Of a stretch of 64,000 nucleotides of DNA, positions 1 to 64,000 are shown piece after piece (the stretch's first letter is position 1; every line of letters begins with the position of its first letter). Made by a program: the position numbers and the translations under genes. The stretch lies in NCBI GenBank assembly GCA_951406725.2, contig OX597815.1, positions 12,214,001 to 12,278,000 of the forward strand, given 5' to 3'. Under the pieces are notes generated by a model. That model did not search any database, had not been told where the DNA came from, and was given only the letters and a program-made list of their open reading frames with translations. This DNA is from Octopus vulgaris (lineage: Eukaryota).

Positions 1-2541
1 CATTCTCGGATCGATAAATAGAAAACAACAGTGGTTTTGGAATGAAGGAACCCTATATTGCAAAACATGCTATTCCTTTAGAAACCATGGCAGAATTATC
101 TCGGAATATACATCCATTAAATGGAAAATAGAGAAATATGCATTCATGCATATGACAACAAACTCATAAATATCTGTGTGTTGGCTTACAAAATATCATT
201 TTCTGCATTGACAAGAATATCAATGTAGAACCTTATTTTTCCTCCCCGGTACAAAACTGGTATTTGTTCCCTTGAAAACAAATGAAACAAATATATATTA
301 ACTGCTGAGATTCGAACTTAAGTAAAATAGTCTAAATGACGCAAAAGACAAGTAAACAAATGTATTCACACGTACATACACATACATATATATTATTATC
401 CCTCTGTCATTCTACAATGAAAGCATAACAATATCAATATGAAACATTTTGGCAAAATTTTAATTACAAAAGAAAACAAGTAATTATCTATTTCTAATTG
501 ATACCGTATATATGTGTACACAGTGGAATATGTCTAGTTTGCAAGATAGCGTTTTTTTTTCTATTTTACTGAATTTAATTATCTGACAGAATAACACCTG
601 CAATGTCCTTGATTTGACATTTTAGATAGTTAATGTGATTTCTTGAAACAACAATACCTTTAAAAAATGTATTCTTCAGTGAATGCTAGTGAATATATTC
701 ATTTGAAATATAATCTACAACCGTCGCCGAAAATACCAAATATATATTGTTAGAATGAGCCAATAAGACATCGTGTATTAAAACAACTATTCTCACCTGC
801 GTTTCTTCATTAACAAGAGTGAGACTATTCGCTAAATATATTGCATACAAACTTTACTGCGTAGTTATAAACAAGACTTTGAAGAAATCTGAAACGCATT
901 TGCATCATATCACATAAAAATAATTTTAAAGTATCCACCTACATTTAAAAGAGTATAGTATGGGTTAATGTTCACACACAAATATGTATATATTTATATA
1001 GCTACTCGGAGTGTCATGGATTTCGTTCACGCCATTTTCTTGTACAAAAAGAGCGTACATATTGTGATAACTTACATCAGAATGCAAATAATCTATTTCT
1101 TTAGTGACTGCTGTTTCTCTCGATTACACATACATACATACGTACATGATGATGGCCGTCCACTCGTGACCGAGCAAGACCATTGCCGACCTTCAGGAAG
1201 GTTGTGCGCTCTAGGACTAACTTATATTTTGCATTTGCGGCTCCGGTGGTGGCTAATGAGCCCTGCTCTTGACAAGCATACACGACTGTAAACATTGCAG
1301 ACTATACATTATACATACATACATACATGCACACACACGTACGAACGTACACACACACACGGACACGGATAAATACGTCTGTGTCGAAGGCATGCTGAAG
1401 TGTGTGTGTGGTTTATAAATCTATAATTTCACTGGCTACTGCGGTCTGTGTCTGAACACCACAGGCCCAGGGGCACGATTATAACTGTGCTCTGTATGAC
1501 GCATCAAGCGCGTCTACTCTACATTCAACATGATATAATTTATCCACCAATGCAACTGAAGGAAAAAATATTGGAATACTGATTGTTCCAGAAATGATAA
1601 AAAGAATTATGTATTTATTAATTATATAACATTTTTACTCAATACAGAAGCATTTAATTAAAATTTGTATAGAATTTACTAGTCTAATATTCTAAATACT
1701 ACGTACATCATATACACGCGTATGCGTATGTGCTTCCATATATACATATTAAAATATGTATATAATATTTGACGAAAATAATATCGAATGTATGGTTGTT
1801 ATGAATGAAATATATAAAAATTCATTTCACTATTATTAAAATATTTTAAAAGAAAACGATAAAGCGAGAGTATAAAAGGAAATTTATTTTCTAAACAAAG
1901 AAAAAATGAGATTCGTCATATTTGTAGATTTTTCAATAAAGATAGGATGTTTTAAATAATTATTAGGTTTTTAACTAAAACATATTTTCTATATTTTATA
2001 GTTTAAAATATATAGTTTCGATTTTGGTGTGAAATATATCGTTTTACGATGAATATAATACAAACAGTAGAATCATACAATGTTGTGTCTGCATTGGAAA
2101 ATAAAATTACAGAGTATGTATATTTACAAACAATTAAATGACAACTTTTTTTTTATTCTTGTGTGTGTGTGTGTGCGCACATTCGTTCATGTAAATATTT
2201 ATGATTCCTTTTGTAGTATATATGTATTTATAAAGACATCTACGATGTACAAGCCAGATAATGAATTTTAAACATGTATACACAGTTACAATGGTATATT
2301 TACCTACTTTCTTCGTTATACAGTGTTCTCTTGTAGCTCTTCGTATGTATAGGATAGAGTCATTTTCAAAACTATATTGCATCCACTGACCTTAAATATA
2401 TGCGACAAATTTAGCTAACACTTTATACCATACAATATTCTCGAGCTCACGTAACAGAATGAGTTCCTATACATATATGTAAACACTCACAGCCATACAC
2501 AACCCGCACACACGCATATGTATGCGTGTGTACATATATAA

Positions 2542-2599
<58 letters not shown>

Positions 2600-5067
2600 C
2601 GAGGAATTAGTGGAACCCAGGCGATTACTTAATGCGAACTCCTGGCTTTGAGAATGGATAGTAAGGGAAAACAAGCCGGTAAATCTAAAGAATTCTACAA
2701 CAATAAAAATCCCGGAAATTTTATGAATCGTAGAGTATGACATCAATGAAATAAAAGGATGAAAACATTGGTATTGCATTTCCGGTTGCAATCGTTTCAA
2801 TCACTGAAGCGGTATATGTCATTCAGCATGCTGGAACAAATACAAATAATGATTATATACCTTCATGCAATATGAAATTAAATCCAACCCATTCTCAATG
2901 CAGTGAGTGTGGAAGGGACTTGTGTATTGACTGAGTTAGAAAGCAAACATATTGACATGGCGAAAGAATGTCACAGAATAAAGACGTCGAACAGAAAGAA
3001 ATGCATGTGTACTATTAAATAAAATCGATTGTTACGCCAAGGCCAATAACATAGGGCAAATAAAGGTTGGATTATGTTGGACTTTGTTTGGGGCAACGAT
3101 GAAGGCATTCTACTTTAGGTGGGAATAAATGCAATGATGTTCACAGAGAAGCCCTAATTAGGGGAATACATAAGTGAAAAGTAACGTCAAAGAACCAACG
3201 ACGATAAGAAATGAAAGAATAATTGAATGAGGAAAAGAGCAAAAGCCAGAAACACATATGAGTGTAAAGAAGAAATGTTAGCAATGGAAGCTAAAAGAGG
3301 TTTCATAAATTAAAGTGGCCGATGAAGTGCAATGACAGAAGATGATACTTTGAAATAAAATTAAAACCATATGGAAATAAGTTCACACACCGTACTGAAT
3401 CAATAAATAATTATACAGGATAGTAAAAACTGAAGGTAGAATCATTAAGCTGAATATCTACACAAAAAATTAGGAGATGTATGTGCATGAATATGTAAAA
3501 ATAATAGAAAAAGAAGTGGTAACCGAATCAATTGAAATTTTATGATTTCTCTATAATATATTAGCTAAATTGAGTCATTGGAAGAATTTGGAAAAGTAGC
3601 GTGAATAACAAAGTATTCACATTTTAGGAACTCAATGACTTCATGCAGCATAGATGCAGCATAAAATACAAATGCCTCTCCCCCACCAATTGCTCACTGT
3701 TTAATAGAATATTAAATAGTGTAATCAATACGTCTGCATTTGAAGTCGAAAATAAATTTTACTAGTGATGTATTATATAATTATTGAAAAGATGTACCCG
3801 GTTACATCATTTTAGTTTGAAATTTAATGCTGTAGCACCCACACGGTGTAATTCATAGAGTGCTTGGTCAGAACATATGTAGATTATATTTGTCAAAAGA
3901 CACTGATTGCTCAAATACAATTATATCGATCTTACACTTATATAATATCGGGTTATCTCGCTAGTGAAATATTACTAATTGTACTGTTACTAAAGCTAAA
4001 GCCATGAAGAACTACGGAATCAGCAACAATATTGATGTTAGTTCAAGATGTGTTTTTCAACACCAGGACGAAAGAGAAACGAACTACTGCGATAATCAAA
4101 CCCGCAAACATTATTTCATAATTTGTTTTATTTTCATTATAAATAGCGTCTATAATATCAGCTACGTTAGGTGTAGTGAAGTATGAAAATTTAATAGTAT
4201 GCCTTTTAATAATTCATTATATTTAATTCAAGGGGAAAATAGCTTTCCATTGCTCGAAAAGATTTGGCGCATAGTTGTGTCCGAAGAAGGTGTTAAACAA
4301 AAATAGTCATGTTACGTAACCTATGTATTTCTTTGTTATTGCGGTGAATAAACCTAACCGGCATATGAATAGATTTGCCATTACTATTATATGAGGTATT
4401 CTAGCTATGTTTTACTAAGGTAAGCGTTCCTATGTATAATCGTAGTCCTTTTGTTGGCTGTATTACGTTCCTACGAAATACAAGTGTTCGGATGTTCGTT
4501 TCGGAGAAAAGGTTTAAGGTCATTTGTATGAATTAAATCTTTAACATATCAGATGCTCCAATCAATATCATTGCTATATGCTCGCGCGTAAGTATAGGCC
4601 GATATATGAAACAGATGAAAAAGATAGCATGCAGTTGGAAATTTACTTTTCGCAAATGTGGGAGATATGTCTCTACAAATCGTCTTACAAATAGGTTGAT
4701 AAATAATACGTAATAAATAATACTAGATAGGTGCACAGACAATACATGGACGCATATGTGCATAGATATGTGAACTTCTACAGATATACATATACATGAG
4801 AGATGGATGACAGACAATAAGGTGAGAATGCAACATATTTACAGTTTTTGTTACTTTTTTGAGTATGATTAATGATAGAATTGTTTTAAGATACGGTATA
4901 CTGCGTTCCGAACACACACGAATAATTTCTTTTCCTAGCTACAATAGAAATATATGAATTAATACCGAACGTATCACTATAAAATAGACTTCACATCCGG
5001 AACGGAATTATAAAGTGTTTGTGTAATACTACAAATTAATTTCCGACTAATTTTATGCATAGCAAGA

Positions 5068-5115
<48 letters not shown>

Positions 5116-5155
5116 TATTGTTATTATTATTATTATTATAATGATAATACTAATG

Positions 5156-5230
<75 letters not shown>
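5068..5230. repeat. (AAT)n microsatellite with a short inverted (TTA) segment
   Basis: Direct reading of the sequence. Confidence 0.95.
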
Positions 5231-5490
5231 TAACATACAGAAAATTGCAACACGTATAACATACAGAAAATTGCACACATATAACATACAGAAAATTGCA
5301 CACATATAACATACAGAAAAGTGCACTACTAGGCACTGCACACATCCTACGCAGAACACTTTCCATACAATAACCATCAGAGCATCACAACAAATCACAG
5401 CACATACCCAAGGCACACAGAGCTGCGCTCGGTAGTGAAGTGAAAGCACCCTATAAAAATAAAAATAAAACTACTGAATAATAATAATAA
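5228..5490 (+). mobile_element. R4/Dong-type non-LTR retrotransposon, extreme 3' end (heavily 5'-truncated)
   Basis: About 5308-5373 translates NIQKSALLGTAHILRRTLSIQ*, the C-terminal QKxxLLGTAxILR motif of R4/Dong RLE proteins. A short 3' UTR runs into (TAA)n at about 5478-5490. Confidence 0.8.
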
Positions 5491-5559
5491 TACAATAGTA
5501 AAAACACGACTACTAATAATATTGGACAAAAAGAATTAATGTGGGTGAAAGTTCAGGTG

Positions 5560-6460
5560 AAAGGCTCCTCATCTGGTAGGTGTCCTGTGAATTAGCAGCA
5601 CAGGCCCGATGACCATTTTACAGCTTCGAGAATAAGATGGTCTAAGGCGATGAATTTAGCTGTCATGGAATATTATTTTTTTGAGCAGATCCGTTAATGG
5701 GTACGGAAAGCTCACAATAGAATATTGAAAAGAAACTACACGGCATGTATTTGGAGAGGCAGAGATAAAATATTATGGAACAGAGATTGCGTGACTTGGC
5801 AAGGGTGATAGAGAAGAAAGGGTGGTTAACTGTATCAGAGCTTGATGAGACTGAGAAGGCGGTGATGATTGGAAACACAGTTTGGCTACAGGGAATGATG
5901 ACGAGTTTGTATGTAATGAAGGTGTTCAAGAGAATTATGCAGAGAAGAAGCACTGAGAAATAAGAAGAGAGGAATCATCGAAGACATCACTGGTATCAAT
6001 GAGAAAAGGTTAGGCGTGGAAGTAAATGGATTCAAGAAAGGGGACAACATTTTGGACTCGGGTGGTGAATATAATACTGAAAGAAATTAAGGTAGATAAT
6101 ATCGGTGGAACGAATGGATTTATTAATGCTTCTATAATCTAATTAGGAAGCAAATTGTTTAAGGGGAAGCGTAGAGACTGAAAAGAAGGATAAAGCAAAC
6201 AATAAGGAAATAATGAAAGCCTATCAACATCCTTGAAAGTAAAAAAAAAAGGAAATGAGGAAGAACAGGAAATAACAGAATCTAGAAAGTTGATAGGGGG
6301 GTAAATGCAATCCTTGAAGAGCTGAAAGAAAGACAGCTGGTGAGAGCTACCAAAATTAACAGGAAAGTTGATTGGATTGAACAATATAAGATCAAGAGAT
6401 TTTTACAGCAGGATCAGAAATGGGTTTATAAGCAATTAAAATAGAAGGGTAACCGCAGTA
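5560..6460 (+). mobile_element. R4/Dong-type retrotransposon, degenerate N-terminal ORF fragment
   Basis: Frameshifted peptides RIRWSKAMNLAVMEYY, EQRLRDLARVIEKKGWLTVSELDE and ILEELKERQLVRATKINRKVDWIEQYKIKRFLQQDQKWVYKQL match the N-terminal region of R4/Dong ORFs (EQRLxDQxRxIxKxxWL; EELKQxxxAKxxKIxRY...QNxLFxxDQKxFY). Confidence 0.7.
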
Positions 6461-6536
6461 AGAAACCTGATGCTAAAGTAAGAAATCTGATTTGCACTTT
6501 AGCTCACGTAGTCGTGTGTCACTGGTGCTTTTATCA

Positions 6537-7870
6537 GATAAAAGCACCAGTGACACACGACCACGTGAGCTAAAGTATACGCACATTATCACTAATTGAT
6601 ACACGTTTTCAACGTACCACACAACTCAACACCCACTGACACATACATCACAAACTAAAGAATGAATTACAGCCAAATGCTCTAACATACATATCAACAC
6701 ACAATTCCCTAAACAAGGAGGCCTTAGAAACCATCCTCCTGTACACTCCTTTACTAAAAAGGGACCATAGAATGAATCAAATCTTCCAAACGCAAACCAT
6801 TATAAAAAGCATAAGACAACCCAAGTCAGTGATAAGTATTCTAACACGAAGCTCATGTACACTCGTCAACAACATCGTAAACGACAGTAAAAGAAACAAA
6901 GATGCGGAAGGCCTGCCTGTGATATATGTGTCAACCTAATTGAGAAGTCGAAGTTCAAATAGGGTCAAAGTTTTACAGCGACAAGCAGCTTCACGTGTTT
7001 TTCGGAAAAGCTGATATATGTGTTAATTTTTTCAGGATGTCAGGAGCAATATATTGGTCAAACTAAAACCAGTCTATGCCAGAGGATGACCGTACATAGA
7101 TTCCAGATTAAAATACGGGAATACATCGACATTTGCGAAAAGTTTAGAATTTTCCCCTCTATAAATTTAAGGACGATGCAACCTCTAATCAGCGAATTAG
7201 CAAAGAATCATATTTTATCGCCGCAAAATATAAACCTCTTTTGAATGCTTCCACCACAAACACTACTACAAGGATCTTAGAATAATATCCACGAATATAT
7301 TAAAAACGTTAGATACATTAAGAACAGTTGCTACTCATGAATTTATTTAGAATAGTTCCTACCATTACTGCTCCAGTCAGAACAAGTCACTTTTAGGTCA
7401 GTTGACAATTAAAGTGCAATCTACGGACAGTCTCTATTACTGGGTCATACCACTCCCATATTTACTTATTCTTCTTCCTCCTCCTCCTTTTCTTCTTCTT
7501 CTTCTTCTTCTTCTTCTTCTTCTTCTTCTTCTTCTCTTCCTTCTTCTTCATCACCTCCTACTTCATCCGCTGCTGCTGCTGCTTAAACCGACAAACTTCA
7601 GTACCATATATATCTCTACACATTTCAACGCTATTTTTTAGATCTTCTACTTCCTACCGAACCTTCACAAAGGAAAACAACGTGAGACACAAAAAAAGAA
7701 GACAAAAACGATAAAAAGGAATTGTCCTACCTATTTGAAGACTGGAAATATTTACAAAACATTTCGTTAAATTTTTTCCTCAAATTAATACTTTTGCTTC
7801 TTAATTAATAACTACCTTTGATTTACCTCTAGTTGAAAAAAGTCGAAAAGACTGAAGCCAGTACTAACAG
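6537..7870 (+). mobile_element. Penelope-like element, 5'-truncated (RT thumb/linker, GIY-YIG endonuclease, 3' tail)
   Basis: Peptides LTYISTHNSLN...IIKSIRQPKSVISILTR, CGRPACDIC and FTCFSEKLIYVLIFSGCQEQYIGQTKTSLCQRMTVHR give the GIY-YIG signature (IY..YIG..R..H). A degenerate hammerhead-like motif lies at 7830-7866 and a (CTT)n run at about 7470-7560. Confidence 0.8.
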
Positions 7871-7966
7871 TTACAAGATGTAATTCATGATAACATTTTT
7901 TTAGCATTTTTCTAACTTGCCTTATTCTTTACACACACACACACACACTGTTAGCAACTTTTTATT

Positions 7967-8125
7967 GGCGCAAGGCAAGACTGTGTGGTAAGAAGCTTGC
8001 TCCTGGGTTCAGTCCTACTGCGTTGCACTTTGGGTAAGTGTCTTCAACGATAGCTTCAGTCCAAATAAAGCCATGTGAGGAAATATGGTACACAGAAACT
8101 GAAAAAAATCCCGTCGACAACCGTT
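7967..8125 (+). mobile_element. SINE family A, degenerate 5' half
   Basis: Aligns by eye to the head of full copies at 14979 and 21544 (ctgtgtggtaag...gggttcagtcc...ttgggtaagtgtcttc). Confidence 0.8.
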
Positions 8126-8459
8126 GTTTGTATCCAAATTTGAGTTGTTAAGAACTCAAAATTGAGTACAAACTGTTAAATTCCCGCTAAAAATGGTTGT
8201 TCTGACTCTCCCGAAATTATTTCTAATATCGATAAAATTTGATTAGATGGATACATCGAAACCGGTAACATTTTACTAAACATTGTCTAATATATACTTC
8301 TCTGCCTAATCTGACTTTACTTTTCTTTACTATAATTTGTGATTTGTGTGCCCTCCTAGCCACTTTTCTTCTATGTATCTACTCCTCTCTCCCTTTTTTT
8401 CCTCCACACACACACTCGCTCTCTCTTTCTCCCTATATATATATATATATATATATATA

Positions 8460-8668
8460 GTTAATCCAAACAAGAAAACACAGAAAAAAAGAGAAAAAAA
8501 CAGAAAAAAAACAGAGCAACGCGAGGACGTGGAACAATTAAAGTATTATTGACGCCCAGGAAAGAAGGGAAGGAGGGTTTAACGTTTCGAGCGGAGCTCT
8601 TCGTCGGAAACAAGGAGAAGGAAAGATCCCAAGAAGGGAAGACAGAGGAAAAAATATCTTTGCTGGTG
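8460..8668 (-). mobile_element. Short PLE-type tail element with hammerhead-like motif (copy 1)
   Basis: Reverse-complement homolog of 15437-15635; flanked by (TA)n on both sides. Confidence 0.75.
8577..8611 (-). ncRNA. Minimal type I hammerhead ribozyme motif (U4C core variant)
   Basis: Minus strand reads GUUU-CCGACGA-A-GAGC-UCC-GCUC-GAAA-CGUU-AAAC. Confidence 0.55.
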
Positions 8669-8689
8669 GTGTATATATATATATATATA

Positions 8690-9480
8690 TATGAAGTGAT
8701 ATCACAACGTTTCCGGACTGTTTATGTTTAATATAACTTATTCACATATGTTTTAACATCATCTTCCAAATAGTAACCTTGCGCAGTAATACACCTGTCC
8801 CAACGGTCCTACCACTTTTAGAATCCTACCTGGAAATAATTTTCTGCAGGTCAGTTGAGGATCTTCTTTCATTCGCTCTCGATCACGAGAACGGTGTTAA
8901 CACGAAGACATTTCAAGTGCATTTTTATATTCGGAGAAGAGACGGAAGTTGGCAGATGCTAAAATCTGCTGAATAGAGTAGATGTGTAAGCTATGCCATG
9001 TCGTTTCTGGCGAGAAACTCACGAGTGAGGAGAGATTGGCGACCAGCTGCATTGTCAATATGAAGTATCCACCACTTAGTCCTCCACAAATCCGGTTGCG
9101 TTCGCTGAATGTCCTCCCTCACTTAAAAACACCGCAGTAGAACTTTCGATTGGCCGCCTGATCCTGGGGGACAAATCATCGATGCACAATACACATTTCC
9201 GGGGGTGAGGTTCGTAGTAGTTCTTCCAAATCACTCATCATCTTCCAGGGATGTTCTTCCAATTTTGAAGCGCACATGCCACTCGAAACATTGTGTACAA
9301 CCAATTACCTCGCCTCCGTAAACTTGCCACAGTATGTTCAATATTTCTGTAGCAGACTCAAGTTTAACCCAGACAGAAATTTCACAGGGCACGTTGCCCC
9401 ATGAATGTCAGTGGTAGCTCCATCTACGCCCGCATCCGTGTGTTATTACCTGTTGGCCTTTTACAAAGTTAGTCCGGGAA

Positions 9481-9482
<2 letters not shown>
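8690..9482 (-). mobile_element. Mariner/Tc1 DNA transposon, internally deleted relic
   Basis: Minus-strand peptide SATEILNILWQVYGGEVIGCTQCFEWHVRFKIGRTSLEDDE is a mariner N-terminal HTH. Terminal motifs tttccggact and agtccgggaa are inverted; the element sits between (TA)n runs. Confidence 0.8.
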
Positions 9483-9529
<47 letters not shown>

Positions 9530-9574
9530 GTATACACACACACAAACACACACACAGATACACACAAACGCACG

Positions 9575-9609
<35 letters not shown>

Positions 9610-9799
9610 GTACATTTATGTATTCATATAATATATACATACAATCACCCCCTCGTCTGTGAGTGTGTGTTTGTGTCTTTGTGTCAGTGTATGTGCGTTT
9701 GTGTGTGTGTCAATGTTTCTGTGTGTGTGTGTGTGTTCGTGTGCGTGTGTGTTTGTCTGCGTGTCTGCACCTCATCAGTTCGCACACGCACACTTTCAT

Positions 9800-10560
9800 T
9801 AATCAGTATTTACATATTGTATAATGATGGAAATTTGATAACGAAACCAGTTAATTACGAATGCTTCATTTCCTATTTTTCATTTCCACTTGACTGAACT
9901 CTGTTATTTTAACCTGATACCTGGATGCACTTTCATAAAATATATCAAATCATTGCATCAGTTAATGTCTCAATGAATTAACACGGATTTGTTTCACATA
10001 CTTTTCAAACTCGATCAATTGCTTGAATTTACCTCAATAGATATATCCTCCAATGGCTGAAAGGTTTTATTGATTACGGAAAAGTTTTTCTTCGAACTGT
10101 ATTGATGACTTATTTTCAGTTTTGCATTGGCTTGCTCGTGAATTTCAGTATATGTTTAACAAGTTAGAATCATATCTACCTTATTATGATTTGAGTAAAT
10201 ATATTCTAACAAACTTTGAGTGTTCAATAGCCTACAAGGATTTAATAGGGTGTAAGTTGTTAAAGCATGTGGACTGGATAATGGGTTTTCTTTTCTTAGA
10301 GACTGAATTAATCGGCTGTTCCTCTTCTACTTATCTTATCCAGCTTAGACGCCCTGAAAATATTAGTACATGTTGGCGTGCTACTGTCTAGGCTGTGAAA
10401 CTCTATTCAAACTCGTTGTTGCAGCAGTAGGGATGGCAGATCCTTACTGCCTCCTGATCAATCGTTTCGATATCATAAGCAGTCTTTTAATCTAAAGATT
10501 AAAAAGGACACTTTATATGTTGACTCATGAATTTCTAATGAGTAGAGATGATAATGAACG
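9800..10560 (-). mobile_element. Highly degenerate Penelope-like RT fragment
   Basis: Broken minus-strand peptides IQFEEKLF...AIGG and YFMKVHPGIRLK resemble PLE RT motifs FxFxxxxYxQxxGxAMG and LNxxHPxIKFT. Many stop codons. Confidence 0.35.
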
Positions 10561-10867
10561 AAATGGACAGGATGACAGTCAGCCAAAAGTTTCGTTATGC
10601 TGTCTCACTTCTTTCACCTCTTTGTGGGGTTAATAATCTTAATCTTTAGTTACAGTTTCCCATTCAAACTACATAATAGGCAGAATTGTCGGATTAAGAT
10701 AGTAGGGTGTTTTGAGGGAGATTTGGCTGCTGTTTCATAAAGGTCGAGCTACCATGTAGAGGCCTTAACTTAATTTTCATTCATATATTTCCATTTCAAA
10801 AATTTAACATAATCTTTTCCATGAATCAACTATCGTAAAAATGTTATACCATGGCAAGTACGCAAGT

Positions 10868-10870
<3 letters not shown>

Positions 10871-10960
<90 letters not shown>

Positions 10961-10970
10961 TACACACACA
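10871..10970. repeat. (CA)n microsatellite
   Basis: Direct reading. Confidence 0.95.
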
Positions 10971-11380
10971 CGTCCATTTCGTATATTTTCTTTCAATTTC
11001 TGCTTTCTGCAAATAAAAGTTTTTACGGATGCAACTGCTTACAAAAATAGGGTTTAGAGTATAATTTCGTACTATGTTCATAATTAAATCAATGTTTTAA
11101 TGATAAGACAGAGGTCCAATAGAATAGTTCTAAGAAACGTTCTTCACAACTCCTGAAGTTGTTTTCTGACAAAGGATGAAAGAGTCAGGAAATGTTCATA
11201 CAACTGGGGGCTCCAATCGAAACAGAGGACCCGAAATGATAAGGTTGAGAAACGCTGTTAAAGATTATGCCTAAACGAAAATGATCCCAACCACATCAAC
11301 CAAGCAGACCGGCTGAAACCGGGCTTAGCTGCTATTATATATATAAATACATGCATACATACATATACATATACATATAG

Positions 11381-11442
<62 letters not shown>

Positions 11443-11446
<4 letters not shown>

Positions 11447-11674
11447 CTTTATTGCCCACAAGGGGCTAAATATAGAGGGTACAAACAAGGACAGACAAAG
11501 GGATTAAGTCGATTACATCAACCCCAGTGCGAAACTGGTACTTTATTTATCGACCCCGAAAGGATGAAAGGTAAAGTCGACCTCGGCGGAATTTGAACTC
11601 AGAACGTAACGACAGACGAAATACCGCTAAGCATTTCACCCGGCGCGCTAACGTGTCTGCCAGCTTGCCGCCTT
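11443..11674 (-). mobile_element. SINE family B, full length
   Basis: Reverse complement starts aaggcggcaagctggcaga, has B-box-like gagttcaaattcc and central ggtcgactttacctttcatcctttcggggtcgataaataaagtacc. Homologous to copies at 26749 and 40022. Confidence 0.9.
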
Positions 11675-13204
11675 CAATATATATGAATGCATGTATGTAT
11701 GTACACACGCACATGCACATGCCAAAACGTGTATGCCTAATATGAGCTCTAGCATGCAGGTGTAAGTGTGTATAGCCAAGAATTAAGTATCAGAGATACG
11801 GTTTGGATATTTCTTCTGAGTTATCGAACACAATGTTATTTACGTAAAAAAATATAAGTCATGAAAATCGTAATTTTAAAGTTAGTTATATATTATATAA
11901 CAAAACTACGATAGCCGTGTATTATTTCAAATCTTAACTGAATAGGAGTTGCAGTCAAATTTTCTGCACAGTAGTACAATTATAGATGATTCCCCTCCCT
12001 TACCAGAGGATTATATAGGTATTACTATTTTTTTCTTCATTTTCATTTTGATAAAGATAATGAATGTAGTCGCAAAAGCTGCGAAATGTAAGACATTGTA
12101 ACAGAACATAAATAACAACAAACAGTGAAAAAATGTCAAGAATTTAAGGAAACAATAACTCGAGCAAGTAATTTACTTGAACTGATTATCATTAGTTGAA
12201 ATATCGATAATATTGATTATTTGCATATGTTTCCTATTCGTGTGATACACTCAACTCTACCCTCCATTTTATTTTGACAATTTTTTTTTTACTACCATGA
12301 GACATTTTTTGTACTTTTATTTATATATTTACTATATTTTAAAACAATATTCTTAGTTTAGAAATATTTCTATTGTTTCTGTTGTTTAGCTACTTTTTGT
12401 GTCCTAATCGAGTAAATCCATGATCGAGAGCATTTCGGACATTTCAATCCAGTTATTTTTACCCCGTTTGCCAGAAATGGAAAATCATATTGATGCAAGG
12501 TATTGGTGAGAAAATTTTAACCGCTCTTTCTAGCAACACGAACAACCACGTAAAAGTATCATTGCAGACGTGTGTTCTAATTGTCACAACTAACATTGGT
12601 TAAGATGTTTTATTATCTGTTTCATTATTGGTGCTGATGATCGTGGTGGTGATGGTGGTGATGAAGTTGATATTGAGGACGACAGGAATGATGGTAATAA
12701 AAATGCTTGTGGTTTTTGCGATGATGCTAGCGTTGATTACGTTGTGGCTGATAGAGAAAAGAACTGGAACTGATAAAGATAATGTTTTAGGTGCTGATTG
12801 CGTTATTGGTGATGATGGTGACAATATTGTTTTTCAGCTACATCTAAGTTTCATTATGTGCGTTAATTAGTTTTGTGGTAGCACAGATTTACATGATTAT
12901 TGTACAGTAAAAGTGTTTTTTTTTTTAATAAAAAAAATGTAAGTGGGAGAGAGAAAAAAACAACAACTACAATCAACAAAACAACAAGGAGAATAACAAA
13001 GTTAAACACCACCACCACTACTACTACCACTATTACTATCACTGCTAGTACTACCCCTAATACTACAACTATTCCCTCTACTGCTACCTACTATAATGAG
13101 TATAATGATTATGATTGAAGAATGATGGTGATGATGATGATGAGGATGAGGTGGATGCGGATGATGATGATGAAGATGATGATGGTGATGTTGATAATTA
13201 TTTT

Positions 13205-13384
13205 TAGTGGAAGCACAAGACTTCAAATTTGTGGGAAGAGATTAAGTAGATTACATCATCGACCCCGAAAGAATTAAAGGCAAAGCCGGCATCGGCAGAA
13301 TTTGAACTCAGAACGTAGCAACGGGCGAAATACTGCTAAGCATTTCGTCCAGCGAGCTAACGATTCTGCCTGCTCACCGCCTTA
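13205..13384 (-). mobile_element. SINE family B, internally deleted, variant tail
   Basis: Shares tcgaccccgaaag...gaatttgaactcagaacg...ctcaccgcctt with the 11443 copy. A further small fragment lies at about 13410-13465. Confidence 0.8.
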
Positions 13385-13469
13385 ACAACAGCAACAATAA
13401 TAATCCATCCTACTATAAGCACAATGGTACTTCTTTTATCGACCCCGAAATAATACAAGGTAAAGATGC

Positions 13470-14790
13470 AGTACTAGATAGACAATGGCTCTATCCGTCT
13501 ATCCTGTGCAATCGAGTTCTTACGGGAATAGGTGTGTTTATATGGGGAGTACTTTCGACAGATCTTGCTCAACTCTTCGTATAAAAACTACATTCTTTTG
13601 TTCATACTGAGGATGCCAATATGATGGGACTAGTTATTTTTTTAAGATTTTAGTTTCGATATCCTTCCACTTGGCCTCCCTAAACTTCTGGTTCATGTTT
13701 GATGATTATTGTGTGCATTGCCCTCTTTGAACCATATTATATATAATTGTATAAAGTATATAGGAGCACTCCGTCGGTTGCGACGATGAGGGTCCCAGCT
13801 GATACGATCAACGGAACAGCTTGCTCGTGATATTAACGTGCAAGTGGCTGAGCACTCCACAGACACGTGTACCCTTAACGTAGTTCTCGAGGAGATTCAG
13901 CGTGACACACAGAATGTGACAAGGCTGGCCTTTTGAAATACAGATACAAGAGAAACAGGAAGAAAGAGCGAGAGAAAGTTGTGGTGAAAGAGTACAACAG
14001 GGTTCACCACCACCCCCTGCCGGAGGCTCGTGGAGCTTTAGTTGTTTTCGCTCAATAAACACTCACAATACCCGGTCTGGGAATCGAAACTGCGATCCTC
14101 CGACCGCGAGTCCGCTGCCCTAACCACTGGGCCATTGCGCCTCCACAATTGTATAAAGTAGCAGGGTGACAAATAGTAGGAATTAAGTGAACGTTGTGAT
14201 TGAAGTCTGTATTGGTCGTAAAGACTAGGTCACGTAATGTTATTTTTCCCTAGTTGGACAGGTAATGGCTTGTTAAACGAGGATATATCTAGCGGTATTT
14301 AGGAAAAAATTCATATACCTCCTGCTTAGTTGTTTAGTTCCAGACTGGATATAGCACTCGTGCCAGCTGAGAGAAGCAAATTCAAAGTCATCTGTTAGTA
14401 GTACAATGGCCTGTGAGCTGGCCTCACGTAAAGTTTGATTTGTGAATGACAAAGCATCCCTCAAGTAATCTCCATTGATGGCTGCACGCACGAGGAGGAT
14501 GGTAGATAAAGCCTATTATCAAACTGAGATGTATCACGTGCATTGTTAGTGTATCGTACACTGTGCTGGAGTAAGAGAGGAGGATATTTGTTGTAGATGT
14601 TCACCGATAAAGCGCGTTATTCCTCCTTGCTTCCGCATTCCGTGGTCTGTTCTGCGTTGCATGTAACCTGACATATGTACTTCCACGTCGAATATGCCTG
14701 GTGTCAGAAGTGTTTCACTTAGTGACACACATTATCTTCTCACTGAAGGCAATGTATCTGAGATGTCAGGCTTCTGTTCCACGTGCGAAG
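13470..14790 (-). mobile_element. CR1/L2-like LINE ORF2 relic (APE endonuclease and linker), interrupted by SINE family C
   Basis: Minus-strand peptides SLSETLLTPGIFDVEVHMSGY...RKQGG, IYHPP and IVLLTDDFEFASLSW correspond to APE motifs ETW, YRPP and GDFN. Beyond the SINE it continues KFREAKWKDI...ICRKYSP. Confidence 0.65.
13759..14146 (-). mobile_element. SINE family C (tRNA-derived head), full length with 14-bp TSD
   Basis: Reverse-complement head gtggaggcgcaatggcccagtggttagggcagcggactc...gtttcgattccc carries A and B boxes. Exact direct repeat AATTGTATAAAGTA at 13745-13758 and 14147-14160. Confidence 0.9.
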
Positions 14791-14811
14791 TATCAGAGAC
14801 CTTGTATGTTC

Positions 14812-14837
14812 TATCTCTCTGTCTATCTAATCTATCA

Positions 14838-14872
<35 letters not shown>

Positions 14873-14873
14873 A

Positions 14874-14938
<65 letters not shown>

Positions 14939-14970
14939 CCTATGTATATATCTATCTCCTATCTATCTAT
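14812..14970. repeat. (TATC)n microsatellite
   Basis: Direct reading. Confidence 0.95.
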
Positions 14971-14978
14971 ATACATAT

Positions 14979-15375
14979 AGGAGTCGCTGTGTGGTAAGTA
15001 GCTTGCTTACCAACCACATGGTTCCGGGTTCAGTCCCACTGCGTGGAATCTTGGGCAAGTGTCTTCTGCTATAGCCCCGGGCCGACCAATGCCTTGTGAG
15101 TGGATTTGTTAGACGGAAACTGAAAGAAGCCTGTCGTATATATGTATATATATATATATGTGTGTGTATGTGTGTGTATGTCTGTGTTTGTCCCCCTAGC
15201 ATTGCTTGACAACCGATGCTGGTGTGTTTACGTCCCCGTCACTTAGCGGTTCGGCAAAAAATAGACCGATAGAATAAGTACTGGGCTTACAAAGAATAAG
15301 TCCCGGGGTCGACTTTTCCGACTAAAGGCGGTGCTCCAGCATGGCCTCAGTCAAATGACTGAAACAAGTAAAAGA
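14979..15375 (+). mobile_element. SINE family A, near full length
   Basis: tRNA-like A box and B box (ggttcagtccc), CORE-like ttgggcaagtgtctt, central (TA)/(TG) tract, and tail aatgactgaaacaagtaaaaga. At least eight other copies occur in the window. Confidence 0.92.
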
Positions 15376-15436
15376 ACAGAAAAAAAGAATATATATATAC
15401 CTATCTCTCTGGCTGTCTATTTATATCTATCTATCT

Positions 15437-15635
15437 ACCGTCAGCGATTTTTTTCCTCCGTCTTCCCTTCTCTGGATCTTTCCTTTTCCTATGTTTCTGA
15501 CGAAGAGCTCCGCTCGAAACGTTAAACCCTCCTTCTTCCCTTCCTTCCTGAGTATCCTATAATACTATATTTGTTCCACGTCCTCGCGTTGTTGTGTTGT
15601 GTTTTCTCTTTGTGTTTTCATGTTTAGATTAACTT
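15437..15635 (+). mobile_element. Short PLE-type tail element with hammerhead motif (copy 2)
   Basis: Homolog of 8460-8668; 3' end abuts (TA)n. Confidence 0.75.
15493..15527 (+). ncRNA. Minimal type I hammerhead ribozyme, canonical core
   Basis: GUUU-CUGACGA-A-GAGC-UCC-GCUC-GAAA-CGUU-AAAC: stem I GUUU/AAAC, core CUGANGA plus one extra A, stem II GAGC/GCUC, GAAA, palindromic stem III ACGU, predicted cleavage after GUU. Confidence 0.7.
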
Positions 15636-16532
15636 TATATATATATATATATACATATATATATCAATCTACCTATCTATTTACATATCGATCGATCGAA
15701 AGAGTAAAGTAAATGAAAATATAGGTATGTACGAATACTAATACACATATATACACAAGTGTGTGTGTGTGCTTCTTTGTTAGATAGATAGGAAAAGTAA
15801 AGAATGATAGACGTATTGAGCAAAATATATTTGCGAGCATAATTAAAATAGCTTCTTTCCTTTTTTTCACCTTCTTGAGAATTTTCATCTATCTACTGAC
15901 TTTACACACATATTAGCTTTAACTGAAATGCACAGACAGAAAGTAACACGAATTTGCTGCTTCATTTAGGTGCTGTGACACGGAGAGTTGTGATCTAACA
16001 TCTCGGTGTTGTATAGTTAATGATTCAGACACAAATACACTTCTTAGAAAATTATTTCCCAAACTATAGATAATATTAGTTAGTTGCATGCATTCCATGT
16101 GTTATAAGGAGGCAATTAGTTTATTAGAAATGACTAATGATCGCACCGCCAAACGAATTACATCGTAATTAGGTATAAACTTAAAACGTTCTAAAAGTTT
16201 GAAAGACGATATGTTAATTATTAATGGGAAGCATTCCTAAATAGTTAATGCACAAGCATTATGGCAAGCCAGCGCCATATTATACTGGTAAATACTGCTG
16301 AACTAAGGAATAATTTGAGTTTACACTAAAAATTTGAGACATAATTAATTGCTACATTTGGTTTGGAAATAACATTGATAGAGGAGAAGTAAACTATACC
16401 TTCCCATTTCACCCACCCTCACTTAATAGCTTTACAACGTTTTCATAAATGTCAGTATCTACGATATGCATATATGTATGTTTGTATGTATGAATGAGTA
16501 TATGCCCGTATATGTACCTAGTGAGAGAGAGG

Positions 16533-16570
<38 letters not shown>

Positions 16571-16951
16571 TTTATATACTTGTATTATAACCACATATCT
16601 GTGTATTTATATATATATAAATACATATATCTATGCATCAAGTTATGTGTGTGCTGTATGTGTGGTTTTATATGTGCGTTACTCTCTGTCAGACAAAATA
16701 CAAAACGACAATGAAAAAAATCTGCACCAAGCAGATTTGAATTCTAGGAATATGTTTATATCATACCAGCAGTCTTACATTAGGAAATGTAGCTTTAATT
16801 TTTAGTATAAGTGAGACAAATGTTACACACCTGTACCGTTTTGGGTCATTAGTAAATTTGATGAAAGCAACTAGCGGATGAACAACGAGAAGAAAACCGA
16901 TGCACAAGGAATGCAAATATATTTCTTCCAGGATTTACATTCATACAATCA

Positions 16952-17591
16952 TGAGGGGAACTCAAAAATTATCCGAACTTTTCCCATGCCATCTTTATTA
17001 CTGTCAAACTGCCCTCTACGCATGCGTGCTTATAGTTGGTAGTATTGTGGTCACGTGATCGAAGTTTGAGCCACGCCGTTTTTCGTTCTGGCCGCTCCAC
17101 TAGCAATGTGTACCAAAGAAGAACAAAGAGCAGTGATCCGATTTATCTGGTCGGAAGGTGTGTCAGGTGTTGAAATTCATTGGAAGCTTTTAGCACAGAA
17201 CTGGGAGAGGGCACTACTGGGTACAGGTGTATATGAAAGGATCGAGATGTTTAGAAGTGGCCAGACAAGCGTGACGCACGAAGAGAGAGAGCAGGACGTC
17301 CGTCAACCTCCACCACTGACGAGAAGATTCAGCAAGCTCGAGAGATGGTAATGGTGAACAGGTTCACTCTTACCATCTCTCGGATCACTGCTCTTTGTTC
17401 TTTGGTGCACATTGCTAGTGCAGCGGCCATGCTTACACTGTAAAGCCAGAAAGAAAAATGGCGTGATCAGGCTCAAACTTCGATCACGTGACCACAATAG
17501 AACCGATTATAAGCACGCATCCATAGAAGGCAGTGTGACAATATTACGTTATGTGGTAGTGAAAGTACGGATAATTTTTTAGTTCCCCTCA
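16952..17591 (+). mobile_element. Mariner-derived fold-back non-autonomous element
   Basis: Termini tgaggggaact and agttcccctca, with about 190-bp imperfect inverted arms. The internal peptide MCTKEEQRAVIRFIWSEGVSGVEIH...FRSGQTSVTHEER is a mariner transposase N-terminus. Confidence 0.88.
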
Positions 17592-17849
17592 TTTTTGTCA
17601 CAGAATGCAATGTGATGATAATAAAGATATGTTATGGTGAAAGTGCGGATAATTTTTGATTTCTCCTCGTTTTCATTGCTTTCTGATTTACATTTTTTCT
17701 TTTCTTTCATGAAGTAGTAATATTTTGAATTTTATTTCTATTTTCTTTCATTTTATCTTGTGTTTAGTGTTGACCAAGATTATAGTGTTCAACCTAATTC
17801 TTGGAGTTCATAGTTTGACCATAATAGTAGACTAATGACCTGAGTGTAA

Positions 17850-19140
17850 ACACTTCAACTACCTCCAAAAATATCCAGTGATTGTTCTTATTCCTGATGC
17901 TTTCTCACAACAGATTTGTTGCTTTCTCAAATACGATTTGGAAACCTCTACAAATAATTGGCTTAACGCGTGAATTTCAGTATCTATTTAGTTGATTATT
18001 GTGATTTAGAGTAAGTTAACTTTGTGCAACGAAGAGTAACAAATTCAATGGAGTATTTTCTTAGCTTGTTAGTGTTTTGCTTTTCAGGCAACTTGAAATA
18101 GTGCTTTAGGCGATTCGATTGGAGTGCTTTTAGGAATGCTATCCATTTGGAGTCAGTTTTTACTTGTTTTGCAGAACAAGGAATGAAGACTGTTGAAGAG
18201 GGGGATATTTTGCTAAGACTGGTGAGTTATGCGTTTGTGTTGGCAAAAAATGTTTATGCTGGTTATATGTATGGATATCGGTCTCGAAAATATTGCGTAA
18301 ACTTTGGTGTTTTTTGTTTTCTTTCGTACATAAATCAATTCCATGCACTTGCATTTCCTTTCATCAGAGAATCCAGAAGCGTGTGAAGCTATAGAAGGCA
18401 GCATGTCCGTGGTGGGGAATAGATAGTGATGGTAATTGTAACATAAGATATCTTATATTTATATATTCCACGTTGATAATTTTCTCTTGAGTTCTAGCAT
18501 TTCTCCTGTGATGCAGTGTTCTATAGTTATTCGAGTATAAAATGAAGCGTGTTTTTGTAATGCCAGCTTTATCGAATTTGTTGTGTTGTATCCATTGTAA
18601 TCTTGAATTTCAGTAGCCTTCTGCTGCGGTTGCAGTTTTGTAGCTTGTGTCGTAGTTTAATGCTGACTGAAAGTATGCAAAAATGTTTAGTTACGTCTTG
18701 TTAGTGTTAGGCTTTTAATGTTCTCTTCCAGTAAATTCAGTTCTTATGGTTACTTTGCATGTGAACAAAGATGTCGATTTTCTCTGGTATTATTTGTATT
18801 TTCTGTGAAATTGTTATTTAATTTCATATAATCCCTGTCAACCTACAAGCCATGCGTAATGATGTACTATGCGAAGCAAGGGCAGTGTTACACCTGAACA
18901 TTTTAATAAAATACACTTATATACGTCACAATTTTTTGAATAATTTGTTGTGTTGTTGCATGAACTGTGATCTTTTTCTATTGCGGATTTCAGTCTCAGA
19001 GATTTCAACAGGCTTGCACTTAATAAGTTGGGCATTGAAATGTTTCTTCATATTTGGTGTAGAGCTGATTTTCGAATTGATCTCTTGAAATTTTCATCAT
19101 CATACATGAGTACTTCTTGGCTTGGCAATCCGTCGCATTT
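17850..19140 (-). mobile_element. Highly degenerate Penelope-like element (RT to GIY-YIG)
   Basis: Minus-strand KCKCMELIYVRKKTKNTKVY...HITSIN...HKRIT resembles the PLE GIY-YIG region. Many frameshifts. Confidence 0.35.
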
Positions 19141-19146
19141 ATACAT

Positions 19147-19165
19147 TTTGGTTTTAGAAAATTTC

Positions 19166-19245
<80 letters not shown>
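19147..19245. repeat. (TATC)n microsatellite at the 5' junction of the Tx1-like LINE
   Basis: Direct reading. Confidence 0.95.
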
Positions 19246-19246
<1 letters not shown>

Positions 19247-20331
19247 GGAAACTGTCCCTAAAAGGTTGGGCGGAGGTGGCGAACACGTACATCGCGTCCA
19301 TCATCTACAACCACCTGACCGTCGTACCTTGTCCCGACCTTACCATCACCAAACTAGAACGCATTTTCTTCCGCTTCTTGTGGAAAGGATGCGTCCCGAT
19401 GGTCAGGCGATCCATTTGCTGTCAACAACCGTTAAAAGGAAGGCTGGGCATGCCGTGGTTGATGATGCGCAGACACGCGCTGAGACTGCGACATCTCCGG
19501 CTCTATGTAGACGACGGTGAACAGGTGTGGTCGCCGTTTGTGAGGCACGCGTTCCCGCAGCTCGTCTCCATGACCGAACTGCAGTCGAGGATCAAAAAGA
19601 GGCCGAGGAAGGGCGAATGGCACCGCGAGTGTCGCGTTGCTCTCAAGCAACTCTGCCGTCCCGGGTCGACCTTGAGTGACTTCAACACAACCAAAGCATT
19701 CTATAGGGGATTAGTGGAGGGGAGGTACGACGACGATCTTGGGGCAAACCTGGGCGTCGACGAGGAATACCTGACCCGCCTGTTTGAAACGACTTTTGGG
19801 CCGGGACCTATGGACAACTTCCAGGGATCCCTGTTCTGGCGGTGCTACCGAGTAGCGCTACCCGTTCGGGATAAGCTCTATAGGCATGGCTCGAGAAACA
19901 CGGGGCCGACCTGCCCGAGATGCGGACAGAGCGACGAAACCGCTCTGCATGCAATCGTGCAGTGCCCAGCAATTTCCGACCTGTGGGCTTATGTCGAACG
20001 GCTGCTGTCACATGTGGGACGTGTCGGTTTATCAGCCGAGTCTATCGTTAATATCGTCACGCCTCCTTCTTTCAAACGGGAAGGAAGAGCTATTTTTATC
20101 ATACTTGTGGCTATGGCGAAAGAATGTATCTGGTGGACGCGCCTGAAAGGATTAGAGATAAACCCTTTCCTCTCTGGTCAATCTCTCATCAACTTCTTCA
20201 AGTATCACTTGAAGAGGAAAGTGAGAGTAGAGAGGCAAGTTTTGTCTAGTGAATGTTTTAAAAAAATATGGGTGAATATAGCAAGGATGGCACGTATGAA
20301 TGACGAAGCCGCCTTGACTATGATTCTATGA
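19246..20331 (+). pseudogene. Truncated LINE ORF2 (about 360 codons, zf-RVT-like domain)
   Basis: Part of track ORF 19117..20331. The first 43 aa of that ORF are flank and microsatellite read-through, not part of the element. Confidence 0.8.
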
Positions 20332-20675
20332 ACCGTAAAAATTAATACAGAGAGTTGCTTATTTGCAAAAGAAAAAAAAAGAAATATAACATGTGACTTC
20401 ATTGACCGAGGTTACCGTGGTCTTTTCCGTAGGCTTTTCGTTCCACGGGTAAACCTCACCTGTCCTCCCCATTACAATTCATATTAACATTTCTGAGATA
20501 ACGATCCCTACTGATCAATCCCCCCCCTTTTTTTATTTCATTTTGGGCTTCTTTCTTTCCCTTTACGATCCCTTTTGATCGAAAACCAAACCCCCTTTTT
20601 TTTACCCCCAAAAGAAAAGCTCTACCTTGTAATTTGTCCTGTCTGTGTGCAGCCCTGTGTGGCTAATAAAGAAAC
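19246..20675 (+). mobile_element. Tx1/L1-clade LINE, 5'-truncated (ORF2 C-terminal third and 3' UTR)
   Basis: Uninterrupted frame to the stop at 20331: RKLSLKGWAEVANTYIAS...FFRFLWKG...PLKGRLGMP (post-RT motifs LSLxGR, FLW, GGLG) and the zinc-binding motif CPRCGQSDETALHAIVQC. GC-rich against background; ends aataaagaaac followed by (TATC)n. Confidence 0.88.
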
Positions 20676-20949
20676 ATATCTATCTATCTATCTCGCTGGC
20701 TATCTATTTATTATTTATCTATCTCTCTTTCAATCTACCAACCGACCTAGTTACCTACCTACCTACCTACCTACCTAACAGCCTGTATATCTGTCTGTCT
20801 GTCTATCTATCCATCTATCTTTCTAACTGTCTGTCTATATATACATGTACGTATATATGTTTCTATACAGGTATATATGCATGTTCCAACGTATGTATGG
20901 GCTTACTAACATAACAGGACATGTGCACTAACGGTCTGTAATCTGATAT

Positions 20950-21710
20950 ATCACGTAGCTTATATTTTGCCGTGTGAGGATGCGTCTTTTCGTCCCGTAT
21001 GTCTGATCACAAAACAACATGCAAATATAGGGAGAAAGAATACATACAAATATACACATCTCTATAGTAACAGCATATATATCCACCATGCCCTAGAAAT
21101 TACATAAAGACGGCTCCGTCCTTAATTCAGCCAAATACTATCGAGACTCAAATGGATAAGGCGCTATTAAACGTGAAACTTATGAAACCCTTCTGCACCC
21201 GGACAGTATAGAATACTTTAAACAAACACCAAACAACCAACCGAACAGCAAATATATATGTTAATGCCGGAATACATGTATTATTGCCTGATCTACCAAA
21301 ATATCGAACACATCTTCCCCCATAACAGCATATTCTGTTGAGACAAGAACACATTTGGTAAAGTAAACTTGGACATAATACTAGATCATGTTGGAGAATC
21401 GTGACTGGAAAACTTTTGACTATGTCTACTAAATCAGAGATGACTTTGGGGCTACCCGATAAAACGTATACACATTACGTACAAAACACAATACAGTACC
21501 TTCAAAGAAGCGAATTAATGCAATGCATGCAAAATCAATACTAGGCTCAGGAGTGGCTGTGTGGTAAATAGCTTGCTAACCAACCACATGGTTCCGGGTT
21601 CAGTCCCACTGCGTGGCATCTTGCGCAAGTGTCTTCTGCTATAGCCCCGGGCCGACCAATGCCTTGTGAGTGGATTTGGTAGATGGAAACTGAAAGAAGC
21701 CTGTCGTATA

Positions 21711-21774
<64 letters not shown>

Positions 21775-22700
21775 TGTGTGTGTATATGTTTGTGTGTCTG
21801 TGTTTGTCCCCCTAGCATTGCTTGACAACCGATGCTAGTGTGTTTACGTCCCCGTCACATAGCGGTTCGGCAAAAGAGACCGATAGAATAAGTACTGGGC
21901 TTACAAAAAGAATAAGTCCCGGCGTCGATTTGCTCGACTAAAAAGGCGGTGCTCCAGCATGGCTGCAGTCAAATGACTGAAACAAGTAAAAGAGTAAAAG
22001 AGTAAAACAGGGAGATGAACCAACGTTACATAGATTACGTGTTGTAACAGCTTTTCATCAGACAACGATAACTTTACAAGAAATGTTAACAAAATACAAA
22101 GAACGCATAATAACATACACTATGCACTTGAAACTAAACACCGCGTATATGGAACAATCTCTAACCGACTCTGTTATTTCCAAAAGTTATTTCAATAACC
22201 CCGAACGACAATCAGAACAGTATCATTCTACATTTGAACTCATGCACAGCATTAACAATGTGTTATGATTTACCCGTTTAAGGTAGAGCCAAAATGACAA
22301 TAGAGAAAATCGTACTGACGAGACGGTTAACCCCGAGCGCAGGTACAGACTAACAAACAAATTCATACGATAAAGCATAGACACCTATGGATCCAGGAAG
22401 AAGAATATATTTGAATTACTAGATCTAAGTACTGCACCTAATCAACTTCGTACTCGAGATTTGTTATGCCATGGATTCTATAACTACAAAAATAACACCT
22501 AAATGAACTACTATGATTTACCATTATGTTTTGTTTTCCATCAACACAAGAAGCAGCATAACAAATATCAATATGTAAAGATATTTTGTTAATGCATGCT
22601 TTTCGTCGGTACAAAGTATAAAACGGAAAACAAAATAAAATTGTGCTGGTTGCTTTGTTTTTCACCAAAAATATTTCAAGAACTACAGAAATTGATGAAA
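20950..22700 (+). mobile_element. Possible very old Penelope-like relic interrupted by SINE A
   Basis: Only traces remain: a YRDD-like RDDFG at about 21437-21452, an NAMHAKS-type segment before the SINE, and a CT.SNxV-like segment at about 22430. Confidence 0.25.
21544..22007 (+). mobile_element. SINE family A, full length
   Basis: Runs from ggctcaggagtggctgtgtgg to an (agtaaaag)n tail, with an expanded central (TA)n. Confidence 0.93.
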
Positions 22701-23339
22701 AAAAAAAAGGATACAAGAAATTAGAATACACACAATATAATATTTAACAGTTCTCCCATTCTTCCAAATAAACTTATCTTGTAAGTTCGTTCGGGTGTGC
22801 ATATTTATGTGTTTATGTGTGTGTTTACGTGTGTGTGTACGTGTGTAAGTCTGTGTATGCAAGTGTGTGTGTGTATATGTGTGTGAGTGTATGTGCATGT
22901 GACTATGTGTGTGTGTGTATGTGTGTGTATGGTGTGCACTAAAGGATGTGCCGTTTAGTGCAGCAATAGAAATCCTGGCAACAGCTTAAGGGTTGTTTCT
23001 GCTTAATTTAATTTGGCCATTGTCCAAAAGATATTTTTCATCGATTCAATATTTTCATCTTAGCAAAGTCCTATTCCCAGAATGTCCAGTTTAAAATATG
23101 AAAATTTTAATATATTTCACTACACAATATTTCCCATTGTTACCTCTACAATAGTATGTTATTATTACCATTTTATTTGACTCATAAGCTCACATATTAA
23201 ATTCGAACATACTACACACATTCATCTGCTCTTCTAATAAAATTCAACCCATCTTTGCTACTCTATTCTTTATCTTTTCCTTTCCATACATGTCTCTATT
23301 TTTTCATATATTAACACACATACATGCGTACACCTCTTC

Positions 23340-26300
23340 CTTCTACCTACAAAGATGGACGTTCAGATAGAGTGTTCTCCATTAAGCCAGATCGTACATA
23401 ATAGCAGGTATATTTTCCGATATTATCCCAATGTCTGGTAGCACATGTTGATATATGTGATATTAAGGTCCATCTCTCGATATGTTGCCATAAGTAGGTT
23501 TCTATAGCGATAAACGTTGTACTGCCTCGACTTCCATTCTTCAAATTTCACGAAACAATTTCAGTCGTTATTCTGAGGGTGTGGCTGTTATTGGTCATAG
23601 ATTGCCACGAAATTCATCATTTGCTTCATCTCACCCCTATAACATGTATAGCGCTGTTGAAACATTTCTTTGTAGGTACACCTCAACCAGTTATGTTGAT
23701 ATTTTGTAAGGGACCATTTTGGGGCCCCATACATCAGAAACTGTTCTCCTGTTGCCCTAAAAATCTGAGTTTAAGGCCCTGATTTAAATACCTCCATTTC
23801 CTTGTCGTTTTTTGCATGCTGACCAATCATGAGATCTACGAGTATTAATATTCTTTTTTTGTTTTTATTGCCAAGGATCCGAGATTCAGGAAATATTTCT
23901 CTTCTTTCACTCTGAAATGATGTTTATTGCTGAATGATAAAGAAAAGATATATAGTCCGTTTTTGTTTCTGTTAAATCTAAGCCAATTTGAGCAGCTGAA
24001 ATGTCTGCTCTTAGCTTTGCTGCTGATCTTCTTCAACCAGATCCGAGAATGACGCGTTATCATTTGAAATGTTTACATTTCCAAATATTTTAATTGAATA
24101 TATTGACGCAGTCCGCTTCGTGTCTTTGAATTCGGTAGATTAGACGCATGTAGCCATTCTCTTGAATAATACTATTACAAAAGTCAGGTTACCAGAATTC
24201 CTCGCAACAAACCAACAAGTGAATAAACAAAAATTCTGTGTCTCAATTACTCGAGAATTCGTTACCAAATGTGTCCATGTAGAGAATATTGGCGGCATTA
24301 TACTTTTGGTATTTTCATTAGATTTTTGCGGTCATTGATCTCAAAGAATTTTGAAATCCAAAACTATTATTGCATACAGCTCCCTATTCATTATTTCTCC
24401 AACTATCTTTATAAGAAAAAAAAATATTGGTACTGTTCTGAAAAGATATGTTCGCAATACGTTAAGGCTGTTTCTAAGATTTGGTTTCTAAGATTCTTCA
24501 CTGTATTATCTTGAATAATTTCCCAGAGGTTACTGATACTTTTAATTCCATAACATTCTAACATGCCTGAAGCATCTGGTTTGGAATTGGAATATATTTC
24601 CTTCTGTTTGGGCTGTCATATTTAGAAGGTTGTGTGAATGTACATACATTCTAAACCTCAATAGCCATGTTGTGAAAAACAGCAGATTATTTGTTAGAAA
24701 ATATGGTATGCATTCTTCAGTGACTATTCTTGTGAAATAGGCTCCGTCTGCAATATACTTGAGAGTAATTGCTACGTTAATGATGTCATGCTGTTGACCA
24801 TGAAGTTCTGGAAAGTGATCTTCGACTTCTAATAATTGCTTAATTCAATCTCTTTTTTATAGCTTTCGTTATGACAATGGTGTTTTTGCTGTAAGGCTTT
24901 ACCTTTTTTCTTTTTCTTTTATGATATACCGTTCTTCCACATAATCGCAAGAATAATTTATAGTTTTCACCCCATGGTATAAGAATCTCATCACTGACAT
25001 GAGCAGGCCTGGCCTTCTTAATATGGAAAACTAATTTAGATTCAACTCACCTGTAGATTGTCACATGGTATCATTGAATTTTATATCGCCTTTTAAGGAC
25101 AAATGTTTCTGCATATTCTGCATGAAATGTTCTAATGCTGATAAAATCTGCAAAATTTTGGGTGTATTGTAGATCGTATTTTTTGGAATTTCAATATATT
25201 GTTAACCGTTCATTTTGTCTCAAAATTTAGTAACTTCAGAGGTTTGTTGTCTTTCTTTGCATACCAGCAGCATCTTATTCGTGTCAGAATGCGATCGGAT
25301 CCACCAGAATAGAAGGGACTTTCCGACATAGTTGGCATCATTTCGCAATTTTCTAAAGTGGAGAGATAGCTGAACCGTCAGTGTATTTCGCCCGTCCTTA
25401 CGTTCTAACTTCAAATTCCACGGAGGTCGACCAGGCTTTTAATTTTTTGGGGCCGATATAACCAGTATCAGTCGAGTATTGGGGTCGGTGAAATCGACTA
25501 ACTCACTATTCAAATTATTTTAGGACTTGTGTCCGTAAGAGTCGTACTTAAAATGATTATTTTTCAATTTTCTATAGACAGGGAATGCGTTCAATTTGCC
25601 TTTTGCATATATTTCCATAGTTGGCGATTAACTAACACTTTCGGTGAACTGAACAGTTAAATGTACACGTTGGTATTCATATATAAGATCGAGAAGGTAC
25701 CGAACATGTCGGTTAGTCTTTTCAGGATATCATAATCCAATTTAATTTCCTTGCCCATTTGGAGAATTTTGTCTCCTTCAATCATGATGAATTTATATTT
25801 TGGGTTGGGTTTACATTTGAATTGTTTCAACATATTTCCTCCTGCAACATTTGTTGGACATTATGCTAGAGATAATTGGCCCCTAGGGATTAAAGTTCAA
25901 AGAAGTCAATGTTGTACCTATAATAGAGCCGCTATTTGTTAAAGCTTATCATGACATTAGACACAATGCAATTTCCCAATCCAGGCTGTTAAATTTTCGC
26001 CAGTTTCTTGATCAGACACTAGTTACATCCTAGCATTTTCTTGTTTGATAGTTGGAGCCCATATTTCGTTATGAAAATATTCATTTTCCTTTTACTCGCG
26101 CCGCATTGAATTCAAACGGTATAGATATTGCTGCTGTTTTATATAAACTGGAAACTGAAGCGAATATTTGAGTGATGAAAGCAGATATTTGCAATGAGAT
26201 TTTTGCATTTATGTAACATGTTCTTGTTGCTGAAAGTTGTAGTAGTCATTCAGATCCCAATCTTGTTGTATATCAGGGAACTCATTACCTTTCTGCTCAA

Positions 26301-26350
26301 GACACACTATGCAATGCTGTATAAGTAAACGTTGGTATACATGAAAGTAT
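23340..26350 (-). mobile_element. Very degenerate CR1/L2-like LINE ORF2 relic
   Basis: Scattered minus-strand motif traces: EVEAVQR (LExVQR) at about 23515-23535 and a NQxGFR-like aaaccagatgcttcagg at about 24565-24582. No long ORF; the region is free of microsatellites. Confidence 0.3.
25354..25535 (+). mobile_element. SINE family B, degenerate
   Basis: Contains ttcaaattccacggaggtcgac...ttggggtcggtgaaatcgactaa. Confidence 0.7.
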
Positions 26351-26747
26351 CCTTCCTTACGTGGTCGACGATAGTAATGATATTATTGATTAGTAATTGC
26401 GGTATGTTACTCCTAACTACTGTATAGTTACCTTTTCAAAAACTCATCGATCTTGTATATTATAATATTCTCTCCACCACAGGAGAGTGACGAAAGCGTT
26501 CTACCGAAAAAAAATGAGATTAATAAAACAACTAAAATTGAAGGCCTGTGTTTGAGGTGCTTTGGATAGGGTCCTTAAAGCCTTACTATTTAAACGGGCA
26601 GTGCTAAATATCTATGGTGAATACACTCAGTTTAAATTTGTCGATTTTCTCTTAGTTGAAAGCGTTCTCTCTCTCTTTCTCTCTCTCCCTCACTCTATAA
26701 TTCTTTCTCTCGCTCTCCTCCTACTAGCAGTCATATCCTGGTATGCC

Positions 26748-26980
26748 TATTTCTTTACTACATTCAAGGGGCTAAACACAGAGGGGACAAACAAGGACAG
26801 ACATACAGATTAAGTCGATCATATCGACCCCAGTGCGTAACTGGTACTTATTTAATCGACCCCGAAAGGATGAAAGGCAAAGTCGACCTTGACGGAATTT
26901 GAACTAAAAACGTAGCGGCAGACGAAACACTGCTTAGCATTTCGCCCGGCGTGCTAACGTTTCTGCCTGCTCGCCGCCCT
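26748..26980 (-). mobile_element. SINE family B, full length
   Basis: High similarity to 11443-11674. Confidence 0.9.
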
Positions 26981-27254
26981 TACATCCTGGTATACCATTA
27001 GAGCAATAACATTCGAGACTAAAACAGAGAAAGTGTGCTACATGTTATCAAACAATGTCTGCTCGCGAGGAATACTTCCCTTCATAAGAAAGTTAATTTC
27101 AATGATTACAGTTTCATTGGCTTAGGTATTAGTAGATATAGCATTATAGCATGTAAGTTTCATTAAAAGGTTTTACATAGATAAATCATTGTATCATTTT
27201 GGAATATTCGCTGACATGGTGGTTTCAGTCTATTTAATGAAAACTTTTCTCTCT

Positions 27255-28915
<1,661 letters not shown>

Positions 28916-29412
28916 AAGGGAATCGGCTTCAGTTGAATCATCATATGTTTTACAATCACATTCCTAATGTTGAATCTCCCTTGAGAGCTGCTGTCTCTTT
29001 AATCTTAAGGACTATCATTTTTCCTTGAATTAGAATATTTGCTACGCCATTTTACTTAATCTGAGCTACCAATCTTTAAGGATTTTAAAATATATCAATT
29101 CTTTTTTTTTTTTTTGTTCTATATTTTAGCTTTTCTTTCCGAATATCACTTATATCAGATTATTCGTATTTAAATTCCCCAATAAATATGCTGCATATAC
29201 TATTTGAAGAGTTACATTCGTGTGTATTCATTTCTATCACATATGAAGCATATTTAAGCTGTATCATGTGATTGCTTTGTACAGCTAACGTAAATTTATA
29301 AATGAATTTAAATACACAATCATATCCAAACACACACACACACACACACGAAAACAAAATACCTCACGCACATATAATATACATTCTTATACATTGTATA
29401 CATGTATATAGG

Positions 29413-29513
<101 letters not shown>

Positions 29514-29749
29514 TATTGTTCTTTCCTTTTCGTAGGAATTTAATCGTTCTTCTGTCCGGCTTTGCTACATAAGACGCCGCGTAAGGATGAAGAGGAGACT
29601 ATTTCAGAATTCGTTACACTAACATTTCATCAGCCACTATGTGCATATGTGTGTGTGTGCGTGCATGTACTTGTGCGCGCCTGCGTGTTTATGTCTGTGA
29701 ATGTGTTTATGTGCTTATTCAAAGTAAGTAAAATTAAATTTGCGTAAAA

Positions 29750-30977
29750 TATTTGGTCATCCCAAAAATAATGAGGATTTTTGATACGTTTTATTTTTCA
29801 AAATTGAGATAAACAAAATTCACTTTTCATCTAAAGTATACTCTCCCTCATTTTCTACAATGCTCTTCCATCTTTCTGGTAGACTTGCTAGGCTTCTCTT
29901 CCGAAATTCACTTGGCCGTGACGAAAAATACTCCTCCAATACTGTTCTGAATTCATCTAGAGGATTCATATTTTTCACTCGAAATGATTTTGAAGACTGC
30001 GGAATAAATAGTAATCAGATTGGGCAATGCCCAGCGAATATGGTGGTTGGGCACCGTTTCCCATTCGAACTGCTTATGCCTTTGGAATGTCATCTTCACT
30101 GTATGAAGCCGCGCATTATCCTGATGGAAAAACACCTTCCGTCTTGAAACCATAGATGGTCGTTTTTCTTCTAGTGCTGACTTATGCTGCTCAAACTTCT
30201 CGCAGTTGATCTATTTTATCGTTTGATTTGAATTTAAAAGTTCAAAATGGCTAAACCTTTCATATCCTAAAAAAACAGTTAACATCACCTTACGTGGTTG
30301 AATACCTTCTTTTCCTTCGGCCCAGGTCTTTGTTCTTTCCCTACCCAGAGTCTTCGGCTCTTGACATTTTTATAGAAAACTAATTTCCCGTCACCAGTCA
30401 CTATTCAGTCCAAACATGGGGTTCATTCATGAGATGTGAGAGAATGGAAGAGCACACATTCACTGTCTGCGAGTGATTAGACTCGGATAGTTTGTAAGGA
30501 AGGCATTGTCCCAATTTTCGGACTTTTTCGATGGCACACAGGTGTCGATAAATAGTTGAATGACTAAATCCAAGCTTCTCTGTTAGTTCCTCAACAGTTA
30601 CGATGGGATTTTCTTCTACCAGGTTTTGCAGGATGTCCTCGTTGAACTCTACAAATCTTCCAAGTCCAGGCTCGTCGTCTAGGCTGTAATTTCTGGAACC
30701 ACCGTGGAGACTGGCTTAAGCTTATTGCCAGTTCCCCATATACTGCATTATTACCCCTTGCACTGTCCGTTACGTTTTCCCTATGTAGAATATGCTCCTT
30801 TGAAGAAATAACTATTAAAATCGAACTGCACTTTTTTAAAACTTGGACTAAGAATAAGTACAAGGTAAAATTACTACCCGCTTTTATAGCAAGTTGATGC
30901 AGGCAGTTTATACCGCCACCACCGACTTTTAGTTTATACAATTGTAAAAACCGTATTATTCACAGGATGAGCCAAAT
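29750..30977 (-). mobile_element. Mariner transposon, near full length, transposase pseudogene
   Basis: Minus-strand VFFHQDNARLH (HDNARPH), PPYSLGIAQSDYYLFRSLQ (YSPDLAPSDY) and N-terminal NAVYGELAISLSQSPRWFQK. Imperfect TIRs atttggtcatcc and ggatgagccaaat; length about 1.23 kb. Confidence 0.88.
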
Positions 30978-31722
30978 TCTTCCTTTATTTTGTTGAATCT
31001 TTATGCTGATATTCTGCATCAATGAACATGGTCAAATGACATACGGATAACTAACGGGTATCTAGTGAGTTTGGATTTACTTTCTATTTCCTTTGCGTGA
31101 TCTATGTATATGCTATTTTCATTCCTTTATTTTGTATAAGTTTCCTCTTGACGATCATTTGAAGAAGTAAATTCTTCGGAGAGACAAATGTAGTCTTGGT
31201 GAAAATATCGGAATTAAATCAAGTTTTGAACAACTTTTGTACAATATTAACTTCTTACTGAAATTGAAAATACAGGACATGAATACATTTTGGCGACGGA
31301 TCCTGTGAGAAAAAAAGACTTCTTATGTCACTGCAGCAAAACTTAATTCGTAACAATAATGGTTATATATATTTATATATAACCCGATTTAAAGTGTGAT
31401 GATATGCATCTAGGCTTGACTAAATGTAAATTATGCATTCATACACACCATTAGAGGTAGCGACAACATAAAATATTAATACACACTTAATTTGCATCTA
31501 TATTTGTTTGTATTTAAATGGATTCGCAGATAAACGAAGTTTGTACCAATATAAATACTTAAATCATTTGACTTTTCATAACTTATGTCTAGCAATGTAA
31601 ATTTAAAATGAAGGTATATTTCGGGTGCAAAATTTATCAAAATCATTCCTGTGTATTCACACAACATAGTAGTGACCTGTACATGTTATCGAACATCACC
31701 TATACTCTCTCATTTGTAATCC

Positions 31723-32202
31723 TTTACTTGTTTCAGTCATTTGAATGTGGTCCATGCTAGAGCACCGCCTTTAGTCGAGAAAATCGACCCCAGGACATAT
31801 TCTTTGTAAGCCTAGTACTTATTACTTCGATCTCTTTTTCCGAACCGCTACGTTACGGTGACGTAAACACACCAGCATCGGTTGTCAAGCGATGTTGGTG
31901 GGGGACAAACACAGACATACAAACATACGTACACACACACACACACATATATATATACATATATATATATATATACACACATATATACAACGAGATTCTT
32001 TCAGTTTCCGTCTACAAAATCCACTCACAAGGCTTTGGTCGACCCGAGGCTATAGTAGAAGACACTTGCCCAAGTTGCCACCACTAGTCATGCAAACAGA
32101 TACAGGTAAATACAAAGAGTCATGCAGGTTTGAATACATTAGCAAACATATATGTGAAGCACTCTCTCAGGTGGTGTATTGAGTATTGAACCCAGAACCA
32201 TG
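31723..32202 (-). mobile_element. SINE family A lacking the extreme head, with a 107-bp templated insertion
   Basis: Homologous to the other family A copies; interrupted at 32078-32184. Confidence 0.88.
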
Positions 32203-32803
32203 TATGTATGTATGTATACGCACTCCTTAAACGTAGATGCCAGCTGATCTTCTATGAAAAATGATTACGATTCAACTCAATACACCACCTGAGAGAGTGC
32301 TTCACATATATGTTTGCTAATGTATTCAAACCTGCATGACTCTTTGTATTTACCTGTATCTGTTTGCATGACTAGTGGTGGTATAATCTAATCAAGTTTC
32401 TTGGAACGTAAACAAAGAAAGCCATATTTACGATGGAGGGAATTGCCATTGTTTGGATACGAAGAATTTCCTAACAGAGAACAAATTCCTTAAAGAAAAC
32501 GTCTAAACGTAAGTAAAGTAGACGATATAACATGAAAGGTTTTGCAAAGCAAGAGATAAAAAGCACGTTTGAAGAATATTGATAAATACTTCTTGAAATA
32601 AAATATGAATCCATTGAAAACATAAGAGCGCACATCGGATATTACGTATATGTTTGTATGCGTATATATATATATACATATACATATATATATATACACT
32701 GCACACGCAGACACACATATATATATGTATGCAGGTATGCAAGTGCGAGAGTATATTATGTGTATGTATTTGCTAATACACACGCATACACACACACACA
32801 CAT

Positions 32804-32855
<52 letters not shown>

Positions 32856-33781
32856 CACTAATTTTTTCTTTAGATGTATTATAACAAATATATAGTTTTG
32901 GAATTCTAAAAAGTGTATTCAACAATGAAACGAGAATGTACATTTTTATTTCAAAAATATATGAATGTATTGAAATGTTATTCTCTATATAATAAAATCA
33001 ATTTTTTAAGAAAAAAACAACAGCAAAAACAAAACCACAGTTTTGAAGACATCAATTCGTAATATTTAGAATAGGATATTTTCAAGTATTTAAGATATTT
33101 TATTATTTTTTGAAAGCAAATTCTGTGTTCAAGTATGTTGCCATCAGAATTCCAGTTCGGAGCAACTTTAAATTTCTCTAGTATATTTTATTTAATCTTT
33201 TGTTTTTGTTTTACTGCAATTATTTTCTACTTATTTCAAATATATTTCGTATTTCTTTCCCGATGACCACTAATTCGGCTTAAATTTTTAATGTCTTAAC
33301 TAATCATGCGTGTGATGATCCTGTATAATGTATTTCTTATGCATAGTGCATTATGCATAGAGATAACCCCATTTGCAAGGAAAGGAGAGCACGCAAAAGT
33401 ACGAATAGGGGTACAACAGACAACCTTGCAAAAAAAAAAAACAAACAACAAAAACCAACATATTCATCTATCGTCATATTGGCAAATATATAAGTGCATA
33501 CTCGCACGTATAACATGTAGTGATATAAAGGAATGTATTTGCAATTTACAATAGATACGAGGTAATTATACTTTCCAAATATAGACAAGTATGCACACAC
33601 ACACACAAACACATACACACACATGCAAACACAAACATGCACACACACTCACGCACACACACATAGCGTGCGTTACACGATGATGATACGCATACATAAA
33701 GTAAGATATAATTTAAATGATAAATATTATTAACCGGACTTTATTATACATATGCCCTCCCCCCCTCTCTCTCTTCCTCTT

Positions 33782-33922
33782 GGCGTGGCTGTGTAGTAAT
33801 TACATGGTTCCGGGTTCAGTCCTCCCTGCATGACACCTTGGTCAAGAGTCTTCTATTATAGCCTCAGGCCGACCAAATGCTTGTGAGTAGATTTCGTAGA
33901 TGAAGACTTAAAAAAACCCTTC
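33782..33922 (+). mobile_element. SINE family A, 5' half
   Basis: Reads ggcgtggctgtgtagtaa...ggttccgggttcagtcc...accttggtcaagagtcttc. Confidence 0.8.
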
Positions 33923-34146
33923 ATACACATATTTAAAGTCTTTTCGTAGTTATACAGTAGCCGTCATCGGAATTCCTGTCTAATTCAGTACAGACGAAGT
34001 GTTATGCATATGTTGTTTAATAAATATTATACATGGAGATTAATCTACTATTTGCTATCTATATATGCCATGTCTATGCTTGAGGTGACCAACTAGATTT
34101 ATCAGCATTTAGTATCTCAGTACTAGATATGCTATTGTTGTTGTTG

Positions 34147-34209
<63 letters not shown>

Positions 34210-34210
<1 letters not shown>

Positions 34211-36705
34211 TTAATGTTTGACTTATGCTTTACATTTGTACAAGTTGGCTCCAAATCTCACCTAGAGATCTCAACAGACAACAAGTTGGAAGTTGATGCT
34301 GGTGTTATGCTTAGGTTGTCATATATTTGGTTTTGTACATAGTATAGGCATTGATGTTGGGCTGCTATGATAAATCCTTCTGTTCTTGATTTTAAGCCAG
34401 AAGCCATCAGCTATTGATTTGTGAACATTGGTATTGTTCGCTCTGTTTGGGCATTTGGCATTGAGAGGTTTTTCTTGCCATTTATCAGTCACAATATCTA
34501 AGACAGCAGTTTTTGCACGGAGTTTCATGCGCTAAGCTTTTACTGCACTTGTTTCTGGTACGTCTAATTCTGGAATTTGTTGTGTTTGGACTTCACTTAG
34601 ATATTACTTTGCCTGCTTTGTCATTGAGTATGATGCTTTCTTGTTTTCATGTTTTGAGACAGGTTTTAACACCCAGTCCTCAGAGGTTTCAGGTTCTAAC
34701 ATTCAGTCCACAGAGTTTTTGTGGCAATCTTCATTGTTAATGCCAGTTGTAAAACCCCACGGCCTCCCTCTTTTCTTGGCAGATAAAGTAATTCTGTATC
34801 TGCCTTAGGTTGGTGAATTCTATGCATTGTCAGCAGTTCTCGTTTGTTTCTGTCAAGATTACTTATTTCAATAATTGACCAGTGAATGATATTGAAACTG
34901 TAAGTCACGACTAATGTGGCTAAAGCATTGATCGCTTCGATCCTGTTTCTTGCATTCAGCTCTCTTGAGTATTGCACTCACCCTGCGATAATATTCTCTC
35001 CCGATCCTTTCCCTCGTCACTGAATGTTTGACCCCGTCTCCTTGAATTACATTTGGGTGCTTATAGCTGTCCACTGGTTCTTACACTTTTATGACATTCT
35101 GCTGATCAAGGTCAACGTTAGATATTTATCATTATTTTCCATTGATAAATGTAGATTTTGCACATTTATCGAGGCCAAATTGCATCCTGATGTCATAATC
35201 GAATTGTTTAACAATCGTTAGTAAGCCCTTGAGTTGTTGGTAATTTTTTGCAGAGTTTTAAATCATCCATGTAAAGGAGATGATTTATATTTTTATCAAA
35301 CATTTTATAACCGCATTGTGCATCGTTGAGCAATTTTGAGAGAAGTATTAACGCTAGACAAAAGAGGAGTGGTGATAGTGAGTCACCTTGGAAAATACCG
35401 CATGAAATTCTTACATCTCCAGCATTTAGAGATCCATTGTCACTGTTCAAAATCTGTGTGGTTCTCCATGATCTCATGTTTATAGACAAAACGTTTCGCA
35501 GAGTAGGAGCTATTTTATACATCCCAGGCATTTCAGTCAGAACAGATGTTAACATTTTATACATTGTTGTTAAGCAGGTTATGGGTGGATACCTTTTGGT
35601 TCATTTGTTTCTTTATTTTTGGGAGGTAGTTAAATAATTAACTAACCAAGGGGGAATCATTCTAGGATGTTGCAAAGCATCGTGGTAAAGTTCTGTTAGC
35701 AGTTCATGTCTCTCTGGGAAGGAATTCAAACAGAAGTTAGGAATTTTATCTTTGCCTGGAGACTTCAATTTACTTCACATCTAGAGAGCAGATCTTATAC
35801 CTTCTCCCTTGACATCCTCCAACTTTTGCTCCTATAAGGAGTCTAAGTCTGTAGATATTCTATCAATCCAATGTGCCTTTTTATTGTGTGTTTTTCTTCT
35901 GCCCAAATTTTATTCCAAAAATCCTGCACTTCTTTCTATGGGCAAAACTGTACTGTAACTGGTATTTTCCCTATCTTCCTGTGAAAATGTTTGGGGTTAT
36001 CTTTGAACATGTTGTTTTCTATGAAGAATCTAACGCGCTTTTCATACCTTGCTATGCGGGCAACTTTAGCACATACCTTTTGGTTGATGGTTTCTATGGT
36101 GGTATCAATGTCAAGTATGGTTTTCATACTATATTTTTTCTTTAATTTTCTTTTTTTTTTTAATTTTAGGTTTGATAGTCTTGTCAGACCTAAGTGTTTT
36201 CAAACATTCTATGTCAGAACTAAGTAGTTTAATTTGGTGTTGAATACGCTCTTGCCAAGAAAGCTTTTCGTGGGAATGTTGTCGTTTTCTAATCTTTTCA
36301 CCACATAGAATCATCAAGATGTTTGCGGATGCATAATACAGGTGGCTGAGATCTGTAATATCAATATCATTAACTGACATTATATCCTTAAGTGCAAGGG
36401 CAGATTTTAACAATTATTTTCATGTTTTGATGCGAATATTTAGGAGAGTGTTGCGCTCATTGATACTGGTTTCTTTAATTTTCATTCATTCAAACGTGAT
36501 TTGATTTTTTAGATCGTGTAGTTCTGTTTGGTAAATTTCTGTGTGACTGTTTTCATCTATTTGATTTTCATCTGCCTCAGTGTTTATGATTAGTTCAGTG
36601 AGTATTTCACTTTGACTGTCAGTTAAATTAATTCTTTCAGTCATTATTGCATTTTCATCAGCCCTGGGCTGGTCTATAATTATTTCCTCTGTAGTATCTG
36701 CTTTA
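34210..36705 (-). mobile_element. R4/Dong-type non-LTR retrotransposon, decayed, with RT core
   Basis: GIFQGDSLSPLLFCLAL...INHLLYMDDLKL (RT motifs), ELNARNRIEAIN...LYLPRKEGGRG, KWQEKPL...ASGLKSRTEGFIIAAQ and N-terminal QKVCAKVARIARYEKR...NNMFKDNPKHFHR. The 3' UTR ends in (TAA)n at 34150-34210. Confidence 0.92.
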
Positions 36706-36740
36706 TTCTTCTTTTTCTTCTTCTTCTTCTTCTTCTTCTT

Positions 36741-36800
<60 letters not shown>

Positions 36801-36841
36801 TATTATTATTATTATTATTATTATGATCATTATTATTATGA

Positions 36842-36872
<31 letters not shown>

Positions 36873-36886
36873 GATCATTATTATTA

Positions 36887-36926
<40 letters not shown>

Positions 36927-36990
36927 CATTGTTGTTATTGTTATTATTATTATCGTCATCATCATCTTCATCATCATCATCATCAGGATT
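36705..36990. repeat. Compound (CTT)n/(TTA)n/(CAT)n microsatellite separating two Dong-type elements
   Basis: Direct reading. Confidence 0.95.
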
Positions 36991-36994
36991 ATAA

Positions 36995-37580
36995 TTACCA
37001 TGTTTATCAAAATGTGGTCGACAGTGACAAGACTGGTGACACTGAATGGCTCTACTCTGAATATGCTTTTCTAAGCAGGAGGAAAGGAACTAGGATAGGG
37101 CACTTTTCCATGCCTTGGAGATGGCACAGTAATCCAGGATTTTGTGCAGGGTCTTCCTCGGATTATGCTAAGTGTACTGTCCAGCTATTGTTGTTAAAGA
37201 TCTCACAAGGTGTCCTTTCCACGATACTTAACACCTGACTAACAATCTCAAAATCCTCGCTGCCCTCAACAGAGCATGTACTACCCCCATGCTCGAGAAT
37301 TTCAATTTATTCGTCATATTTTTCAAACTTGATTGTTGATGCTGATGCCACGCTTACAATTATTGGAAGGATAATTAGTCCCTTCATTGCCGATGTTGCA
37401 GCATGTTCGCAGCTTTGTAGCTTTTGCAGCTCCTCATCGTCCGCGCCTTCACCCCTAAGTATGGCAGTAACTTTAATCTTGGTTTCCTTTCTTTCTTTTA
37501 TACCTTTTCGCCTTTAATACCGTCTACTCTTTCAGCATCATCAGCTAGCGGGTCACATTGGATTGAAAGCCCCATACTAT
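36995..37580 (-). mobile_element. Old R4/Dong-type 3' end (RLE domain relic and 3' UTR)
   Basis: Frameshifted minus-strand W.FSIQCD, IKERKETKIKVTAILRGEGADDEELQKLQ, LIILPIIVSV...KFEKY and HALLRAARILRLL are collinear with the RLE consensus WDFxIQCD...IDVAIPGD..KExEKxxKY...PVVVGALG...ALLGTARILR. Confidence 0.65.
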
Positions 37581-37596
37581 GTTATATATTTTCCCT

Positions 37597-37647
37597 ATTA
37601 TCATTATTGTCATTTTGTTTATTATTATTATTATCATCATCATTATA

Positions 37648-37704
<57 letters not shown>

Positions 37705-37876
37705 GTTATTATTATTATTGTTATTAATATAATTATTATTAATATTATTATTGTTATTATTATTATTAGTATTATTATTATTACTATTATTATTGTTATT
37801 ATTATTATTATTATTATTTCTAATATTATTATTGTTGTTGTTGTTGTTGTTATTGTTGTCGTTGTTGTTGTTGCTA
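37597..37876. repeat. (ATT)n/(GTT)n microsatellite
   Basis: Direct reading. Confidence 0.95.
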
Positions 37877-38030
37877 ATGTTATAGTGTTATGAATTACTG
37901 CCAAATATCTAAACTAAATAACACGCATCTAATAATATCAATAATAAAATACGTATTAATTTGTATATAATATTTGGTGGGTTTGAAGAAACATATTTCT
38001 TGTAGACTGATTATATTATATGCTAAATAC

Positions 38031-38151
<121 letters not shown>

Positions 38152-38573
38152 TATGCATATACGTATGCATATAAAAAAAAATTAACAGAATGAGAAGAAA
38201 ATCTAAGACTGTAAAGGATTTCAGAACATTTATAAAGAGAAGGTCTTACAACTGCTTCCGGGATATTTTCCATATCCCTTCAAAGGAGACGGCGTGAGAA
38301 ACTGGTTAAGCAATAGTTATTCTCGATAAGATATGAAACAGGGAGTGAAGTGGAGGAATGCAAATAGACGTGATATATGCAGGGATATTTTATCTGCAGT
38401 TCCATTATTGAGGCAGAATTGTATACATCTAAAATACATGTACGTTGTGTGTAAGTTCCAACATTAATTAAAATTGGTCATTCCAAGGATAGAGTCGGTA
38501 AACGTTGTTATATATATTATTATTTCTAAATATCTCTAAAGGAGACTACGACAGCAATACTGGATATTAATAG

Positions 38574-38820
38574 TTATCACCACGCTAACATGTCAGGCCA
38601 GAACAATAGAACGAATGCTGCCGTTAATTGGCTCCAAGAGGCCATGTGACACACAAGCCTGTGTCCATTATAACCTTCGAGCAGGGGAGATCATCAGCTT
38701 CCCCATGCTGATTCAAACATTTACAAACTAGTTTAGGGGTCGCTGTTGACTGTCTCTTCGAACGCTGCAATGGACAGAGGTTTGCTATTTTTCTGGACTG
38801 CCATGTTAGCTTGGCGATAA
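38574..38820. mobile_element. MITE-like element with about 36-bp TIRs
   Basis: Left end ttatcaccacgctaacatgtcaggccagaacaatag versus reverse complement of right end ttatcgccaagctaacatggcagtccagaaaaatag. Confidence 0.75.
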
Positions 38821-39644
38821 TTATATATATATATATATACATATATATACACACACATACCTACACACACATATATATACATATATAGATATATATGTCC
38901 GTATATATATATGTGAATATATATATATATATATAACTATATACATATACATACATTTAGTTATGCACTCACAGACATGATCACACACACAAATATAACA
39001 GCGATAAGTGATTTTCAGTGACCGAGTAAATTACATGTAGAAGAATTATACGCTAAATACCAAGTAAATAAATGGCAGTTAGAAGTATTTATTGGTATTT
39101 ATTACAGTTAATAATTTCACGTGACATATACACAAACAGAACCACACGTTATTTCGTTACAATTAACGAGCTTAGGTCTTTGTTTGTGCTTAACTCTAAT
39201 ATTCCTCCGACTATTGTTTGAGGCCTATCAAACTGACCACTTATATTTCCAACATTTACCATAATATCAGCTTCTGAGAACATTATGGTAATTCTGACAA
39301 CACTATAACTCTAATTCAAAAGAGCTTGTATTTGCCAAAATGATGGACATTATACTATTTTCTATCTGCTTGTGTGTTCTCGCTTCAGTATCACCACCTG
39401 CGAAATCGTAGCTTATTATAACAAAGATTCAAAAAGGCATACACGTGCACATCCATGTACACACTAGATAAAATATCTTATTTTTTCTAAGCACGGCCGC
39501 TAAGCCTAAAAATAATCTACATCTTCGTATTTATACCAAGCAACTTATAATCATACACTGTTTTTGATGTTTCTTCTGCTGATAGACCTCTCAGACAGCA
39601 GGCTTAAATTTTACCCACACATAATCTAGAGAATTATAATATTT

Positions 39645-39850
39645 CAAATTTTAGCACAAAGTGAGAAACCTCGAGGAATGATATATGAATTACATCGATT
39701 CCAGTGTCAACTCGTACTTACTTTATTGACACAGAAATGATTATAGGAACGTGGAACTCCGCGAAATTTTGATTCAGAACCCAAAGATAGACGAAATGCC
39801 GCTAGGACCTTTGTCCGACGCGCTAACATTGCTGCCAGGTTGCCTCCTAA
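39645..39850 (-). mobile_element. SINE family B, degenerate
   Basis: Contains ttacatcgattccagtg...cgcgctaacattgctgccaggttgcctcct. Confidence 0.7.
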
Positions 39851-40021
39851 GTAAAAATTAGAATATTATTTACTTAATCGTGCAAACATACATAATCTCG
39901 CAAAATAACATCTAATATGCACGTATAAGCATGACGAGGCCAATACGTTCAATGACCTTTGATTAACGTATACTTAGAAAAGACGAGGAGTATGGTAAGG
40001 AGATGTTAACATATATATATA

Positions 40022-40239
40022 TGGCAGAACTGTTAGCACGCCGGGCGAAATGCGTAGCCGTGTTTTGTCTGCCGTTACATTCTGAGTTCAAATTCCGCCG
40101 AGGTCGACTTTGCCTTTCATCCCTTCGGGGTCGATAAATTAAGTACGAGTTACGCACTGGGGTCGATGTAATCGACTTAATCCATTTGTCTGACCTTGTT
40201 TGTCCCCCTGTATGTTTAGCCCCTTGTGGGTAATAAAAA

Positions 40240-40242
<3 letters not shown>
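40022..40242 (+). mobile_element. SINE family B, near full length, between (TA)n runs
   Basis: Reads tggcagaactgttagcacgccgggcgaaatgc...gagttcaaattccgccgaggtcgac...agccccttgtgggtaataaa. Confidence 0.9.
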
Positions 40243-40278
<36 letters not shown>

Positions 40279-40665
40279 TAATACAATGAGCATCTAGTAT
40301 AGCAAGTGCCTATAAATATACTATAAAACCATATACATGTAATGTAATTTTGAAAATATCTTCCAAAGTGCAGCTTGATTAGGCCAATTGTTTCACATGA
40401 ACAACACAAAGTTAAAAACTGCAATAATAAGATTCACGTGACTTTGACGTGGTCTTTGAATTGCCAGCTTTCTTTTACATAGAATCCAAAGCTGTCCCTC
40501 CAGCACAAATGATACTAGATGTCAAGGAGAAAATGGCAGCAGGAACTTGAAGCAAACGCAATTTCCAACAAAACTAATGAATCCTTCGCATCCCGCTGGG
40601 ACCAAGATAAAAAATCTATGGAACAAACAAGTGCGCACACAGATATGTATATGTATACATTCCAC

Positions 40666-40717
<52 letters not shown>

Positions 40718-40727
40718 ATTATTATTA

Positions 40728-41224
40728 TAAAAATTCTTCTTTCAAATTTGCTTCCATTTCTTGCCGAGTGTCTTCCCGACTCCTAGGGCAAAGAAACTCA
40801 TAGTATACATTGGTAGGCCATTAAACCAAACTCAATAGTTCGTTCATTTTTTTAAGTTAAATTAAAATACATGAGCAGCAACAGTTCTCACATCGACAAT
40901 GCTCTTCTCAATACGTGTGATGTACCAGTTAAGACAATCTTTTGCGCTTCTTGCAGGGATGGTAAGCCAGGGATCATTCTCATATAATTTTCGGTTCCCT
41001 TCTTGATCATTCCTAGTGCTCCTACGATCACTGGTATTGTAACCGCCTTGAGATGCCACATTTTCTCAATTTCAATAAGTAGGTCTTTATATTTTCTGAG
41101 CTTGTCAAACTCTTTCGCTGAGATATTATGATCACAGGGGATGCTCATGTCGATCAATAAGCAAACTTTATTGTTTTGGTCTTTCACAACAATATCTGGT
41201 TTATTGGCCTTGATGGTTCTGTCT
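40728..41224 (-). mobile_element. R4/Dong-type retrotransposon 3' end with intact RLE endonuclease frame
   Basis: DRTIKANKPDIVVKDQNNKVCLLIDMSIPCDHNISAKEFDKLRKY...PVIVGALG...QKIVLTGTSHVLRRALSM* (PD..D..K restriction-like endonuclease). Ends in (TAA)n at 40711-40728; (TAA)n also lies upstream at 41253-41310. Confidence 0.92.
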
Positions 41225-41251
41225 TATGTATGTATGTATGTATGTATGTAT

Positions 41252-41310
<59 letters not shown>

Positions 41311-41776
41311 AATAATAATAATAAAATGAGTATAAATTTCCTTCTTAAAAAGATGTTATAATCTGCAAAGAGCCTCAATGCCTAACACGGCTATCAGCAA
41401 GATTATCAAAGACACAAATCATAAATAATTTATTTAAAAATCAATTCTGATCGACGGTGTTATTGACTCGACCTACCAATATTTTCCCCGGAGTCACCCT
41501 TTCCAACACGTTGATTTCCACACAGCCAATGAGTCCCTGACTCACAAAATTTTTGCAGCACCTTCCTTTAGATTCTCGAATAATTCTATCCTTGAATTTA
41601 CTTTGACCCTATAGTCAATGGGGTGGTTGCTAATTACAACTGCATTTATTACGATTTAACCAACACCATCCTATCATCTACCATTTTTTTGGTTGATTCT
41701 ATGTTGCAGGTAGCCTCCATTTAGACTTGACTATATGCTTACAAACATGCACATATATGCATACGCATATGCAGTC

Positions 41777-41834
<58 letters not shown>

Positions 41835-41847
<13 letters not shown>

Positions 41848-42010
41848 CCGTTCTGTCTGTTTGTGTGTGTGTCTTCTTGGATCTCGGGTATCCTCCAACC
41901 GATTGCGCTCAAATTTGATATGTAGATACCGACGGTATCAGGGCGTTTATAAGTCTTGAAGAATTTACAAAAATCGATTCCAGGTGAGAATGCGATCGAT
42001 AAAGCCGCTT
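41835..42010 (+). mobile_element. Possible non-autonomous Helitron-type 5' end
   Basis: tatatataaaa, then a ctgtctgtttgtgtg microsatellite, then aaccgattgcgctcaaattt: a layout typical of invertebrate non-autonomous Helitrons. No 3' hairpin-CTAG was located. Confidence 0.35.
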
Positions 42011-42438
42011 TTGTCCTGCTTCCGTCAACCTGTAGAGAAATGGACCTTCCATTTTTTTGTTAAAGGCACATTTCTTTCCTGCCAAACTTACTTTTTAAAC
42101 CATGTTTGTGTTCTCCCAGTTAAGAGCTTTATCATTACTGGTATTTTAAACTCTTCGATTGCATATTTGTGTGAATAAAATCGTTTTTCTTTGGAATAGA
42201 AAAAAGTCTATTTTATTTCTTCTTTAGCTGCTGTCTCAAATTTAGGTTAAATCAATGTTTCTCACAGGGGAGACCTATGGGACGGTTACACAAGTTGTTT
42301 TGAGAAAATGTCTTTTAAATGTTTGACAACTCAACACCATCCATTTGACGGGGGGCGTTTTGTTCGTACATATATATATGTATATATATATGATTCTCTT
42401 TATGTTTGTGTATGTGTGTGTATAAATGTATGCATATA

Positions 42439-42469
<31 letters not shown>

Positions 42470-42521
42470 CATATATACAAATATATTTGTCTATGTTTAT
42501 GAGTGCGTATGTGTGTGTATG

Positions 42522-42553
<32 letters not shown>

Positions 42554-42670
42554 TGTATGTATCTATCTATCTCTCTCTCTCTACACACACACACATACAT
42601 ACGTATATATATATTTATATTTACATGTATAAGTACATAAACACATGCACATTTCTGTGTGATATATAAC

Positions 42671-42781
42671 AATTTTAATGATTCGTGACGGATTGTAATC
42701 TGTTTGTTCCTACTGATCTTTTCGTTTAACTTATTCCAGATGAACGAAGCCGATTGAAATTAGTCACGAATCATTAAAATT
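42671..42781. mobile_element. Small MITE-like element with 19-bp perfect TIR
   Basis: aattttaatgattcgtgac ... gtcacgaatcattaaaatt. Confidence 0.6.
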
Positions 42782-43012
42782 AATATATGCATATGTGCAT
42801 TTGTTTGTTAGTGAATATGCGTGTACATGTGTTTGTGCAACGACGATTCTTAGTATGAGTTTTAGAACTTTCATATATGTGTATCTATATCCGTCTAGTA
42901 TCTATATATTTATACACATACGTCCTTATATTTATGCGTGTGTGCATGTATGTATGAATATATACACATTCATATGTGTGCATGCATATATATGTATATA
43001 TATATATATACG

Positions 43013-43145
<133 letters not shown>

Positions 43146-46100
43146 ATATATGCATGTATTTATGCGATATAAGAGTTGCAAACAGAGTTTTGCCGAGCTC
43201 ATATCACATAAACAGGACATAGTCGATAATAACATCTTAAGTATACAATGTTAGAAGATTGAAATAAAAATTAATCGAAATATCTTGATAATACTGCTGG
43301 AATATGTTGATTATAAACACACTAGATTATGTTTTGCTTTGAATTTAGCAATAGATAATACAAGAAGAGATCAACTAAGGCATTTTCTACCTCTGACCCT
43401 TATATCAGCAGAGTACATCGATATGATTACAACCTTTGCTTGAATTAGAAACCAATTATTCATCACATGACGCTCACATTCACAAAGTAAAACGACTTAG
43501 TGCAATGTAGTGCAACATAGTCATTTAAATATAAATATAAACGAAAGGAATATTTTTGATCATCGCCCGTGGAACACACATCGTCGGTGAACGAGCCAAG
43601 GCGTTCACTAATTCATAGTCACTAAGCCTCTTTAAGCACTAAAATTTGATTCAATTCGCGCGCTATTTTTTAGAAGCACAAAATGAACATCGGATTTCTC
43701 AATAAAAATTCTAAATATACAAAATCTAAAGAAAGCGTCAATGTTGACAGCTGTAACAATCAGAGCTAGCGTTGTGCTGAACACAAGCAACAAGAACAAG
43801 AATAACTGTAATATGAACAACAGAATGCGAAGAGAAACGTACCAAAGAACCCTCAATCTGTCTAACAACAGCGATGTCATAAGCTACAAACAGCTATGAA
43901 CAAGATGTGCAAAAATAAACAATTAAAGTAAAATAAATACTAAAGTTAAATTTAAAACTCTAATTTAACTAATGGAGGTTAAGGTGTGTTAAGAAATTGA
44001 ATGAAATAAAGTGTTTAAGTAAATATAAATAATGATGTTATCCATGTTGAAATTGTAAAATCATGATCATGAAAGGAAAAGAAAACTGGGAAAGAAAAGG
44101 CGACCTTGCATAAATAAAGGCATTCTAAAGTTAAAAGGATATCATGTATGGAGAAGGGGAAAAAACAAATGCATTATTTATAGATAATTATTGTAAGGTG
44201 AATTTAATTATTAATTGTCAGTAAATAATCAGTAGGTTATGTTAGACATTGATTGCAAGAAATATTCTTTTCAGATACTCCGAAATAATGTAGGAAAACC
44301 CGAATTTTCTCTAAATTATATCTGTGACCTGCGGAGAACAATCCATCTATATTATACTGGATTATTCAAAAATAATGAATCGATTTCATGACGCAATATT
44401 TTAATAAGGAAAAGCAATAGAAAACTCCCGCTAAATAACAAGTATTTACTCACAATCAACTTTACAATGCCAGATAAATGCAACACTGTCCCTTAGATTT
44501 TATCCTTCTTCCTTATTTTGTTTTTTGTTGAAACCATTTCTTCTGAGTCACTCCACCTTGGTAGCTTGTGAAACCTATTCATTGCAATTGGCGGTGGGGG
44601 TAAACTAAAATGTCGTTTGCTGTAATTGGTTTTAACTGCAAGTTACTTCTGATTGAGTAAGACCTAAAATCGAAGTTATTGAAGCCATGATTATTTTCTG
44701 TTTATTACTGATGATTTACCTATTTATTTTGTTGATAATATTCCTCAGATTATATTATATAGTATTAGGAAATAGAAAATTGTACCTTGGCGCAGATTGG
44801 TTGCTATTTCACGCTAGTCGGTCGATGACAAATATTTTTGTTGGTTTATAAAGAATCAGTTAAGTTATAAAATCGATTAACTCGCTCTTACCCTCCCTTG
44901 CCAATGTCTGGCCTTGTGCTTATGTTAGAAATCAATATTAGACGTAAAAATAATCAACAAAATGAGAAATTATCAACAGTACTAATTCTAAGAATTTATT
45001 GCTAGGCAATAATGAAGTCGCTCAAATAGATAAACTTCTTCCTAGTGAAGATCGAAAGTTCTGGAAAATAATTATAATTTTTTCTGGTTTATTACTTCCC
45101 ACAATAAAACGTCAATGAATAATTTTCTGGTTCCGTTGTACAGATATATGAAATATTTTTCAACTGTCAAATAATAAATGTATATAAAGACTTTAATGGC
45201 TAAAATAGTGAGTTTCCGCTTTTATAGAGACATGGGAAAATGGATGAGGTAGACGATAAGCATATTTGTGAATTCTACTTTGATACTTTTTATATGTACA
45301 ATAAGAAAGATATAAATTCAGTGAAGGAAGACACGAGGAATTAGGTAGAGAGGAGGGTGAGAGTGAAAAATGTATAAAAAATATTATATGGCTAAATGGA
45401 AAAAATTGTTAGAAGGGAATGGTTATATAAGTGACTGGTTTAAAGGAAAGAAAAGAAAAAATAATTTGTAATTTAATGGCTATTTAAAAAGGAATCGGAT
45501 TTTTAAGGAAGAAATGTCCATATCATATTTCTTTTTTTACTGGTTTAAAGTTAGCAACAGACTTAACTGCATGCACAGAGTTATGGAAGATACCATGCTA
45601 CACATATACAGTTTTACAGGTGTCTGTATGTGCATACACATATACAAGAGTATACTTATGAATGTTTACATTTTACTTGTTTGCCATCGGAAGGTGATCA
45701 TGTATGGGCACGATATATATATTATATATATATATATATATAATACACACAGATAACGCCCACACGCAAACCTACACATCCGCACACGCACACGCAGATA
45801 CAAATACACATACGCACACACATATTTATATATGAACATTCATACACACAACATACACACGTATATATTTATGTGTGTATATGTATACACACATACACAC
45901 ATATATATATATATGTACATATGTATGTATACACAGAAGCGCGCGGACATACGCACACACATGCATACCTATGCATGTATTCACCAGTTTTAAACTATTA
46001 CCAGATACTATCGTATATACAATATGTATATTGCTATTTGACGGGTAACGTTAAAAGCATAATTTTGGTACCCTGGTTAATATCAGGAAATATTCTATAC

Positions 46101-47779
46101 GAAAAATATATATATGTTAACATTTCGTGCAAAGAAATTTTATATGCTACTACACCATTGGAAGCTGTGCTCTCCACTGTGTAAAACTATTAACTCTATC
46201 GTACCGCAAGCTCAAATTACCACAATTATGTGTTATTTATTCAGCGAGGTGAAATTTTAGTTTTCAAACTAAAGATTGCTGAGAAATACTAAGTACTAGA
46301 CTATCTTATATTCTCTAACGGTGACTTTTTAATCAGTATATCTATGATTTATCTCACTATTTCTAAGCTATTAGAAAATAATCCTTAATTTGATAGGAAA
46401 AATATCCATTGAATATTTTCGAGTCAAGCGAAAACAGAAAAAACAATAACCAAGCTAAGGTTTATTTCTTTGCTACGTCTTATTTCCAAGATCAAATTTC
46501 CAATTAGGCTACTAAACTTATTTCATTAGCCTGCAATCGATAAATGACAGACTACATCTAATGAAACAGCAGCCGTAAGGAATAGAATATGCTTATAACT
46601 GCAGCTATTTCAGTGTAATTACGAAATTAACCTAACTCGGTTTCAGTCTGCTCTCTTGATTGACATTCTGACCCACATATTGTACCCTGCACGTCTTAAT
46701 CAAAACATGACTCAAAGGCGTTAATCACTTAGAGATATTAAGAGTTAAATGGATGTCTTGAAATGATAATCACTGAGTAGAAACAGCTCTGACAAAGGAC
46801 ACACATAATGGACTCTTATCGATCTTTCTACCAAACAAAGCTGTCGTTTTACTTTAGACTGACCACACCTTTATTAATATATGTCTACAAATTTATCGAA
46901 AGGTGTGCCGTTTATGTTATTTGTAAATAAAAGTCAAATGAGAATTTAAAGGTCATTAGAAATTAGAAATGACTTTTGCTTCCGTGTGAGCGTAATCTTT
47001 GTAAAAGATGTGTTGCAAAGTAGTTTTGATAAGACAATAAACGGAAAATAAGAGAAGATAACTACACATTTCAGATATAAACGAATCGGCGCCATATAAT
47101 TAATGTTCTATGTAATTCAAATATAAATAGGCTTTATTATATATTTTATAGTCAATAACAGGCCTAAATATTTCATATACTATAATTACCTCTACTTAAC
47201 ATATTGATGAATGATAATTGCTACATATATATGAGTATGTGAGTTTGTGTGTCAGTGTCGTATGTGTGCGTGTGTCCGTAAATGTGTGTGAATGCGTGGG
47301 AATTGTCTGAGTACACATACACACATACATGTCAATGTAAATGCGCCGCCTACTTATTCGACTGTGAGTACTCCAGTTGTCTTATCAACTAACAGTACAC
47401 ATTTTCTCACGTAGTCTGGCGAAATGTGAAGCAGACATTAATTTTTCACAAGTCGCCGAGAAATGTAGTACTGCTTTCTCAGTATTGTAATTTAGTCTGA
47501 AACCTTGCAAAAGAACGGATTCATTAACGTCCCGCTATGCCGTAAAAACACTCTGCATCTTAAGGCTACTATTCAAAAACACTTAAGTGGGACTTTAACA
47601 CAGGATATAAAGACTCGGAGCAATATCTCGCAATAACTTGCCATACCAACGCCTTACATTTGTACTTTTAGTTAAACGAACTTTTAAGAGTATCATGTTT
47701 TAAGGGTTACTAGCAAGCTGGCTACATCGCCCTTTAAATGAATATTTACAAATATGATACTGTATGAAATATGATGTCT

Positions 47780-47985
47780 AAGGTGGCAAATTAGCAGAAT
47801 CGTGAGCGCGTCGAAGAAAATGCATAGCTCCATTTTTTTCTGGATCTTTACATTCTGAGTTCAAATTTCAACATGGTAATATTCGGAGCTAAATAATAAA
47901 GTATTATCCCAGTACTTTGGTCGATATAGTCCACTTGATACCCTGCCCTCAAAATTTTTACTCTTGTGTTAATATTAGAAAGAAC
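47780..47985 (+). mobile_element. SINE family B, degenerate
   Basis: Contains aaggtggcaaattagcagaatcg...cattctgagttcaaattt. Confidence 0.65.
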
Positions 47986-48102
47986 TAAATGTGCTATTTA
48001 TTCAGTTTTACATGATTCAAAAGAATTCTTAGACTCTTAATCTTTCAAAGAACAATTACAGTTGAAAAGTGACTTGGAAATATATACATACATACAAACA
48101 CA

Positions 48103-48133
<31 letters not shown>

Positions 48134-48262
48134 GCATATATATATGTGTGTGTGTGTGCAAACTAAATAAAGACAAGTAACATAAAATGAGAGTAGAATG
48201 AAATGGTGGAATTTAAAACTATTTCGTTAAAAAAATATCATAGATAAAACCGAAAAAGTAAG

Positions 48263-49004
48263 ATTATTGAAACAAACACGTTAATTTTGCTTTTTGATAA
48301 GAAAAACTCAAGTTCTACTTAGTCTATGATTAACATGAAAAAAAATTGTTTGAATTATATATGGTACTTGCACCAGAAATATTTTAAGAAATGTAAAGCA
48401 CAGACACACACAAAAAAAAAACAGAGGTTAACAAAACCTGTTAATATAGATACTAACTTTAGATAAACAGGATGTGGAATTTTTCTCAGTCTTTTCGAAA
48501 GCAATACACAATACATAATTTGTTTGGTGACGAGATATAGGAATAAAAGGAAATGAGTGAGAGCATAACACTTTTTTAATGATATAACATCACCGTTTAA
48601 AAAAAATGATTGAAATGAAAACAGCAATAGACTGCTCGACCAATGGAACAATATTTGAATAAGAAATGAAAAATATTTAAAAAGAAAAGTGTACTGAATA
48701 ACGCATAGTAAAATAATAAGGTCTAAGTCGGGTTTTCATTGTTGAAGAGGTAGGTAAATTATAAAGACACATATAACATGTGGCTGCGAATATCAATGCG
48801 GTGGTAAACGTGACGGACATAGTTCAGAATAAAAGCTCTAAAGAAACTTGAGGTAATGGTATATACCAGTGAATTTTTGCCAAAATACATTTCCAGCTAT
48901 GGTCAATTATTGAAACTAACACGTTAATTTTGCTTTTTGATAAGAAAAACTCTAGTTCTACTTAGTCTTTGATTAACATGAAAAAATATTTTTTGAATTA
49001 TATA
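48263..49004. repeat. About 100-bp direct repeat pair (48263-48362 and 48906-49004)
   Basis: attattgaaac.aacacgttaattttgctttttgataagaaaaactc.agttctacttagtc... occurs twice with few mismatches. Confidence 0.9.
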
Positions 49005-50624
49005 TAGGATCAGTGAAAATTGAACTTAAAATAGAATATAAATGAATGACCGCATTCAAGTATGCATTTTAATATCATAACCAGTGTGTGTGAGTGCATG
49101 TACGTGTATATGTAACTATAACACACATGGTATTAATGATTTGTAGAGACACCGTATTTCGATAGACAATCATAATAATATACTACAAATATATTAAACG
49201 CTTTCATAAGCCAATATGCGTTCTACTGTGTTAGCAGTGCTATTAAATGATATGCTACGGTTATCTCTACAGATTTTCTGGAGAAATTATAGCCAATACT
49301 GATTTTGTAATGACCTTCCATATCCAAAGAAGTATAATGTAAATAACAATTAGACCGAGGACGAAAAATGCGTAATGGATGTGTAGGTCATATTTCAGGA
49401 GTTTTGCTCTTAAATCAGCACCCATCCAACCCATTATCCACCCACAAAGGTATCGTTTAAATAGCCACTAAATCTAGCGGTGTAACATTAATGGATATAT
49501 TAGTTTTACATGTTCGACACGTCCCTGGAAGGTGTTACGTAAATATTAATGATTTGTGGGGATACCGTTTTCAGTGTTGTGGGGCCAGATATTCAATTAA
49601 AAGGCTTAATATGCAAAGAAGGTAATAGGACGGCTGACCTGGTTACAAAAGAATCAAACCCGTAGTAAGGTACATTTACATGCAAAGGCACAGCAAATAA
49701 GAGAACCATGCTGGGGACCAATCCATGTATATAAACTTCACGCCAATACATCGGGAATATATTACTTCCATACACGAGAAAATCATGATGAGATAATGTG
49801 AGACAAACACGAAATATTTTGTATATAAGCTAGTAAGCAGTTTTTCCAAGATTCTTTAGTATATATACGCTTCTTTAGGTAAGTATGTCACTTTGGAAGT
49901 AATTCAACTCTATTAGCAGTTCTTCAAAACTTTAATGACGTCAAATAAGCAAGGAACAAATCTATGACTTAATTAAACATTTACTCAAACTTGCCAAGAA
50001 CTGATTTGGTCTGGAGATAAAAGTTTGACCAACGGATTCTTCGCTTGAACAACAATTAATCAGTGAGTAGATATATCAACAGGCATTAATCTATCGAATT
50101 AGTCGCTCCAAATTATCTCATCCATCAGCAGTTACCTTACTTTTCGTTTACTGTCTTAGGCCAAAGACGGAGCAAGCATTTATACGCACACATATATAAA
50201 GAAGTATAATTTATACACGCACGCACACATACGCGCGGACACACACAACACACACATATAGACATTCGTGTGAGTTGCATTTCATGCGCACGCGTGAAAG
50301 CACATATAAAACACACACATGAATAACAAGTACATCTACTTTTCTCACTTTTTCTATATATATGTATCATATATTAATATATATTTACATGAATACGCTC
50401 GCACACACATACACGTACATATGTATATATATGTATTCATGTATATATATATACAGATACTAAAATATATGCACATATATGCAAGTCTGTGAATATATGG
50501 CAGTTAAGAGGAAGAAGCTGGCCAAATTGCAAACAAGATTTCGATGTTCAAGATTAGGATACACTAATGAAGGATGATAAAATAAAGGCTGATAAATGTT
50601 GATCACAGTCCATTGAATTATGTA

Positions 50625-50672
<48 letters not shown>

Positions 50673-50697
50673 TAGATAGATATAGCTATATAGATAT

Positions 50698-51099
50698 TCT
50701 CTTTCTCTTTTACTTGTTTCAGTCATTTGACTGCGGCCATGCTGGAGCACCGCCTTTAATCGAGCAACTCGACCCCGAGACTTATTCTTTGTAAGCCCAG
50801 TACTTATTCTATCGGTCTCTTTTTTGCCGAACCGCTAAGTGACGGGGACGTAAACACACCAGCATCGGTTGTCAAGCAATGCTAGGGGAACAAACACAGA
50901 CACACAAACAAACACATATATATATATACATATATACGACAGGCTTCTTTCAGTTTCCGTCTACCAAATCCACTCACGAGGCATTGGTCGGCCCGGGGCT
51001 ATAGCAGAAGACACTTGCCCAAGATGCCACACAGTGGGACTGAACCCGGAACCATGTGGTTGGTTAGCAAGCTACTTACCACACAGCCACTCCTGCGCC
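50698..51099 (-). mobile_element. SINE family A, full length, 9-bp TSD
   Basis: Head ggcgcaggagtggctgtgtgg on the minus strand; TATAGATAT at 50689-50697 and 51100-51108. Confidence 0.93.
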
Positions 51100-51294
51100 T
51101 ATAGATATGTAACTAAATTAAATTACCTCAAGACGAAACTTATCGCAGTATTTCGCTTCCTATTTCACATCCGTGTGGCTAAAGTCTGAAAGCAAATGAT
51201 TACATTTACCAATTACAGCTGTCTTAGTACATACATAAGGAATAAATACTGTTGAAAATGCTATAAAGCAATTATGCGCATGGAATAACTGGAC

Positions 51295-51353
<59 letters not shown>

Positions 51354-51752
51354 ACATACGTGCCATCTTTGCTACGTTCACCCATCTTTATTTTTCCGAA
51401 TGTTTCAAATCATGATATGTGAATGTAGCAAGTATGGTACGCATAAATGACGAAGCCACCTTGTGCATAGTCCTATGGACCCGTAACAAATTATAACAGA
51501 GTTACTTACTTGCAAATAAATGTGTTAACATGTGGCATTATTGACCGAGGTCACCGTAGTCTTTTCCGTAAGCTGTTCTTTCCACGGATAAACATTATCT
51601 GTTTCCCTCTTTACACTTTACATCTTGACATTTGTGTGATACACGATTCCTATTGATCGAAAACCTACCTCCATATTTTTCTCCCCAAAAAGAAAAGCTC
51701 TACTTTGCAATCTGCCCCGTCAGTATTCAGCCAGGTGTGGCTAATAAAGAAA
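51354..51752 (+). mobile_element. Second, shorter copy of the Tx1-like LINE 3' end
   Basis: Homologous to 20250-20675 (aatgacgaagcc, ttgaccgagg.accgt.gtcttttccgta, ccccaaaaagaaaagctctac, gtgtggctaataaagaaa). Flanked by (TATC)n upstream and (TC)/(TATC)n downstream. Confidence 0.88.
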
Positions 51753-51862
51753 TCTCTCTCCCTCTCTCTCTCACTCTCTCTCTATCTATCTATCTACCTA
51801 TCTATCTATCTGTCTGTCTGTCTATCTATCTATCTACCTATCAGCCTCTCTCTCTCTCTCAC

Positions 51863-51906
<44 letters not shown>

Positions 51907-51907
<1 letters not shown>

Positions 51908-52320
51908 TCTTTTACTCTTTTACTTGTTTCAGTCATTTGACTGCGGCCATGTTGGAGCACCACCTTTAGTCGAGCAAATCGACCCCGGGACATATTCTTT
52001 GTAAGCCCAGTACTTATTCTATCTGTCTCTTTTGCCGAACCGCTAATTGACGGGGGACGTAAACACACCAGCATCGGTTGTCAAGCAATGCTAGGGGGAC
52101 AAACACAGACACACAAACACACATACATACATACATATATATACATATACATATATACGACAGGCTTCTTTCAGTTTCCGCCTACCAAATCCACTCACAA
52201 GGCATTGGTCTGCACGGGGCTATAGCAGAAGACACTTGCCCAAGGTGCCACGAAGTGGGATTGAACCCGGAACGATGTGGTTGGTTAGCAAGCTACTTAC
52301 CACACAGCCACTCCTGCGCC
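51907..52320 (-). mobile_element. SINE family A, full length, within (TA)n
   Basis: Near-identical layout to 50698-51099. Confidence 0.93.
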
Positions 52321-53329
52321 TATATATATATATATACACACTCACAAATATGTATGTATGCATGTGTGTATCGATGCAACTCTGAACTTTGATTACGATC
52401 AACCAATTACTTTTTCTCGTAAATTAAAGAATGATGTTATTTGGAATTAAAGTTGGGAAATTTAAGTAATTTTAGCCAATCGATAGACAACGTGGCATTA
52501 GTAACTTGCTACCATAACAACCACTGTTGTCTGTGCCGCACGTTGTTCTACGTTGATTTCTTAAACGTGATTGTTCACACCACGGGATTCTTTTCACCCG
52601 CGTGTTTTGTTCCAATTTTCCTGTGTGTTAGTATATAATATTTTCCTGTGCTTTGGGGACAAATTCTTTGTTGACAAGTGTTTTTCTTATTATAGTTTAG
52701 AAATCCAAGTGTGAAATTGTTATTCGACTTTGAAGTTTTGGAGACAGATGAATACAAAAATGTGCATATAATCTTATATATGAATACATACATCCACATG
52801 CACTTTTACATTAACGATGCACAAAAAAATAACATGGCAGGTCTACATAATACTAAAACACGCATAATGTAATCACAAGCAGACAAATATATTAATATAA
52901 CAAATTAGAAAAATAATAAAAACATACAATCAATGAAGAAACAGTAAGATGAGACATGTTGATTTTATTAGGTATTTCTGTTTATTTAGAAACCAACAAT
53001 GAACAGGTCAGTCGCTAAACTATAAATTTCATAGCGTACAACCTTAAAGTTGACACCGCTCCGCTAAATACAGAAACATTCTGTCTCGCTATTAGCTAAA
53101 AATGCATAGTTTTTCCAATATTTAAATCTCTTTTTCCCCCAATTTTCTTTTTCTCTACATCATACCTTCATAGAAATGAGACTTCTAGACTGTGGCCGAT
53201 TTTCAGATTTCTTACTTTCTTTTAAAACATGTATGCTTTGCGTATTAAAAACTAGATCCCACACAGAAAGACAGGCAGACAGACAGGCGGATAGATAGAT
53301 AGTTAGATATATAGACAGATAGATAGTAG

Positions 53330-54720
53330 ATCCAGCAATGACACCACACAGCCACGTATTGTGTCTCCCTTCTGAATCCTTTTGCTATTTTAGCAATAAT
53401 TGGGCTCTCCAGACCACCACAGGCGCCGCTACATTGTTTCAAAGAATGCCACATGAATATCAAGATGTCAGCGAGAAGTGCCAATAAGATAATATTTTAG
53501 TCATGGATGACTTCTATCTCCCCTTTAGTGGCAGATCTACTCATACCTGGAAAAGAGGTGAGTGCATTTCAGCTCCAGAAAAAGCAGCAGTGGAATCACT
53601 TTTCAAATCCATGGCCGCTTTTTTCCTTACAAACGCGAGCTCACGGGTTTGAGAACCAACGAAAAGACATTCGAGTCAGTGTTAAGTAGCCATATGAAAG
53701 CTAACAACAATATTGCAATAATAATTTTTAAAAATCTCTTCATTCCGTCTATGATTTGGTTCTCTGTAACTTGAGATTCTGACAACCAAAAGTGATGTCT
53801 AAGGATCTCACTCCATCACACACTCTTGATCTCATAGATCCTGACAACGCTAATCATCCCAAGATCATTCACTCGTTGATTGGTTTTCTACACTGTCATC
53901 CAACTGAAGCAGCAAGAAGACATCCAGGCTGTTATTTGTGTCAAAAATATATTCACACAACATTGTCCACGGGTAAAGCTAAACACAGACAACCACGAAA
54001 TAGAAAACTAAGAAAAAGCAAAATGGATTCACGAAAAATCAATTGGCTAAACTATTGCCAGCTGCAGCACCCCCACTTGACAGATATAGCTTTGCTTGAA
54101 CCAAAAAATATAATTTTCAAACTGCACGAAGATTATCATCGACAATGAAAGAACTTCTCTGTCTAGAGAGGACCCGGCTATCATCCTTCCCAGTCTAGAG
54201 AGGACCCGGCTATTATCACTCCATTCTCTATTTTCACTCGTTCTCACATTGACAAAGGGTTATGGACTCCAAAGCATAAATCTAATGGAGACATCCTTAA
54301 GTGTCTTTTTCGGGTGGCGATATTAAGTTAGTTATGACATAAGCTATTTCTGGTCGAAACAGAATCTATCTGTAAATACATAGCAGGAAAATTCTCCGTG
54401 AAACAATATTGTTGTCTTTATCAAAAGATGCAGTAAGTAACATAAAAAGTTTTTGCTTTGTATATCTTGAAAAAAGATGATACTCTTAACGTGTACGATT
54501 TTTTTCACAGGATTTGCTCTGTCAGAAATGGTGTAGATTTGAACAACAGCAGTAACCATAAAAGTAACAACACTATGTTGCGTGAAAATATAAACGATGC
54601 AATTGGCTATCTTTTCTATTTCTATAAGCACTTGGCCTACAGAAATACAGTCAAAGCAGTCGTATCCATCCATTTGTGGTTATCGTTTAGCAAGCCTGCT
54701 GTTATTTAGTGATTACATAG
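53330..54720 (+). mobile_element. Degenerate CR1/L2-like LINE relic
   Basis: RPPQAPLHCF and DNILVMDDFYLP correspond to APE motifs YRPP and GDFNLP; the remainder is heavily decayed. Contains a tandem duplication of about 32 bp at 54161-54217. Confidence 0.4.
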
Positions 54721-55711
54721 ATCACTGAGTATTTGTTTCAGCAAACAAGATGAGATAATTTCTTACATAGACACAGGGGTTGCAATTTTGCGGAAAGGGA
54801 TAGTCAATAATCGACATCAGTACGTTACGTCTACATTATAATCCCGAAAGCATGGAATGCGGTAATTACTGTTGATTGTATAATCAGAACTTTGTGAGTC
54901 ATGAGTGTGCATCAGGAACTATTTTATTGTATATACCACCGCAACTAGAAGTTGTAATAAATGAAGAGACAAATATGAATCTTAAGTGCAGGGCTTATTT
55001 TAACATTGGAAATAAAAACTTCTTAATAACGTCTTATCAAATATTTCTCTTGCATACGTTTATTGGCTCAGTTTCTGTAGCGCAAATAAACAGGATATGA
55101 ACAAACAATAACTATATTTCCTTCAAATTTAATTCTATAATTAAAACTATCTTCCAATAATAAACCATGTAGATATTAGAGCATTTAGTGAGATTTATTC
55201 ACAAATGTTTTTACGTGTTGTTATCTCAGTTTAAATGCACTAAATAGAGACGATATTGTTGAGAACAACACCAGATATGTAGAACATGATTCCTACACCT
55301 AATTGACACCGACAACATAATATCTACGAAACATATCTACCATAAAAATAACGATAAAAATGTAAACGAAAGTAAACGTAAGAAAACAATGAATATGGTC
55401 GCGACCCCAGCTGAGAGGGAAACAGAGACATTTAACTAGAGGATGAGTTACCGTTCAAAAACTAGAAGGAAGCTCTACATTTTCCTTGATATTTTCCCAA
55501 TAGCATTATTAACACGATAGTCTAGTATATTTGCATTGTCACAGAAAACTATTTACCATATATATCCTGACATGAACTGTTCATAGTGAATACCGTAGAA
55601 AACTAGTTAGGCAGTGTATGTAGTTACTTTATAGATGCACAAACACAATCACACGCACACACAAATATATATATATATGTATGTTTGTGTGTGTACGTGC
55701 ATACATATATG

Positions 55712-55795
<84 letters not shown>

Positions 55796-55828
55796 AATGG
55801 AATAATTACTATGAAGCGTTGTGTAGAT

Positions 55829-56100
55829 TATATTGTATAAAAAATCATGGGTAAGGCCAAAACAATTCGAAATAAATGCAAGGTAAATGGTAGGAAACAA
55901 ATCTATGAATTGATGTAGACCTGCCTTGTATTCAATATTTCTGGGTTATGACTCCATTAAAATCTTGAAAATGGGATCATAACCCCGAAATATTAAATGT
56001 AAAGTAGGTCCACATTAATTCACATATTTGTTGCTTGTGATTTGCATTGCATTTACTTCGCATTGTTCTGACTTTACCCACGATAATTTACACAATATAT
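55829..56100. mobile_element. Palindromic MITE-like element (about 130-bp imperfect arms)
   Basis: Arm pairs include aatatttctgggttatgactccatt / aatgggatcataaccccgaaatatt and atcatgggtaaggc / gactttacccacgat; TA-rich flanks. Confidence 0.7.
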
Positions 56101-56130
56101 ACAATATATATATATATAAATATATATATC

Positions 56131-56184
<54 letters not shown>

Positions 56185-56345
56185 GTAATATTAGAGACAG
56201 AACCAACTTCAACTCAATAAACACTAAAAGATTTTTTACCCGACTACTCTATAAAATTTTAAATATTAAATCTTATACTAGCTACATGTATTCTGAATCA
56301 CATATTTTCTGTTTATAAGACTACGCGTGTTTCATGAAACGTGTA

Positions 56346-56640
56346 GTCTTCTACTATAGCTTCGGGTCAAGCAAATGCTTGTAAGTAGATTTGTTAGACG
56401 GAAACTGAAAGAAGCTCGTAGTATATGCGTACGTATATATTTGTGCGTCTGTGTTTGTCCAACCCCCAGCATCACTTGCTATGTTTACGTTCCCGTAACT
56501 TAGCTGTTCTGCCAAAGACACCGATAGAATATGTACTAGGCTTACAAAGAATAGGTCCTGCGGTTGATTTGTTCGACTAAAAGGTGGTGCTCCAGCATGG
56601 CCTCACTCAAATGACTGAAACAAGTAGAAGACTAGAAGAA
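56346..56640 (+). mobile_element. SINE family A, 5'-truncated
   Basis: Reads gtcttctactatagc...ctccagcatggc...aatgactgaaacaagtag. Confidence 0.85.
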
Positions 56641-57081
56641 TACATGTTTTCTTTGTATGTGCGTATACACACGCACACACACACACACATGTGTAAATAT
56701 ATAAGGATTCATTAGAATCTAGTTACATTCAACATGTAGGACACTCAGAAATGGTTGGGTACTATAACATAGAACATAGAACTCACAGAGTGGTAAGGAA
56801 CGTTAAAGAAACCAAGTGCTCAAAACAAATTCAGACCCAGAATTTTCTTGTAGTCTTCATTCAAGAAGTAGAACTACTCGGACCCGAAATGACTTCCAAC
56901 ATATAAGAACACAAATACACTAAAAAGAAATTTGCTCTCCGAGAACTAACATAAAGTGGTCAATGGCAACTGTATGAACAACACTCACGCACGCCCTCAC
57001 ACACACACACACATACAAACATACAAACACACACACTCACACACACAGATACGTGTCGGTCGGTCTTTCTCATTCTCTGTT

Positions 57082-57112
<31 letters not shown>

Positions 57113-57161
57113 AATATTAAATTTCTAAATATCTCATAGAGATATGTACGTTGGTGGGGCG

Positions 57162-57454
57162 ATAGAATGGTTGTATACTGTCAACTTAACGTGACAATCC
57201 TGTATGGGAATTGCACCACCACTGTTTAGCCCTAAGAAGCATCGACGCTTCCGTTCGGCCTTGACATATTTCCTGTGTTCTCATATATATTTTTTATATA
57301 TTTATATATTTATATATTTTTTTAAAAATATATAAGGACACAGGAAATGTGTCAAGGCCGACAGGAAGCGTCGATGCTTCTTAGGGCTAAACAGCGGTGG
57401 TGCAATTCCCTTACAGGACTGTCACGTTAAGTTGACAGTAGACAACCACTCTAT
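57162..57454. repeat. Inverted pair of about 120-bp arms around an AT-only spacer
   Basis: tactgtcaacttaacgtgaca...tgtttagccctaagaagcatcgacgcttcc...ttcctgtgt is mirrored at about 57335-57454. Confidence 0.9.
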
Positions 57455-57996
57455 ATATATATATATGTTATGGCTTAAAAACTAGAGGGAAGCTCATACA
57501 TTTTTCTTGATATTTACCCAAATATTTATATAACTTACTTGGAAATGGGTGCGTGGCGTTCGATCATATGATGATATAAATTATATATAAATATATGCAT
57601 ATATACATACATGTAGGTACATACCTACATATATATGTATATATACATGCATATATGGGTACAGGACATCAAAAATAAAAACGTTGAACACAATGAGAAA
57701 CGAAATCATGGAAACAAAAACCTAGAAACGAGCTTTTTTTCGGACAACGAAAAATACAAACAAATTGACGAGACATACAACATAAAGAATATACCCCTTC
57801 TTCAGTTGTCCTTCTTTCAACTACTTCGTTTACGAAGGAAAGGGCAAGAAGTGACTTCGCTGAAACAGTTCTTCCCGCAAAGCAAATTAAATAAAATTTG
57901 GGATTTTTTGGCGTAGGTTGAAAGTCGTAACACGAACAGGACATTGATAACAAAACAGTAAAAACAATAAAAAAATAAAAGTGTGTGAATACATAT

Positions 57997-58029
<33 letters not shown>

Positions 58030-58329
58030 AATAGGCACATATATATTATAAACACATACATTTATATATCTGAGTTCGTGTGTGAATTTTCCATAAGTAA
58101 TTTTCAAAAATAATCTGCTGTTTATACATGTACGTGCACGGTCGAATGTATGTGCGTGCGTGTGAAATTTGCAACGACAGCTTGACTCTGTCAGTTTTGC
58201 TTTTGTTTTGCTTTTCCTTCTTTCTTAAACTATACTTTTGTTTATAAAAAGTAACCATATGACATTCATGGAACTCAAGTTTCCGAGTCAATAGCACTTG
58301 TTTTAAACATATACTTCTTACACTGCGTA

Positions 58330-58410
<81 letters not shown>

Positions 58411-59699
58411 CCTGATCGCAGCCAGTAGTAAGCTATCTAGAGGTTACTGTTGTTTGTGTATTCTAGCTACGATCATCTCTCGGAATATATGGGGATGCGA
58501 GCGTGTTTACTTCAATCCAGCTACTGAATACTCTTCCCTCCCACTCACTATCATTTTCTCCGTGTGTTTGTCTATAATTCTTTCTGCATACCAGCGTGTC
58601 TGTTTGTATATATTTCTGTAGGCGTTTCTGTTACATGTACGTGTGTACATATGTATGTCTGTGGATATGTGTGTGTGTGTGTTTTGTGTCAATCTGTGTG
58701 TGCGCTTGCGTACACTTACTTGTGCACTTTATGATATTTTAATGCATGTCTGCGTATGTAAAATCAATATCTAAATATATGTGTCTTGCAGTTAGCCGAT
58801 TTTATCAGAGTTTGAAATTTTCGTATTGTTTATATTCTAACATTCATATCGTTTCTTATCCATTTTTCTTTTTCACACTTGAATATGTTTCTTCAATTGC
58901 ATTTCTTTAATATTTCCACCTTAAATTTTCTTTCAAAGTATTTCTTCATTCACATAATATTAATCACTTTTTGTTTTCCTATTCTCAATCATTGAATTTT
59001 CATCTTCGTTCGTCTCCCATCGATTTTAGGTTTTCGTTCATTATTTTCTTTCTGTATGGTTTCTTCCATCTTTCGCTCTGATTCATCTTTCATCTGTTTC
59101 CGTTCTTTCTATATCTATCGTTTATTTTTTTCATCTGATTTCTTTCGTCTTCTTTCATTCAATTTCTTTCATCTTACACATTCACTCGCTTCCAGTCGAC
59201 TTTTGTCTTTCATGCATTCTTGCCATTCTTCCAGTGTTTCGTTTCATCTTCAGGGGTACACTTCTGTTTTTGTCTCTCATTCACATTATGCATTCTTTCT
59301 TTAACAGATTACATTGATAATTTTTCATTTAGTCCTCCATCTGTTTTCGTCTTTCTTTCAAACCTTTGCTCTCCTTTCATCGAATATCTTCAATTTGAGC
59401 TTATCGTCTTGTATTGCTTAGCATTTTCCTTTCATTTTAGATCTACTTTATTCATCGTATGACGTAGTGAAACAATGTGTCCATATACGCATAGAGAATC
59501 GCGCTCACATGAAAGTACTCGTAGAATGATGCAGTTAGAAACACCTGTATGGAAACGTTTTTGTTTTCATAAAGCATGTGTACATCTATCCATATCAGAA
59601 TTTATATTTCTGCATATCATAAAAACTGTGCCTTAGTTTCCATGACTCGTTCACTTTGCTATACACACGCATTCACACAGGATTCCGTCAATCCATTCC

Positions 59700-59822
59700 T
59701 CCCTCCATCCATCCATCCATCCATCCATCCATCTATCCATCCATCCATCCATCCATACATACATACATACATACATACATACATACATACATACATACAT
59801 ACATACATACATACATACATAC
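59700..59822. repeat. (CCAT)n(ACAT)n compound microsatellite
   Basis: Direct reading. Confidence 0.95.
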
Positions 59823-60094
59823 GTATATATACATATATACAAGATCACTATAATCTAACCAAATATCCTAGGCAACACTCTCTTAATACTTAAAGGGTTA
59901 CAAGCGAAACAAGAGCATCTAAACCTTTCAATTAGGCCTGAATTCGCTCTACATTTAAAAGAGGAAAGGAAAACGTAAGTATGTTTCTATGTATATGAGA
60001 GTGTATCTACATATGCATATACACGTGTGTGTGACCGTGTGTGCATCTAAATACGTATATGTATCTATAAATACACACACACTTACACACACAA

Positions 60095-60199
<105 letters not shown>

Positions 60200-60721
60200 G
60201 AATGTGTGGCGGAGGGAGAGAGTAAGTAAGAACACATACTTATATATTCGTATGTAAATATCAATTCAACATGAAAACTCTTTGAATACGTTAACGAAAT
60301 CTCAAAATGTTATGCTTAAAAAAGCGTTAAAAGTGAATTTGAAGCTTCGCTTGTAGTTTACCTGTGGAGTGTTATTTACACATGCATGATGATTATGTTC
60401 CCTTTTTTTATTTTCGCATCCACTTATATTAAAAATTTATAAGGGATCCTGTTACATCATAAACGCTACTTAAATACTTTGATTATGGGACTAATGAATT
60501 GCACGAAAATGATTACCAGAGAAAACTATAGCAATACAACAAATATGAAATTGGAAGAAAAACTGAAGCTATTGAAAAGTGACAGCGAAATAGAAAAGAT
60601 GCGATAATACATTCGTGTGTGTGTGTGTATCTATGTGTGCGCGTGTGTATGTGTGTATGTATGTATATATGCATATATGTATGTACATGTGTATGTATGT
60701 ATATATATATATATATATATA

Positions 60722-60908
60722 CTTAAAGGGAGAATTCACAAAAAAACTCCCAAAGGACCAAGACTGGTGGTGTACAAAACAAACAGATGTATTAGTATAA
60801 CGCTCGGGAAGTGAAAATGTCTTTAACGTTTCGAGCCTACGCTCTTCCACAGAAAGGAATACAGAAAGAAACAAGGAGAGAAAATAATGTATATGTGGCT
60901 AGCGATCT

Positions 60909-60911
<3 letters not shown>
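60722..60911 (-). mobile_element. Short PLE-type tail element with hammerhead-like motif (related family)
   Basis: Shares tttaacgtttcgagc...gctcttc with the 8460 and 15437 elements; bounded by (TA)n on both sides. Confidence 0.7.
60821..60856 (-). ncRNA. Hammerhead-like motif with atypical core (CUGUGGA)
   Basis: Minus strand reads CUUU-CUGUGGA-A-GAGC-GUAG-GCUC-GAAA-CGUU-AAAG. Confidence 0.5.
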
Positions 60912-60968
<57 letters not shown>

Positions 60969-61220
60969 TGTATGTATATTATCCGTAAGTAACTTTAGTT
61001 GAACCAGCCCCGGGGCTTACTTCACGCTGATTCTCTTGTTTCCTTTCCTATCAGTAAGAGTGAAGATTTCGTCAGACTCAACCTCACCCATTACAATTTG
61101 CGTGCATGTATTTGTGTGAGGGTTTGCGCATACAGGTGTGCGTCTGCGCGCTCTTATATTTAGATATTTCATATTTTGTGTATTTTCTTTTATGTGTTGA
61201 ATGCATTTGTATTAAGTCGA

Positions 61221-61603
61221 GGCGTAAGAATGGCTGTGTGGTAAGTAGCTTGCTTAACAACCACATGGTTCCGGGTTCAGTCCCACTGCGTGGCACCTTG
61301 GGCGAGTGTCTTCTACTATAGCCTCGGGCAGACCAAAGCCTTGTGAGTGGATCTGGTTGACGGAAACTGAAAGAAATCCGTCGTATATATGTATATATAT
61401 TTCCTCTAGAGAATTTCCCTTGTAGTTTGATCGTTGATGATCTTCTTCTAGCATTCTGGCCGGATACCTAGCAGGCCAGCCCTGCCAATATACACATATA
61501 TTTGAATTTTCTCTGACCCTTCAGATTTTTTGAATGCTGGACTACTGGTTTTAAATTGATATTAAAATTAATATTAATTTATCTCCCTCAATTCTTAAAT
61601 ATT

Positions 61604-61644
<41 letters not shown>

Positions 61645-61890
61645 TTGTGTGTATGTATGTGTGTGTGTATGTGTGTGTGCCTGTGTTTGCCCCCCCCCCG
61701 GCGCACTCAATATCACTTGACAACCGATGCTGGTGTGTTTACGTCCCCGTAACTTAGCGGCTCGGCAAAAGAGACCGATAGAATAAGTACTAGGCAAGTC
61801 CTAGGGTCGATTTGCTCGACTAAAGGCGGTACTCCAGCATGGCCGCAGTCAAATGACTGAAACAAGTAAAAGAGCAAAAGAGTGAAAGAG
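61221..61890 (+). mobile_element. SINE family A split by about 200 bp of unrelated sequence in its central TA tract
   Basis: 5' half at 61221-61398, foreign sequence at about 61400-61605, 3' half at about 61635-61890. Confidence 0.85.
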
Positions 61891-64000
61891 TAAGTCATAT
61901 TAATGCATTTAAGCCTCTCTTTGTCATGTACGAGTCCTTATTTTGGTTGTTCTTAACGTTTACAAAGTTTTATGCGCACGTTTGCATTCCTGTTATTGGT
62001 ATATTCAGCTTGTGTCAGCGAGAAATTTTAAGCCTTTCTCAAACCGGTTGACTGATTACACCGATGTGAATAAGTGAAAAATATAACAACTAGCATATGT
62101 ACGGTGATAGCTGCAAAGAAATCATTGACACACTTCTTTTAGAAGCTATTACATTTGGGGATAAACCTTTGCCGGAAGTACTGGTTGATATCTTCTTTTT
62201 CTTTTTTGTACCAATTGACGACGGTCAGTCTCGAGTTAGAATTCCTTGAACCTTGGCAGTGCAGTTATAGTTTATGAAAGAGAATTAGTTGATTACTACA
62301 ATGAGGCGACGACAGGTAGTCGTCGAAATAACTATGTGAATTGAGAAAACGGAAAGAACGTTCAGAGACAGAGTGGGATAGAGAAAGAGGAAGAGAGAGA
62401 GAAATTCCTACACAAATACATACACACTCACAGACGTGTAGTGGAATTGATTTAATCCTAACGCAATTTCCAATCACAAAAGAAGTCTCATTGTTATCTA
62501 AAATTACAAAAACATAATGCTTTCGAAATCCAACATCGTTTCTTTTTTCAATTTTCTATTCTTAGATAAGATATGTGGAAAGAATTAAGTAATTATCTTG
62601 GAAAGTTTTGAATGATCATACCTATAGATTAAGGAGAACTGCTCCCTTTGATGTACACTTGACCCAAATTCAATCTTCAGCTGCTTCATATTCATATTTT
62701 TGCCTACACTTATCTACCTGGGAAAGTCCGCAATACTACACAATATCAAACAGATCATAAAAAGAATTTTCAGTTTTGCTGAAACTTGAAAAGTGATGAT
62801 AAAAAAAAAAAACTGATCGTAGACTTAGAATATTATGTTACCATTTTATCATTCTTTGTGTTGAGCATTTACATTTTAAATAGGTTAGTATGATTCGTCT
62901 GCGCGGAGATGAGAATCTATGACACATACTTTTCAATCTTTATATATAGCTGAATATAATTTATTTTACTTCTGATTCCTCAAAAGCATTCTTTATATAT
63001 TACATTTACCGTCAAGTGAAATTGCAATGAAAATTAATGCAGAGAAAAGCAAATAATGAAACGAAGAAACAATAATCATTGTCTGATTAAGGAGAAAAAA
63101 TGTTTATCTATATCAAGTAAATAACTTAAATCCCTTGGAGCAGCTATATATCTTTTTTTAAAAACAAAAGTAATGTTATATAATTGTAGCGTCTGATTGA
63201 AAATTGATGAGTCCAAAAGCTAAGGGAAGAAATTCCAATCGATTTCTGAACTCTAATGAATATATTTGCTAATAGCAATAAAATACGCAAAATAACCAAA
63301 TAAGTGGTTTTAAAATCCAAACTAGAAATCAGAAAGAACACATGAAAATATACATCTATTACGTCTTATGGAAAATAAGTGTTTGTGTGATTTTCTGTAA
63401 ATAGAAATGCACACGGAATTTGTCTATCTGCATTATATATATATAGGTACTTACATACACACATGCATCCAGATACGCGCACACACTCACACGTGACGTG
63501 TTTTAATGTTTACCAAAATTATATGCTCAACTGAAACTTGTGTTTAAAATGAAAGATGTACTGACTTTTTAAATCTAGCTCTTTATATCCTCTTTGCTGC
63601 CATAATAGTCTCACATATGTTCGTTTCTACGTGCTCCTGGGAAAATATAACCTTACACATCCTGTTTCTATTTGGCGAAATTCGGTGAAGCTGCTGTATG
63701 AAGTACAAAATCTCATAAAATATGTGTTAAACACAAGTGGCTCAATGAACGACTTGTGTTACAACATATGTTTCAGTTCAATTTATCTATGTTTCTCATT
63801 CTTTCTCTTCCTTATGCTCTCTCTCTCTCTTATTTTCCCTCTTTCGCATTCTCTCCCCACTCTCTCCGCGTGTTTCTACTTACAAGTTCACGAAGTCTGT
63901 TATATTGTACATATAATTGCATTTGAATTATTATGATAATATATCTGGCATCACTAAAAAATAGGAAGCATTTGCGCCCTTAGCACCTAGTTTTAATAGC

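What the first reader, a model, noticed from the sequence alone, without database searches (positions are those of the whole stretch)
15437..15635. Short hammerhead-ribozyme-carrying PLE-type elements (retrozyme-like) ending in (TA)n
Seen: a ~200-bp non-coding repeat, present here and inverted at 8460-8668, contains GUUU-CUGACGA-A-GAGC-UCC-GCUC-GAAA-CGUU-AAAC at 15493-15527. This is a complete type I hammerhead layout whose stem III is reduced to the palindrome ACGU. The ribozyme-strand 3' end of both copies runs into (TA)n. Established: Penelope-like elements and metazoan retrozymes carry minimal type I hammerheads with palindromic stem III that are proposed to cleave as dimers, and an extra nucleotide after A9 is tolerated in natural hammerheads. 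Inference: these are solo pLTRs or non-autonomous ribozyme retroelements mobilised by PLE machinery. If the region is transcribed, two dispersed same-strand copies could complement each other to cleave host RNA.
Basis: partly seen in the sequence, partly recalled or inferred. Interest (0 to 1): 0.75.

Follow-up and report, generated by a model that had tools for sequence, protein, structure and literature searches.

The report
Solo Penelope end-piece with minimal hammerhead
This 200-base repeat is the lone end-piece of a known kind of jumping gene (a Penelope-like element), present in thousands of copies and carrying its usual stripped-down, untested self-cutting RNA motif; most copies start at one fixed spot that likely marks where the element's RNA begins, and most carry an altered core letter that would weaken cutting.

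Summary
The motif is real: a minimal type I hammerhead layout at 15493-15527, with a second, inverted copy at 8459-8670. The repeat is the terminal repeat (pLTR) of a Neptune-like Penelope element. Elsewhere in the genome it flanks an RT + Cx4CxxC + GIY-YIG ORF on both sides. It is not a retrozyme: copies are dispersed and the ribozyme is minimal. The (TA)n is the insertion target on both sides, not a tail. (1) The family majority core is CCGACGA (U4C): 4640 exact copies against 973 with CUGACGA. This includes the second window copy and a young subfamily about 99% identical. A sister family has A6U. (2) Under 1% of copies start at the predicted cut, so templates were mostly uncut, and host-RNA cleavage by dispersed copies is unsupported. 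Of 100 copies reaching a site about 82 nt upstream of the ribozyme, 72 end there, likely the RNA start. Earlier notes of this scan report the same fixed start in other genomes. Known kind; modest interest as a natural test of whether PLE hammerheads must cut.

The parts
15437..15634 (+). Solo pLTR of a Neptune-like PLE, subfamily A1 (U4 core). It starts about 22 nt inside the family's modal 5' end.
   Evidence: 176 of 191 aligned columns identical to each pLTR flanking the ORF in L113; 92-95% identical to the 39 other scored genomic copies
15493..15527 (+). Minimal type I hammerhead layout: stem I GUUU/AAAC, core CUGACGA 15497-15503, extra A 15504, stem II GAGC/GCUC, GAAA 15516-15519, palindrome ACGU 15519-15522, predicted cut after 15523
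   Evidence: cleavage not tested
15635..15663 (.). (TA)n target. Its first bases (TTATATA) also match the element's own pLTR/body junction.
   Evidence: junction GGATTAACTTTATATAC in L113-L116
15389..15436 (.). TA/TATC microsatellite on the 5' side of the insertion
8459..8670 (-). Second solo pLTR, subfamily A2 (U4C core), between two (TA)n runs
   Evidence: 170 of 175 aligned columns identical to the pLTR downstream of the ORF in L121
8577..8611 (-). Hammerhead layout of copy 2, core CCGACGA
60722..60912 (-). Homologous sister family B (ends approximate): core CUGUGGA (A6U), same stem II with a 4-nt loop, stem I CUUU/AAAG

Best explanation
The repeat is a solo terminal repeat (pLTR) of a Neptune-like Penelope retrotransposon sitting in (TA)n microsatellites, likely copied there by the element's own RT-endonuclease from uncut RNA, likely primed at the pLTR's 3' end and running to the RNA's 5' end. 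Shown: the pLTR-ORF-pLTR linkage, the protein motifs, thousands of dispersed copies, TA on both sides, a fixed 3' end, a sharp 5' boundary about 82 nt upstream of the ribozyme, and a majority U4C core. Inferred step 1: the GIY-YIG domain nicks (TA)n and the TA end pairs with the UUAUAUA at the pLTR end. Inferred step 2: transcription starts inside the upstream pLTR at the boundary, so priming at the first pLTR end gives a solo of about 215 nt, and priming at the second gives pLTR-ORF-pLTR. Inferred step 3: the hammerhead is a weak, dimer- or protein-dependent ribozyme, kept by selection in master elements but not needed for each insertion; solo copies are inert passengers. Odds: identity as a PLE pLTR about 0.95; the RNA-start mechanism about 0.55.
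For: Linkage: of 10 loci picked by an N-terminal ORF piece, 9 carry the repeat in ORF orientation and 4 (L113, L114, L116, L117) carry it on both sides. All 9 of 9 loci picked by the ORF's C-terminus end in the sister pLTR A3. Of 11 A3 loci, 6 have the ribozyme on both sides, 6133-6218 nt apart. Protein: YIDD RT core, Cx4CxxC linker and GIY-YIG with CCHH; Pfam RVT_1 E=6e-4 and GIY-YIG E=0.007; 28% identity over 728 aa, E=3e-79, to a 781-aa PLE whose GIY-YIG passes the cut-off. Selection on masters: A2 vs A3 ribozyme 33 of 35 identical against 34 of 57 and 63 of 80 in the flanks; stem I G-C becomes C-G in family B; N7 takes all four bases in B while G5, G8, A9 stay fixed; family C has the U3-A8 covariation in 19 of 30 GIY-YIG loci. 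Boundary: 34 of 38 copies picked by the ribozyme pattern start within 84 nt of C3; 72 of 100 copies reaching the boundary end within 2 nt of it. Uncut templates: 5472 copies keep both G markers 5' of the cut against 200 without them, and about 16-18 of the first 100 of those 200 start at the cut (hand count). Literature: Penelope transcription starts in the upstream pLTR (PMC2377424); the anole PLE primes internally, uses uncut RNA, and its HHR needs the protein (PMC11167929).
Against: There are no RNA-end data. Both Pfam hits for this family's ORF are below the curated cut-offs, and no PDB sequence matches. The boundary has A/T microhomology to the TA target, which could by itself favour template exit there. 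An extra G at the junction (a possible cap copy) is seen in 10 of 72 copies: p=0.07 against the wider flank and p=0.003 against the next seven positions, so it is inconclusive. In the youngest subfamily only 2 of 10 measurable copies start at the boundary and 8 are longer; 10 further sites could not be measured. Upstream repeats of full-length A3 copies are variably long (281 to over 1800 nt). None of 100 solos shows the 30-40 nt tail known from other PLEs. None of the 5 A3 copies with the start codon has an unbroken ORF.
Confidence: 0.8

Rival explanations
1. The short copies form a self-propagating non-autonomous, SINE-like family. Solo pLTRs keep an internal promoter, are transcribed into their (TA)n flank, and are re-inserted in trans by the PLE protein.
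For: Short copies dominate A1 and A2 (34 of 38) and share one 5' end. In rotifers, pLTR sequence alone appears sufficient for mobilisation in trans (PMC3846280 passage).
Against: Each short subfamily checked also has long or ORF-linked copies (A1: L074, L079, L118; A2: L113, L114, L120-L122). No short-only subfamily was seen. The solos' 5' flanks differ from copy to copy.
Confidence: 0.25
2. The short copies are ordinary 5'-truncated insertions of full-length RNA. RT falls off or jumps to the target at a microhomology hot spot, and there is no RNA start there.
For: 5' truncation is usual for PLEs. Junctions often share A/T or TG letters with the target. Young A3 copies show broad truncation, and one long breakpoint recurs twice.
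Against: The drop from 100 to 28 copies occurs within 3 nt, at a homologous position in A1, A2 and A3; in B a similar start is seen in a few copies by eye only. There is little loss in the 57 nt between the ribozyme and the cluster (3 of 38).
Confidence: 0.3
3. The repeat is a non-LTR retrozyme: a tandem-repeat, self-cleaving, circular-RNA element that also cleaves host RNA through dispersed pairs.
For: It has a type I layout and a length of about 200 nt. A preprint derives retrozymes from PLE pLTRs (10.64898/2026.07.22.740005). A few neighbouring copies separated by microsatellite exist (L013, L062, L113).
Against: There are no head-to-tail arrays; only one pair lies under 2 kb apart among the first 100 places. 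The ribozyme is minimal, not canonical, and the majority core is U4C. Copies are not permuted at the cut. Stem I pairing probability is about 0.04 in context, and two copies cofold into an inactive duplex.
Confidence: 0.05

Closest known systems
Minimal type I hammerheads (min-HHR) in pLTRs of metazoan PLEs (Cervera and de la Pena 2014, PMC4209133; parts 1-2 of 4 read, supplements not read)
   Same: 4-bp stem I, extra nucleotide after A9, G10.1-C11.1 pair, palindromic 15.2-16.2, mostly dispersed single motifs with a few flanking a PLE ORF; the U3-A8 variant is present in this genome's family C.
   Different: The majority core is U4C, and A6U in family B; neither is mentioned in the parts read. 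Stem II is short (4 bp).
Neptune (or Nematis) clade EN+ Penelope-like elements (Craig et al. 2021, PMC8557442; passages read)
   Same: RT, CX2-5CxxC linker, C-terminal GIY-YIG with CCHH, partial tandems forming pLTRs, HHR near the 3' end, microsatellite targets that hide target-site duplications.
   Different: Long CA-rich 3' UTR (unit 5.3-6.2 kb). No 30-40 nt tail seen. Clade not placed on a tree with reference elements.
PAc (Poseidon of Anolis carolinensis), studied in vitro (Frangieh et al. 2024, PMC11167929; parts 1-2 of 4 read)
   Same: AT-rich targets, a fixed 3' end inside a tandem junction, and inserted copies carrying an intact HHR, which fits uncut templates.
   Different: In PAc the ORF starts inside the HHR and priming is not by homology. 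Here the ORF starts about 300-450 nt after the pLTR, and the pLTR end shares TATA with the target.
Non-LTR retrozymes (Cervera and de la Pena 2020, PMC7229834; passages read)
   Same: Type I HHR, unit about 200 nt, non-coding.
   Different: Retrozymes are tandem repeats with canonical HHRs, expressed as circular RNA. These copies are dispersed, minimal, and are the end of a coding element.

Membership tests
EN+ Penelope-like element pLTR | Repeat flanks an RT ORF in direct orientation | tested here: met
   4 of 10 loci have it on both sides and 9 of 10 on at least one side; 6 of 11 A3 loci on both sides
EN+ Penelope-like element pLTR | ORF with RT and C-terminal GIY-YIG bearing CCHH | tested here: met
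   Motifs; Pfam hits in the right order but below cut-off; E=3e-79 to a PLE whose GIY-YIG passes the cut-off
EN+ Penelope-like element pLTR | Partial-tandem arrangement | tested here: met
   L133: 1917 of 1917 aligned columns identical between the upstream and downstream repeat
EN+ Penelope-like element pLTR | 30-40 nt tail (optional feature) | tested here: not met
   0 of 100 copies continue into the element body
Neptune clade | CX2-5CxxC linker between RT and EN | tested here: met
   Cx4CxxC; the feature is shared with Nematis
Neptune clade | Placement in an RT phylogeny with reference elements | not tested
   No reference PLE proteins were fetched
Minimal type I hammerhead | Stems I and II, extra base after A9, palindromic stem III | tested here: met
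Minimal type I hammerhead | Core CUGANGA...GAAA | tested here: inconclusive
   Met in the finding's copy and in subfamily A1 (973 exact copies). Not met in the family majority (4640 exact U4C; 58 C against 35 U of 98 copies picked by the 5' motif).
Minimal type I hammerhead | Self-cleavage as a dimer or with protein | not testable with these tools
   Folding only
Non-LTR retrozyme | Head-to-tail tandem repeats with an HHR in each unit | tested here: not met
   Dispersed copies; rare neighbours are separated by microsatellite
Non-LTR retrozyme | Canonical HHR (6-bp stem I with loop 1-loop 2 contacts) | tested here: not met
   4-bp stem I, no stem III loop; no Rfam hammerhead among the listed matches
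Non-LTR retrozyme | Abundant circular RNA | not testable with these tools
   Only contigs were available

The most novel reading that the evidence does not exclude
PLE lineages in this genome amplified to tens of thousands of copies, and one was active very recently, with hammerhead cores fixed for changes that impair catalysis (U4C, A6U; in the youngest subfamily also a mismatch in stem I), while G5, G8, A9, G12-A14, stem II and the ACGU palindrome stayed invariant. The motif would then be kept mainly as a protein-bound or dimerising RNA structure, or as a protein-rescued ribozyme. The mass of solo pLTRs would be direct cDNA records of the element's mRNA 5' end, made by internal priming at the first pLTR end and running to the cap.
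Probability: 0.35. Interest if true: 0.6.

Novelty: new member of a known kind. Interest (0 to 1): 0.33.

Why it matters
As a class this is known: minimal hammerheads in PLE terminal repeats, dispersed as solos. What adds value is a natural series of cores in one genome (canonical A1, U4C A2 and A3, A6U family B, U3-A8 family C) on related, successful elements. It makes the open question of what PLE hammerheads do directly testable; PMC8557442 calls their function unclear. The sharp 5' boundary may also show how pLTRs are regenerated, for which PMC2377424 says there is no obvious mechanism.

Tried and rejected
Rfam scan: no hammerhead among the 150 of 255 matches listed. First GIY-YIG search: the 30 loci fetched, of 150 scored, were mostly family C; the one A copy (L047) sits inverted in that element's TA run and is not its pLTR. 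The PLE fragment at window 6592-7249 is family-C-like and unrelated to copy 2. CpG decay as the source of the canonical core: rejected as the main cause, since CTG 973 against CCA 165 is far from symmetric, and CTG is linked to a downstream marker (34:1 against 5:19, p=5e-10; 59 of 67 copies classifiable; sample enriched for copies like the window's). A second marker test in that script failed through a regex fault and gave nothing. Direction of the U4/C4 change: unresolved. U4 copies are more diverged from their majority (5.4% against 3.5%), but a tree of 49 rows drawn at random from 171 copies nests the 12 U4 rows within C4 rows (support 92/93; the finding's own copy was not among the rows). 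Pile-up of 5' ends at the cut: not found; about 16-18 of the first 100 start at the cut and about 14 start 5-7 nt upstream (hand count). Expression: no RNA holder listed; 4 of the 19 runs were laid, contigs only, and gave no ends or strand. PDB: 0 matches. The protein atlas gave no result. Lunse et al. (PMC5785218), the key paper on PLE hammerhead variants, is not held; I know it only from a review's passages. It, and the unread supplements of PMC4209133 and PMC8557442, may already list U4C or A6U. Searches for 'hammerhead'+'U4C' gave only PMC3088659, which notes a viroid U4C variant with much lower activity in vitro yet still infectious. 'hammerhead'+'A6U' listed only a twister paper (listing only). 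'cephalopod'+'hammerhead ribozyme' listed 2 of 4 hits, neither about this family by title and abstract start.

Full report
Observation. The motif is at 15493-15527 as described. With a strict core it is the only descriptor hit in the window, and 100 shuffles gave a mean of 0.0 palindromic hits. The second copy is inverted at about 8459-8670, is 81% identical, and has CCGACGA in place of CUGACGA. A third, more distant motif lies at 60855-60822. The window is G000:C2:12214001-12278000 in a 2.8-Gb, microsatellite-rich genome. It looks to me like an octopus; this is recalled from the look of its SINEs and was not tested.

The family. The finding's 34-mer has 973 exact copies (control 0). A degenerate form has 8440, and among the first 100 listed the core begins CCG in 85, CTG in 10, CCA in 3 and CAG in 2 (hand count). 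Exact counts with the same 3' side are CCG 4640 and CCA 165. CTG is therefore far more common than symmetric CpG decay predicts, and it is linked to a diagnostic site (p=5e-10), so the finding belongs to a real U4 subfamily (A1) inside a family that is mostly U4C. Of 98 copies picked by their 5' motif alone, position 4 is C in 58 and U in 35. Copies decay at core positions too, mostly at CpG, as expected of unselected insertions.

Link to a PLE. Two flanks gave ORF pieces (L064, L079), which I used as queries. Of 10 loci picked by the N-terminal piece, 9 carry the repeat in ORF orientation and 4 on both sides. In L113 it lies at 670-860 and 5922-6113 around the ORF, each copy 176 of 191 aligned columns identical to the finding. 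In L113-L116 the upstream repeat runs straight into the same element body. All 9 loci picked by the C-terminal piece end in a sister repeat, A3. Of 11 A3 loci, 6 have the ribozyme on both sides, 6.1-6.2 kb apart, and the ORF region is 96.8-99.3% identical to L133 in the 10 other loci. L133 has an 884-codon open frame, although none of the 5 copies with the start codon is unbroken. The protein has the RT core, a Cx4CxxC linker and a GIY-YIG domain with CCHH. Pfam hits are in that order but below cut-off, and it aligns over 728 aa (E=3e-79) to the 781-aa family C PLE. By the features in PMC8557442 (passages) it is Neptune- or Nematis-like.

Ends. The 3' end is fixed at GATTAACT, followed by ATATAT in 27 and TTATAT in 23 of 70 copies. 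The second form matches the element's own junction, so the (TA)n is target DNA with a few shared bases. On the 5' side, 60 of 82 short copies have TA-type flank. Of 38 A1/A2 copies picked by the ribozyme pattern, 34 start within 84 nt of C3, 31 of them between 58 and 84. Among the first 100 of 2180 copies that reach the motif about 82 nt upstream, 72 end within 2 nt of it, 82 within 8 nt, and 18 run on; median length is 213 nt in the 64 measurable short copies. A non-templated G at the junction occurs in 10 of 72 (p=0.07 or 0.003 depending on background). Four of the 100 have a piece of PLE ORF joined directly to this point (L207, L235, L255, L273; read by eye), which would fit RT jumping from a template end. 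In A1 the site reads TCATTC, which resembles an initiator (recalled consensus). Against this model, only 2 of 10 measurable A3 copies start there. The finding's own copy starts about 22 nt inside the boundary.

The ribozyme. Between subfamilies the 35-nt motif is better kept than its flanks (33 of 35 against 34 of 57 and 63 of 80 for A2 vs A3). Family B has 16093 matches; 96 of the first 100 have U at position 6 and all four bases occur at N7 (hand count), and stem I has C-G for G-C. Family C shows U3-A8 in 19 of 30 loci. This pattern indicates hammerhead-type selection in master elements, with relaxed positions 4 and 6. PMC3088659 (passages and section 8) reports U4C and A6C natural variants as low in activity. 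In folding, stem II forms (p about 0.84) and stem I does not (about 0.04); the monomer and the two-copy optimum are inactive folds, and the ACGU duplex adds about 3 kcal/mol over stems II alone (no tertiary terms). Copies that span the predicted cut outnumber the rest 5472 to 200, and about 0.6% start at the cut. This agrees with PMC11167929 (parts 1-2), where uncut RNA is the main substrate and the HHR cuts only with protein.

Mechanism. Most likely, transcription starts inside the upstream pLTR, as in Drosophila Penelope (PMC2377424, passages and discussion). The endonuclease nicks (TA)n, and RT primes at a pLTR end. Priming at the first end gives a solo and priming at the second gives a full element. 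These steps are inferred. The main rivals are a truncation hot spot and SINE-like re-mobilisation of solos. Host-RNA cleavage by dispersed pairs is unsupported; the two window copies are inverted and, if co-transcribed, would more likely pair with each other.

Standing. Minimal hammerheads in PLE pLTRs, mostly as dispersed singles, are described in PMC4209133 (parts 1-2), and solo pLTRs in PMC3846280 (passages). Retrozyme criteria (PMC7229834 passages; preprint part 1 and passages) are not met. An octopus repeat annotation lists recently active Penelope families and does not mention ribozymes (PMC13282606, part 1 and a word search of the main text). I found no description of this family's cores in print, but the most relevant paper (PMC5785218) and all supplements were not seen. 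The scan has no note on this sequence. Eight notes on other genomes describe solo or truncated Penelope ends, most with a fixed start. I had reached that reading before the look-up, and those notes are not independent support. Verdict: a new member of a known kind, interest 0.33.

Noticed in passing
window about 60722-60912 (-): Sister family B with an A6U hammerhead core and 16093 pattern matches genome-wide. Its autonomous partner was not identified; in L119 it is separated from the ORF by unrelated DNA.
   Followed up: partly
L037 / L061 (G000:C16:20835500-20840800): Family C, a Neptune-like PLE with many 781-aa open frames. Its 3' hammerhead has the U3-A8 covariation and an ACAUGU palindrome, followed by (TA)n.
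   Followed up: partly
L133 and L123-L143: Young subfamily A3, unit about 6.2 kb, with a C-rich ORF and an approximately 2.9-kb CA-rich 3' UTR containing two GC-rich islands. Core U4C, GUC triplet, U-U mismatch in stem I.
   Followed up: partly
window 6592-7249 (+): Decayed C-terminal fragment of a family-C-like PLE ORF, 51-55% identical in protein.
   Followed up: partly
window 8700-9100 (-): Decayed transposase-like stretch next to copy 2; its resemblance to mariner is recalled, not tested.
   Followed up: no
window 14980-15375, also 21542-21741, 50706-51100, 52103-52334, 61220-61400: Abundant SINE-like repeat of about 400 nt, 88-96% alike between copies. The finding sits just after one copy.
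   Followed up: no
window 57207-57410: Near-perfect inverted repeat around an AT-rich centre, MITE-like; it gives the spurious top Rfam miRNA hits.
   Followed up: no
window 19081-20331 (+), 35208-35600 (-), 40888-41223 (-): Open frames that look like pieces of non-LTR retrotransposons (by eye). No host exon was identified in the window.
   Followed up: no
L078, L214: Two copies in inverted orientation around one (TA)n run, tail-to-tail in L078 and head-to-head in L214.
   Followed up: no
runs X15, X17: The repeat, with both U4 and C4 forms, is also held in runs of two other organisms (codes B and C).
   Followed up: partly
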